Shown here: piece by piece, positions 1 through 64,000 of the stretch
How the letters are laid out: each line of letters begins with the position of its first letter
How positions within the stretch are numbered: position 1 is the stretch's first letter
Source of the DNA: Escherichia coli
Lineage (GTDB): Bacteria; Pseudomonadota; Gammaproteobacteria; Enterobacterales; Enterobacteriaceae
Strand: one strand, 5' to 3'
Length of the DNA stretch: 64,000 bases
Assembly: GCF_048403405.1 (NCBI RefSeq)
Contig: NZ_CP183129.1
Notes under the pieces: generated by a model
The model's input: the letters and a program-made list of their open reading frames with translations, nothing else
What the model was told of the DNA's origin: nothing
Databases searched by the model: none
Translations under genes and position numbers: made by a program

Positions 1-634
1 CAGCGATTTTGCCAGTAACCCGGAACCACGTTGCCCCTGCATTTTGCTGCTGGATGTTTCTGGTTCTATGAACGGTAGACCTATTAATGAACTTAACGCC
101 GGATTGGTTACCTTTCGCGATGAGCTGCTTGCCGATTCGCTGGCCTTAAAAAGAGTGGAACTCGGCATTGTGACGTTCGGCCCGGTGCATGTGGAACAAC
201 CCTTTACCAGCGCCGCTAATTTTTTCCCGCCCATCCTGTTTGCCCAGGGCGATACACCAATGGGCGCTGCCATTACCAAAGCCCTGGATATGGTAGAGGA
301 GCGGAAACGTGAGTATCGTGCAAATGGTATTTCGTATTATCGCCCGTGGATTTTCCTGATCACCGATGGCGCTCCAACCGATGAGTGGCAGGCTGCCGCC
401 AACAAAGTGTTTCAGGGGGAAGAAGATAAGAAGTTTGCCTTCTTTTCCATCGGTGTTCAGGGGGCGGATATGAAGACTTTGGCACAAATCAGCGTTCGTC
501 AGCCTTTGCCACTGCAGGGATTACAATTCCGTGAACTGTTTAGCTGGTTATCCAGTTCGCTGCGTTCGGTTTCCCGCTCCACGCCGGGAACGGAAGTTGT
601 GCTGGAAGCGCCAAAAGGCTGGACGTCAGTGTGA
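1..634 (+). CDS. yegL: von Willebrand factor A (vWA) domain protein, 5' end outside window
   Basis: ORF 44..634 has no true start in window and reads in from the edge; LLDVSGSM motif resembles the vWA MIDAS DxSxS; stop overlaps yegK start. Confidence 0.75.
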
Positions 635-1392
635 GCTGGCGTCTGGTCTATGCATCAACCGTTGGAACGTCGCACATCAGCGCGGACTTGCCTTGCCAGG
701 ATGCCTGCCAGATGCAGGTTGCCTGGTTAAATGACCAGCAGCCATTATTGTCGGTATTTGTCGCCGATGGCGCAGGTAGCGTCTCGCAGGGTGGCGAAGG
801 TGCGGAGCTTGCCGTTAATGAAGCGATGGCTTATATGATGCAAAAATTGCAGGGCGGGGAATTGGGGCTTAATGATGTCCTCGCAACGGATATTGTGCTG
901 ACCGTTCGTCAGCGACTTTTTGCCGAGGCGGAAGCCAAAGAATTAGCTGTTCGCGATTTTGCCTGCACGTTTATGGGATTGATTTCATCAGCTAATGGCA
1001 CCCTGATTATGCAGATTGGCGATGGCGGCGTGGTGGTAGATTTGGGGCACGGTCTGCAACTGCCGCTCACGCCGATGGTAGGTGAATATGCCAATATGAC
1101 ACACTTCATTACTGATGAAGATGCCGTTTCCAGACTGGAAACTTTCACCAGCACTGAGCGTGCGCATAAAGTTGCAGCATTTACGGATGGTATCCAGCGG
1201 CTGGCGTTAAATATGCTGGATAATTCTCCCCATGTGCCTTTCTTTACCCCGTTTTTCAATGGGCTGGCGTCAGCAACGCAGGAACAACTCGATTTATTAC
1301 CTGAATTGTTAAAGCAGTTTTTGTCCAGCCCGGCGGTAAACGAGCGTACGGATGATGATAAAACGTTGGCACTGGCGCTGTGGTTACCATGA
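631..1392 (+). CDS. yegK: PP2C-family Ser/Thr protein phosphatase
   Basis: 253-aa ORF; FVADGAG and DGGVVVD motifs typical of PP2C fold; GTG start overlaps yegL stop; stop overlaps yegI ATG (ATGA). Confidence 0.75.
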
Positions 1393-3329
1393 AACCCACT
1401 TTATATACTGCTACTGGTGAGTGCGTTACGCCAGGCTGTGAACTGGGCAAAGGTGGCGAAGGCGCGGTTTATGATATCGAGGAGTTTGTCGATAGCGTCG
1501 CCAAGATTTATCACACGCCGCCACCCGCCTTAAAACAGGACAAACTTGCCTTTATGGCTGCGACAGCTGACGCACAGTTGCTGAATTATGTCGCCTGGCC
1601 GCAGGCAACGCTTCACGGTGGACGAGGCGGAAAAGTTATCGGTTTTATGATGCCAAAAGTTTCTGGTAAAGAACCGATTCATATGATCTATAGCCCGGCA
1701 CATCGTCGCCAGAGTTACCCTCATTGTGCGTGGGATTTTCTACTCTATGTTGCGCGTAATATTGCTTCATCTTTTGCTACGGTTCACGAGCACGGGCATG
1801 TCGTGGGTGACGTAAACCAGAACAGCTTTATGGTAGGCCGTGACAGCAAAGTGGTGTTGATTGATAGCGACTCCTTTCAGATTAACGCCAACGGCACACT
1901 GCATTTATGCGAAGTCGGCGTGTCGCATTTTACGCCGCCAGAGCTGCAAACCTTGCCATCATTTGTCGGCTTTGAACGCACCGCGAATCACGATAATTTT
2001 GGCCTTGCGTTGCTGATTTTTCACGTCTTGTTTGGTGGTCGGCATCCTTATTCCGGTGTACCGCTTATCTCTGATGCGGGTAATGCGCTGGAGACGGATA
2101 TTGCCCATTTCCGTTATGCCTACGCGTCAGATAATCAGCGACGTGGTTTAAAACCGCCGCCACGATCTATTCCGCTGTCGATGTTACCGGGCGATGTTGA
2201 AGCCATGTTTCAGCAGGCATTCACGGAAAGTGGCGTGGCAACCGCGCGTCCGACGGCAAAAGCGTGGGTAGCGGCACTTGATTTACTACGCCAACAGTTA
2301 AAGAAATGTACCGTTTCGGCAATGCATGTTTACCCCGGTCATTTGACTGACTGCCCGTGGTGTGCGCTGGATAATCAAGGCGTTATCTATTTTATTGATC
2401 TCGGCGAAGAGGTCATTACCACCGGCGGTGATTTTGTGCTGGCGAAAGTCTGGGCAATGGTGATGGCGTCAGTAGCACCACCAGCATTGCAACTGCCATT
2501 ACCCGATCATTTCCAACCGACTGGCAGGCCGCTTCCTTTAGGCCTGTTACGGCGTGAATACATCATTCTGATTGAGATCGCACTGTCAGCGTTATCGCTG
2601 CTGCTTTGCGGCCTTCAGGTAGAACCGCGTTATATCATTTTGGTTCCCGTGCTGGCGGCTATCTGGATTATTGGCAGCCTGACAAGCAAAGCGTACAAAG
2701 CAGAAATCCAGCAACGTCGTGAGGCGTTTAATCGCGCGAAAATGGACTATGACCATTTAGTAAGCCAGATCCAACGGCTGGGCGGGCTGGAAGGTTTTAT
2801 CGCCAAACGGGCGATGATCGAAAAAATGAAGGACGAAATTCTCGGGTTACCGGAAGAGGAGAAACGCGCTCTGGCAGCACTTCATGACACTGCAAGGGAA
2901 CGGCAGAAGCAGAAGTTTCTGGAGGGATTTTTTATTGATGTTGCCTCTATTCCCGGCGTTGGCCCTGCGCGTAAAGCGGCGTTACGGTCTTTTGGTATTG
3001 AAACAGCCGCAGATGTTACCCGTCGTGGCGTTAAGCAAGTGAAAGGGTTTGGCGACCATCTGACCCAGGCGGTTATCGACTGGAAAGCGAGTTGTGAACG
3101 CCGTTTTGTGTTCAGGCCGAACGAAGCGGTAACGCCTGCAGACAGACAAGCGGTACTGACTAAAATGGCCGCCAAACGACATCGGCTGGAATCGACGTTG
3201 ACTGTCGGCGCGACAGAGTTGCAGCGATTCCGCCTTCAAGCTCCAGCACGGACCATGCCGTTGATGGAACCGTTACGTCAGGCGGCAGAAAAACTGGCTC
3301 AGGCGCAGGCTGAATTAAGCCGTTGCTGA
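1380..3329 (+). CDS. yegI: Ser/Thr protein kinase-like membrane protein with C-terminal helix-hairpin-helix region
   Basis: 649-aa ORF; N-terminal kinase-like GKGGEGAVY glycine loop and HGDV/DSDSF motifs; two hydrophobic segments mid-protein; tandem GhG hairpins (IPGVGPARKAAL, VKGFGDHL) near C-terminus; alternative ATG start at 1389. Confidence 0.75.
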   Translation: MVTMKPTLYTATGECVTPGCELGKGGEGAVYDIEEFVDSVAKIYHTPPPALKQDKLAFMAATADAQLLNYVAWPQATLHGGRGGKVIGFMMPKVSGKEPIHMIYSPAHRRQSYPHCAWDFLLYVARNIASSFATVHEHGHVVGDVNQNSFMVGRDSKVVLIDSDSFQINANGTLHLCEVGVSHFTPPELQTLPSFVGFERTANHDNFGLALLIFHVLFGGRHPYSGVPLISDAGNALETDIAHFRYAYASDNQRRGLKPPPRSIPLSMLPGDVEAMFQQAFTESGVATARPTAKAWVAALDLLRQQLKKCTVSAMHVYPGHLTDCPWCALDNQGVIYFIDLGEEVITTGGDFVLAKVWAMVMASVAPPALQLPLPDHFQPTGRPLPLGLLRREYIILIEIALSALSLLLCGLQVEPRYIILVPVLAAIWIIGSLTSKAYKAEIQQRREAFNRAKMDYDHLVSQIQRLGGLEGFIAKRAMIEKMKDEILGLPEEEKRALAALHDTARERQKQKFLEGFFIDVASIPGVGPARKAALRSFGIETAADVTRRGVKQVKGFGDHLTQAVIDWKASCERRFVFRPNEAVTPADRQAVLTKMAAKRHRLESTLTVGATELQRFRLQAPARTMPLMEPLRQAAEKLAQAQAELSRC

Positions 3330-3341
3330 GCCAGTTTTCAA

Positions 3342-4694
3342 TTAACGAAACACCACTTCCGCCCAGCGTGCCAGCCCGGCGGTGACGGAGCCAAAGTCAT
3401 CGCCGCCTGCAATCGGAATGCCCGGCAACTGTTCTGCCAGCGCCTTTTTAATCAGCGGTGAACGGGCGCTACCGCCGGTCAGGTAGATAACGTCCGGTTT
3501 TTCCTGGGCGTTATCCAGGGCCAGTTGCACCTGTTCCAGAATCCGCGCCAGTGGCTGGCTGAGGGCGCTTTCCAGCCCTTGCTGGCTAATCAGCGTAGCC
3601 AGTTCATCGCTGATAAACGGCAGTGAGGCGCGGGTTTCCGCTACGCTTGAAAGCGCAATTTTGCTCTCTTCTGCGCTACGTACCAGGCGATAGCTTAAAC
3701 GCTGACGCCAGACTTTCTGTAACAGGGCCACTTTTTCCGGTTCGCGGGCATCGCGTACCAGATCGTTAAGCAGACGACCGTTGGCACTACTGTAGAAATC
3801 ACTTTGCGCAGGGACGTCGTTGATGGCAACCGCATTCCACCACGGCAGAATCGGCAGGGCGATGCCTTTTTCGGTTTCGCCCCCCATGCCCAGTAACGGC
3901 ATCAGGTTTTTAAACGCCAGTGCGATATCCAGATCGTTACCGCCAATACGGCAACCACTGTGACCCAGCAGGCTGGCTTCACGATCGAGACGCGAACGCC
4001 ACTGCGGCCCCATCAGCAGCAATGAACAGTCAGTCGTACCACCGCCGATATCCACCACCAGCACCCGTTTTTCTTCCTGCAAGGTGGCTTCGTAATCCAG
4101 CCCAGCCGCGACCGGCTCGTACTGGAATACCACATCCTTAAACCCGGCACGCTTCGCCGCGCGTTCCAGAATCCCCTGCGCCTGGGTGTTTGCTTCATCG
4201 CCGCCAAGCCCCTGGAAGTTGATAGGGCGACCAATTACCGCCTGAGTAATCGCATCCGGCAGCTGTGCCTGCGCCTGCTGGCGAATGTGCAACATCATTG
4301 CGCAGACCAGATCCTCAAACAGCGCTACCTGCTGCGGTTTTAAGCCGCTGGCACCGAGGAACGATTTTGGTGATTTCACAAACCACACTTCTTCTGGATC
4401 ATCAATGTACTGTGCCAGTGAGGAAAGACCGAACTGCACGCTTTTCGCCGTAACATCGATATCTTCTTCGCGGTTATAACGAATCGCCCGACGCAACAGC
4501 GCCTGCGTTTCATCGTCGTCTGCCGGAACATCATGATGGCGGTACAGCCATTCGCTTACCGCTTCACGCGTTGGCGCGCAAAGCATTGAAGGCAGCAGCG
4601 TGCTGTCGTTTTCCATTTTCAGTAATTGCGGCTTACCGTCGCGCATGACCGCCACTGAACAGTTTGCTGTACCGTAATCAAAACCAATAAACAC
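3342..4694 (-). CDS. yegD: Hsp70/actin-fold ATPase family protein
   Basis: ORF 3342..4757; likely GTG start at 4694 (VFIGFDYGTANCS, DnaK-like N-terminus); VVDIGGGTTDCS motif. Confidence 0.8.
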   Translation of the reverse strand: MFIGFDYGTANCSVAVMRDGKPQLLKMENDSTLLPSMLCAPTREAVSEWLYRHHDVPADDDETQALLRRAIRYNREEDIDVTAKSVQFGLSSLAQYIDDPEEVWFVKSPKSFLGASGLKPQQVALFEDLVCAMMLHIRQQAQAQLPDAITQAVIGRPINFQGLGGDEANTQAQGILERAAKRAGFKDVVFQYEPVAAGLDYEATLQEEKRVLVVDIGGGTTDCSLLLMGPQWRSRLDREASLLGHSGCRIGGNDLDIALAFKNLMPLLGMGGETEKGIALPILPWWNAVAINDVPAQSDFYSSANGRLLNDLVRDAREPEKVALLQKVWRQRLSYRLVRSAEESKIALSSVAETRASLPFISDELATLISQQGLESALSQPLARILEQVQLALDNAQEKPDVIYLTGGSARSPLIKKALAEQLPGIPIAGGDDFGSVTAGLARWAEVVFR

Positions 4695-4827
4695 GAAATA
4701 ATCCCCATGCCGGTGAAGAAGGGGCGTGACTTTAGCGAAATGTTGCCGTCGCGACAACCGGAATATGAAAGCAAAGCGTAGCGTCTGAATAACGTTTATG
4801 CTGAAAGCGGATTAACAAGGAGATGCG

Positions 4828-5685
4828 ATGTATACCCTGAACTGGCAGCCGCCGTATGACTGGTCGTGGATGTTGGGATTTCTCGCCGCCCGTGCGGTGA
4901 ACGGTGTGGAAACGGTCGCTGACGATTATTATGCCCGTAGTCTGGCGGTGGGCGAATATCGCGGCGTGGTGACTGCTATTCCGGATATAGCCCGCCATAC
5001 TCTGCACATAAATTTAAGTGCAGGTTTAGAACCTGTTGCCGCAGAGTGTCTGGCGAAAATGAGCCGCCTGTTTGATCTGCAATGTAACCCGCAGATTGTT
5101 AACGGTGCGTTGGGCAAGTTAGGCGCGGCGCGGCCCGGATTGCGTTTACCCGGCAGTGTTGATGCTTTTGAGCAGGGCGTGCGGGCGATTTTAGGCCAAC
5201 TGGTGAGCGTGGCGATGGCGGCAAAATTGACCGCCAGAGTGGCACAGCTTTATGGCGAACGGCTGGATGATTTTCCGGATTATGTCTGCTTCCCCACGCC
5301 TCAGCGGCTGGCAGCAGCCGACCCGCAGGCATTAAAAGCGTTAGGTATGCCGTTGAAACGGGCAGAGGCGCTGATTAATCTGGCAAATGCGGCGCTGGAG
5401 GGCACCTTACCAATGACAATTCCGGGCGACGTAGAGCAAGCGATGAAAACGCTGCAAACTTTTCCGGGTATCGGGCGCTGGACGGCGAATTATTTCGCCT
5501 TACGTGGCTGGCAGGCGAAAGATGTTTTCCTGCCGGATGATTATCTGATTAAACAGCGATTTCCGGGAATGACACCGGCACAAATCCGCCGTTATGCCGA
5601 ACGCTGGAAGCCCTGGCGTTCTTATGCGCTGTTGCATATCTGGTATACGGAAGGCTGGCAACCAGACGGAACGGACGAATTGTAG
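4828..5685 (+). CDS. alkA: 3-methyladenine DNA glycosylase II
   Basis: 285-aa ORF matching AlkA N-terminus MYTLNWQPPYDWSWML and HhH-GPD region. Confidence 0.9.
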   Translation: MYTLNWQPPYDWSWMLGFLAARAVNGVETVADDYYARSLAVGEYRGVVTAIPDIARHTLHINLSAGLEPVAAECLAKMSRLFDLQCNPQIVNGALGKLGAARPGLRLPGSVDAFEQGVRAILGQLVSVAMAAKLTARVAQLYGERLDDFPDYVCFPTPQRLAAADPQALKALGMPLKRAEALINLANAALEGTLPMTIPGDVEQAMKTLQTFPGIGRWTANYFALRGWQAKDVFLPDDYLIKQRFPGMTPAQIRRYAERWKPWRSYALLHIWYTEGWQPDGTDEL

Positions 5686-5706
5686 GCCTGATACGCCGCA
5701 TCAGGC
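5686..5706. repeat. REP-like palindromic unit between convergent alkA and dgcE
   Basis: gcctgatacgccgcatcaggc palindrome immediately after alkA stop. Confidence 0.5.
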
Positions 5707-5722
5707 GATGGGGAAGCACGCC

Positions 5723-8700
5723 TCAGTTAATCGCGAAATAACTGCTATTCACCAGCAAATCCAGCGGTTGGGCATCGGCAATCACATCGCCATAAATCAG
5801 ATCGACGCCGATGCCAGAAAGCGTATCCATCACCAGGGGTAAAACTACTGGCCCGGCGATGGTCTTCATCCCGAGCCGCTGAGCGTGCCCCTGAATGATC
5901 GTAATCAGCATCTCATCCATCAAATTTCCCTGCACGTTGGCGCATAACTCACCATCAAGTAGCAGGTAATCTGCCATATTCGCTTTCAGCGAGTTGAAGA
6001 TTTGCAGATCGCGGCCCACCTGACTGAATACGATCCGACATCCCGCCAGCCGCAGTTTTTGCACGTTTTCTGCGTGATCTAAAATCGCGTCTGCCGGAAT
6101 AATCAGATGTAATAACCGTGGTGGTAGAGGGCTATTTTCCAGCTGCTCAATTAGTTCATTCACCAGCGTGGCGCTACTCAAACCGGCAACGGAAAGCGGG
6201 AGGGCGATGCTTATACCTTTACTGGCAACCGCTTTGGCGGCCTGCTGGAAAAAATCGTGGAATACCCGTCGGTCAAGAGCATGGCTAAGTGCCGGATCGC
6301 TGAAGCTACGACGAAATGTTTGTTCATCAATAATCTCGCCTTCGCAACTCCAGAGCTTAAGTGAAATCAGCCACAAATTACGCGCTTGCGGGATCCGCGG
6401 CGAAGCGACACCGTGGGCGATCATCATCAACTGATTCTCTTTAATCATCCGCCACTGTTCATCAAGCGACATCACCGCCCGTTCGCTATTTGTGGCAGCT
6501 TGCTGCGGTTCGTAAACCGTCACCCGGCCCCGTCCACCATTTTTGGAGGCATAACAGGCGATATCGGCCTGCGACATCACTTCAGCCGCCTGATGATTGT
6601 TGTCATCAATCAAGGTAATCCCGGCACTGGCACCTACCCGATGTACTCGTCCTTCCCAGATAAAGTGATAGTCATTCACGGCGCTGATAATGCGTGTAGC
6701 GATAAAACGCGCACTTTCGACATTACAATCTGGCAGCAGCAGACCAAATTCATCGCCACCGAGTCGCGCCAGCACGTCGCTGGAGCGCAGCATACTCAGC
6801 ATCAATGACGCCAGTTCGCGCAGTAAAGCGTCGCCAGCGGCGTGCCCGGCGCTGTCATTCACCGCTTTAAAGCGATCAAGATCGATAAACACCAGTGCAT
6901 GTCGCTGATGTGTACTGTTTACCGTTTGCAGCAGGATGCGTAGTTGCTTCTCAAAACTGGCGCGATTGGCGAGATGCGTCAGTGCATCATGGGAGGCGCT
7001 GTAGCTCAGCTGGCGCAGCATTTTGCGCGATTCGGTGACGTCCTGAATCACCAGAACCGAACCAATATTGCTGCCGTCCAGAGTACTTAACGGCGTAATA
7101 CTGTAATGCACGTCGTAGCTGCCGCCGCTTCGGCAGTGCAACACCACATCTTGTTCAATCGCGGAACGTGAGGTGTCGGCACTGTAAATGTTCTCCATTA
7201 ATGGTCCGTTGTCGCCAAAAGTAATATGCAACACCGTCAGGAGCGGAACACCTAACGCTTCTTCCTGCGTCCAGCCGCTCATCTTCTCCGCCACCGGATT
7301 CATAAAGGTAATTTTCATCGCCATATCAATACAGACCACGGCTTCACCGATGGAATCAAGCGTAATGTGCAGGCGCTCTTTTTCCTGAAACAATGCCTCG
7401 TTAAGCTGTTTAACCTCGGTCATATCCATATTAATGCCGAGCAGACGTTCGACTTCGCCTTCTTTATTCAGTACCCGGTTGGCGAGGGCGCGGATATGGC
7501 GGATGCCATCTTTCACGGCAATGCGAAATTCCAGCTTAAAGGGCGAGCGTGATTGCAATGAATCGCGAATCACTTTTTCGGCGTGCTGGCGATCTTCCGG
7601 CAGCACGCACTCGTACCACACCTGCCAGTTCGGTTTGATATGCGGAGGAATTTCATACAGCTCGAACATCCGCTTATCCCAGCTAAAAATATTCGGCTTT
7701 AGCTCCCACTCCCAGATGCCAATCCCGCCCGCTTCGTTAGCCAGCGTGATGCGCTCCATCAGTTGCTGATTCACCTGTTCGGTGCGTTTTAGCTCGTTAA
7801 TGTCTTCAATCTGAGCGATAAAATAGAGCGGCGTACCATCGGTGTGGCGCACCAGTGAGACGGCAAGCAACGCCCAGACAACATCGCCATTGCGGTTGTA
7901 GTAGCGTTTTTCCATTGAATAGGTGTTTATTTCACCGCTGATCAGCTTTTCAACCTGTTGCAGATCTTTATTGAGATCCTCCGGCCAGGTCAGTTGCTGA
8001 AAGGTGAGTCCGCGCAGCTCTTCCTGACTGTAACCGAGAAACTGGCAGAGTGCTTTGTTGGATTGCAGCCATTGCCCCTCGGTGCCCACTAATGCCATGC
8101 CGATGGCGGAATATTCCATGGCGTTACGAAAACGGGTTTCGCTTTCGGAAATGTGTTTGCGTTCCGCACGAAAGGCATACATCACCATGGTCATGATGTT
8201 GGCGGGCAGCAGGATCAGCAAAAACGGTAGCCACGGCATATGGCTCATCAGGTATGTACGCGGCGTAGCAAGCAGGGAGGGATCCGCGGCCATCATCAGT
8301 GACACCATCATCACCGTGGTAAGGAAGATCAAAAAGGCTTCCATTCGTGGCAGGCGCACGGCGCTCCACATCAACAGCACAATAATGAAAGTAAAAGGCC
8401 ACGGCAGATACAGCATCGAAAGCCAGCTTAACGTCAGTGTGATGGCTAACGTGAGCAGCGACTCAAAAAGCAACCGTGGGTTGCGATGGCGCAGCAGATA
8501 GTGTGGTTTAAATAACAATCCCAGCGGCACCAGTGCCAGTGCGCCGATGGATTCTGACAGTACCCATATCAAAAATGCCCTGAGAGGATCGTCTCCGGGC
8601 GTCAGCAGGATAACCAGAACACCCCCTAACAGAGGTGGAACAATGGCGCTGCCGAGTGCCAGACGCAGCCAGTCAGCCAGATTTTGCAATGGGTTATACC

Positions 8701-9040
8701 ACGGCAGCAATTTACGCAGTAGCACTGCCCCGACCACGGCTTCAACAATATTGATGGTCGTCCAGGTCATGTTCAGCGAGCTGGTGGAAAAAAGCAGGAT
8801 GGATGCGGCGATATTTCCCAGCGAGCAGCTCAGCGCAATCCCCGGCCACATGCGCCCGGCATGGCGATAAAACGCCACCATCATGATGGACGTCGGGAAC
8901 CACAGTGGGGCGAGTTGGGTGCCAAACTGCGAAAGCTCAAGCGAGAAAAGGGTAAAGATAAACGAGACTAAACCTAAACTGACCAGGTGAAGCAGCGGGT
9001 GGGGCAGGGCAATTAATACATGCTGTGATTGTTTGCTCAT
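5723..9040 (-). CDS. dgcE: Membrane-anchored PAS/GGDEF/EAL diguanylate cyclase
   Basis: 1105-aa ORF; N-terminal multi-TM region, PAS repeats, GGDEF motif (RLGGDEFGLL), C-terminal EAL-like domain. Confidence 0.85.
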   Translation of the reverse strand: MSKQSQHVLIALPHPLLHLVSLGLVSFIFTLFSLELSQFGTQLAPLWFPTSIMMVAFYRHAGRMWPGIALSCSLGNIAASILLFSTSSLNMTWTTINIVEAVVGAVLLRKLLPWYNPLQNLADWLRLALGSAIVPPLLGGVLVILLTPGDDPLRAFLIWVLSESIGALALVPLGLLFKPHYLLRHRNPRLLFESLLTLAITLTLSWLSMLYLPWPFTFIIVLLMWSAVRLPRMEAFLIFLTTVMMVSLMMAADPSLLATPRTYLMSHMPWLPFLLILLPANIMTMVMYAFRAERKHISESETRFRNAMEYSAIGMALVGTEGQWLQSNKALCQFLGYSQEELRGLTFQQLTWPEDLNKDLQQVEKLISGEINTYSMEKRYYNRNGDVVWALLAVSLVRHTDGTPLYFIAQIEDINELKRTEQVNQQLMERITLANEAGGIGIWEWELKPNIFSWDKRMFELYEIPPHIKPNWQVWYECVLPEDRQHAEKVIRDSLQSRSPFKLEFRIAVKDGIRHIRALANRVLNKEGEVERLLGINMDMTEVKQLNEALFQEKERLHITLDSIGEAVVCIDMAMKITFMNPVAEKMSGWTQEEALGVPLLTVLHITFGDNGPLMENIYSADTSRSAIEQDVVLHCRSGGSYDVHYSITPLSTLDGSNIGSVLVIQDVTESRKMLRQLSYSASHDALTHLANRASFEKQLRILLQTVNSTHQRHALVFIDLDRFKAVNDSAGHAAGDALLRELASLMLSMLRSSDVLARLGGDEFGLLLPDCNVESARFIATRIISAVNDYHFIWEGRVHRVGASAGITLIDDNNHQAAEVMSQADIACYASKNGGRGRVTVYEPQQAATNSERAVMSLDEQWRMIKENQLMMIAHGVASPRIPQARNLWLISLKLWSCEGEIIDEQTFRRSFSDPALSHALDRRVFHDFFQQAAKAVASKGISIALPLSVAGLSSATLVNELIEQLENSPLPPRLLHLIIPADAILDHAENVQKLRLAGCRIVFSQVGRDLQIFNSLKANMADYLLLDGELCANVQGNLMDEMLITIIQGHAQRLGMKTIAGPVVLPLVMDTLSGIGVDLIYGDVIADAQPLDLLVNSSYFAIN

Positions 9041-9357
9041 TACCGCTTTATCCGCAAGACCAGGTCGCCAGTATTCGTTTCTGTGTTTATGCTAGTACAA
9101 AAGTTTTACATTTTATATGCGAATTGCTCATAAAGTGACGTAAAGGCGGATAATTTGCGCAACTGCGTATAACAATTTTTACCTTGTATAAAACTGATCA
9201 ACGTAATTTGCCACCGGGAATTCTTCGTCAACAATTAACTCTGAGCGCGCGGCAACGCTATTCGACTGGTATCAGGCGGATGAAATCCCTATAATTGCCG
9301 CGTTTGGCGCTTCGTCGCCCCCTTCCTAACATCCAGGTTAATCAGGTCGCTAAATAT

Positions 9358-9999
9358 ATGACTGATCAGTCTCATCAGTGCGTCATTATCGGTATCGCTG
9401 GCGCATCGGCTTCCGGCAAGAGTCTTATTGCCAGTACCCTTTATCGTGAATTACGTGAGCAAGTCGGTGATGAACACATCGGCGTAATTCCCGAAGACTG
9501 CTATTACAAAGATCAAAGCCATCTGTCGATGGAAGAACGCGTTAAGACCAACTACGACCATCCCAGCGCGATGGATCACAGCCTGCTGCTTGAGCATTTA
9601 CAAGCGTTGAAACGCGGCTCGGCAATTGACCTGCCGGTTTACAGCTATGTTGAACATACGCGTATGAAAGAAACGGTGACGGTTGAGCCGAAGAAGGTCA
9701 TCATTCTCGAAGGCATTTTGCTGCTGACGGATGCGCGTTTGCGTGACGAACTTAACTTCTCAATTTTCGTTGATACCCCGCTGGATATCTGCCTGATGCG
9801 CCGCATTAAGCGTGACGTTAACGAGCGTGGGCGTTCAATGGATTCAGTGATGGCGCAATATCAAAAAACCGTGCGTCCGATGTTCCTGCAATTCATTGAG
9901 CCTTCTAAACAATATGCGGACATTATCGTGCCGCGCGGCGGGAAAAACCGCATCGCCATCGATATATTGAAAGCGAAAATAAGTCAGTTCTTTGAATAA
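9358..9999 (+). CDS. udk: Uridine/cytidine kinase
   Basis: ORF 9295..9999; canonical start [22 protein letters not shown] at 9358; P-loop GASASGKS. Confidence 0.9.
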
Positions 10000-10090
10000 G
10001 CTTGATAAATTGTGTACCGTTCAGTGATAACCTGGTATGCCCTTGACGTAATTGGCGTTAAGGGAGTGATGCGCGAAAGGAGAAAATGCC

Positions 10091-10672
10091 ATGCGTCTGT
10101 GTGACCGAGATATTGAAGCCTGGCTTGATGAAGGCCGTTTGTCGATCAACCCACGTCCGCCAGTGGAGCGTATTAACGGCGCGACGGTGGATGTGCGCCT
10201 GGGCAATAAATTTCGTACCTTCCGTGGTCACACGGCAGCGTTTATCGATCTGAGCGGTCCCAAAGATGAAGTGAGCGCCGCGCTTGACCGCGTGATGAGC
10301 GATGAGATCGTTCTCGATGAAAGCGAGGCGTTCTATCTTCACCCAGGAGAGCTGGCGCTGGCGGTGACGCTGGAGTCGGTGACGCTGCCAGCCGATCTGG
10401 TGGGCTGGCTGGACGGGCGTTCTTCACTGGCGCGTCTGGGGCTGATGGTGCACGTCACCGCGCACCGTATCGATCCGGGCTGGTCTGGCTGCATTGTGCT
10501 GGAGTTCTACAACTCCGGTAAGCTGCCGCTGGCGCTGCGTCCGGGCATGTTAATTGGTGCGCTGAGCTTTGAGCCGCTTTCCGGCCCGGCGGCGCGACCT
10601 TACAACCGCCGTGAAGATGCGAAATATCGCAACCAGCAGGGCGCGGTAGCCAGCCGAATCGATAAAGACTAA
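10091..10672 (+). CDS. dcd: dCTP deaminase
   Basis: 193-aa [20 protein letters not shown], typical Dcd N-terminus. Confidence 0.9.
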
Positions 10673-10693
10673 TTCAGGCCCATTGAGGATACC

Positions 10694-12547
10694 ATGAGAC
10701 GATTTCTGACGACGCTGATGATACTCCTGGTCGTGCTGGTGGCCGGGTTATCTGCGTTAGTGTTGCTGGTGAATCCGAATGATTTCCGCGACTATATGGT
10801 CAAGCAAGTTGCTGCACGTAGCGGTTATCAATTGCAGCTCGACGGGCCACTGCGTTGGCACGTCTGGCCGCAGCTTAGTATCCTCTCCGGGCGAATGTCT
10901 CTCACCGCCCAGGGCGCGAGCCAGCCACTGGTTCGCGCCGACAACATGCGTCTGGACGTGGCGCTTTTACCACTACTGAGTCATCAACTGAGCGTTAAGC
11001 AGGTGATGCTAAAAGGGGCAGTGATCCAACTGACGCCGCAGACGGAAGCGGTGCGCAGTGAAGACGCTCCGGTTGCACCGCGCGACAATACCTTGCCGGA
11101 TCTGTCAGACGATCGCGGATGGTCGTTTGATATATCCAGTCTTAAGATGGCGGACAGCGTGCTGGTGTTCCAGCATGAAGATGACGAGCAGGTGACAATC
11201 CGCAATATCCGCCTGCAAATGGAACAAGATCCCCAACATCGTGGCTCATTTGAGTTCTCCGGGCGGGTTAATCGCGATCAGCGCGACCTCACGATATCCC
11301 TTAACGGTACGGTAGATGCTTCTGATTATCCGCATGATTTAACGGCGGCTATTGAACAAATTAACTGGCAGTTGCAGGGTGCAGATTTACCAAAACAAGG
11401 TATTCAGGGGCAGGGGAGTTTCCAGGCCCAGTGGCAGGAGTCACATAAACGCCTTTCATTTAACCAAATTAGTTTGACCGCCAATGACAGTACGCTGAGC
11501 GGGCAAGCACAGGTCACGCTGACAGAGAAACCGGAATGGCAGCTGAGACTGCAATTCCCGCAACTGAATCTTGACAACCTCATCCCGCTTAAAGAAACAG
11601 CGAACGGTGAAAACGGTGCCGCGCAGCAAGGGCAGAGCCAATCCACGTTGCCGCGCCCGGTCATTTCTTCGCGTATTGATGAACCGGCCTATCAGGGATT
11701 GCAAGGCTTTACGGCTGATATTTTGTTGCAGGCCAGTAACGTGCGCTGGCGCGGAATGAATTTTACAGATGTTTCCACGCAAATGACCAACAAGTCGGGT
11801 TTGCTGGAAATTACTCAACTGCAGGGCAAGCTTAACGGTGGACAGGTTTCGCTGCCGGGCACGCTGGACGCGACATCAATAAATCCGCGGATAAACTTCC
11901 AGCCACGGCTGGAAAACGTTGAGATTGGCACCATTCTGAAGGCGTTTAACTATCCGATTTCGTTGACTGGAAAGATGTCACTGGCTGGTGATTTCTCCGG
12001 TGCTGACATAGATGCCGACGCATTCCGCCACAACTGGCAAGGACAGGCACATGTCGAAATGACCGACACACGCATGGAAGGGATGAACTTCCAGCAGATG
12101 ATTCAGCAAGCGGTAGAACGTAATGGTGGTGATGTGAAGGCCGCTGAAAACTTCGATAACGTAACGCGTCTTGACCGCTTTACCACCGATTTGACGTTGA
12201 AGGATGGCGTCGTGACGTTAAACGACATGCAAGGTCAATCGCCAGTGCTGGCGCTGACAGGGGAAGGCATGTTGAATCTGGCAGATCAAACCTGCGACAC
12301 CCAGTTTGACATTCGTGTGATTGGTGGCTGGAACGGAGAAAGCAAACTGATTGATTTCCTCAAAGAAACGCCAGTACCGCTGCGGGTTTATGGCAACTGG
12401 CAGCAACTCAATTACAGCCTGCAAGTGGATCAGTTACTGCGCAAACATCTACAGGACGAAGCGAAACGTCGCCTGAATGACTGGGCCGAGCGGAATAAAG
12501 ATTCCCGCAATGGCAAAGATGTGAAGAAGTTGCTGGAGAAGATGTAA
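10694..12547 (+). CDS. asmA: Outer membrane assembly protein AsmA
   Basis: 617-aa ORF with N-terminal signal anchor; position between dcd and yegH. Confidence 0.85.
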   Translation: MRRFLTTLMILLVVLVAGLSALVLLVNPNDFRDYMVKQVAARSGYQLQLDGPLRWHVWPQLSILSGRMSLTAQGASQPLVRADNMRLDVALLPLLSHQLSVKQVMLKGAVIQLTPQTEAVRSEDAPVAPRDNTLPDLSDDRGWSFDISSLKMADSVLVFQHEDDEQVTIRNIRLQMEQDPQHRGSFEFSGRVNRDQRDLTISLNGTVDASDYPHDLTAAIEQINWQLQGADLPKQGIQGQGSFQAQWQESHKRLSFNQISLTANDSTLSGQAQVTLTEKPEWQLRLQFPQLNLDNLIPLKETANGENGAAQQGQSQSTLPRPVISSRIDEPAYQGLQGFTADILLQASNVRWRGMNFTDVSTQMTNKSGLLEITQLQGKLNGGQVSLPGTLDATSINPRINFQPRLENVEIGTILKAFNYPISLTGKMSLAGDFSGADIDADAFRHNWQGQAHVEMTDTRMEGMNFQQMIQQAVERNGGDVKAAENFDNVTRLDRFTTDLTLKDGVVTLNDMQGQSPVLALTGEGMLNLADQTCDTQFDIRVIGGWNGESKLIDFLKETPVPLRVYGNWQQLNYSLQVDQLLRKHLQDEAKRRLNDWAERNKDSRNGKDVKKLLEKM

Positions 12548-12558
12548 GACAAGTTATG

Positions 12559-12597
12559 CAGATGGCGGCGTCAATTTGTCGCCATCTGTATTTATAG
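12559..12597. terminator. Hairpin between convergent asmA and antitoxin gene
   Basis: cagatggcg / cgccatctg 9-bp inverted repeat with 12-nt loop, followed by tatttata. Confidence 0.4.
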
Positions 12598-12599
12598 CA

Positions 12600-12908
12600 C
12601 TAAGCAGCATGTGGATATTGAATTTCAATACGTTGAATATGCAATCCTGCATGAGCCATCATGGTGATCAATTTATCGATACTAAAGATCTGGATCTTAC
12701 CTCTGGCAAGTTCAGATATGCGAGGTTGAGTGACCCCTAAAGCAGACGCTGCCTGGGCCTGGCTAAACCCTTGTTGTTCAATCCAGTTATTAATGATCGT
12801 TACAAGTTCGGCACGGATCCGCATATTTTCCGCTTGTTCAGGGGTGTCACTCACCGCATCCCACACACTATCAAAGGTTTCAATTTTCATTTTTCCGCTC
12901 CTGAACAA
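12600..12908 (-). CDS. HTH XRE-family antitoxin (HigA-like)
   Basis: 102-aa ORF with HTH FSQAQAASALGVTQPRISELARGK; overlaps the 3' end of the upstream toxin ORF; alternative start at 12890 (MKIETF). Confidence 0.7.
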   Translation of the reverse strand: MFRSGKMKIETFDSVWDAVSDTPEQAENMRIRAELVTIINNWIEQQGFSQAQAASALGVTQPRISELARGKIQIFSIDKLITMMAHAGLHIQRIEIQYPHAA

Positions 12909-13218
12909 GTTCTTTATAGCGTCGTTTGGCTAAATCAACATCCGATTGACTGGTAGTCTGTGTTTTCTTTTGAAAACAATGCAATACGTAAACCGCTTCT
13001 TCAAATTTTGCGATATACATGACGCGATAGATCCCATCAGCATCGCGAGTACGAATCTCTCGCACACCAGGGCCGATAGTTGAAAAAGGTTTCCAGTCGT
13101 ATGGGTTTAACCCTTGTTGGATCCTGTCGAGTTGATAGCCAATTTCCTGTCGAGACGATTCTGGAAATGCGCGTAAATCGTCAAGACTGGTATCAAGAAA
13201 AGCCAGCTTTTTTCTCAT
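12880..13218 (-). CDS. RelE/ParE-superfamily toxin (HigB/Gp49-like)
   Basis: 112-aa basic protein directly upstream of and overlapping an XRE antitoxin (toxin-first HigBA-type order); AGGA ribosome-binding site and TATAAT -10 upstream. Confidence 0.6.
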   Translation of the reverse strand: MRKKLAFLDTSLDDLRAFPESSRQEIGYQLDRIQQGLNPYDWKPFSTIGPGVREIRTRDADGIYRVMYIAKFEEAVYVLHCFQKKTQTTSQSDVDLAKRRYKELVQERKNEN

Positions 13219-13253
13219 TACTCCATCCTTAGATTATACTAAATTTTGTATAA

Positions 13254-13286
13254 ATCAAATGCGCAGTTTGAACCTGCGCATTTGAT
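13254..13286. promoter_or_regulatory. Perfect 13-bp inverted repeat (candidate TA operator and/or yegH terminator)
   Basis: atcaaatgcgcag-tttgaac-ctgcgcatttgat, just upstream of the toxin -10 (TATAAT) and just downstream of the yegH stop. Confidence 0.45.
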
Positions 13287-13292
13287 GTTTTA

Positions 13293-14876
13293 TCACACTT
13301 CGTACTCCATCTCGCCATCCTTACGTAGCGGAATAATTTGCACCTTCTGCACGCGATGGCTTTCCACCTGCAACGTTTTAAGCAAATAATCCCCCACCTG
13401 AACTTCTTCGCCAGGTTTTGGAATACGCTGCAAATATTCCATCAATAGCCCGGCAATGGTGTGATATTCACGTTTTTCATCCAGCGGCAGCGGCACATAT
13501 TGCACCAGATCTTCCAGCGGCATATGACCATTCGCCGTCCAGGAACCGTCGGCATTCTTCTGAATATCATGGCGGGCGTCGATCTCTTCCACTTCATTCG
13601 GTAAGTTACCGGCAATGGTTTCTGTGACGTCACTTAATGTCACAATCCCTTCCACCGAGCCAAACTCATCCACTACAAAAGCAAAGTGTGTGCGGGCATT
13701 ACGGAACTGCTCCAGGGCAGGTAACAACGGCAAGGTTTCCGGGAACACCAGCGGCTGGCGAATCAACACCCGCAGGTTGAGCGGTTCGCCGCGCAGTGAC
13801 TGTTGTAGCAGGTCGATAACGTGAACAACACCGAGCAAATCTTCCGCGTCATCGCCATCAGTAACCACCAGTCGCGTGTGCTGATTTCGCTCCAGCAACT
13901 GGCGGATCTCGTCTTCCGGCGCGTTGAGATCGATATGCTCAATATCGTGGCGCGACGTCATAATGCTGCTGACGGTACGCTGGTTAAGATTAAGTACCCG
14001 CTCAATCATCCGCCGTTCCTGCGGATTAAAGATTTGCTGGTTACCATGATCCACCAGCATAGACGCGGTTTCGGCGTCCAGTTCCGCATCTTCTTTTTGC
14101 CCGCTAAGCAGGCGCATTACCGCTTCGGTAGTCCGCTGGCGCAGCGTCTGGTTAGCGGAAAGAAAACGTCGCCGGTTAAAGATAGCCAACTGATTGAGCG
14201 CCTCGATCATCACCGAGAAACCAATAGCAGCGTACAGGTAGCCTTTCGGAATGACGAAGCCGAAACCTTCTGCCACCAGGCTAAAGCCAATCATCAACAG
14301 GAAGCTTAAGCAGAGAATAACGATCGTCGGGTGACTGTTAACAAATTGCGTTAACGGCTTGCTGGCCATCAACATCAGGCTGATAGCGATAACGACGGCG
14401 GCCATCATGACCAGTAAATGGTCGACCATCCCGACGGCGGTAATCACCGAGTCGAGTGAGAAGATGGCGTCCAGTACCACAATTTGTGTCACCACCCCCC
14501 AGAACTTCGCACCTTTGCGTTGTGTGGGGTTATTGCTGTCTTTCCCCTCCAGCCGTTCGTTCAGCTCCATCGTGGCTTTGAACAGCAGGAAGAAACCACC
14601 AAACAGCATGATTAAATCGCGGGCGCTAAAGGTAAACGAGCGGAAGCTGAACAGCGGTTGAGTCAGGGTGACCAGCCAGGAGATTGACGCCAGCAGTAAC
14701 AGGCGCATTAACATCGCCAGCAGCAGCCCGGTAACCCGTGCGCGGTCGCGCTGCTTCGGCGGTAGTTTTTCGGCGAGGATGGCAATAAAGACCAGGTTAT
14801 CAATGCCGAGGACCAGTTCGATCACAATCAGCGTGATTAACCCGGCCCAGATAGACGGATCGGCAATCCATTCCAT
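13293..14876 (-). CDS. yegH: TerC/CBS/CorC-domain inner membrane protein
   Basis: ORF 13293..14942; likely start [10 protein letters not shown] at 14876 (527 aa); TerC-like TM region plus CBS pair. Confidence 0.85.
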
Positions 14877-15317
14877 AGTAAGTACAAAACCTATTCGTTG
14901 TATGACAAATGTCACAATTCGATCATGGATAAATCGGGGCAAAAATGCAATGTTGCAGCACTATTTATCTCATATTATTTGAGGGTAATAACCTCACATT
15001 ACCCCTGAATTAAAAGTGGTAATAATAAAACATTATTTAAGAAATATCGCATGTGGAGACACTATATTAAATATTGTCAACCTAAAGAAACTCCTAAAAA
15101 CCATATTGAATGACACTTAATATAATTCTTAAAAATAGCCAATTGCCGAATTGTTACCTTGCCTGCTATTCCGTTAGCTGTAACACTTCCTCCTGCATTA
15201 TTGGAGAGCCAATATTCAATTACCATAATGTCACCTTATATTCGGAAGTTAATTTCCGCAATAACCCTTTCTCATCAACGACTGTATGTTGAGAGGGTTT
15301 TAAAAATTAAGCTAAAT

Positions 15318-15356
15318 CAGTGTATTGGTAGCTAAAAAGCCAGGGGCGGTAGCGTG
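15318..15356 (+). promoter_or_regulatory. JUMPstart element with ops (RfaH recruitment) in the wza leader
   Basis: cagtgtattggtagctaaaaagccaggggcggtagcgtg; ops GGCGGTAGCGTG at 15345..15356. Confidence 0.8.
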
Positions 15357-15534
15357 TCTGGATGCCTGAAAGACCAGTCTGAATTATTCTGTCAATAGCC
15401 TGCGGATGAAATCAATTTTTTTAGGACTGATGCCAGTTAAATTTTTATTCAATTAACTGCAAGGTAAATGTGCATGGCGACATTGCTATTAATAGTGCAC
15501 AGGATAATTACTCTGCCAAAGTGATAAATAAACA

Positions 15535-16674
15535 ATGATGAAATCCAAAATGAAATTGATGCCATTATTGGTGTCAGTAACCTTGATAAGCGGTTGCACA
15601 GTACTTCCGGGCAGCAATATGTCGACGATGGGGAAAGACGTCATCAAACAGCAGGACGCTGATTTCGATCTCGACAAAATGGTGAATGTTTATCCGCTGA
15701 CCCCGCGCCTGATTGATCAATTACGCCCACGCCCCAACGTAGCGCGCCCCAATATGACGCTGGAAAGCGAGATCGCGAATTACCAGTATCGCGTCGGGCC
15801 GGGGGACGTTCTTAATGTCACCGTCTGGGATCACCCGGAACTCACCACGCCAGCCGGTCAGTACCGCAGCTCCAGCGACACCGGCAACTGGGTACAGCCT
15901 GACGGCACCATGTTCTACCCGTATATCGGCAAGGTTCACGTCGTGGGGAAAACGCTCGCTGAAATCCGCAGTGATATTACCGGGCGCTTAGCGACGTACA
16001 TCGCTGACCCGCAGGTGGACGTTAATATCGCCGCCTTCCGCTCGCAAAAAGCCTATATCTCCGGTCAGGTGAATAAATCCGGTCAACAGGCGATTACCAA
16101 CGTGCCACTGACCATTCTCGATGCCATCAACGCCGCAGGTGGCCTGACCGACACCGCTGACTGGCGCAACGTGGTGCTAACACACAATGGTCGTGAAGAG
16201 CGCATTTCTTTGCAGGCGCTGATGCAAAACGGCGACCTCAATCAGAACCGACTGCTTTACCCCGGCGATATTCTTTACGTGCCACGTAATGATGATCTGA
16301 AAGTGTTTGTGATGGGTGAAGTGAAGAAACAGAGCACCCTGAAAATGGACTTTAGCGGTATGACCCTGACTGAAGCCCTGGGTAATGCTGAAGGCATCGA
16401 CATGACCACCTCCAACGCCAGCGGCATCTTTGTCATTCGTCCGCTGAAAGGCGAGGGCGGGCGTAATGGCAAGATTGCCAATATCTACCAGCTGGATATG
16501 TCCGATGCCACGTCGCTGGTGATGGCGACAGAATTCCGCCTGCAACCTTATGACGTGGTGTATGTCACCACCGCCCCGGTTTCCCGCTGGAACCGTCTGA
16601 TCAATCAGTTGCTGCCAACTATTAGCGGTGTCCGTTACATGACGGATACAGCCAGCGACATTCATAACTGGTAA
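15535..16674 (+). CDS. wza: Colanic acid export outer membrane lipoprotein
   Basis: 379-aa ORF with lipoprotein signal LISGC. Confidence 0.9.
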
Positions 16675-16679
16675 TCGTC

Positions 16680-17123
16680 ATGTTTAACAACATCTTAGTT
16701 GTCTGTGTCGGCAATATTTGCCGTTCTCCGACGGCGGAACGCTTACTGCAACGTTATCACCCGGAGCTAAAAGTGGAGTCCGCTGGACTCGGCGCGCTGG
16801 TCGGTAAGGGCGCTGATCCTACCGCTATCAGCGTCGCCGCAGAACATCAACTGTCTCTGGAAGGTCACTGTGCACGGCAAATCAGCCGCCGCCTGTGTCG
16901 CAACTACGACCTGATTTTGACCATGGAAAAGCGCCATATCGAACGCTTATGCGAGATGGCACCCGAGATGCGCGGCAAAGTGATGCTGTTTGGTCACTGG
17001 GATAACGAATGTGAAATCCCCGATCCGTATCGCAAAAGCCGGGATACGTTTGCAGCGGTGTACACATTACTTGAACGGTCTGCCCGCCAGTGGGCGCAGG
17101 CATTGAACGCAGAGCAGGTATAA
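16680..17123 (+). CDS. wzb: Low-molecular-weight protein-tyrosine phosphatase
   Basis: 147-aa ORF with CVGNICRS P-loop. Confidence 0.9.
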   Translation: MFNNILVVCVGNICRSPTAERLLQRYHPELKVESAGLGALVGKGADPTAISVAAEHQLSLEGHCARQISRRLCRNYDLILTMEKRHIERLCEMAPEMRGKVMLFGHWDNECEIPDPYRKSRDTFAAVYTLLERSARQWAQALNAEQV

Positions 17124-17125
17124 GA

Positions 17126-19288
17126 ATGACAGAAAAAGTAAAACAACATGCCGCTCCGGGAACGGGCAGTGATGAAATCGATATTGGTCGCCTGGTCGGC
17201 ACCGTCATTGAAGCGCGCTGGTGGGTAATTGGCATCACCGCCGTATTTGCCCTCTGTGCCGTGGTTTACACCTTCTTCGCCACGCCGATTTATAGTGCCG
17301 ACGCACTGGTACAAATCGAGCAAAACAGCGGCAATTCGTTAGTGCAGGACATTGGTTCGGCATTAGCCAACAAACCGCCAGCATCGGACGCCGAGATCCA
17401 GTTGATTCGTTCGCGTCTGGTGCTTGGTAAAACGGTGGACGATCTCGACCTCGATATTGCAGTGAGCAAAAACACGTTCCCGATTTTCGGTGCGGGCTGG
17501 GATCGCCTGATGGGACGCCAGAACGAGACGGTAAAAGTGACCATCTTTAACCGCCCGAAAGAGATGGCGGATCAGGTGTTTACGCTTAATGTGCTGGACG
17601 ATAAAAACTACACTCTGAGCAGCGATGGCGGCTTTAGCGCCCGTGGGCAAGCGGGCCAGATGCTGAAAAAAGAAGGCGTCACGCTGATGGTTGAAGCTAT
17701 TCACGCCCGCCCGGGCAGTGAGTTTACCGTCACCAAATACTCCACGCTGGGGATGATCAATCAACTGCAAAACAGCCTGACGGTAACGGAGAACGGCAAA
17801 GACGCAGGCGTACTGAGCCTGACTTATACCGGTGAAGATCGCGAACAGATCCGCGACATTCTTAACAGCATCGCCCGTAACTATCAGGAACAAAATATTG
17901 AGCGCAAATCGGCGGAAGCGTCGAAAAGCCTCGCTTTCCTCGCGCAACAGTTACCGGAAGTACGTAGCCGCCTTGATGTTGCCGAAAACAAACTGAATGC
18001 CTTCCGTCAGGATAAAGATTCTGTTGATCTGCCGCTGGAAGCGAAAGCGGTGCTCGATTCGATGGTGAACATCGACGCGCAGTTGAACGAACTGACCTTT
18101 AAAGAGGCGGAAATCTCCAAGCTGTACACCAAAGTTCACCCGGCGTACCGCACGCTGCTGGAGAAACGGCAGGCGCTGGAAGACGAAAAAGCCAAACTTA
18201 ATGGTCGCGTAACGGCGATGCCGAAAACCCAGCAGGAAATTGTCCGTCTGACCCGCGATGTCGAGTCTGGTCAGCAGGTCTATATGCAACTGCTGAATAA
18301 AGAGCAGGAGCTGAAAATCACCGAAGCCAGCACCGTCGGCGATGTGCGCATTGTTGACCCGGCAATCACCCAGCCTGGTGTGCTAAAACCGAAGAAAGGG
18401 CTGATTATCCTTGGGGCGATTATCCTCGGCCTGATGCTCTCTATCGTGGGTGTGCTGCTGCGCTCGTTGTTTAATCGCGGCATTGAAAGCCCGCAAGTGC
18501 TGGAAGAACACGGCATTAGCGTTTATGCCAGCATCCCGCTGTCGGAGTGGCAGAAAGCGCGCGATAGCGTCAAAACCATCAAAGGGATTAAACGCTATAA
18601 ACAGAGCCAGCTACTGGCGGTGGGGAATCCAACCGATCTGGCGATTGAAGCCATCCGTAGTCTGCGTACCAGTCTGCACTTTGCGATGATGCAGGCACAG
18701 AACAATGTGTTGATGATGACCGGGGTTAGCCCGTCAATCGGTAAAACCTTTGTCTGCGCCAACCTGGCGGCGGTGATTAGCCAGACCAATAAACGGGTGT
18801 TGTTGATCGACTGCGATATGCGCAAAGGCTACACCCACGAGCTGTTGGGCACTAATAACGTTAATGGCCTGTCGGAAATTCTGATTGGACAGGGCGATAT
18901 TACTACCGCTGCTAAACCGACCTCTATTGCCAAATTTGACCTGATCCCGCGCGGTCAGGTGCCGCCAAATCCTTCTGAACTGTTAATGAGCGAACGCTTT
19001 GCCGAACTGGTGAAGTGGGCGAGTAAAAACTACGACCTGGTGTTGATTGATACGCCGCCGATTCTGGCAGTGACCGATGCGGCAATTGTTGGTCGTCATG
19101 TCGGAACCACGTTGATGGTGGCGCGTTATGCGGTCAACACATTGAAAGAAGTGGAAACCAGTCTGAGCCGCTTTGAGCAAAACGGTATTCCGGTGAAAGG
19201 GGTGATTCTGAACTCCATCTTCCGCCGCGCCAGCGCGTATCAGGATTATGGCTATTACGAATACGAATATAAGTCGGATGCGAAATAA
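17126..19288 (+). CDS. wzc: Tyrosine autokinase / polysaccharide co-polymerase
   Basis: ORF 17090..19288; start MTEKVK at 17126; Walker A GVSPSIGKT; C-terminal Tyr-rich tail YQDYGYYEYEY. Confidence 0.9.
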   Translation: MTEKVKQHAAPGTGSDEIDIGRLVGTVIEARWWVIGITAVFALCAVVYTFFATPIYSADALVQIEQNSGNSLVQDIGSALANKPPASDAEIQLIRSRLVLGKTVDDLDLDIAVSKNTFPIFGAGWDRLMGRQNETVKVTIFNRPKEMADQVFTLNVLDDKNYTLSSDGGFSARGQAGQMLKKEGVTLMVEAIHARPGSEFTVTKYSTLGMINQLQNSLTVTENGKDAGVLSLTYTGEDREQIRDILNSIARNYQEQNIERKSAEASKSLAFLAQQLPEVRSRLDVAENKLNAFRQDKDSVDLPLEAKAVLDSMVNIDAQLNELTFKEAEISKLYTKVHPAYRTLLEKRQALEDEKAKLNGRVTAMPKTQQEIVRLTRDVESGQQVYMQLLNKEQELKITEASTVGDVRIVDPAITQPGVLKPKKGLIILGAIILGLMLSIVGVLLRSLFNRGIESPQVLEEHGISVYASIPLSEWQKARDSVKTIKGIKRYKQSQLLAVGNPTDLAIEAIRSLRTSLHFAMMQAQNNVLMMTGVSPSIGKTFVCANLAAVISQTNKRVLLIDCDMRKGYTHELLGTNNVNGLSEILIGQGDITTAAKPTSIAKFDLIPRGQVPPNPSELLMSERFAELVKWASKNYDLVLIDTPPILAVTDAAIVGRHVGTTLMVARYAVNTLKEVETSLSRFEQNGIPVKGVILNSIFRRASAYQDYGYYEYEYKSDAK

Positions 19289-19312
19289 CGACGCCTGCAT
19301 TCGCACCGCCCC

Positions 19313-19349
19313 GTAGGCCGGATAAGGCGTTCACGCCGCATCCGGCAAG
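19313..19349. repeat. REP element
   Basis: gtaggccggataaggcgttcacgccgcatccggcaag after wzc stop. Confidence 0.6.
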
Positions 19350-19380
19350 CAAACCAGCTCATAAGCCGGGAGAACAACCT

Positions 19381-20220
19381 ATGAAAGACAATCCGCTGAT
19401 TTCAATCTATATGCCGACCTGGAACCGTCAACAACTGGCGATTCGGGCGATAAAATCGGTCCTGCGCCAGGACTACAGTAACTGGGAGATGATCATCGTG
19501 GATGATTGCTCCACCTCCTGGGAACAACTACAACAGTACGTCACCTCCCTCAACGATCCGCGTATCACTTACATTCACAACGACATTAACAGCGGGGCGT
19601 GCGCGGTACGTAACCAGGCGATTATGCTGGCGCAAGGGGAATACATCACCGGGATCGATGATGATGATGAATGGACACCCAACCGCCTGAGCGTCTTCCT
19701 CGCCCATAAACAGCAACTGGTCACTCACGCCTTTTTGTACGCTAACGACTACGTTTGCCAGGGCGAAGTCTATTCCCAACCGGCAAGCTTGCCGCTGTAT
19801 CCCAAATCGCCGTATTCACGCCGCCTGTTCTACAAACGCAATATCATTGGCAATCAGGTCTTTACCTGGGCGTGGCGTTTCAAAGAGTGCTTGTTCGATA
19901 CCAAACTGAAAGCGGCACAGGATTACGACATCTTCCTGCGGATGGTGGTGGAGTACGGCGAACCGTGGAAAGTGGAAGAGGCGACGCAGATCCTGCATAT
20001 CAATCATGGTGAAATGCAGATCACCTCGTCACCGAAAAAATTCTCCGGATACTTCCACTTTTACCGCAAGCACAAAGACAAATTCGACCGCGCCAGCAAA
20101 AAATATCAGCTGTTTACCCTCTACCAGATCCGCAATAAACGCATGACCTGGCGCACTTTGCTGACGCTGCTGTCGGTGCGTAACGGCAAACGTCTGGCTG
20201 ATGGTATTCGGGGGCGCTAA
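19381..20220 (+). CDS. wcaA: Colanic acid glycosyltransferase (GT2)
   Basis: 279-aa ORF; ISIYMPTWN N-terminus and DDDDE motif. Confidence 0.85.
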   Translation: MKDNPLISIYMPTWNRQQLAIRAIKSVLRQDYSNWEMIIVDDCSTSWEQLQQYVTSLNDPRITYIHNDINSGACAVRNQAIMLAQGEYITGIDDDDEWTPNRLSVFLAHKQQLVTHAFLYANDYVCQGEVYSQPASLPLYPKSPYSRRLFYKRNIIGNQVFTWAWRFKECLFDTKLKAAQDYDIFLRMVVEYGEPWKVEEATQILHINHGEMQITSSPKKFSGYFHFYRKHKDKFDRASKKYQLFTLYQIRNKRMTWRTLLTLLSVRNGKRLADGIRGR

Positions 20221-20222
20221 AG

Positions 20223-20711
20223 ATGCTGGAAGATCTGCGCGCCAACAGCTGGAGTTTACGTCCGTGCTGCATGGTTCTTGCCTATCGCGTCGCTCATTTT
20301 TGTTCGGTGTGGCGCAAAAAGAACGTCCTCAACAATCTGTGGGCGGCCCCGCTGCTGGTGCTGTATCGCATTATCACCGAATGCTTTTTCGGTTATGAAA
20401 TCCAGGCCGCCGCGACCATAGGCCGACGCTTTACTATCCATCACGGTTACGCCGTGGTGATCAATAAAAACGTGGTCGCGGGGGATGATTTCACCATTCG
20501 TCACGGCGTCACTATCGGCAATCGTGGTGCCGATAACATGGCATGTCCACACATTGGCAACGGCGTCGAACTCGGTGCCAACGTCATTATTCTTGGTGAT
20601 ATCACGCTTGGTAACAACGTCACCGTGGGCGCGGGCAGCGTGGTGCTCGACTCTGTCCCGGACAACGCGCTGGTGGTGGGAGAAAAAGCGCGAGTGAAGG
20701 TAATTAAATGA
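20223..20711 (+). CDS. wcaB: Colanic acid acetyltransferase (hexapeptide repeat)
   Basis: 162-aa ORF with left-handed beta-helix repeats. Confidence 0.85.
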   Translation: MLEDLRANSWSLRPCCMVLAYRVAHFCSVWRKKNVLNNLWAAPLLVLYRIITECFFGYEIQAAATIGRRFTIHHGYAVVINKNVVAGDDFTIRHGVTIGNRGADNMACPHIGNGVELGANVIILGDITLGNNVTVGAGSVVLDSVPDNALVVGEKARVKVIK

Positions 20712-21925
20712 ATATTCTGCAATTCAATGTGCGACTGGCGGAAGGCGGGGCAGCAGGTGTGGCGTTAGATCTCCACCAGCGTGCGCTGCAACAGGGGCTG
20801 GCATCACATTTTGTCTACGGCTACGGCAAAGGCGGCAAAGAGAGCGTCAGCCATCAGAACTATCCGCAGGTCATCAAACATACGCCGCGGATGACCGCGA
20901 TGGCGAACATTGCGTTGTTTCGTCTGCTTAATCGCGATCTGTTCGGCAATTTCAATGAGTTATATCGTACCATTACTCGCACACCGGGCCCGGTGGTTCT
21001 GCATTTTCATGTGCTGCACAGCTACTGGTTGAATCTTAACAGCGTGGTGCGCTTTTGCGAAAAAGTGAAAAACCATAAACCGGATGTCACTCTGGTCTGG
21101 ACACTGCACGACCACTGGAGCGTTACCGGACGCTGCGCCTTTACCGACGGTTGCGAAGGCTGGAAAACGGGCTGCCAGAAATGCCCGACCTTAAATAATT
21201 ATCCGCCGGTGAAGATTGATCGCGCACACCAACTGGTGGCGGGTAAACGCCAGTTATTCCGCGAGATGCTGGCACTGGGCTGTCAGTTTATTTCCCCCAG
21301 CCAGCATGTGGCTGATGCTTTCAATAGTCTGTACGGTCCAGGGCGTTGCCGGATTATCAATAACGGTATTGATATGGCAACCGAAGCGATTCTGGCGGAC
21401 TTGCCTCCGGTACGCGAAACCCAGGGCAAGCCGAAAATCGCGGTGGTGGCGCATGACCTGCGTTACGACGGCAAAACTAACCAGCAACTGGTACGCGAGA
21501 TGATGGCGCTGGGCGACAAAATCGAACTGCATACTTTCGGTAAGTTCTCGCCGTTCACCGCTGGTAACGTTGTTAATCACGGCTTTGAAACTGACAAACG
21601 TAAACTGATGAGCGCGCTCAACCAGATGGATGCGCTGGTGTTCAGTTCTCGCGTCGATAACTACCCGCTGATTTTGTGTGAGGCGCTATCAATTGGTGTG
21701 CCGGTGATTGCCACCCATAGCGATGCGGCGCGTGAAGTGCTGCAAAAATCCGGCGGTAAAACCGTCAGCGAAGAAGAGGTGCTGCAACTGGTGCAGTTAA
21801 GCAAACCGGAAATTGCGCAGGCGATATTTGGTACCACGCTGGCTGGGTTTAGCCAACGCAGCCGCGCCGCCTACAGTGGACAACAGATGCTGGAGGAGTA
21901 TGTCAACTTCTATCAGAATCTGTAG
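20708..21925 (+). CDS. wcaC: Colanic acid glycosyltransferase (GT1)
   Basis: 405-aa ORF, position in cluster. Confidence 0.85.
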   Translation: MNILQFNVRLAEGGAAGVALDLHQRALQQGLASHFVYGYGKGGKESVSHQNYPQVIKHTPRMTAMANIALFRLLNRDLFGNFNELYRTITRTPGPVVLHFHVLHSYWLNLNSVVRFCEKVKNHKPDVTLVWTLHDHWSVTGRCAFTDGCEGWKTGCQKCPTLNNYPPVKIDRAHQLVAGKRQLFREMLALGCQFISPSQHVADAFNSLYGPGRCRIINNGIDMATEAILADLPPVRETQGKPKIAVVAHDLRYDGKTNQQLVREMMALGDKIELHTFGKFSPFTAGNVVNHGFETDKRKLMSALNQMDALVFSSRVDNYPLILCEALSIGVPVIATHSDAAREVLQKSGGKTVSEEEVLQLVQLSKPEIAQAIFGTTLAGFSQRSRAAYSGQQMLEEYVNFYQNL

Positions 21926-23117
21926 CTACCTACTGCTGCCGCTGATTTACCTGCTGGTTAACGTCAAAATAGCCCAGCTTGGCGAAAGTTTCCCCATTAC
22001 CATCGTCACTTTTTTACCCGTCTTGTTACTGCTGTTTTTAGAGCGCATCAACGTTAAAAAATTGATGATTGCCTTAGGGGTTGGTGCGGGACTCACGGCG
22101 TTTAACTACCTGTTTGGTCAGTCGTTGGATGCCAGTAAATACGTCACTTCAACCATGCTGTTTGTCTATATTGTGATCATTATTGGCATGGTGTGGAGTA
22201 TTCGTTTTAAAACAATTTCGCCACACAACCATCGCAAGATATTACGTTTCTTTTATCTGGTGGTCGGGCTGGTGGTGGCGCTGGCGGCGGTGGAGATGGC
22301 GCAAATTATCCTCACCGGCGGTAGCAGTATTATGGAGTCGATTTCGAAATATCTGATTTACAGCAACAGCTATGTGCTGAATTTCATTAAATTCGGCGGC
22401 AAGCGCACGACAGCACTTTATTTCGAACCGGCATTTTTCGCTCTGGCATTAATCTCAATTTGGCTCAGCATCAAACAGTTTGGTATCAAAACGCCTAAAA
22501 CCGATGCTATGATTCTCGCAGGGATAATATTATCCGGATCGTTTTCAGGGGTTATGACCTTTATCCTTTTTTATTTGCTGGAGTGGGCATTTCAATATCT
22601 GAATAAAGAGGCGATTAAGAAAAAGTTACCGTTAGCATTGGTTTCTCTGGCTGTATTCCTGGTTGGTGTGGTAATCGCGTTTCCTTATATTTCCACCCGT
22701 CTGGGTGATTTAGGCACGGAAGGTTCGTCATCGTATTATCGTATTGTCGGTCCGCTGGTGATGGTCGGTTATTCTTTGACCCATATTGACGGTGTAGTCA
22801 GATTTGGCTCACTTTATGAATATGTCGCATCATTCGGAATATTTAACGGTGCGGATGTCGGAAAAACCATAGACAATGGTTTGTATCTGCTGATTATTTA
22901 TTTTTCCTGGTTCGCAGTGTTTTTATCGCTGTGGTACATGGGGAAAGTGATAAAAATGATGATCAACGCTTTTGGTGATAACCGCAATTTTCGCGTGCAA
23001 TTATATTTTTTTACTCCGGTATCGCTGTTTTTTACCGGTTCGATATTTAGCCCGGAATATGCATTTTTAATCGTCTGTCCGTTTATTTTGCGAAAAGCGT
23101 TAAATATTACGAGGTAA
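21900..23117 (+). CDS. wcaD: Colanic acid polymerase (integral membrane)
   Basis: ORF 21813..23117; start [13 protein letters not shown] at 21900 (405 aa); multi-TM. Confidence 0.8.
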
Positions 23118-23127
23118 GAATAAGAAC

Positions 23128-23874
23128 ATGTTGCTTAGCATAATCACTGTCGCGTTTCGTAACCTCGAAGGGATAGTCAAAACACATGCCTCGCTGGCGC
23201 ATCTAGCGCAGGTGGACGATATCAGCTTCGAATGGATTGTTGTCGATGGCGGTTCCAACGACGGTACCCGTGAGTATCTGGAAAATCTCAAGGGTATCTA
23301 TAACCTACGCTTTGTCAGCGAGCCAGATAACGGTATCTACGACGCCATGAACAAGGGCATTGCGATGGCACAAGGCAAGTTCGCGTTGTTTCTCAACTCG
23401 GGCGATATTTTTCATCAGGATGCCGCAAATTTTGTCCGTAAGTTAAAAGTGCAAAAAGATAACGTGATGATCACCGGCGATGCGCTGCTGGATTTTGGCG
23501 ACGGGCATAAAATTAAACGTAGCGCCAAACCGGGCTGGTATATTTACCACAGCCTGCCCGCCAGTCATCAGGCGATATTTTTCCCGGTGTCCGGCTTGAA
23601 GAAATGGCGTTATGACCTGGAATATAAAGTTTCTTCCGACTACGCGCTGGCGGCCAAAATGTATAAAGCCGGTTATGCATTTAAAAAACTCAATGGCCTG
23701 GTGTCTGAATTTTCCATGGGTGGGGTATCTACCACCAATAATATGGAATTGTGTGCTGATGCCAAAAAAGTCCAACGGCAAATATTACATGTGCCTGGCT
23801 TCTGGGCAGAATTATCCTGGCATTTACGCCAGCGTACTACCTCAAAGACGAAAGCCTTATATAACAAAAGCTGA
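23128..23874 (+). CDS. wcaE: Colanic acid glycosyltransferase (GT2)
   Basis: 248-aa [13 protein letters not shown] motif. Confidence 0.85.
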
Positions 23875-23889
23875 ATATAAGGGAAAACG

Positions 23890-24438
23890 ATGCAGGATTT
23901 AAGTGGGTTCTCGGTGCCGAAAGGGTTCCGGGGCAGCAATGCTATTAAAGTGCAATTATGGTGGGCGGTACAGGCAACAATATTTGCCTGGTCGCCACAA
24001 GTATTGTATCGCTGGCGGGCATTTTTATTACGTTTATTCGGCGCAAAAATAGGAAAAAACGTAGTTATTCGTCCGTCAGTAAAAATTACCTATCCGTGGA
24101 AATTAACCTTAGGTGATTACGCGTGGGTCGGCGATGAGGTCAATTTATATACCCTCGGTGAAATAACCATTGGCGCACATTCGGTGATATCGCAAAAAAG
24201 TTATTTATGCACCGGGAGCCACGACCATGCAAGTCAACATTTCACCATTAACGCCACGCCTATTGTGATTGGCGAGAAATGCTGGCTGGCGACAGATGTT
24301 TTTGTTGCCCCTGGCGTCACGATCGGCAACGGCACCGTCGTGGGTGCGCGAAGCAGTGTTTTTAAATCGCTTCCGGCAAATGTGGTTTGCCGGGGGAACC
24401 CCGCAGTGGTGATACGCAAACGCGTTGAAACTGAATAA
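23890..24438 (+). CDS. wcaF: Colanic acid acetyltransferase (hexapeptide repeat)
   Basis: 182-aa ORF. Confidence 0.85.
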   Translation: MQDLSGFSVPKGFRGSNAIKVQLWWAVQATIFAWSPQVLYRWRAFLLRLFGAKIGKNVVIRPSVKITYPWKLTLGDYAWVGDEVNLYTLGEITIGAHSVISQKSYLCTGSHDHASQHFTINATPIVIGEKCWLATDVFVAPGVTIGNGTVVGARSSVFKSLPANVVCRGNPAVVIRKRVETE

Positions 24439-24464
24439 ATTCAAAAAATACAGAGGAATAAGAC

Positions 24465-25586
24465 ATGTCAAAAGTCGCTCTCATCACCGGCGTAACCGGA
24501 CAAGACGGTTCTTACCTGGCAGAGTTTCTGCTGGAAAAAGGTTACGAGGTGCATGGTATTAAGCGTCGCGCATCGTCATTCAACACCGAGCGCGTGGATC
24601 ACATTTATCAGGATCCGCACACCTGCAACCCGAAATTCCATCTGCATTATGGCGACCTGAGTGATACCTCCAACCTGACGCGCATTTTGCGTGAAGTGCA
24701 GCCGGATGAAGTGTACAACCTGGGCGCAATGAGCCACGTTGCGGTTTCTTTTGAGTCACCGGAATATACCGCTGACGTCGACGCGATGGGTACGCTGCGT
24801 CTGCTGGAGGCGATCCGCTTCCTCGGTCTGGAAAAGAAAACCCGTTTCTATCAGGCTTCCACCTCTGAACTGTATGGTCTGGTGCAGGAAATTCCGCAGA
24901 AAGAAACCACGCCGTTCTATCCACGCTCTCCGTATGCGGTCGCCAAACTGTACGCCTACTGGATCACCGTTAACTACCGCGAATCCTACGGCATGTACGC
25001 CTGTAACGGTATTCTCTTCAACCATGAATCCCCGCGCCGCGGCGAAACCTTCGTTACCCGCAAAATCACCCGCGCAATCGCCAACATCGCCCAGGGGCTG
25101 GAATCGTGCCTGTACCTCGGCAATATGGATTCCCTGCGTGACTGGGGCCATGCCAAAGACTACGTAAAAATGCAGTGGATGATGCTGCAACAGGAACAAC
25201 CGGAAGATTTCGTTATTGCCACCGGCGTTCAGTACTCCGTGCGTCAGTTCGTGGAAATGGCGGCAGCACAACTGGGCATCAAACTGCGCTTTGAAGGTAC
25301 GGGCGTTGAAGAGAAGGGCATTGTGGTTTCCGTCACCGGGCATGACGCGCCGGGCGTTAAACCGGGTGATGTGATTATCGCCGTTGATCCGCGTTACTTC
25401 CGTCCGGCTGAAGTTGAAACGCTGCTCGGCGACCCGACCAAAGCGCACGAAAAACTGGGCTGGAAACCGGAAATCACCCTCAGAGAGATGGTGTCTGAAA
25501 TGGTGGCTAATGACCTTGAAGCGGCGAAAAAACACTCTCTGCTGAAATCTCACGGCTACGACGTGGCGATCGCGCTGGAGTCATAA
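24465..25586 (+). CDS. gmd: GDP-mannose 4,6-dehydratase
   Basis: 373-aa [34 protein letters not shown]. Confidence 0.95.
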
Positions 25587-25588
25587 GC

Positions 25589-26554
25589 ATGAGTAAACAA
25601 CGCATTTTTATCGCTGGCCATCGCGGGATGGTCGGTTCCGCCATCAGGCGGCAGCTCGAACAGCGCGGTGATGTGGAACTGGTATTACGCACCCGCGACG
25701 AGCTGAACCTGCTGGACAGCCGCGCGGTGCATGATTTCTTTGCCAGCGAACGTATTGACCAGGTCTATCTGGCGGCGGCGAAAGTGGGCGGCATTGTTGC
25801 CAACAACACCTATCCGGCAGATTTCATCTACCAGAACATGATGATTGAGAGCAACATCATTCACGCCGCGCATCAGAACGACGTGAACAAACTGCTGTTT
25901 CTCGGATCGTCCTGTATCTACCCGAAACTGGCAAAACAGCCGATGGCAGAAAGCGAGTTATTGCAGGGTACGCTGGAGCCGACTAACGAGCCTTATGCTA
26001 TTGCCAAAATCGCCGGGATCAAACTGTGCGAATCTTACAACCGCCAGTATGGACGCGATTATCGCTCGGTCATGCCGACCAACCTGTATGGCCCGCATGA
26101 CAACTTCCACCCGAGTAATTCGCATGTGATCCCTGCATTGCTGCGTCGCTTCCACGAGGCGACGGCACAGAATGCACCGGACGTGGTGGTGTGGGGCAGC
26201 GGTACACCGATGCGCGAATTTCTGCACGTCGATGATATGGCGGCGGCGAGCATTCATGTGATGGAGCTGGCGCACGAAGTCTGGCTGGAGAACACCCAAC
26301 CGATGCTGTCGCACATTAACGTCGGCACGGGCGTTGACTGCACTATCCGCGAGCTGGCGCAAACCATCGCCAAAGTGGTGGGTTACAAAGGTCGGGTGGT
26401 TTTTGATGCCAGTAAACCGGATGGTACACCGCGCAAACTGCTGGATGTGACACGCCTGCATCAGCTTGGCTGGTATCACGAAATCTCACTGGAAGCGGGG
26501 CTCGCCAGCACTTACCAGTGGTTCCTTGAGAATCAAGACCGCTTTCGGGGGTAA
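25589..26554 (+). CDS. fcl: GDP-L-fucose synthase
   Basis: 321-aa [22 protein letters not shown]. Confidence 0.95.
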
Positions 26555-27036
26555 TGATGTTTTTACGTCAGGAAGACTTTGCCACGGTAGTGCGCTCTAC
26601 TCCGCTTGTCTCTCTCGACTTTATTGTCGAGAACAGTCGCGGCGAGTTTCTGCTTGGCAAAAGAACCAACCGCCCGGCGCAGGGTTACTGGTTTGTGCCG
26701 GGAGGGCGCGTGCAGAAAGACGAAACGCTGGAAGCCGCATTTGAGCGGCTGACGATGGAGGAACTGGGGCTGCGTCTGCCGATAACAGTAGGCCAGTTTT
26801 ACGGTGTCTGGCAGCACTTTTATGACGATAACTTCTCCGACACGGATTTCACCACTCACTATGTGGTGCTCGGTTTTCGCTTCAGAGTCGCTGAAGAAGA
26901 TCTGTTACTGCCGGATGAGCAGCATGACGATTACCGCTGGCTGACGCCGGACGCGTTGCTCGCCAGTGACAATGTTCACGCTAACAGCCGCGCCTATTTT
27001 CTCGCTGAGAAGCGTGCCGGAGTTCCCGGATTATGA
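26554..27036 (+). CDS. gmm: GDP-mannose mannosyl hydrolase (Nudix)
   Basis: 160-aa ORF with Nudix-like core. Confidence 0.85.
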
Positions 27037-28256
27037 AAATACTGGTCTACGGCATTAACTACTCGCCGGAGTTAACCGGCATCGGCAAGTACACCGGCGA
27101 GATGGTGGAATGGCTGGCGGCACAAGGTCATGAGGTGCGGGTTATTACCGCACCGCCTTACTACCCGCAATGGCAGGTGGGCGAGAACTATTCCGCCTGG
27201 CGGTACAAACGAGAAGAGGGGGCCGCCACGGTGTGGCGCTGCCCGCTGTACGTGCCAAAACAGCCGAGCACCCTGAAACGCCTGTTGCATCTCGGCAGTT
27301 TTGCCGCCAGCAGTTTCTTTCCGCTGATGGCGCAACGTCGCTGGAAGCCGGATCGCATTATCGGCGTGGTGCCAACGCTGTTTTGCACGCCGGGAATGCG
27401 CCTGCTGGCGAAACTGTCTGGTGCGCGCACGGTGCTGCATATTCAGGATTACGAAGTGGACGCCATGCTGGGGCTGGGCCTTGCCGGAAAAGGCAAAGGC
27501 GGCAAAGTGGCACAGCTGGCGACGGCGTTCGAACGTAGCGGACTGCATAACGTCGATAACGTCTCCACGATTTCGCGTTCGATGATGAATAAAGCCATCG
27601 AAAAAGGCGTGGCGGCAGAAAACGTCATCTTCTTCCCCAACTGGTCGGAAATCGCCCGTTTTCAACATGTTGCAGACGCCGATGTTGACGACCTTCGTAA
27701 CCAGCTTGCCCTGCCGGATAACAAAAAAATCATTCTTTACTCCGGCAATATTGGTGAAAAGCAGGGGCTGGAAAACGTTATTGAAGCTGCCGATCGCCTG
27801 CGCGATGAACCGCTTATTTTTGCCATTGTCGGGCAGGGCGGCGGCAAAGCGCGGCTGGAAAAAATGGCGCAGCAGCGTGGACTGCGCAACATGCAATTTT
27901 TTCCGCTGCAATCATATGACGCTTTACCCGCACTGCTGAAGATGGGCGATTGCCATCTGGTGGTGCAAAAACGCGGCGCGGCAGATGCCGTATTGCCGTC
28001 GAAACTGACCAATATTCTGGCGGTAGGCGGTAACGCGGTGATTACTGCTGAAGCCCACACAGAACTGGGACAGCTTTGCGAAACCTTTCCGGGCATTGCG
28101 GTTTGCGTGGAACCGGAATCGGTCGAGGCGCTGGTGGCGGGGATTCGTCAGGCGCTCCTGCTGCCCAAACACAACACGGTGGCACGTGAATATGCCGAAC
28201 GCACGCTCGATAAAGAGAACGTGTTACGTCAATTTATAAATGATATTCGGGGATAA
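27033..28256 (+). CDS. wcaI: Colanic acid glycosyltransferase (GT1/GT4)
   Basis: 407-aa ORF. Confidence 0.85.
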
Positions 28257-28258
28257 TT

Positions 28259-29695
28259 ATGGCGCAGTCGAAACTCTATCCAGTTGTGATGGCAGGTGGC
28301 TCCGGTAGCCGCTTATGGCCGCTTTCCCGCGTACTTTACCCCAAGCAGTTTTTATGCCTGAAAGGCGATCTCACCATGCTGCAAACCACCATCTGCCGCC
28401 TGAACGGCGTGGAGTGCGAAAGCCCGGTGGTGATTTGCAATGAGCAGCACCGCTTTATTGTCGCGGAACAGCTGCGTCAACTGAATAAACTCACCGAGAA
28501 CATTATTCTCGAACCGGCAGGGCGTAACACTGCACCTGCCATTGCGCTGGCGGCGCTGGCGGCAAAACGTCATAGCCCGGAGAGCGACCCGTTAATGCTG
28601 GTCTTGGCGGCGGATCATGTGATTGCCGACGAAGACGCGTTCCGTGCCGCCGTGCGTAATGCCATGCCGTATGCCGAAGCGGGTAAGCTGGTCACCTTCG
28701 GCATTGTGCCGGATCTACCTGAAACCGGATATGGCTATATTCGTCGCGGTGAAGTGTCGGCGGGCGAGCAGGATACGGTGGCCTTTGAAGTGGCGCAGTT
28801 TGTCGAAAAACCGAATCTGGAAACCGCTCAGGCCTATGTGGCAAGCGGCGAATATTACTGGAACAGCGGTATGTTCCTGTTCCGTGCCGGACGCTATCTC
28901 GAAGAACTGAAAAAATATCGCCCGGATATTCTCGATGCCTGCGAAAAAGCGATGAGCGCCGTCGATCCGGATCTCGATTTTATTCGTGTGGATGAAGAAG
29001 CGTTTCTGGCCTGCCCGGAAGAGTCGGTGGATTACGCGGTCATGGAACGCACGGCAGATGCCGTTGTGGTGCCGATGGATGCAGGCTGGAGCGATGTCGG
29101 CTCCTGGTCCTCTTTATGGGAGATCAGCGCCCACACCGCCGAGGGCAACGTTTGCCATGGCGATGTGATTAATCACAAAACTGAAAACAGCTATGTGTAT
29201 GCCGAATCTGGCCTGGTCACCACCGTCGGGGTGAAAGATTTGGTGGTAGTGCAGACCAAAGATGCGGTGCTGATTGCCGACCGTAATGCGGTGCAGGATG
29301 TGAAAAAAGTGGTCGAGCAGATCAAAGCTGATGGTCGCCATGAGCATCGGGTGCATCGCGAAGTGTATCGTCCGTGGGGCAAATATGACTCTATCGACGC
29401 GGGCGACCGCTATCAGGTGAAACGCATCACCGTGAAACCGGGCGAAGGCTTGTCAGTACAGATGCACCATCACCGCGCGGAACACTGGGTAGTGGTCGCG
29501 GGAACGGCAAAAGTCACTATTGACGGTGATATCAAACTGCTTGGTGAAAACGAGTCCATTTATATTCCGCTGGGGGCGACGCACTGCCTGGAAAACCCGG
29601 GGAAAATTCCGCTCGATTTAATTGAAGTGCGCTCCGGCTCTTATCTCGAAGAGGATGATGTGGTGCGCTTCGCGGATCGCTACGGACGGGTGTAG
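28259..29695 (+). CDS. cpsB: Mannose-1-phosphate guanylyltransferase
   Basis: 478-aa [14 protein letters not shown] nucleotidyltransferase motif; C-terminal cupin. Confidence 0.9.
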
Positions 29696-29795
29696 CCGTT
29701 GAATAATCAACCGGATTAATTCTCCGGTAAATAACGAAAAAACAAAATTGGCCGTTTCGGTCAGGGCCAACTATTGCCTGAAAAAGGGTAACGAC

Positions 29796-31166
29796 ATGAA
29801 AAAATTAACCTGCTTTAAAGCCTATGATATTCGCGGGAAATTAGGCGAAGAACTGAATGAAGATATCGCCTGGCGCATTGGTCGCGCCTATGGCGAATTT
29901 CTCAAACCGAAAACCATTGTGTTAGGCTGTGATGTCCGCCTCACCAGCGAAACCTTAAAACTGGCGCTGGCGAAAGGTTTACAGGATGCGGGCGTCGATG
30001 TGCTGGATATTGGCATGTCCGGCACCGAAGAGATCTATTTCGCCACGTTCCATCTCGGCGTGGATGGTGGCATTGAAGTTACCGCCAGCCATAACCCGAT
30101 GGATTACAACGGCATGAAGCTGGTGCGCGAGGGGGCCCGCCCGATCAGCGGTGATACCGGACTGCGCGATGTCCAGCGTCTGGCAGAAGCCAACGACTTC
30201 CCTCCCGTTGATGAAACCAAACGCGGTCGCTATCAGCAAATCAATCTGCGTGACGCTTACGTTGATCACCTGTTCGGTTATATCAACGTCAAAAACCTCA
30301 CGCCGCTCAAGCTGGTGATCAACTCCGGGAACGGCGCAGCGGGTCCGGTGGTGGACGCCATCGAAGCCCGCTTTAACGCCCTCGGCGCACCTGTGGAATT
30401 GATCAAAGTGCACAACACGCCGGACGGCAATTTCCCCAACGGTATTCCTAACCCGCTGCTGCCAGAATGTCGCGACGACACTCGCAATGCGGTCATTAAA
30501 CACGGCGCGGATATGGGCATTGCCTTTGATGGCGATTTTGACCGCTGTTTCCTGTTTGACGAAAAAGGGCAGTTTATCGAGGGTTACTACATTGTCGGTT
30601 TGCTGGCAGAAGCGTTCCTCGAAAAAAATCCCGGCGCGAAGATCATCCACGATCCGCGTCTCTCCTGGAACACCGTTGATGTGGTGACTGCCGCAGGCGG
30701 TACGCCGGTAATGTCGAAAACCGGACACGCCTTTATTAAAGAACGTATGCGCAAGGAAGACGCCATCTACGGTGGCGAAATGAGCGCCCACCATTACTTC
30801 CGTGATTTCGCTTACTGCGACAGCGGCATGATCCCGTGGCTGCTGGTCGCCGAACTGGTGTGCCTGAAAGGAAAAACGCTGGGCGAACTGGTGCGCGACC
30901 GGATGGCGGCGTTTCCGGCAAGCGGTGAGATCAACAGCAAACTGGCACAACCTGTTGAGGCGATTAACCGCGTGGAACAGCACTTTAGCCGCGAGGCGCT
31001 GGCGGTGGATCGTACCGATGGCATCAGCATGACCTTTGCCGACTGGCGCTTTAATCTGCGCTCCTCCAACACCGAACCGGTGGTGCGGTTGAATGTGGAA
31101 TCACGCGGTGATGTGCCGCTGATGGAAGCGCGAACGCGAACTCTGCTGACGTTGCTGAACGAGTAA
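29796..31166 (+). CDS. cpsG: Phosphomannomutase
   Basis: ORF 29748..31166; start [14 protein letters not shown] at 29796; TASHNP active-site motif. Confidence 0.9.
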
Positions 31167-31220
31167 TGTCGGATCTTCCCTTACTCCACTGCGGGTAAGG
31201 GGTTAAAAACAGGAACAACG

Positions 31221-32615
31221 ATGACAAATCTAAAAAAGCGCGAGCGAGCGAAAACCAATGCATCGTTAATCTCTATGGTGCAACGCTTTTCAGATATCAC
31301 CATCATGTTTGCCGGACTATGGCTGGTTTGCGAAGTGAGCGGACTGTCATTCCTCTACATGCACCTGTTGGTGGCGCTGATTACGCTGGTGGTGTTCCAG
31401 ATGCTGGGCGGCATCACCGATTTTTATCGCTCATGGCGCGGTGTTCGGGCATCGACAGAATTTGCTCTGTTGCTACAAAACTGGACGTTAAGCGTGATTT
31501 TCAGCGCCGGACTGGTGGCGTTTAACAATGATTTCGACACGCAACTGAAAATCTGGCTGGCGTGGTATGGACTGACCAGCATCGGACTGGTGGTTTGCCG
31601 TTCGTGTATTCGCATTGGGGCGGGCTGGCTGCGTAATCATGGCTATAACAAACGCATGGTCGCCGTAGCGGGGGATTTAGCCGCCGGACAAATGCTGATG
31701 GAAAGCTTCCGTAATCAGCCGTGGTTAGGGTTTGAAGTGGTGGGCGTTTACCACGACCCGAAACCGGGCGGCGTTTCTAACGACTGGGCGGGCAATCTGC
31801 AACAACTGGTCGAGGATGCGAAAGCGGGCAAGATTCATAACGTCTATATCGCGATGCAGATGTGCGACGGCGCGCGAGTGAAAAAACTGGTCCATCAACT
31901 GGCGGACACCACCTGTTCGGTGCTGCTGATCCCCGATGTCTTTACCTTCAACATTCTCCATTCCCGTCTCGAAGAGATGAACGGCGTACCGGTGGTGCCG
32001 CTGTATGACACGCCGCTTTCCGGGGTTAACCGCCTGCTAAAACGTGCGGAAGATATTGTGCTGGCGACGCTTATTCTGCTGCTGATCTCCCCGGTGCTGT
32101 GCTGTATTGCGCTGGCGGTAAAACTCAGTTCACCAGGACCGGTTATTTTCCGCCAGACTCGCTATGGCATGGATGGCAAACCGATCAAAGTGTGGAAGTT
32201 CCGTTCCATGAAAGTGATGGAGAACGACAAAGTGGTGACTCAGGCGACGCAGAACGATCCGCGCGTCACCAAAGTGGGGAACTTTCTGCGCCGCACCTCG
32301 CTGGATGAATTGCCGCAGTTTATCAATGTGCTGACCGGGGGGATGTCGATTGTCGGTCCACGTCCGCACGCTGTAGCGCATAACGAACAGTATCGCCAGC
32401 TCATTGAAGGCTACATGCTGCGCCATAAGGTGAAACCGGGCATTACCGGGTGGGCGCAGATTAACGGCTGGCGCGGCGAAACCGACACACTGGAGAAAAT
32501 GGAAAAACGCGTCGAGTTCGACCTTGAGTACATCCGCGAATGGAGCGTCTGGTTCGATATCAAAATCGTTTTCCTGACGGTATTCAAAGGCTTCGTTAAC
32601 AAAGCGGCATATTGA
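31221..32615 (+). CDS. wcaJ: Undecaprenyl-phosphate glucose phosphotransferase
   Basis: 464-aa ORF; TM N-terminus and C-terminal sugar transferase domain (PGITGWAQI). Confidence 0.9.
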   Translation: MTNLKKRERAKTNASLISMVQRFSDITIMFAGLWLVCEVSGLSFLYMHLLVALITLVVFQMLGGITDFYRSWRGVRASTEFALLLQNWTLSVIFSAGLVAFNNDFDTQLKIWLAWYGLTSIGLVVCRSCIRIGAGWLRNHGYNKRMVAVAGDLAAGQMLMESFRNQPWLGFEVVGVYHDPKPGGVSNDWAGNLQQLVEDAKAGKIHNVYIAMQMCDGARVKKLVHQLADTTCSVLLIPDVFTFNILHSRLEEMNGVPVVPLYDTPLSGVNRLLKRAEDIVLATLILLLISPVLCCIALAVKLSSPGPVIFRQTRYGMDGKPIKVWKFRSMKVMENDKVVTQATQNDPRVTKVGNFLRRTSLDELPQFINVLTGGMSIVGPRPHAVAHNEQYRQLIEGYMLRHKVKPGITGWAQINGWRGETDTLEKMEKRVEFDLEYIREWSVWFDIKIVFLTVFKGFVNKAAY

Positions 32616-32616
32616 T

Positions 32617-64000: not shown

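Follow-up and report, generated by a model that had tools for sequence, protein, structure and literature searches.

What does the three-gene operon yegL-pphC(yegK)-yegI do for Escherichia coli? Its products are a von Willebrand A (vWA) protein, a PP2C phosphatase and a kinase, YegI, which is among only about eight Ser/Thr/Tyr protein kinases known in E. coli. An earlier note, made from the letters of the DNA, recognised a TerY-P type switch and considered its physiological input and substrates in E. coli essentially unknown; the searchable literature gives none. The same note presented the switch as predicted bioinformatically, a description that has been overtaken: the activities of PphC and YegI, the dephosphorylation of YegI, its topology and the ATGA overlap between their genes have all been published. 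The triad is the already named E. coli operon, and nothing in its identity or enzyme activities is novel. YegL, its third member, has never been studied biochemically. New here are the gene order of the cassette, the conservation of the overlap at its first junction, the absence of a fourth gene, the survey of neighbourhoods, the failure of PADLOC to recognise the triad, and its distribution and selection in E. coli. That yegL-pphC-yegI is a TerY-P-type triad with kinase and phosphatase activities is, in our judgement, close to certain. The best explanation as a whole is a self-contained TerY-P-type phosphorylation switch; with the gating and the defence role proposed below included, we put its probability at about 0.5.

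Organisation of the locus and of its gene junctions

The window, i.e. the whole stretch of DNA analysed (64,000 nucleotides of contig NZ_CP183129.1, assembly GCF_048403405.1), was 100% identical to E. coli WP4-S18-ESBL-07 (NZ_AP022087.1). RefSeq coordinates placed yegL at -25..634, pphC at 631..1392 and yegI at 1389..3329. Position 1 is the window edge and not the start of yegL, whose first 26 nt precede the window. The following features were assigned:

1..634, plus strand: yegL, 5'-truncated by the window edge (full CDS 219 aa, RefSeq), encoding a TerY-like von Willebrand A protein with an intact MIDAS
631..634, plus strand: GTGA overlap of yegL and pphC, GTG starting pphC and TGA ending yegL, read from the sequence
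631..1392, plus strand: pphC (yegK), encoding a 253-aa PP2C-family Ser/Thr phosphatase (Pfam PP2C_2, E = 1.8e-50)
1389..1392, plus strand: ATGA overlap of pphC and yegI, ATG starting yegI and TGA ending pphC, read from the sequence
1389..2288, plus strand: yegI kinase domain (aa 1-300), from conserved residues, profiles, AlphaFold2 (AF2) and Foldseek, and published activity and mutants
2295..2378, plus strand: yegI zinc-ribbon-like element (aa 303-330; C307, H313, C322, C325), from conservation and AF2
2553..2693, plus strand: yegI transmembrane hairpin (aa 389-435), from hydropathy, AF2 helices and published PhoA-LacZ topology
2694..3323, plus strand: yegI C-terminal module (aa 436-645), an antiparallel coiled-coil stalk with a small domain at its tip
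2931-3101, plus strand: putative helix-hairpin-helix motif in the yegI stalk tip (aa 515-571), two G-hydrophobic-G hairpins
3327..3344, both strands: convergent gene ends, with the yegI stop at 3327-3329, the yegD stop at 3342-3344 (minus strand) and 12 nt between them

ORF calling placed the start of yegI further upstream, at the in-frame GTG of position 1380; RefSeq and published work use the ATG at 1389 (646 aa). No terminator-like hairpin was found between the yegI and yegD stops, and a promoter and terminator scan returned the same counts as shuffled sequence. An Rfam search detected three upstream Sib RNAs only, with no match within the triad. The GC content of the triad was 51-52% as compared to 49% for the window, and its base composition gave no clear sign of foreign origin.

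Inspection of the sequence confirmed the overlaps described in the earlier note at both junctions, GTGA at 631-634 and ATGA at 1389-1392. Overlaps of 4 nt are ordinary here: the window has 49 pairs of adjacent CDSs on the same strand, and 10 of these pairs show one. In 71 loci spanning many phyla, the vWA-PP2C junction was a 4-nt overlap 64 times and a 1-nt overlap 6 times, the two genes overlapping in 70/71; it is the conservation of the 4-nt overlap, rather than its occurrence, that is beyond chance. The PP2C-kinase junction was always tight yet variable: 15 loci had -4, 12 had -17, and most of the remainder fell between -50 and +28. The 15 overlaps of the ATGA type were limited to Escherichia, Klebsiella and some other lineages. 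Within E. coli, a 725-bp yegJ insert on the opposite strand replaced the pphC-yegI overlap in 1934 of 5426 complete genomes (36%), whereas strains such as REL606 and BL21 are of the compact type. The ATGA overlap of pphC and yegI had already been pointed out (10.1101/819920), and papers on PphC and YegI from 2018 and 2020 describe both the overlap and the K-12 yegJ insertion. Because more than a third of E. coli genomes are devoid of this overlap, the note goes too far, as regards the second junction, in calling the three genes "almost certainly co-translated". The arrangement of the genes suggests that they may be co-translated, in which case the stop/start overlaps would set the ratio of YegL, PphC and YegI through translational coupling.

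YegL and PphC retain their metal-binding residues

YegL was recognised by the Pfam VWA profile (E = 2e-9), and its MIDAS residues D27, S29, S31, T94 and D131 (D27 codon at 53-55) were conserved at >=97% among 58 homologues, in agreement with its description as a vWA/MIDAS protein. Four serines of the C-terminal tail (S193, S195, S200 and S202) were conserved to the same level in these homologues, and the vWA protein was the most conserved member of the triad. Searches with tblastn matched YegL to the TerY proteins of ter operons with E values from 1e-10 to 4e-16. In the switch that we propose, the MIDAS metal of YegL would bind a stretch, acidic or phosphorylated, of either the kinase or the conserved Ser-rich tail of YegL itself, thereby gating the switch.

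The assignment of YegK (PphC) as a PP2C-like phosphatase was borne out by the PP2C_2 match and by the conservation, at >=97%, of D24, D46-G47, D131-G132 and D186-G187; the metal-binding Asp/Gly motifs are all kept. Published biochemistry described PphC as a Mn2+-dependent PP2C phosphatase that removes phosphates from YegI. The K-12 PphC was reported to be less active. Searches of the PDB with phmmer using the single YegL or YegK sequence returned no match.

YegI is an atypical kinase anchored by a membrane hairpin

The E. coli YegI sequence itself did not match Pfam Pkinase, phmmer searches of the PDB with this single sequence returned only E > 0.06, and an NCBIfam search of the single triad sequences gave nothing over the cut-offs. 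Single-sequence searches were uninformative, and the kinase call therefore required profiles and structure prediction. A profile search revealed a resemblance of the YegI kinase domain to PDB kinases (E about 3e-6), and the AlphaFold2 model (pLDDT 93) had a kinase fold that Foldseek aligned to PknB, BRAF and others with TM 0.6-0.73, as expected from the kinase-like character proposed in the note. YegI is an atypical Hanks-type Ser/Thr kinase in which VGDVNQNS (139-146) and DSD (159-161) replace HRD and DFG, as already published; K39, D141, N143, D159, D161 and S162 were invariant in 68 homologues. Published biochemistry characterised YegI as an inner-membrane, Mn2+-preferring Ser/Thr kinase that autophosphorylates, with Ser162 being essential and with kinetics suggesting oligomerisation. 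Neither of the outcomes that the note named as refuting its reading was observed.

Downstream of the kinase domain, C307, H313, C322 and C325, together with W324, were invariant in 68 sequences sharing 33-62% identity. The confident AF2 model of this C-H-C-C element consists of two short strands and a helix, and the element is predicted to be a zinc ribbon. The transmembrane helices of the AF2 model (389-408 and 418 onward) are joined by a periplasmic loop of about 5 residues, leaving YegI with no extracytoplasmic sensor domain, and published PhoA-LacZ fusions located both termini in the cytoplasm. The putative helix-hairpin-helix at the tip of the stalk, compared with the (HhH)2 DNA-binding domain, is a weak assignment: structure searches with the C-terminal module returned coiled-coil analogues only, and its profile compared with the PDB produced heptad-repeat noise only. 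The stalk-tip domain would bind nucleic acid near the membrane.

The same three-gene cassette is found in bacteria and archaea

Relatives of the triad were detected in at least 574 species genomes, and 9554 cluster representatives matched at E <= 1e-3. The order vWA-PP2C-kinase was identical in 71/71 bacterial and archaeal loci, counting only loci with enough upstream sequence, and in all loci the PP2C gene adjoined the vWA gene on the same strand. The kinase of the cassette always had the C-H-C-C zinc ribbon, the membrane hairpin lacking an external sensor and the coiled-coil stalk with its putative helix-hairpin-helix tip. The cassette was also found on megaplasmids and beside Tn7-like elements. 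A single weak match was found in 50,697 phage genome records, indicating that the family is essentially absent from phages.

Clustering of the flanking ORFs of 80 loci revealed lineage-specific neighbours only and no conserved fourth gene. Several apparent flanking clusters were antisense ORF artefacts of GC-rich DNA. A basic 69-aa ORF upstream of three betaproteobacterial triads was absent in E. coli and had no family match. Outside Escherichia, neither yegD nor yegH showed linkage to the triad, and both were rejected as its partners for this reason; yegD is linked to it within this genus only.

Relation to known systems

According to the summaries in PMC11090510 and PMC4978471, the TerY-P systems defined by Anantharaman, Iyer and Aravind (2012) combine a TerY-like vWA protein, a PP2C and a Ser/Thr kinase that bears a zinc ribbon at its C-terminus, the three genes forming one tight operon. 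YegLKI has a TerY-like vWA protein, an operonic PP2C and a Hanks-fold kinase with a C-terminal zinc ribbon; the match of YegL to TerY and the zinc ribbon of the kinase both support the TerY-P type named in the note. As far as these summaries describe them, the triads of 2012 are, like YegLKI, mobile among lineages. They are also often near restriction or DNA-processing genes, an association seen for the YegLKI family in 9-12 of 17 non-Escherichia neighbourhoods (no matched control) and absent in E. coli. Unlike the kinase in those summaries, YegI carries a membrane hairpin, a coiled-coil stalk and the putative helix-hairpin-helix past its zinc ribbon, and the E. coli triad stands alone, without the McrBC/CoCoNuT, helicase or nuclease partners mentioned there.

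The TerY-P defence system of Gao et al. (2020) is a three-gene vWA/PP2C/kinase cassette reported to protect against T7-like phages. Its autonomy is shared by YegLKI, as is a kinase C-terminus carrying a putative nucleic acid-binding domain; this domain is an OB fold in the system of Gao et al., whereas YegI has the zinc ribbon, transmembrane hairpin, stalk and putative helix-hairpin-helix. With limits of E = 10 for the E. coli triad and E = 0.1 for three distant triads, PADLOC made no TerY-P assignment. In these four triads, the vWA protein matched "TerY" only at E = 0.013-0.024, and neither the phosphatase nor the kinase had a match.

Pairs of Hanks kinases and PP2C phosphatases such as PknB/PstP, PrkC/PrpC and PpkA/PppA share with YegI and PphC the kinase fold, activation by autophosphorylation, a cognate PP2C and an operon. 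A vWA domain is also present in PpkA, a kinase belonging to the type VI secretion pathway. PknB/PstP-type pairs have HRDxxPxN and DFG motifs where YegI has VGDxxQxS and DSD; YegI also lacks an extracytoplasmic sensor (PASTA or other), and the vWA domain of YegL is a separate cytoplasmic protein. The single-gene defence kinase PD-T4-6 gave the best matches to the YegI kinase domain among PADLOC families, although the similarity was weak (E 7e-7 to 2e-4) and confined to the catalytic core. Together with Stk2, the staphylococcal abortive-infection kinase, PD-T4-6 would set a precedent for an anti-phage effector that is a kinase; both lack the vWA and PP2C partners and the membrane/stalk module of YegLKI. 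The TerY proteins of ter operons (IncHI2 and Klebsiella plasmids) have a vWA/MIDAS domain with 28-36% identity to YegL over 55-75% of its length. They were found at three matching places per plasmid record, the annotated ones with a TerY-C metal-binding domain, and were not coupled to a PP2C or a kinase.

A possible role in defence

Known defence genes were present in 9-12 of the 17 non-Escherichia neighbourhoods, a count that has no matched control and includes some matches to methyltransferases or candidate systems only. Pfam-annotated neighbours included GmrSD, type I RM, BrxR, JetB, AbiH, KAP NTPase, Mrr and a NERD-kinase with an MmeI-type enzyme. PADLOC analysis of the flanking ORFs identified Avs2 (2449 bits), type I RM, GajB (736 bits) with a CBASS cyclase (427 bits), PDC-S01 and DNA methyltransferases. 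A related TerY-P-like triad has been reported as an experimentally validated anti-phage system. We found no defence genes beside the triad in E. coli, either in the window or in the RefSeq annotation, and no report of a phage phenotype of YegLKI in the searchable literature. Overproduction of YegL or of YegI has been described to increase endogenous DNA damage in E. coli; the same screen caught the neighbouring membrane proteins MdtA and MdtB, and this effect may therefore be non-specific.

Of the functions considered, we favour defence against phages or other invading DNA, the chance of which we take to be even at best and perhaps slightly lower. As a conflict or defence module, it would combine sensor and effector: PphC would hold the system off in uninfected cells, and the kinase, once activated, would bring about the phosphorylation of proteins of the host or of the invader. 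A bolder version, which we regard as possible but rather improbable, holds that YegLKI is a working, unlisted anti-phage or anti-plasmid system in the E. coli core genome and founds a very large TerY-P clade, with thousands of bacterial and archaeal sequence clusters, that current defence-finding tools miss. The membrane-tethered kinase would sense DNA entering at the inner membrane through the helix-hairpin-helix of its stalk, with YegL and PphC holding it off until then. If the triad does act in defence, the defence catalogue would gain a system carried by almost all E. coli and would extend to a bacterial and archaeal family, and decades of phage work would have been done with the effect of this system in the background, because laboratory B and K-12 strains both carry the triad. 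If it does not, the triad is an ordinary, already described kinase/phosphatase operon. The comparative picture is that of a mobile cassette which stands on its own and usually lies among defence genes, its vWA protein being the most constrained member.

Selection in E. coli and alternative functions

The triad was present at one fixed site in 5416/5426 E. coli genomes, rare clean deletions being found (such as in E. coli 19-5, NZ_CP047010.1), and it was syntenic in other Escherichia species. In E. coli it has the character of a core gene and not of a defence island, which speaks against the defence role. This near-universal chromosomal position is what would be expected of a housekeeping module unrelated to phages, in which the kinase/phosphatase pair, with YegL as an adaptor, would control stationary-phase physiology, envelope state or DNA-damage handling in the manner of PrkC/PrpC or PknB/PstP. 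Purifying selection resembling that of the flanking genes, a weak stationary-phase expression reported previously, the missing defence neighbours in E. coli and the commonly regulatory nature of kinase/PP2C operons all fit such a role. Outside Escherichia, however, the cassette lies in unrelated contexts, on plasmids, near transposons and mostly among defence genes, and is patchy across phyla, archaea included, at 34-62% identity. The absence of a sensor domain of YegI outside the membrane and a synonymous divergence of yegK about 2.5x that of the flanks also argue against a housekeeping function, which we regard as a tenable though somewhat unlikely alternative to the TerY-P-type switch acting in defence.

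A further proposal, first made for TerY, is that of a metal or tellurite stress sensor in which the YegL MIDAS reads metal and the kinase and phosphatase pass the signal to resistance functions. The resemblance of YegL to TerY of tellurite-resistance operons, the preference of both YegI and PphC for Mn2+, the hypothesis that TerY-P triads are metal-sensing switches and the TerC-family gene yegH about 10 kb away in the window all point in this direction. MIDAS sites generally use metal for protein-ligand binding, not for sensing metal concentration. Moreover, neither a ter gene nor any other gene was conserved next to the triad in 76 loci, and yegH is the Escherichia neighbour rejected above; we regard this proposal as improbable.

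Least probable is a decaying relic, acquired once by the Escherichia ancestor and now silent, functionless and eroding, which would account for the second junction being broken by yegJ with the 5' end of K-12-type yegI replaced, the low activity of K-12 PphC, the rare deletions, apparently interrupted yegI reading frames in some Escherichia loci (L016, L017) and the lack of any condition giving robust expression in the literature searched; it was rejected on dN/dS values of 0.06, 0.14 and 0.13 across the triad among six divergent alleles, indicative of ongoing purifying selection, and the three ORFs are annotated intact in the sampled genomes, the catalytic, MIDAS and zinc-ligand residues are all retained and the purified proteins are active.

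Layout of the triad and conservation of its gene junctions

The yegL-pphC-yegI triad is a named, partly characterised operon and is not new. The reading put forward in the earlier note holds up overall, its observation being confirmed and its interpretation supported. The window sequence is a 100% match to the chromosome of E. coli WP4-S18-ESBL-07 (NZ_AP022087.1), and the E. coli triad site lies between ibs/sib toxin-antitoxin repeats and yegD.

Features of the triad locus (window positions)
-25..634, +, yegL (RefSeq; the 5' 26 nt fall outside the window)
631..1392, +, pphC, formerly yegK (RefSeq)
1389..3329, +, yegI (RefSeq; 646 aa from ATG 1389)
631-634, +, yegL/pphC stop-start overlap, bases GTGA
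1389-1392, +, pphC/yegI stop-start overlap, bases ATGA

These GTGA and ATGA motifs bear out the four-base start/stop overlaps previously noticed at both junctions. RefSeq and published work take ATG 1389 as the yegI start; mechanical ORF calling would extend the gene to an in-frame GTG further upstream, at 1380. Both the ATGA overlap and the K-strain yegJ insertion have already been described (10.1101/303594, 10.1101/819920).

By itself a 4-base overlap is nothing special: among neighbouring same-strand genes of the 64-kb window, 10 of 49 pairs have one (for example in the colanic acid, O-antigen and his operons); its weight comes from conservation. We surveyed 80 loci of different species with YegI relatives, mapping the two upstream genes in each. 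Of the 71 loci that could be scored at the vWA-PP2C junction, 64 overlap by 4 nt, 6 overlap by 1 nt and one has a gap of 2 nt; the set includes Burkholderiales, Pseudomonas, Frankia, Paenibacillus, Acidobacteria, Synergistaceae and archaeal Methanomicrobiales. The PP2C-kinase junction was tight throughout but variable: 15 loci (among them Escherichia, Klebsiella, Frankia and Paenibacillus) have -4, 12 have -17, and most others range from -50 to +28. Among 5426 complete E. coli genomes, 1934, K-12-type strains included, carry yegJ on the opposite strand in a 725-bp insert between pphC and yegI (4393..5117 in the K-12-type locus L002; not in the window). In genomes with the insert, the 3' end of pphC and the 5' end of yegI also differ (for yegI, MKTNIKVF... 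vs MKPTLYTA...), so the junction has been replaced and not simply interrupted. Because the vWA-PP2C overlap is conserved whereas the PP2C-kinase junction is variable and split by yegJ in many E. coli, translational coupling can reasonably be proposed on sequence grounds for yegL-pphC, and less firmly for pphC-yegI.

Downstream, yegI converges with yegD on the opposite strand, their stop codons 12 nt apart (3327..3344). A scan between these stops found no terminator-like hairpin, and the two transcripts would overlap unless terminated within the adjoining gene. Directly upstream of window position 1 are three tandem ibs/Sib type I toxin-antitoxin units (5023..5828 of L001, the locus fetched from this strain; Rfam SIB_RNA, 140-146 bits). 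Two such units are present in a K-12-like strain and a single one, together with an ISEc13 insertion, in E2348/69, so copy number beside the triad is variable.

A membrane kinase, its phosphatase and a conserved vWA protein

PphC (YegK) is an active, Mn-dependent, atypical PP2C that dephosphorylates YegI (Rajagopalan and Dworkin, 10.1101/303594). YegI is an active Ser/Thr kinase that prefers Mn2+ and requires K39, D141 and an unusual DSD loop; it autophosphorylates on serines with second-order kinetics, Ser162 being essential, and spans the inner membrane twice with both termini cytoplasmic (Rajagopalan and Dworkin, 10.1101/819920). It is one of eight known E. coli protein kinases. YegI is a membrane-tethered kinase that activates itself by Ser162 phosphorylation, which PphC reverses; this phosphorylation probably occurs between neighbouring YegI molecules. 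Robust expression of the locus was found in no condition (10.1101/303594, 10.1101/819920), and a 2026 paper describes it as barely expressed and yegJ as specific to K strains. In a genome-wide screen, overproduction of YegL or YegI increased endogenous DNA damage, a result to which we give little weight because the neighbouring MdtA and MdtB also scored.

The E. coli YegI sequence alone gave no match to a Pfam kinase domain. A profile of 68 homologues matched the solved kinases TTK, RSK, BRAF and PknE at E ~3e-6, and the AlphaFold2 model (pLDDT 93, pTM 0.80) superposed on PknB, BRAF, Aurora and other kinases with TM 0.6-0.73. The kinase-like product called from the sequence therefore does have a kinase fold; K39, D141, N143, D159, D161 and S162 are shared by every family member. 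After the kinase come a C307-H313-C322-C325 element (invariant in 68/68 sequences), two membrane helices forming a hairpin with a loop of ~5 residues, a long antiparallel coiled-coil stalk, and a small stalk-tip domain with two glycine hairpins that weakly matches the helix-hairpin-helix family. Structure searches with this C-terminal module returned nothing but stalk-like analogues, such as SMC hinges with their coiled coils, so DNA binding by the tip domain stays a tentative assignment. Some YegI relatives reach 860-1160 aa with extra C-terminal sequence (P0107, P0149, P0170, P0220 and others from the cluster-representative search). Among entries H92 and H97-H108 of the search that found plasmid copies, the kinase core is fused to WD40 repeats on a Trichormus plasmid, and the stalk/HhH module is a separate hypothetical protein on Agrobacterium plasmids.

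The other two products were also correctly identified. YegK matches Pfam PP2C_2 (E = 1.8e-50) and retains the metal-binding aspartates. YegL matches Pfam VWA (E = 2e-9) with its MIDAS residues intact: D27, S29, S31, T94 and D131 are at least 97% conserved in 58 homologues, as are the C-terminal tail serines S193, S195, S200 and S202. YegL is the most conserved triad protein (mean identity to the E. coli protein 66% vs 43% for YegK), and archaeal versions are 59-61% identical to it. YegL is also 28-36% identical (E 1e-10 to 4e-16) to plasmid tellurite-resistance operon proteins annotated as TerY-C metal-binding-domain or vWA proteins.

Relation to TerY-P and context outside Escherichia

Bell et al. 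(PMC11090510) summarise the TerY-P triad that Anantharaman et al. 2012 defined: a TerY-like vWA protein, a PP2C and a Ser/Thr kinase with a C-terminal zinc ribbon, frequently adjoining restriction and DNA-processing genes. The triad was proposed to act as a phosphorylation switch that depends on metal. yegL-pphC-yegI has all four structural features, with the C-H-C-C element as the zinc ribbon, and we file the operon as a TerY-P member, in agreement with the switch type first suggested for it. The TerY-P variant of Gao et al. 2020, reported to defend against T7-like phages, is distinct: its kinase ends in an OB fold. PADLOC models recognised neither the E. coli triad proteins nor three distant family members; the nearest PADLOC family to the YegI kinase core was, weakly, the PD-T4-6 kinases.

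The YegI architecture was found in 9554 cluster representatives at E <= 1e-3 and 3187 at E <= 1e-30, mostly full length (~646 aa), and at least 574 of ~100,000 species genomes encode a relative. The order vWA-PP2C-kinase was kept in all loci with enough upstream sequence. Clustering of the flanks of 76 loci gave no shared fourth gene (commonest cluster 17/76, partly artefact; the rest at most 7). Copies of the cassette lie on megaplasmids (Pseudomonas, Ralstonia, rhizobia) and beside Tn7-like genes, but almost never in phage genomes.

Recognised defence-related genes lay within 8-9 kb in 12 of 17 non-Escherichia neighbourhoods, or in 9 or 10 without methyltransferase-only and candidate-only cases. 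Pfam annotation identified GmrSD (three neighbourhoods), type I restriction-modification (three, plus one more by PADLOC), BrxR with JetB, AbiH with a KAP NTPase, Mrr, and a NERD-kinase with an MmeI-type enzyme. PADLOC, run on the five largest flanking ORFs, identified Avs2, Gabija GajB with a CBASS cyclase, the candidate system PDC-S01, and DNA methyltransferases. As a raw count over 17 neighbourhoods with no matched control, this association is suggestive and not a measured enrichment.

Three loci, betaproteobacterial or metagenomic (L005, 5719..5928; L008, 6075..6284; L009, 618..827), have a very basic 69-aa ORF (MKFGMRKPS...GWGWLTNPKRAAYNRVY...) 300-800 nt upstream of the triad, with 80-87% identity between loci. 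NCBIfam gave no match to this ORF, and E. coli lacks it.

Proposed role and the triad within E. coli

Because of this gene context in other organisms, defence against phages or other invading DNA is in our view the most likely purpose of the triad, at a probability of roughly 0.4-0.5; our literature search found no phage connection. The overlapping genes would supply the three proteins in a set ratio; under the defence reading, PphC would hold the kinase silent until triggered. The YegL MIDAS metal could gate the switch by gripping an acidic or phosphorylated partner segment, either the kinase activation loop or YegL's own conserved Ser-rich tail once phosphorylated. The membrane hairpin would serve positioning only, as YegI has no outside sensor, and the stalk-tip domain may contact nucleic acid. 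The comparative results make both the role of the triad and the function of YegL directly testable.

E. coli is the exception to the defence-gene context seen elsewhere. No defence genes were found near its triad, which 5416 of 5426 complete genomes carry at one site. The main rival, a housekeeping signalling role specific to Escherichia, is in our view less likely than defence; the cassette itself is spread well beyond that genus. Across six divergent E. coli alleles, dN/dS was 0.06 for yegL, 0.14 for yegK and 0.13 for yegI, vs 0.04-0.06 for the flanking mdtA and yegD, showing that selection maintains the genes; a decaying relic is less likely than either reading. Clean deletions of the triad are rare. 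E. coli 19-5 (NZ_CP047010.1) lacks the whole triad except the last 108 nt of yegI and could act as a natural triad-null background.

A role in metal stress is likewise less likely than defence or housekeeping signalling. The TerC-family gene yegH (12839..14422, -) lies ~10 kb from the triad, probably by coincidence, since this linkage is absent outside Escherichia.

Mean synonymous divergence of yegK was 0.225, ~2.5x the 0.085-0.09 of mdtA/yegD (six alleles: window, L002 and the other E. coli alleles L010-L013). It echoes the published 92% identity between K and B strain PphC proteins, and may stem from old allelic lineages or from recombination at yegK. The pphC of AW1.7 is 6 codons shorter.

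Elsewhere in the window, alkA (DNA-3-methyladenine glycosylase 2; 4828..5684, +) is annotated as a frameshifted pseudogene. The mechanical ORF (4828..5685) encodes 285 aa with an altered C-terminus, and four other sampled E. coli strains have an intact 849-nt alkA. A second phosphatase/kinase pair, wzb (low-molecular-weight Tyr phosphatase) and wzc (Tyr kinase), lies in the colanic acid cluster (16226..18834, +). The remainder of the window is taken up by genes for colanic acid, by an O7-type O-antigen cluster and by the his operon.

Follow-up and report, generated by a model that had tools for sequence, protein, structure and literature searches.

A toxin-first Gp49–HTH_37 toxin–antitoxin cassette between asmA and yegH of Escherichia coli and its apparent erosion

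Introduction

[quoted passage not shown] In Pfam terms the same combination, Gp49 with HTH_37, is found in toxin-first cassettes carried by Tn3-family transposons such as Tn4662a and Tn5501.12 (PMC7157771). For one Gp49-type system, HigBA2 of the Acinetobacter baumannii plasmid pAB120, the activities have been shown: it has RNase activity, represses its own expression and stabilizes a plasmid (PMC5906591). The Gp49 family is listed among the ribosome-dependent mRNA-degrading toxins with toxin/antitoxin gene order, and differs from the canonical HigB toxins, which belong to Pfam families PF05015 and PF09907 rather than PF05973 (PMC11980606). Gp49 toxins of Mycobacterium tuberculosis have been studied in structural detail. 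HigB1 has a catalytic pocket comprising K58, E66, R68, N73, R77, F93, K95, Q98 and K99, and the long C-terminal helix that is typical of Gp49-like toxins (PMC9098466). The M. tuberculosis proteins HigB2 and HigB3 are both Gp49 toxins and are non-toxic (PMC9098466), and membership of the family is therefore no guarantee of toxin activity.

Here we describe a pair of this kind from a 64,000-nucleotide stretch of the Escherichia coli chromosome (RefSeq assembly GCF_048403405.1, contig NZ_CP183129.1), which is referred to below as the window. Judged by its sequence, the pair is a member of the Tad-Ata/Gp49–HTH_37 (HigBA-like) type II TA family. It is already known as an annotated object: wherever the pair occurs, RefSeq labels the two proteins 'type II toxin-antitoxin system RelE/ParE family toxin' and 'helix-turn-helix domain-containing protein'. 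In open-access papers searched by full text, no experiments on this pair came to light.

The resemblance to the described systems is close in architecture and looser in context. As in Tad-Ata, a COG4679/Gp49 toxin gene precedes a COG5606-equivalent HTH_37 antitoxin gene in one operon; whereas that family is common on mobile elements (plasmids, ICEs, Tn3 transposons and prophages), the E. coli cassette is chromosomal, lies between core genes and has no mobile element around it. The Pfam pairing and the gene order are identical to those of Tn4662a and Tn5501.12, but the transposon cassettes adjoin the res site and the E. coli cassette has neither a transposase nor a resolvase nearby. HigBA2 of pAB120 likewise has a Gp49-domain toxin first and an HTH antitoxin second; it differs in being plasmid-borne and in belonging to another Gp49 subclade. 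The E. coli toxin shares its Pfam family and the long C-terminal helix with HigB1 (Rv1955), which is the toxin of the tripartite TAC system with a SecB-like chaperone; in the E. coli cassette there is no third gene. The canonical HigBA systems of Rts1/Proteus vulgaris and K-12 (HigB, YgjN) also have a RelE-superfamily toxin first and an XRE-HTH protein second, and by analogy with them ribosome-dependent mRNA cleavage would be the activity expected here.

Results

The gap between asmA and yegH comprises 745 bases (12548–13292), bounded by the stop codons of asmA (ending at 12547) and yegH (at 13293), and is entirely filled by two overlapping minus-strand open reading frames, the toxin gene coming first, as the original prediction had described. 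In the RefSeq annotation udk-dcd-asmA lie on one side and yegH-wza-wzb-wzc on the other. The whole gap is 100% identical to that of strain CLSC36 (O1:H42). The toxin gene (12880..13218, minus strand; WP_001227700.1) encodes 112 residues. The prediction of a basic protein agrees with a pI of 9.0 and 20 Lys and Arg residues against 17 Asp and Glu residues. A Shine–Dalgarno sequence, AAGGA (13226..13230, minus strand), stands 7 nt before its ATG at 13218. Further along the window, a 49-residue open reading frame between yegH and wza (15077–15226, minus strand) has the RefSeq annotation 'hypothetical protein' (WP_162829205.1) in all the strains that were looked at.

The antitoxin gene was redefined. 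It had been predicted to encode 102 residues, a length that depends on a TTG start at 12908 without a Shine–Dalgarno sequence. An ATG at 12890 is preceded at a distance of 7 nt by AGGAG (12898..12902, minus strand, within the toxin gene), and gives a protein of 96 residues (12600..12890, minus strand; WP_000687871.1). This is the RefSeq start, and the length equals that of the orthologues in Cedecea and Pantoea (96 residues). Since the Shine–Dalgarno spacing, the RefSeq start and the orthologue length agree, the antitoxin most likely has 96 rather than 102 residues. With this start the end of the toxin gene and the beginning of the antitoxin gene share 11 nt, ATGAAAATTGA (12880..12890, minus strand), an arrangement implying translational coupling of the two genes.

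The toxin matches the Pfam family Gp49 (PF05973) over the complete model (positions 1–90 of 90; 102.3 bits, E = 1.5e-29) and the phage protein family PHROG 2523 (E = 3.6e-36), and has 6712 homologues at E ≤ 1e-5. The score for the NCBIfam model TIGR02683 (HI1419-upstream toxin), 24.8, does not reach the cut-off of 62.85. In the PDB a sequence search with the toxin gave only a marginal match, to Streptococcus pneumoniae HigB (E = 0.019; E = 0.0012 when a profile was used), and a comparison of folds was therefore needed. An AlphaFold (AF2) model built on the homologue alignment has a pLDDT of 92, and predicts a RelE-type β-sheet (strands within residues 42–84) followed by a long C-terminal helix (residues 91–111). 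The top Foldseek match of this predicted model in the PDB is M. tuberculosis HigB1 (TM-score 0.67), represented by a free crystal structure (7awk) and by a ribosome-bound form with cspA mRNA (7nbu). ParE2, S. pneumoniae HigB, RelE proteins and Vibrio cholerae HigB2 follow as lower matches, and the Foldseek probability is 1.0 for HigB1, S. pneumoniae HigB, RelE and HigB2.

The profile alignment between the toxin and HigB1 obtained with hhalign is modest (probability 52%, E = 1.4e-4), with about 25% identity over 55 aligned columns. The HigB1 sequence used in this alignment fits every residue number given in PMC9098466. Six of the eight mapped pocket residues are kept in the toxin: E54, R56, R65, F82, K84 and Q87 align with E66, R68, R77, F93, K95 and Q98 of HigB1. 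The two that are changed are N73, aligned with D61, and K99, aligned with T88. In an alignment of 40 diverse toxin homologues 20 positions are invariant, E54, R56, R65, F82 and K84 among them. At position 88 of the same alignment lysine is absent from the whole enterobacterial clade and present in most of the betaproteobacterial relatives.

The antitoxin is acidic (pI 5.5). Behind a short N-terminal segment it has an HTH_37 (COG5606-type XRE) DNA-binding domain (PF13744, E = 4.9e-22). In the PDB it matches 2a6c (E = 3e-14); the NCBIfam model of canonical HigA (TIGR02607) scores 16.3 bits, below its cut-off of 47.7. Both family assignments made in the original prediction, a toxin of the RelE/HigB/Gp49 type and an XRE-type HTH partner, are thus borne out by the profile searches, which place the first protein in a toxin family and the second in HTH_37. 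The 90%-identity protein cluster of the toxin (705 members) also includes antitoxin sequences of 96 residues; this mixture is probably a clustering artefact, perhaps bridged by a fused or mis-called sequence, and not biology.

A palindrome, TTATAC-N8-GTATAA (13234..13253, minus strand), was found by repeat search 15 nt upstream of the toxin ATG, and a perfect TATAAT box (13238–13233) overlaps its right arm. The sequence TATAC(G/A)AAATTT(C/A)GTATA precedes the orthologues in Salmonella, Cedecea and Pantoea, where it lies in otherwise unrelated DNA. The Salmonella palindrome is identical to that of E. coli, and Cedecea and Pantoea share a perfect 18-bp form, TATACGAAATTTCGTATA. Because the palindrome is kept in four genera amid unrelated flanks, it is likely to be an operator for the HTH antitoxin. 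A promoter scan returned no minus-strand sigma-70 site here, and there is no convincing −35 element upstream of the TATAAT box; the hexamer TTGATT was considered for this role and rejected, as its spacing of 14 nt is too short.

Stable hairpins flank the two genes. The one after the yegH stop codon is an inverted repeat at 13254..13286 (minus strand; −20.6 kcal/mol, z = −6.9), and is likely to be the yegH terminator, which would keep read-through out of the cassette; the Salmonella copy does not share it. The other, between the stop codons of the antitoxin gene and asmA (12556..12591), is predicted on both strands (plus strand −24.8 kcal/mol, z = −5.6; minus strand −16.5 kcal/mol, z = −3.2) and is a likely bidirectional terminator. 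With such hairpins on both sides, the cassette looks like an independent transcription unit.

Relatives of the toxin gene were sought with a degenerate-codon motif, KFEEAVYVLHCFQKK, matched as an exact pattern against one genome per species (GTDB). The scan yielded 76 loci, mostly in Betaproteobacteria, with others in Cedecea and Pantoea. In 63 of the 71 loci with enough downstream sequence a homologous antitoxin gene directly follows the toxin gene, nearly always with an ATGA overlap; the overlap in the window is thus longer (11 nt) than the 4 nt of most relatives. Toxin relatives are also found on plasmids (422 records, 194 of them conjugative) and in prophages, N15 gp49 being one of the latter (32% identity, E = 3e-8). 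Toxins of Mycobacterium abscessus prophages are unusually close for proteins from another phylum, with 56% identity over 94% of the E. coli toxin.

A copy in Salmonella enterica subsp. diarizonae (79% identity) stands in a conjugative-element context and adjoins a second Gp49–HTH pair. Nucleotide similarity between it and the E. coli cassette is limited to window positions 13255 to 12613, which leaves the yegH-side hairpin outside and defines a transferable unit of about 650 bp consisting of the operator/promoter and the two genes. On the diarizonae contig the two different Gp49–HTH pairs (5001–5625 and 6913–7504) are about 1.3 kb apart, surrounded by TraW/TraX-like genes, an exclusion protein gene, an IS110 transposase gene and a TacA1/acetyltransferase TA pair; the region is a small TA cluster.

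The cassette is present at least in part in 910 of 5426 complete E. coli genomes, and at 80% or more of its length in 792. It is nearly always chromosomal and single-copy. O157:H7 and O55:H7 strains carry it, as do many extraintestinal isolates from humans. In K-12 MG1655 asmA and yegH lie tail to tail, separated by a 273-bp spacer that holds no annotated gene and has no detectable similarity to 12548–13292; homology between K-12 and the window ends exactly at the asmA and yegH stop codons. The statement in the original prediction that K-12 has the two core genes adjacent with no genes between them was therefore correct, and the pair is accessory as proposed.

The further proposal, that the pair had been inserted at this site, fared less well. 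Between the window and O157:H7 the identity of the cassette (98.26%) is the same as that of asmA (98.27%) and yegH (98.36%) on either side, and cassette and flank identities are broadly similar in other strain pairs. A repeat search at the borders of the cassette turned up neither direct repeats nor target-site duplications. Several decayed alleles are found at the same position. In the E22 type the toxin promoter and the first 57 codons are replaced by an element of ~389 bp, with the antitoxin gene intact. In the Ec-050-T5 type the toxin gene is put out of frame by the loss of 23 bp, again with an intact antitoxin gene. WB61 retains 104 bp of the antitoxin-distal end adjoining the ~389-bp element, and K-12 has a REP-like sequence and a shortened copy of the element with no TA sequence. 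None of the 76 loci with the exact motif is in an Escherichia species in the one-genome-per-species set; with an exact pattern and a single genome for each species, this is weak evidence of absence. Because the cassette has diverged as much as its core flanks and intermediate alleles exist, we favour a long-standing presence that was later eroded or replaced in other lineages, the K-12 type included; on sequence grounds the cassette looks like an old E. coli polymorphism under erosion and not a recent insertion.

The erosion is asymmetric. Among the 5426 E. coli genomes the 5′ half of the toxin gene is confined to the 792 with the whole module, while the antitoxin side occurs without it in 118; these are coverage counts that leave antitoxin point mutations aside. 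A live toxin would impose just this order of loss, with the toxin going first, and insertion does not readily account for it.

The ~389-bp element (3002–3390 of the E22 locus; its shortened copy makes up most of the K-12 asmA–yegH spacer, at 3487–3700 of that locus) is itself dispersed and unannotated. It occurs in 5418 of the 5426 E. coli genomes, where the median number of places is three and the maximum seven, and has no copy within the window. A sub-threshold match to the Rfam family TwoAYGGAY (RF01731; 31.5 bits against a gathering threshold of 43, E = 0.01) lies at 3146–3289 of the E22 locus, minus strand. The match spans the full model, and two AYGGAY hexamers (ATGGAT and ATGGAC) are seen by eye on the strand complementary to the E22 copy; it may be due to chance, or the repeat may contain a structured RNA. 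In a separate observation on the neighbourhood, two cassette-bearing strains, Ec-050-T5-ESBL and ET625, have galF within about 770 bp downstream of yegH instead of wza-wzb-wzc, and their yegH is unusually divergent (about 94.3% identity to the window). In these strains the colanic acid cluster is apparently missing or lies elsewhere.

Discussion

The reading that we consider probable is a classical type II module, in which a Gp49/RelE-fold toxin acting as an A-site mRNase is neutralized by a co-translated HTH_37 antitoxin that represses the operon at the palindrome. Under this scheme the free toxin would enter the ribosomal A site, cleave mRNA and halt translation. Translational coupling on the shared transcript would supply the antitoxin, which would bind and neutralize the toxin, probably via its N-terminal segment. 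The HTH_37 domain of the antitoxin, alone or together with the toxin, would bind the palindrome over the −10 box and so repress the operon. If, as we presume, the antitoxin is the less stable of the two proteins, losing the cassette or ceasing to express it would free the toxin, giving addiction. Bounded by two terminator hairpins, the cassette would form a transcription unit of its own. The parts of this scheme that we infer are toxicity, RNase activity, ribosome dependence, neutralization and autoregulation; ribosome dependence in particular is suggested by the predicted-fold match to ribosome-bound HigB1 (7nbu) together with the family classification.

The main alternative, which we think unlikely, is that the toxin is attenuated or domesticated, with its RNase activity mostly lost and the pair surviving either as a neutral remnant or as a small complex that binds DNA and is autoregulated. 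T88 and D61 stand where HigB1 has K99 and N73, and the alanine mutants K99A and N73A of HigB1 have strongly reduced toxicity (PMC9098466). The lack of lysine 88 throughout the enterobacterial clade, unlike in most betaproteobacterial relatives, points the same way, as do the non-toxic HigB2 and HigB3 of M. tuberculosis (PMC9098466), the repeated inactivation of the toxin in nature and the few toxin substitutions within E. coli, which are mostly non-synonymous. These substitutions are conservative, however (I69V, V94I and A97D), and the 20 invariant columns in the alignment of 40 diverse homologues, including the catalytic-pocket equivalents E54, R56, R65, F82 and K84, count against attenuation. 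In no genome does the 5′ half of the toxin gene occur without the antitoxin side, a pattern expected of a live toxin. That the toxin is instead a ParE-like DNA gyrase poison is very improbable. Such a role could be read from the generic RefSeq name and from the presence of ParE2 (5cw7) among the fold matches, but the TM-scores of ParE2 (0.43–0.52) are below the 0.67 of HigB1, six of the eight mapped residues of the RelE/HigB-type catalytic pocket are present, the Pfam match is to Gp49 and not to ParE, and the Gp49 family counts among the ribosome-dependent mRNases (PMC11980606). On the fold ranking and the catalytic residues we reject it.

The remaining alternatives concern what the cassette is for and why it is kept. 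We think it improbable that anti-phage abortive infection, over addiction or stabilization, is its primary role. Many TA families defend against phages, the Gp49 toxin family occurs in prophages, and PADLOC gave matches of the antitoxin to the candidate system PDC-M64C (E = 7e-5) and of the toxin to NsnC (E = 0.0024). These matches are weak and involve one protein each, so that there is no convincing match to a defence system, and the neighbours of the cassette are core genes (asmA, yegH and the colanic acid genes) and not a defence island. It is also unlikely, in our estimate, that the cassette is more than a passive passenger: an ancient E. coli polymorphism that O157:H7/O55:H7, many extraintestinal strains and other such lineages retain for some benefit at this position, and that the dispersed repeat of ~390 bp has overwritten stepwise elsewhere. 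Were it so, the cassette might protect the adjacent recombination-prone colanic acid/O-antigen region from deletion, or might serve in abortive-infection defence.

As a discovery the pair has little value, since it is annotated in RefSeq, belongs to a well described TA family and is present in hundreds of E. coli genomes, O157:H7 included. What the present analysis adds is a corrected antitoxin start, a conserved putative operator, a minimal unit of about 650 bp and evidence for toxin-first erosion. The cassette is an uncharacterized E. coli member of the Gp49 family that is easy to test. Its alleles also provide a natural series of TA decay, running from the intact cassette through a frameshifted toxin gene, a truncated toxin gene with the antitoxin gene kept and a 104-bp remnant to nothing at all, which illustrates the toxin-first loss of chromosomal TA cassettes.

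What the first reader, a model, noticed from the sequence alone, without database searches (positions are those of the whole stretch)
13219..13292. Perfect 13-bp inverted repeat over the TA promoter, abutting the yegH stop
atcaaatgcgcag-tttgaac-ctgcgcatttgat lies immediately upstream of a near-consensus -10 (TATAAT on the minus strand, about 29 nt before the toxin ATG, with an AGGA ribosome-binding site). It could serve as the antitoxin operator for autoregulation, as the yegH terminator, or as both. Sharing 74 bp between a terminator and a promoter/operator would couple TA expression to yegH read-through.
Basis: seen in the sequence. Interest (0 to 1): 0.4.

Follow-up and report, generated by a model that had tools for sequence, protein, structure and literature searches.

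The report
yegH terminator hairpin beside toxin-antitoxin promoter
The perfect 13-bp inverted repeat is real, but it looks like an ordinary transcription-terminator hairpin ending the yegH gene; the likely binding site for the antitoxin repressor is a different, widely conserved palindrome right next to it.

Summary
The window is E. coli. A Gp49/RelE-ParE toxin (12880..13218, -) and an HTH_37 antitoxin (12600..12890, -) fill the spacer between the convergent genes asmA and yegH. The inverted repeat (IR) is exactly as described: arms 13254-13266 and 13274-13286, 7-nt loop, RNA dG -20 kcal/mol. It is one of only two such hairpins in 64 kb.

It is probably not the antitoxin operator. In 74 of 80 homologous toxin-antitoxin (TA) loci from other genera, the toxin gene is preceded by a palindrome TATAC-N8-GTATA. 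Its right half forms the -10, and the ATG usually lies 5-8 nt after the -10 (leaderless). The window has this motif exactly at 13252..13235, one base from the IR. No homologous locus carries the IR, and only 2 of 72 have any terminator-like hairpin upstream.

The IR has the shape of a bidirectional intrinsic terminator: A-tract, GC core, T-tract, starting 6 nt after the yegH stop. Related genera without the TA also have hairpins in this spacer. Its 3' arm fills the slot where homologues have a -35 (TTGCnn), so the E. coli promoter has a consensus -10 but no correctly spaced -35.

No transcript-end data could be obtained. The feature is ordinary and of low interest.

The parts
13293..14876 (-). 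yegH (TerC/CBS/CorC membrane protein); stop codon TGA at 13295..13293
   Evidence: ORF list. RefSeq annotation of the 100%-identical strain CLSC36. Pfam families on identical loci.
13254..13286 (-). The finding: a perfect 13-bp inverted repeat with a 7-nt loop. Read as the yegH intrinsic-terminator hairpin. In yegH sense the 5' arm is 13286..13274, the loop 13273..13267 and the 3' arm 13266..13254. The shape is bidirectional: A-tract, GCGCAG core, T-tract.
   Evidence: dG -20, z -6.9; called terminator-like on the + strand; rarity; sub-stems with U-rich tails on the minus strand.
13241..13260 (-). U-rich tract after the GC core on the yegH-sense RNA (AUUUGAUUUAUACAAAAUUU). yegH 3' ends are predicted here. 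It overlaps the TA operator.
   Evidence: Read from the sequence. Tail counts. No transcript 3'-end data were obtained.
13255..13261 (-). The -35 slot of the TA promoter, occupied by the IR 3' arm. CATTTG at spacer 17 matches 0 of 6, ATTTGA at spacer 16 matches 2 of 6, and TTGATT matches 4 of 6 but only at spacer 14.
   Evidence: Sequence. Homologues carry TTGCnn starting 9 nt upstream of the palindrome; in E. coli the TTG starts 6 nt upstream. The promoter scan found no minus-strand hit.
13235..13252 (-). TATACAAAATTTAGTATA, the family-wide palindrome TATAC-N8-GTATA. This is the proposed antitoxin operator. Extended form TTATAC..GTATAA is 13253..13234.
   Evidence: Exact motif in the window. 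Present in 74 of 80 homologous loci at 2 mismatches or fewer. Background elsewhere in the same loci: 0 exact, 1 at one mismatch and 17 at two mismatches in 238,917 positions. Information content. Covariation with antitoxin divergence.
13233..13238 (-). -10 hexamer TATAAT, formed by the right half of the palindrome
   Evidence: Sequence. The same arrangement is seen in homologues.
13219..13230 (-). Short leader region. AAGGA is at 13230..13226 and GGAG at 13224..13221. The predicted transcription start is near 13226. A two-codon ATG GAG TAA (13226..13218) overlaps the toxin ATG.
   Evidence: Sequence. The start site is inferred from the -10 position and from the leaderless geometry of homologues. 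It has not been measured.
12880..13218 (-). Toxin gene, 112 aa, Gp49 family (RelE/ParE superfamily)
   Evidence: Pfam PF05973, E = 1.3e-29. RefSeq annotation.
12600..12890 (-). Antitoxin gene, 96 aa, HTH_37/XRE helix-turn-helix. It has its own AGGAG 7 nt before the ATG.
   Evidence: Pfam PF13744, E = 4.4e-22. An antitoxin homologue lies directly downstream of the toxin in 80 of 80 loci. Shine-Dalgarno context.
12556..12591 (+). Hairpin at the asmA side of the cassette (GCAGATGGCG..CGCCATCTG, then TATTTAT). Probably the asmA terminator.
   Evidence: I4; -25.4 kcal/mol, z -5.5 on the + strand.
12547..13291 (.). The 745-bp allele-specific segment that carries both hairpins and the TA pair. Homology to TA-less E. 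coli alleles stops at the asmA stop codon and at the yegH stop codon.

Best explanation
The 13-bp inverted repeat is the Rho-independent terminator hairpin of yegH in the E. coli strains that carry this TA allele. Its shape is bidirectional. It is not the antitoxin operator.

Proposed mechanism. Steps 1 and 3 are inferred from sequence and comparison; none has been measured.
1. RNA polymerase leaving yegH transcribes the hairpin 6 nt after the stop codon. The GC core (GCGCAG/CUGCGC) with its A-U extensions folds, and transcripts end in the U-rich stretch AUUUGAUUUAU (about 13253..13241).
2. This shields the toxin gene from yegH read-through.
3. The TA operon starts from its own promoter immediately downstream. 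That promoter has a consensus -10 (TATAAT, 13238..13233) embedded in the palindrome TATAC-N8-GTATA (13252..13235). The helix-turn-helix antitoxin, alone or with toxin, most likely binds this palindrome to repress its own operon.
4. The hairpin's 3' arm sits where homologous loci have their -35. The E. coli promoter is therefore -10-only and probably weak.
5. On the + strand, the same hairpin followed by GTTTTAT would stop antisense transcripts before they enter yegH.
For: - Hairpin strength and rarity.
- Terminator rule: met on the + strand by the scan tool. On the yegH-sense strand it is met with 7-9 bp sub-stems (dG -11.5 to -13.5; 5-6 U in the next 8 nt).
- Position: 6 nt after the yegH stop.
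- Context: TA-less E. coli alleles and four related genera always have hairpins in the yegH-asmA spacer. These are REP-like elements or, in Kluyvera, a classic bidirectional terminator.
- Copy number: the IR is single-copy.
- Similar hairpins elsewhere: unrelated metagenome hits to AAATGCGCAG-N7-CTGCGCATTT mostly sit between A-runs and T-runs, like generic terminators.
- Operator assigned elsewhere: TATAC-N8-GTATA occurs upstream of the toxin in 74 of 80 homologous loci, against about 0 expected. Its 18 positions carry 0.7-2.0 bits each.
- Covariation: three loci with a permuted palindrome have the most divergent antitoxins, at 33-36% identity against at least 39.6% in motif-bearing loci.
- IR not part of the family promoter: only 2 of 72 homologous loci have any terminator-like hairpin within 160 nt upstream, and none abuts the motif.
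- Published biology: Gp49-type TA operons are toxin-first and are repressed by their own HTH antitoxin at the promoter (PMC5906591).
Against: - No transcript 3'-end or 5'-end data were available for a TA-carrying strain.
- After the full 13-bp stem, the yegH-sense tail is only UUAUACAA (3 U of 8), and the U-tract is interrupted by G and A. Termination may therefore be partial.
- The scan tool calls the terminator only on the + strand.
- Within E. coli the IR and the TA are in complete linkage (792 genomes each). Population data therefore cannot separate a yegH function from a TA function.
- Arm variants are few and mixed: one G.U-preserving change and two pair-breaking changes.
- Antitoxin binding was not tested, so a second weak operator in the IR cannot be excluded.
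Confidence: 0.65

Rival explanations
1. Dual-function element. The hairpin is a leaky terminator and also shapes TA expression. Its 3' arm replaces the -35, so the TA promoter is weak and much TA mRNA comes from yegH read-through. Read-through transcripts, unlike promoter-initiated ones, would carry the AAGGA ribosome-binding site 7 nt before the toxin ATG. That could shift the toxin:antitoxin ratio.
For: There is no correctly spaced -35, whereas homologues have TTGCnn. The U-tract is imperfect. The predicted promoter start near 13226 excludes AAGGA. The antitoxin has its own AGGAG.
Against: This is inference only. A consensus TATAAT can drive transcription without a good -35. No expression or transcript-end data were found. 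A -20 kcal/mol hairpin may terminate efficiently.
Confidence: 0.17
2. The IR is an antitoxin (or toxin-antitoxin complex) operator, as the sole site or as a second site. It would repress by covering the -35 region.
For: It is a perfect palindrome overlapping the -35 slot. Type II antitoxins bind palindromes at their promoters (PMC5906591, PMC7157771). The IR and the TA are always linked in E. coli.
Against: The IR is absent upstream of all 80 homologous TA loci, including the closest (Pantoea 71%, Cedecea 65%), while a different palindrome is conserved there. The IR half-site ATCAAATGCGCAG does not resemble TATACAAAA. The IR stays intact in strains whose toxin gene is frameshifted or truncated, though this is only weak evidence.
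Confidence: 0.07
3. The hairpin is a 3'-end stabiliser of yegH mRNA that blocks 3' exonucleases, as REP elements do in other alleles. It would not be a true termination site. Transcription would end elsewhere or by Rho.
For: REP elements occupy the same position in TA-less alleles. The U-tract is weak after the full stem.
Against: The A-tract/GC-core/T-tract symmetry is typical of intrinsic terminators. There is no REP consensus and the IR is single-copy.
Confidence: 0.08
4. The hairpin is a relic carried in with the cassette, for example the terminator of an upstream gene in a donor genome. It would have no selected role here.
For: The IR lies inside the 745-bp allele-specific segment. Its origin is unknown.
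Against: It sits exactly where yegH needs a 3' end. The sequence is identical in 710 of 793 records. No donor context was found in plasmids, phages or metagenomes.
Confidence: 0.03

Closest known systems
Bidirectional Rho-independent terminators between or after genes. Examples seen here: the Kluyvera yegH/asmA spacer hairpin AAAAAACCGGCAGCG..CGCTGCCGGTTTTTTT and the window's own hairpin at 60170-60202.
   Same: A GC-rich stem with an A-tract on the 5' side and a T-tract on the 3' side, so it reads as a terminator on both strands. It is placed a few bases after a stop codon. It has a strong fold (-20 kcal/mol).
   Different: Only 6 of the 13 pairs are G-C. The U-tract is interrupted (AUUUGAUUUAU). 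The next gene is co-directional, and its operator and -10 lie inside the terminator tail. Termination has not been measured.
HigA/XRE-type antitoxin operators in toxin-first TA operons. Examples: Proteus vulgaris higBA (from general knowledge) and Acinetobacter baumannii higBA2, which has a Gp49-type toxin (PMC5906591).
   Same: A palindrome overlapping core promoter elements of a toxin-first operon that encodes an HTH antitoxin.
   Different: The palindrome that behaves this way here is TATAC-N8-GTATA at 13252..13235, not the 13-bp IR. The IR is not conserved with the antitoxin. No binding data exist for this subfamily.
REP (repetitive extragenic palindromic) elements, which fill the asmA-yegH spacer in other E. 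coli alleles such as CFT073.
   Same: A hairpin placed directly after the yegH and asmA stop codons.
   Different: The IR is single-copy in the genome. It lacks the REP sequence (GCCTGATAAGACGCG...) seen.
Gp49 (PF05973) / HTH_37 (PF13744) toxin-antitoxin pairs, as catalogued in Tn3-family transposons (PMC7157771).
   Same: The two genes next to the IR match these Pfam families and share the toxin-first order.
   Different: Here the pair is a fixed chromosomal cassette between asmA and yegH, with no transposon genes or terminal repeats.

Membership tests
Intrinsic (Rho-independent) terminator | Stable GC-containing stem-loop | tested here: met
   13-bp perfect stem with 6 G-C pairs and a 7-nt loop; dG -20.0 kcal/mol on the minus strand and -18.5 on the plus strand; z -6.9.
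Intrinsic (Rho-independent) terminator | U-rich tract immediately 3' of the stem | tested here: inconclusive
   On the + strand the rule is met: GTTTTATC has 5 T of 8. On the yegH-sense strand there are 3 U of 8 after the full stem, but 5-6 of 8 after 7-9 bp sub-stems.
Intrinsic (Rho-independent) terminator | Lies just downstream of a gene end | tested here: met
   Starts 6 nt after the yegH stop codon.
Intrinsic (Rho-independent) terminator | Transcript 3' ends map to the U-tract | not testable with these tools
   No Term-seq data were held. The EDL933 supplement files were cut and the Sakai paper has no supplements held.
Type II antitoxin operator | Palindrome overlapping the operon's core promoter | tested here: inconclusive
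   The IR covers only the -35 slot, which has no -35-like hexamer at a proper spacing. The adjacent palindrome covers the spacer and the -10.
Type II antitoxin operator | Site is conserved together with the antitoxin across homologous loci | tested here: not met
   The IR is absent from all 80 homologous loci. TATAC-N8-GTATA is present in 74 of 80. The palindrome variant tracks antitoxin divergence.
Type II antitoxin operator | Antitoxin binds the site | not testable with these tools
   Needs EMSA or footprinting.
Sigma-70 promoter (for the TA operon) | -10 hexamer | tested here: met
   TATAAT at 13238..13233, in the same position relative to the palindrome as in homologues.
Sigma-70 promoter (for the TA operon) | -35 hexamer at 16-18 bp | tested here: not met
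   0-2 of 6 matches at spacers 16-18. TTGATT matches only at spacer 14. No minus-strand call by the scan.
Sigma-70 promoter (for the TA operon) | Mapped transcription start | not testable with these tools
   The held parts of the EDL933 Cappable-seq tables do not cover positions 29031xx-29032xx.
REP or other dispersed repeat | Many copies per genome with a shared consensus | tested here: not met
   One locus per genome in 792 genomes (the second 'place' is the palindrome matching itself).
Mobile-element end (terminal inverted repeat or target duplication) | Matching repeats at both ends of the 745-bp segment | tested here: not met
   No direct or inverted match of 8 nt or more between the two ends.
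Known RNA family (Rfam) | Covariance-model match above the gathering score | tested here: not met
   Only STnc40 at 20.6 bits against a threshold of 45, E = 0.99.

The most novel reading that the evidence does not exclude
The hairpin is a regulatory junction and not only an insulator. When the TA cassette joined the resident yegH/asmA terminator exactly at the operator edge (13253/13254), it lost its native -35. TA expression in E. coli then depends partly on terminator leak from yegH. This would give two mRNA forms. A short-leader form from the TA promoter would translate toxin poorly. A read-through form carrying AAGGA would translate toxin well. The toxin:antitoxin ratio would then follow yegH transcription.
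Probability: 0.15. Interest if true: 0.45.

Novelty: new member of a known kind. Interest (0 to 1): 0.18.

Why it matters
For the hairpin itself, very little: it is a normal way to end a gene and to shield the next one.

There are two modest points of value.
- Anyone testing autoregulation of this E. coli TA pair (present in 792 of 5,426 complete genomes, including O157:H7 and the type strain) should use 13234..13253 as the probe, not 13254..13286.
- The comparison gives a clear, testable operator and promoter model for a widespread Gp49/HTH_37 subfamily. The model is an 18-bp palindrome that contains the -10, with a mostly leaderless toxin gene. I did not find this described in the searchable papers.

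Tried and rejected
- **Published transcript maps.** The EDL933 Cappable-seq supplements (PMC10469882) are truncated, and the held parts contain no entry for positions 29031xx-29032xx or for loci RS15355/RS15360. The Sakai Term-seq paper has no supplements held. The EDL933 11-condition RNA-seq tables have no yegH or asmA rows held. This gives no information either way.
- **Literature on the locus.** Nothing for yegH + asmA + toxin-antitoxin, nor for guessed old locus tags. The palindrome sequence appears in no relevant paper.
- **Independent contexts for the IR.** The plasmid hits are chromosomal fragments carrying asmA and dcd. The exact toxin protein occurs only in the wza-yegH-TA-asmA-dcd context. 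A metagenome scan for the IR core gave 35 loci, of which only two are this E. coli locus.
- **Dispersed repeat.** Rejected; the IR is single-copy.
- **Integron attC site.** Rejected on reading the sequence: GTTCAAA lies in the loop and does not fit the GTTRRRY core at the element ends. The attC consensus is from my own knowledge.
- **Transposon or MITE ends.** Rejected.
- **Known RNA family.** Rejected.
- **Compensatory changes in the stem.** Too little variation to use. 710 of 793 records are identical, and the few variants are mixed.
- **Ancestral yegH terminator.** Kluyvera, Enterobacter, Pseudescherichia and Yokenella have other hairpins, and none resembles the IR.
- **Solved structures.** The antitoxin matches only uncharacterised structural-genomics HTH proteins (2a6c, 2o38). 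The toxin matches none by sequence.

Full report
**Where we are.** The window is E. coli. The stretch 12480-13400 is 100% identical to strain O1:H42 CLSC36.
- asmA runs 10694..12547 on the + strand.
- On the minus strand lie yegH (RefSeq start; 13293..14876), a 112-aa toxin (12880..13218) and a 96-aa antitoxin (12600..12890).
- The toxin matches Pfam Gp49 (PF05973, E = 1.3e-29).
- The antitoxin matches HTH_37 (PF13744, E = 4.4e-22).
- Published work describes this as a toxin-first, HigBA-like pair of the RelE/ParE superfamily, repressed by its own antitoxin (PMC5906591, PMC7157771).

**The observation.** The inverted repeat (IR) is exactly as reported.
- Its arms are 13254-13266 and 13274-13286. 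It has 13 perfect pairs and a 7-nt loop.
- It starts 6 nt after the yegH stop codon.
- As RNA it folds at -20.0 kcal/mol (z = -6.9) in yegH sense and at -18.5 in the other sense.
- Only two loci in the 64-kb window have a perfect hairpin of this size. The other, at 60170-60202, is a textbook AAAGCCCCCGG..CCGGGGGCTTT terminator. Thirty Markov simulations gave none.
- TATAAT (13238..13233) and AGGA (13229..13226) are present on the minus strand.
- One stated number is wrong. The -10 ends 14 nt before the toxin ATG and begins 20 nt before it, not about 29 nt.
- The two-hexamer promoter scan finds nothing on the minus strand, because no -35-like hexamer lies at 16-18 bp.

**The locus is one allele of a variable spacer.** The toxin-antitoxin (TA) pair is present in 792 of 5,426 complete E. 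coli genomes.
- Other strains have unrelated fillers between asmA and yegH. CFT073 has a 67-bp spacer made of a REP hairpin. Other alleles have spacers of 273, 292 and 451 bp that begin with the same REP.
- Homology to the TA allele stops at the third base of the asmA stop codon and at the yegH stop codon. The IR therefore belongs to a 745-bp allele-specific segment (12547..13291).
- The IR occurs once per genome, and only in the 792 TA-carrying genomes.
- All "plasmid" hits are chromosomal fragments carrying asmA and dcd.
- The exact toxin protein was found only in the wza-yegH-TA-asmA-dcd context.
- No terminal repeats flank the segment.

**What the TA family shows.** I fetched 80 loci from other species that encode toxins 57-71% identical to this one. 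They span alpha-, beta- and gamma-proteobacteria and Acidobacteria.
- All 80 have the antitoxin directly downstream of the toxin.
- In 74 of 80, a palindrome TATAC-N8-GTATA lies within 80 nt upstream of the toxin start. It is exact in 21 loci, has one mismatch in 38 and two mismatches in 15.
- Elsewhere in the same loci, 238,917 positions gave 0 exact hits and 1 hit at one mismatch.
- Anchored on the motif, the consensus is cTTgcc.a..TATACAAAATTTTGTATAaT......atg, with 0.7-2.0 bits at each of the 18 motif positions.
- The right half of the motif plus two bases forms the -10. A TTG usually starts 9 nt upstream of the motif, which gives a -35 at a 16-18 bp spacing.
- The start codon usually lies 7-10 nt after the motif, which is 5-8 nt after the -10. 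Most of these toxin genes should therefore be leaderless.
- Three loci carry a permuted palindrome (GTATAAAATTTTATAC). They have the most divergent antitoxins, at 33-36% identity against 39.6% or more in motif-bearing loci. Their toxins are no more divergent than the others.
- This pattern is what an antitoxin operator should look like.

**The window carries this motif next to the IR.** TATACAAAATTTAGTATA lies at 13252..13235 with no mismatch in the ten specified positions. It is one base from the end of the IR.

**The IR is not part of that conserved design.**
- It is absent upstream of every homologous locus, including the closest (Pantoea 71%, Cedecea 65%).
- Its half-site is unrelated to the family palindrome.
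- Only 2 of 72 homologous loci have any terminator-like hairpin within 160 nt upstream, and none abuts the motif.
- In E. coli the IR 3' arm occupies the -35 slot. The hexamers there match TTGACA at 0 of 6 (spacer 17) and 2 of 6 (spacer 16). The only TTG starts 6 nt upstream of the motif instead of 9, which gives a 14-bp spacer.

**Why a terminator.** The IR has a GC core (GCGCAG/CTGCGC) flanked by ATCAAAT on one side and ATTTGAT on the other. This is the A-tract/stem/T-tract symmetry of a bidirectional intrinsic terminator.
- The scan tool calls it on the + strand, with tail GTTTTATC.
- On the yegH-sense strand the full stem leaves a poor tail (UUAUACAA). Sub-stems of 7-9 bp (-11.5 to -13.5 kcal/mol) are followed by 5-6 U in 8 nt. 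This is how such terminators are normally read, because the A-tract pairs with the U-tract.
- Kluyvera, Enterobacter, Pseudescherichia and Yokenella lack the TA and have yegH and asmA convergent, with 34-190 bp between them. Every one of these spacers holds hairpins. In Kluyvera it is a classic AAAAAACCGGCAGCG..CGCTGCCGGTTTTTTT terminator.
- A metagenome scan for AAATGCGCAG-N7-CTGCGCATTT returned 35 loci. Two are this E. coli locus. Most of the others are unrelated hairpins between A-runs and T-runs.
- A second hairpin at 12556-12591 (-25.4 kcal/mol, followed by TATTTAT) sits just after asmA. It probably ends that gene.

**Variation within E. coli is uninformative.** The 41 nt around the IR are identical in 710 of 793 records. 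The variants I read are:
- a loop change (cS33a);
- a C-to-U change that keeps a G.U pair on the yegH-sense RNA (ES4, SL112);
- a G-to-A change that breaks a pair (O157 TR01);
- an A-to-C change near the stem base (EC7).

The IR is intact in strains whose toxin gene is frameshifted or truncated. This is weakly in line with a role that does not depend on the TA.

**Best reading.** The IR ends yegH transcription and shields the TA operon. The TA operon has its own -10-only promoter, and its operator is the adjacent palindrome.
- Shown directly: the sequence features and the cross-species conservation.
- Inferred only: termination, the start site near 13226 and antitoxin binding.

I could not obtain any transcript-end data for a TA-carrying strain. 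Rfam gives nothing. My confidence is about 0.65 that the IR is primarily a terminator. It is higher, about 0.85, that the IR is not the family operator.

**What remains open.** The -35 is displaced and the U-tract is imperfect, so some TA transcription may come from yegH read-through.
- Read-through mRNA would carry the AAGGA site 7 nt before the toxin ATG. Promoter-initiated mRNA would not.
- A possible history is that the TA joined a resident yegH/asmA terminator right at the operator edge and lost its own -35. No E. coli genome has the IR without the TA, so this cannot be checked here.

**Verdict.** This is an ordinary feature of a known kind. The coupling idea is untested.

Noticed in passing
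window 13235..13252 (minus strand); loci L007-L086: An 18-bp palindrome TATACAAAATTTTGTATA that contains the -10 precedes the toxin gene in 74 of 80 homologous Gp49/HTH_37 loci across several phyla. The ATG usually lies 5-8 nt after the -10, so the toxin gene is probably leaderless. I did not find this described in the searchable papers.
   Followed up: yes
window 13218..13226 (minus strand): A two-codon ORF, ATG GAG TAA, starts exactly where homologues have their leaderless ATG (6 nt after TATAAT). Its stop overlaps the toxin start (TAATG). Cedecea (L009) has ATG GAG TGA TA ATG, but there it lies too close to the -10 to be in the transcript. It could be a re-initiation device or only a scar.
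   Followed up: partly
window 12547..13291 compared with L002-L006: The asmA-yegH spacer is a hotspot with at least five alleles: 67 bp (REP only, CFT073), 273, 292 and 451 bp fillers, and the 745-bp TA cassette. Strain N-01 (L006) is a hybrid in which the 5' half of the toxin gene, the promoter and the IR are replaced by the right-hand part of the 451-bp filler.
   Followed up: partly
L087, L088, L131, L092 (strains cS33a, 51008369SK1, GTEN_24, W409): The toxin gene is frameshifted or truncated in several strains, while the IR and the promoter region are kept.
   Followed up: no
window 12556..12591: A second strong hairpin (-25.4 kcal/mol on the + strand, then TATTTAT) lies 9 nt after the asmA stop and just after the antitoxin stop. 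It is probably the asmA terminator, so the TA pair is bracketed by two hairpins.
   Followed up: partly
window 13212..13240 (+ strand): Because the operator is palindromic, a promoter-like site also appears on the + strand (TTCTCA-17-TATACT, 9 of 12 matches). A transcript from it would run straight into the IR and its GTTTTAT tail. The number of promoter-like hits in the region is no higher than in shuffles.
   Followed up: no
window 60170..60202: The only other perfect hairpin of 13 bp or more in the window: AAAGCCCCCGGAAG-GTGAT-CTTCCGGGGGCTTT. It looks like a classic bidirectional terminator.
   Followed up: no
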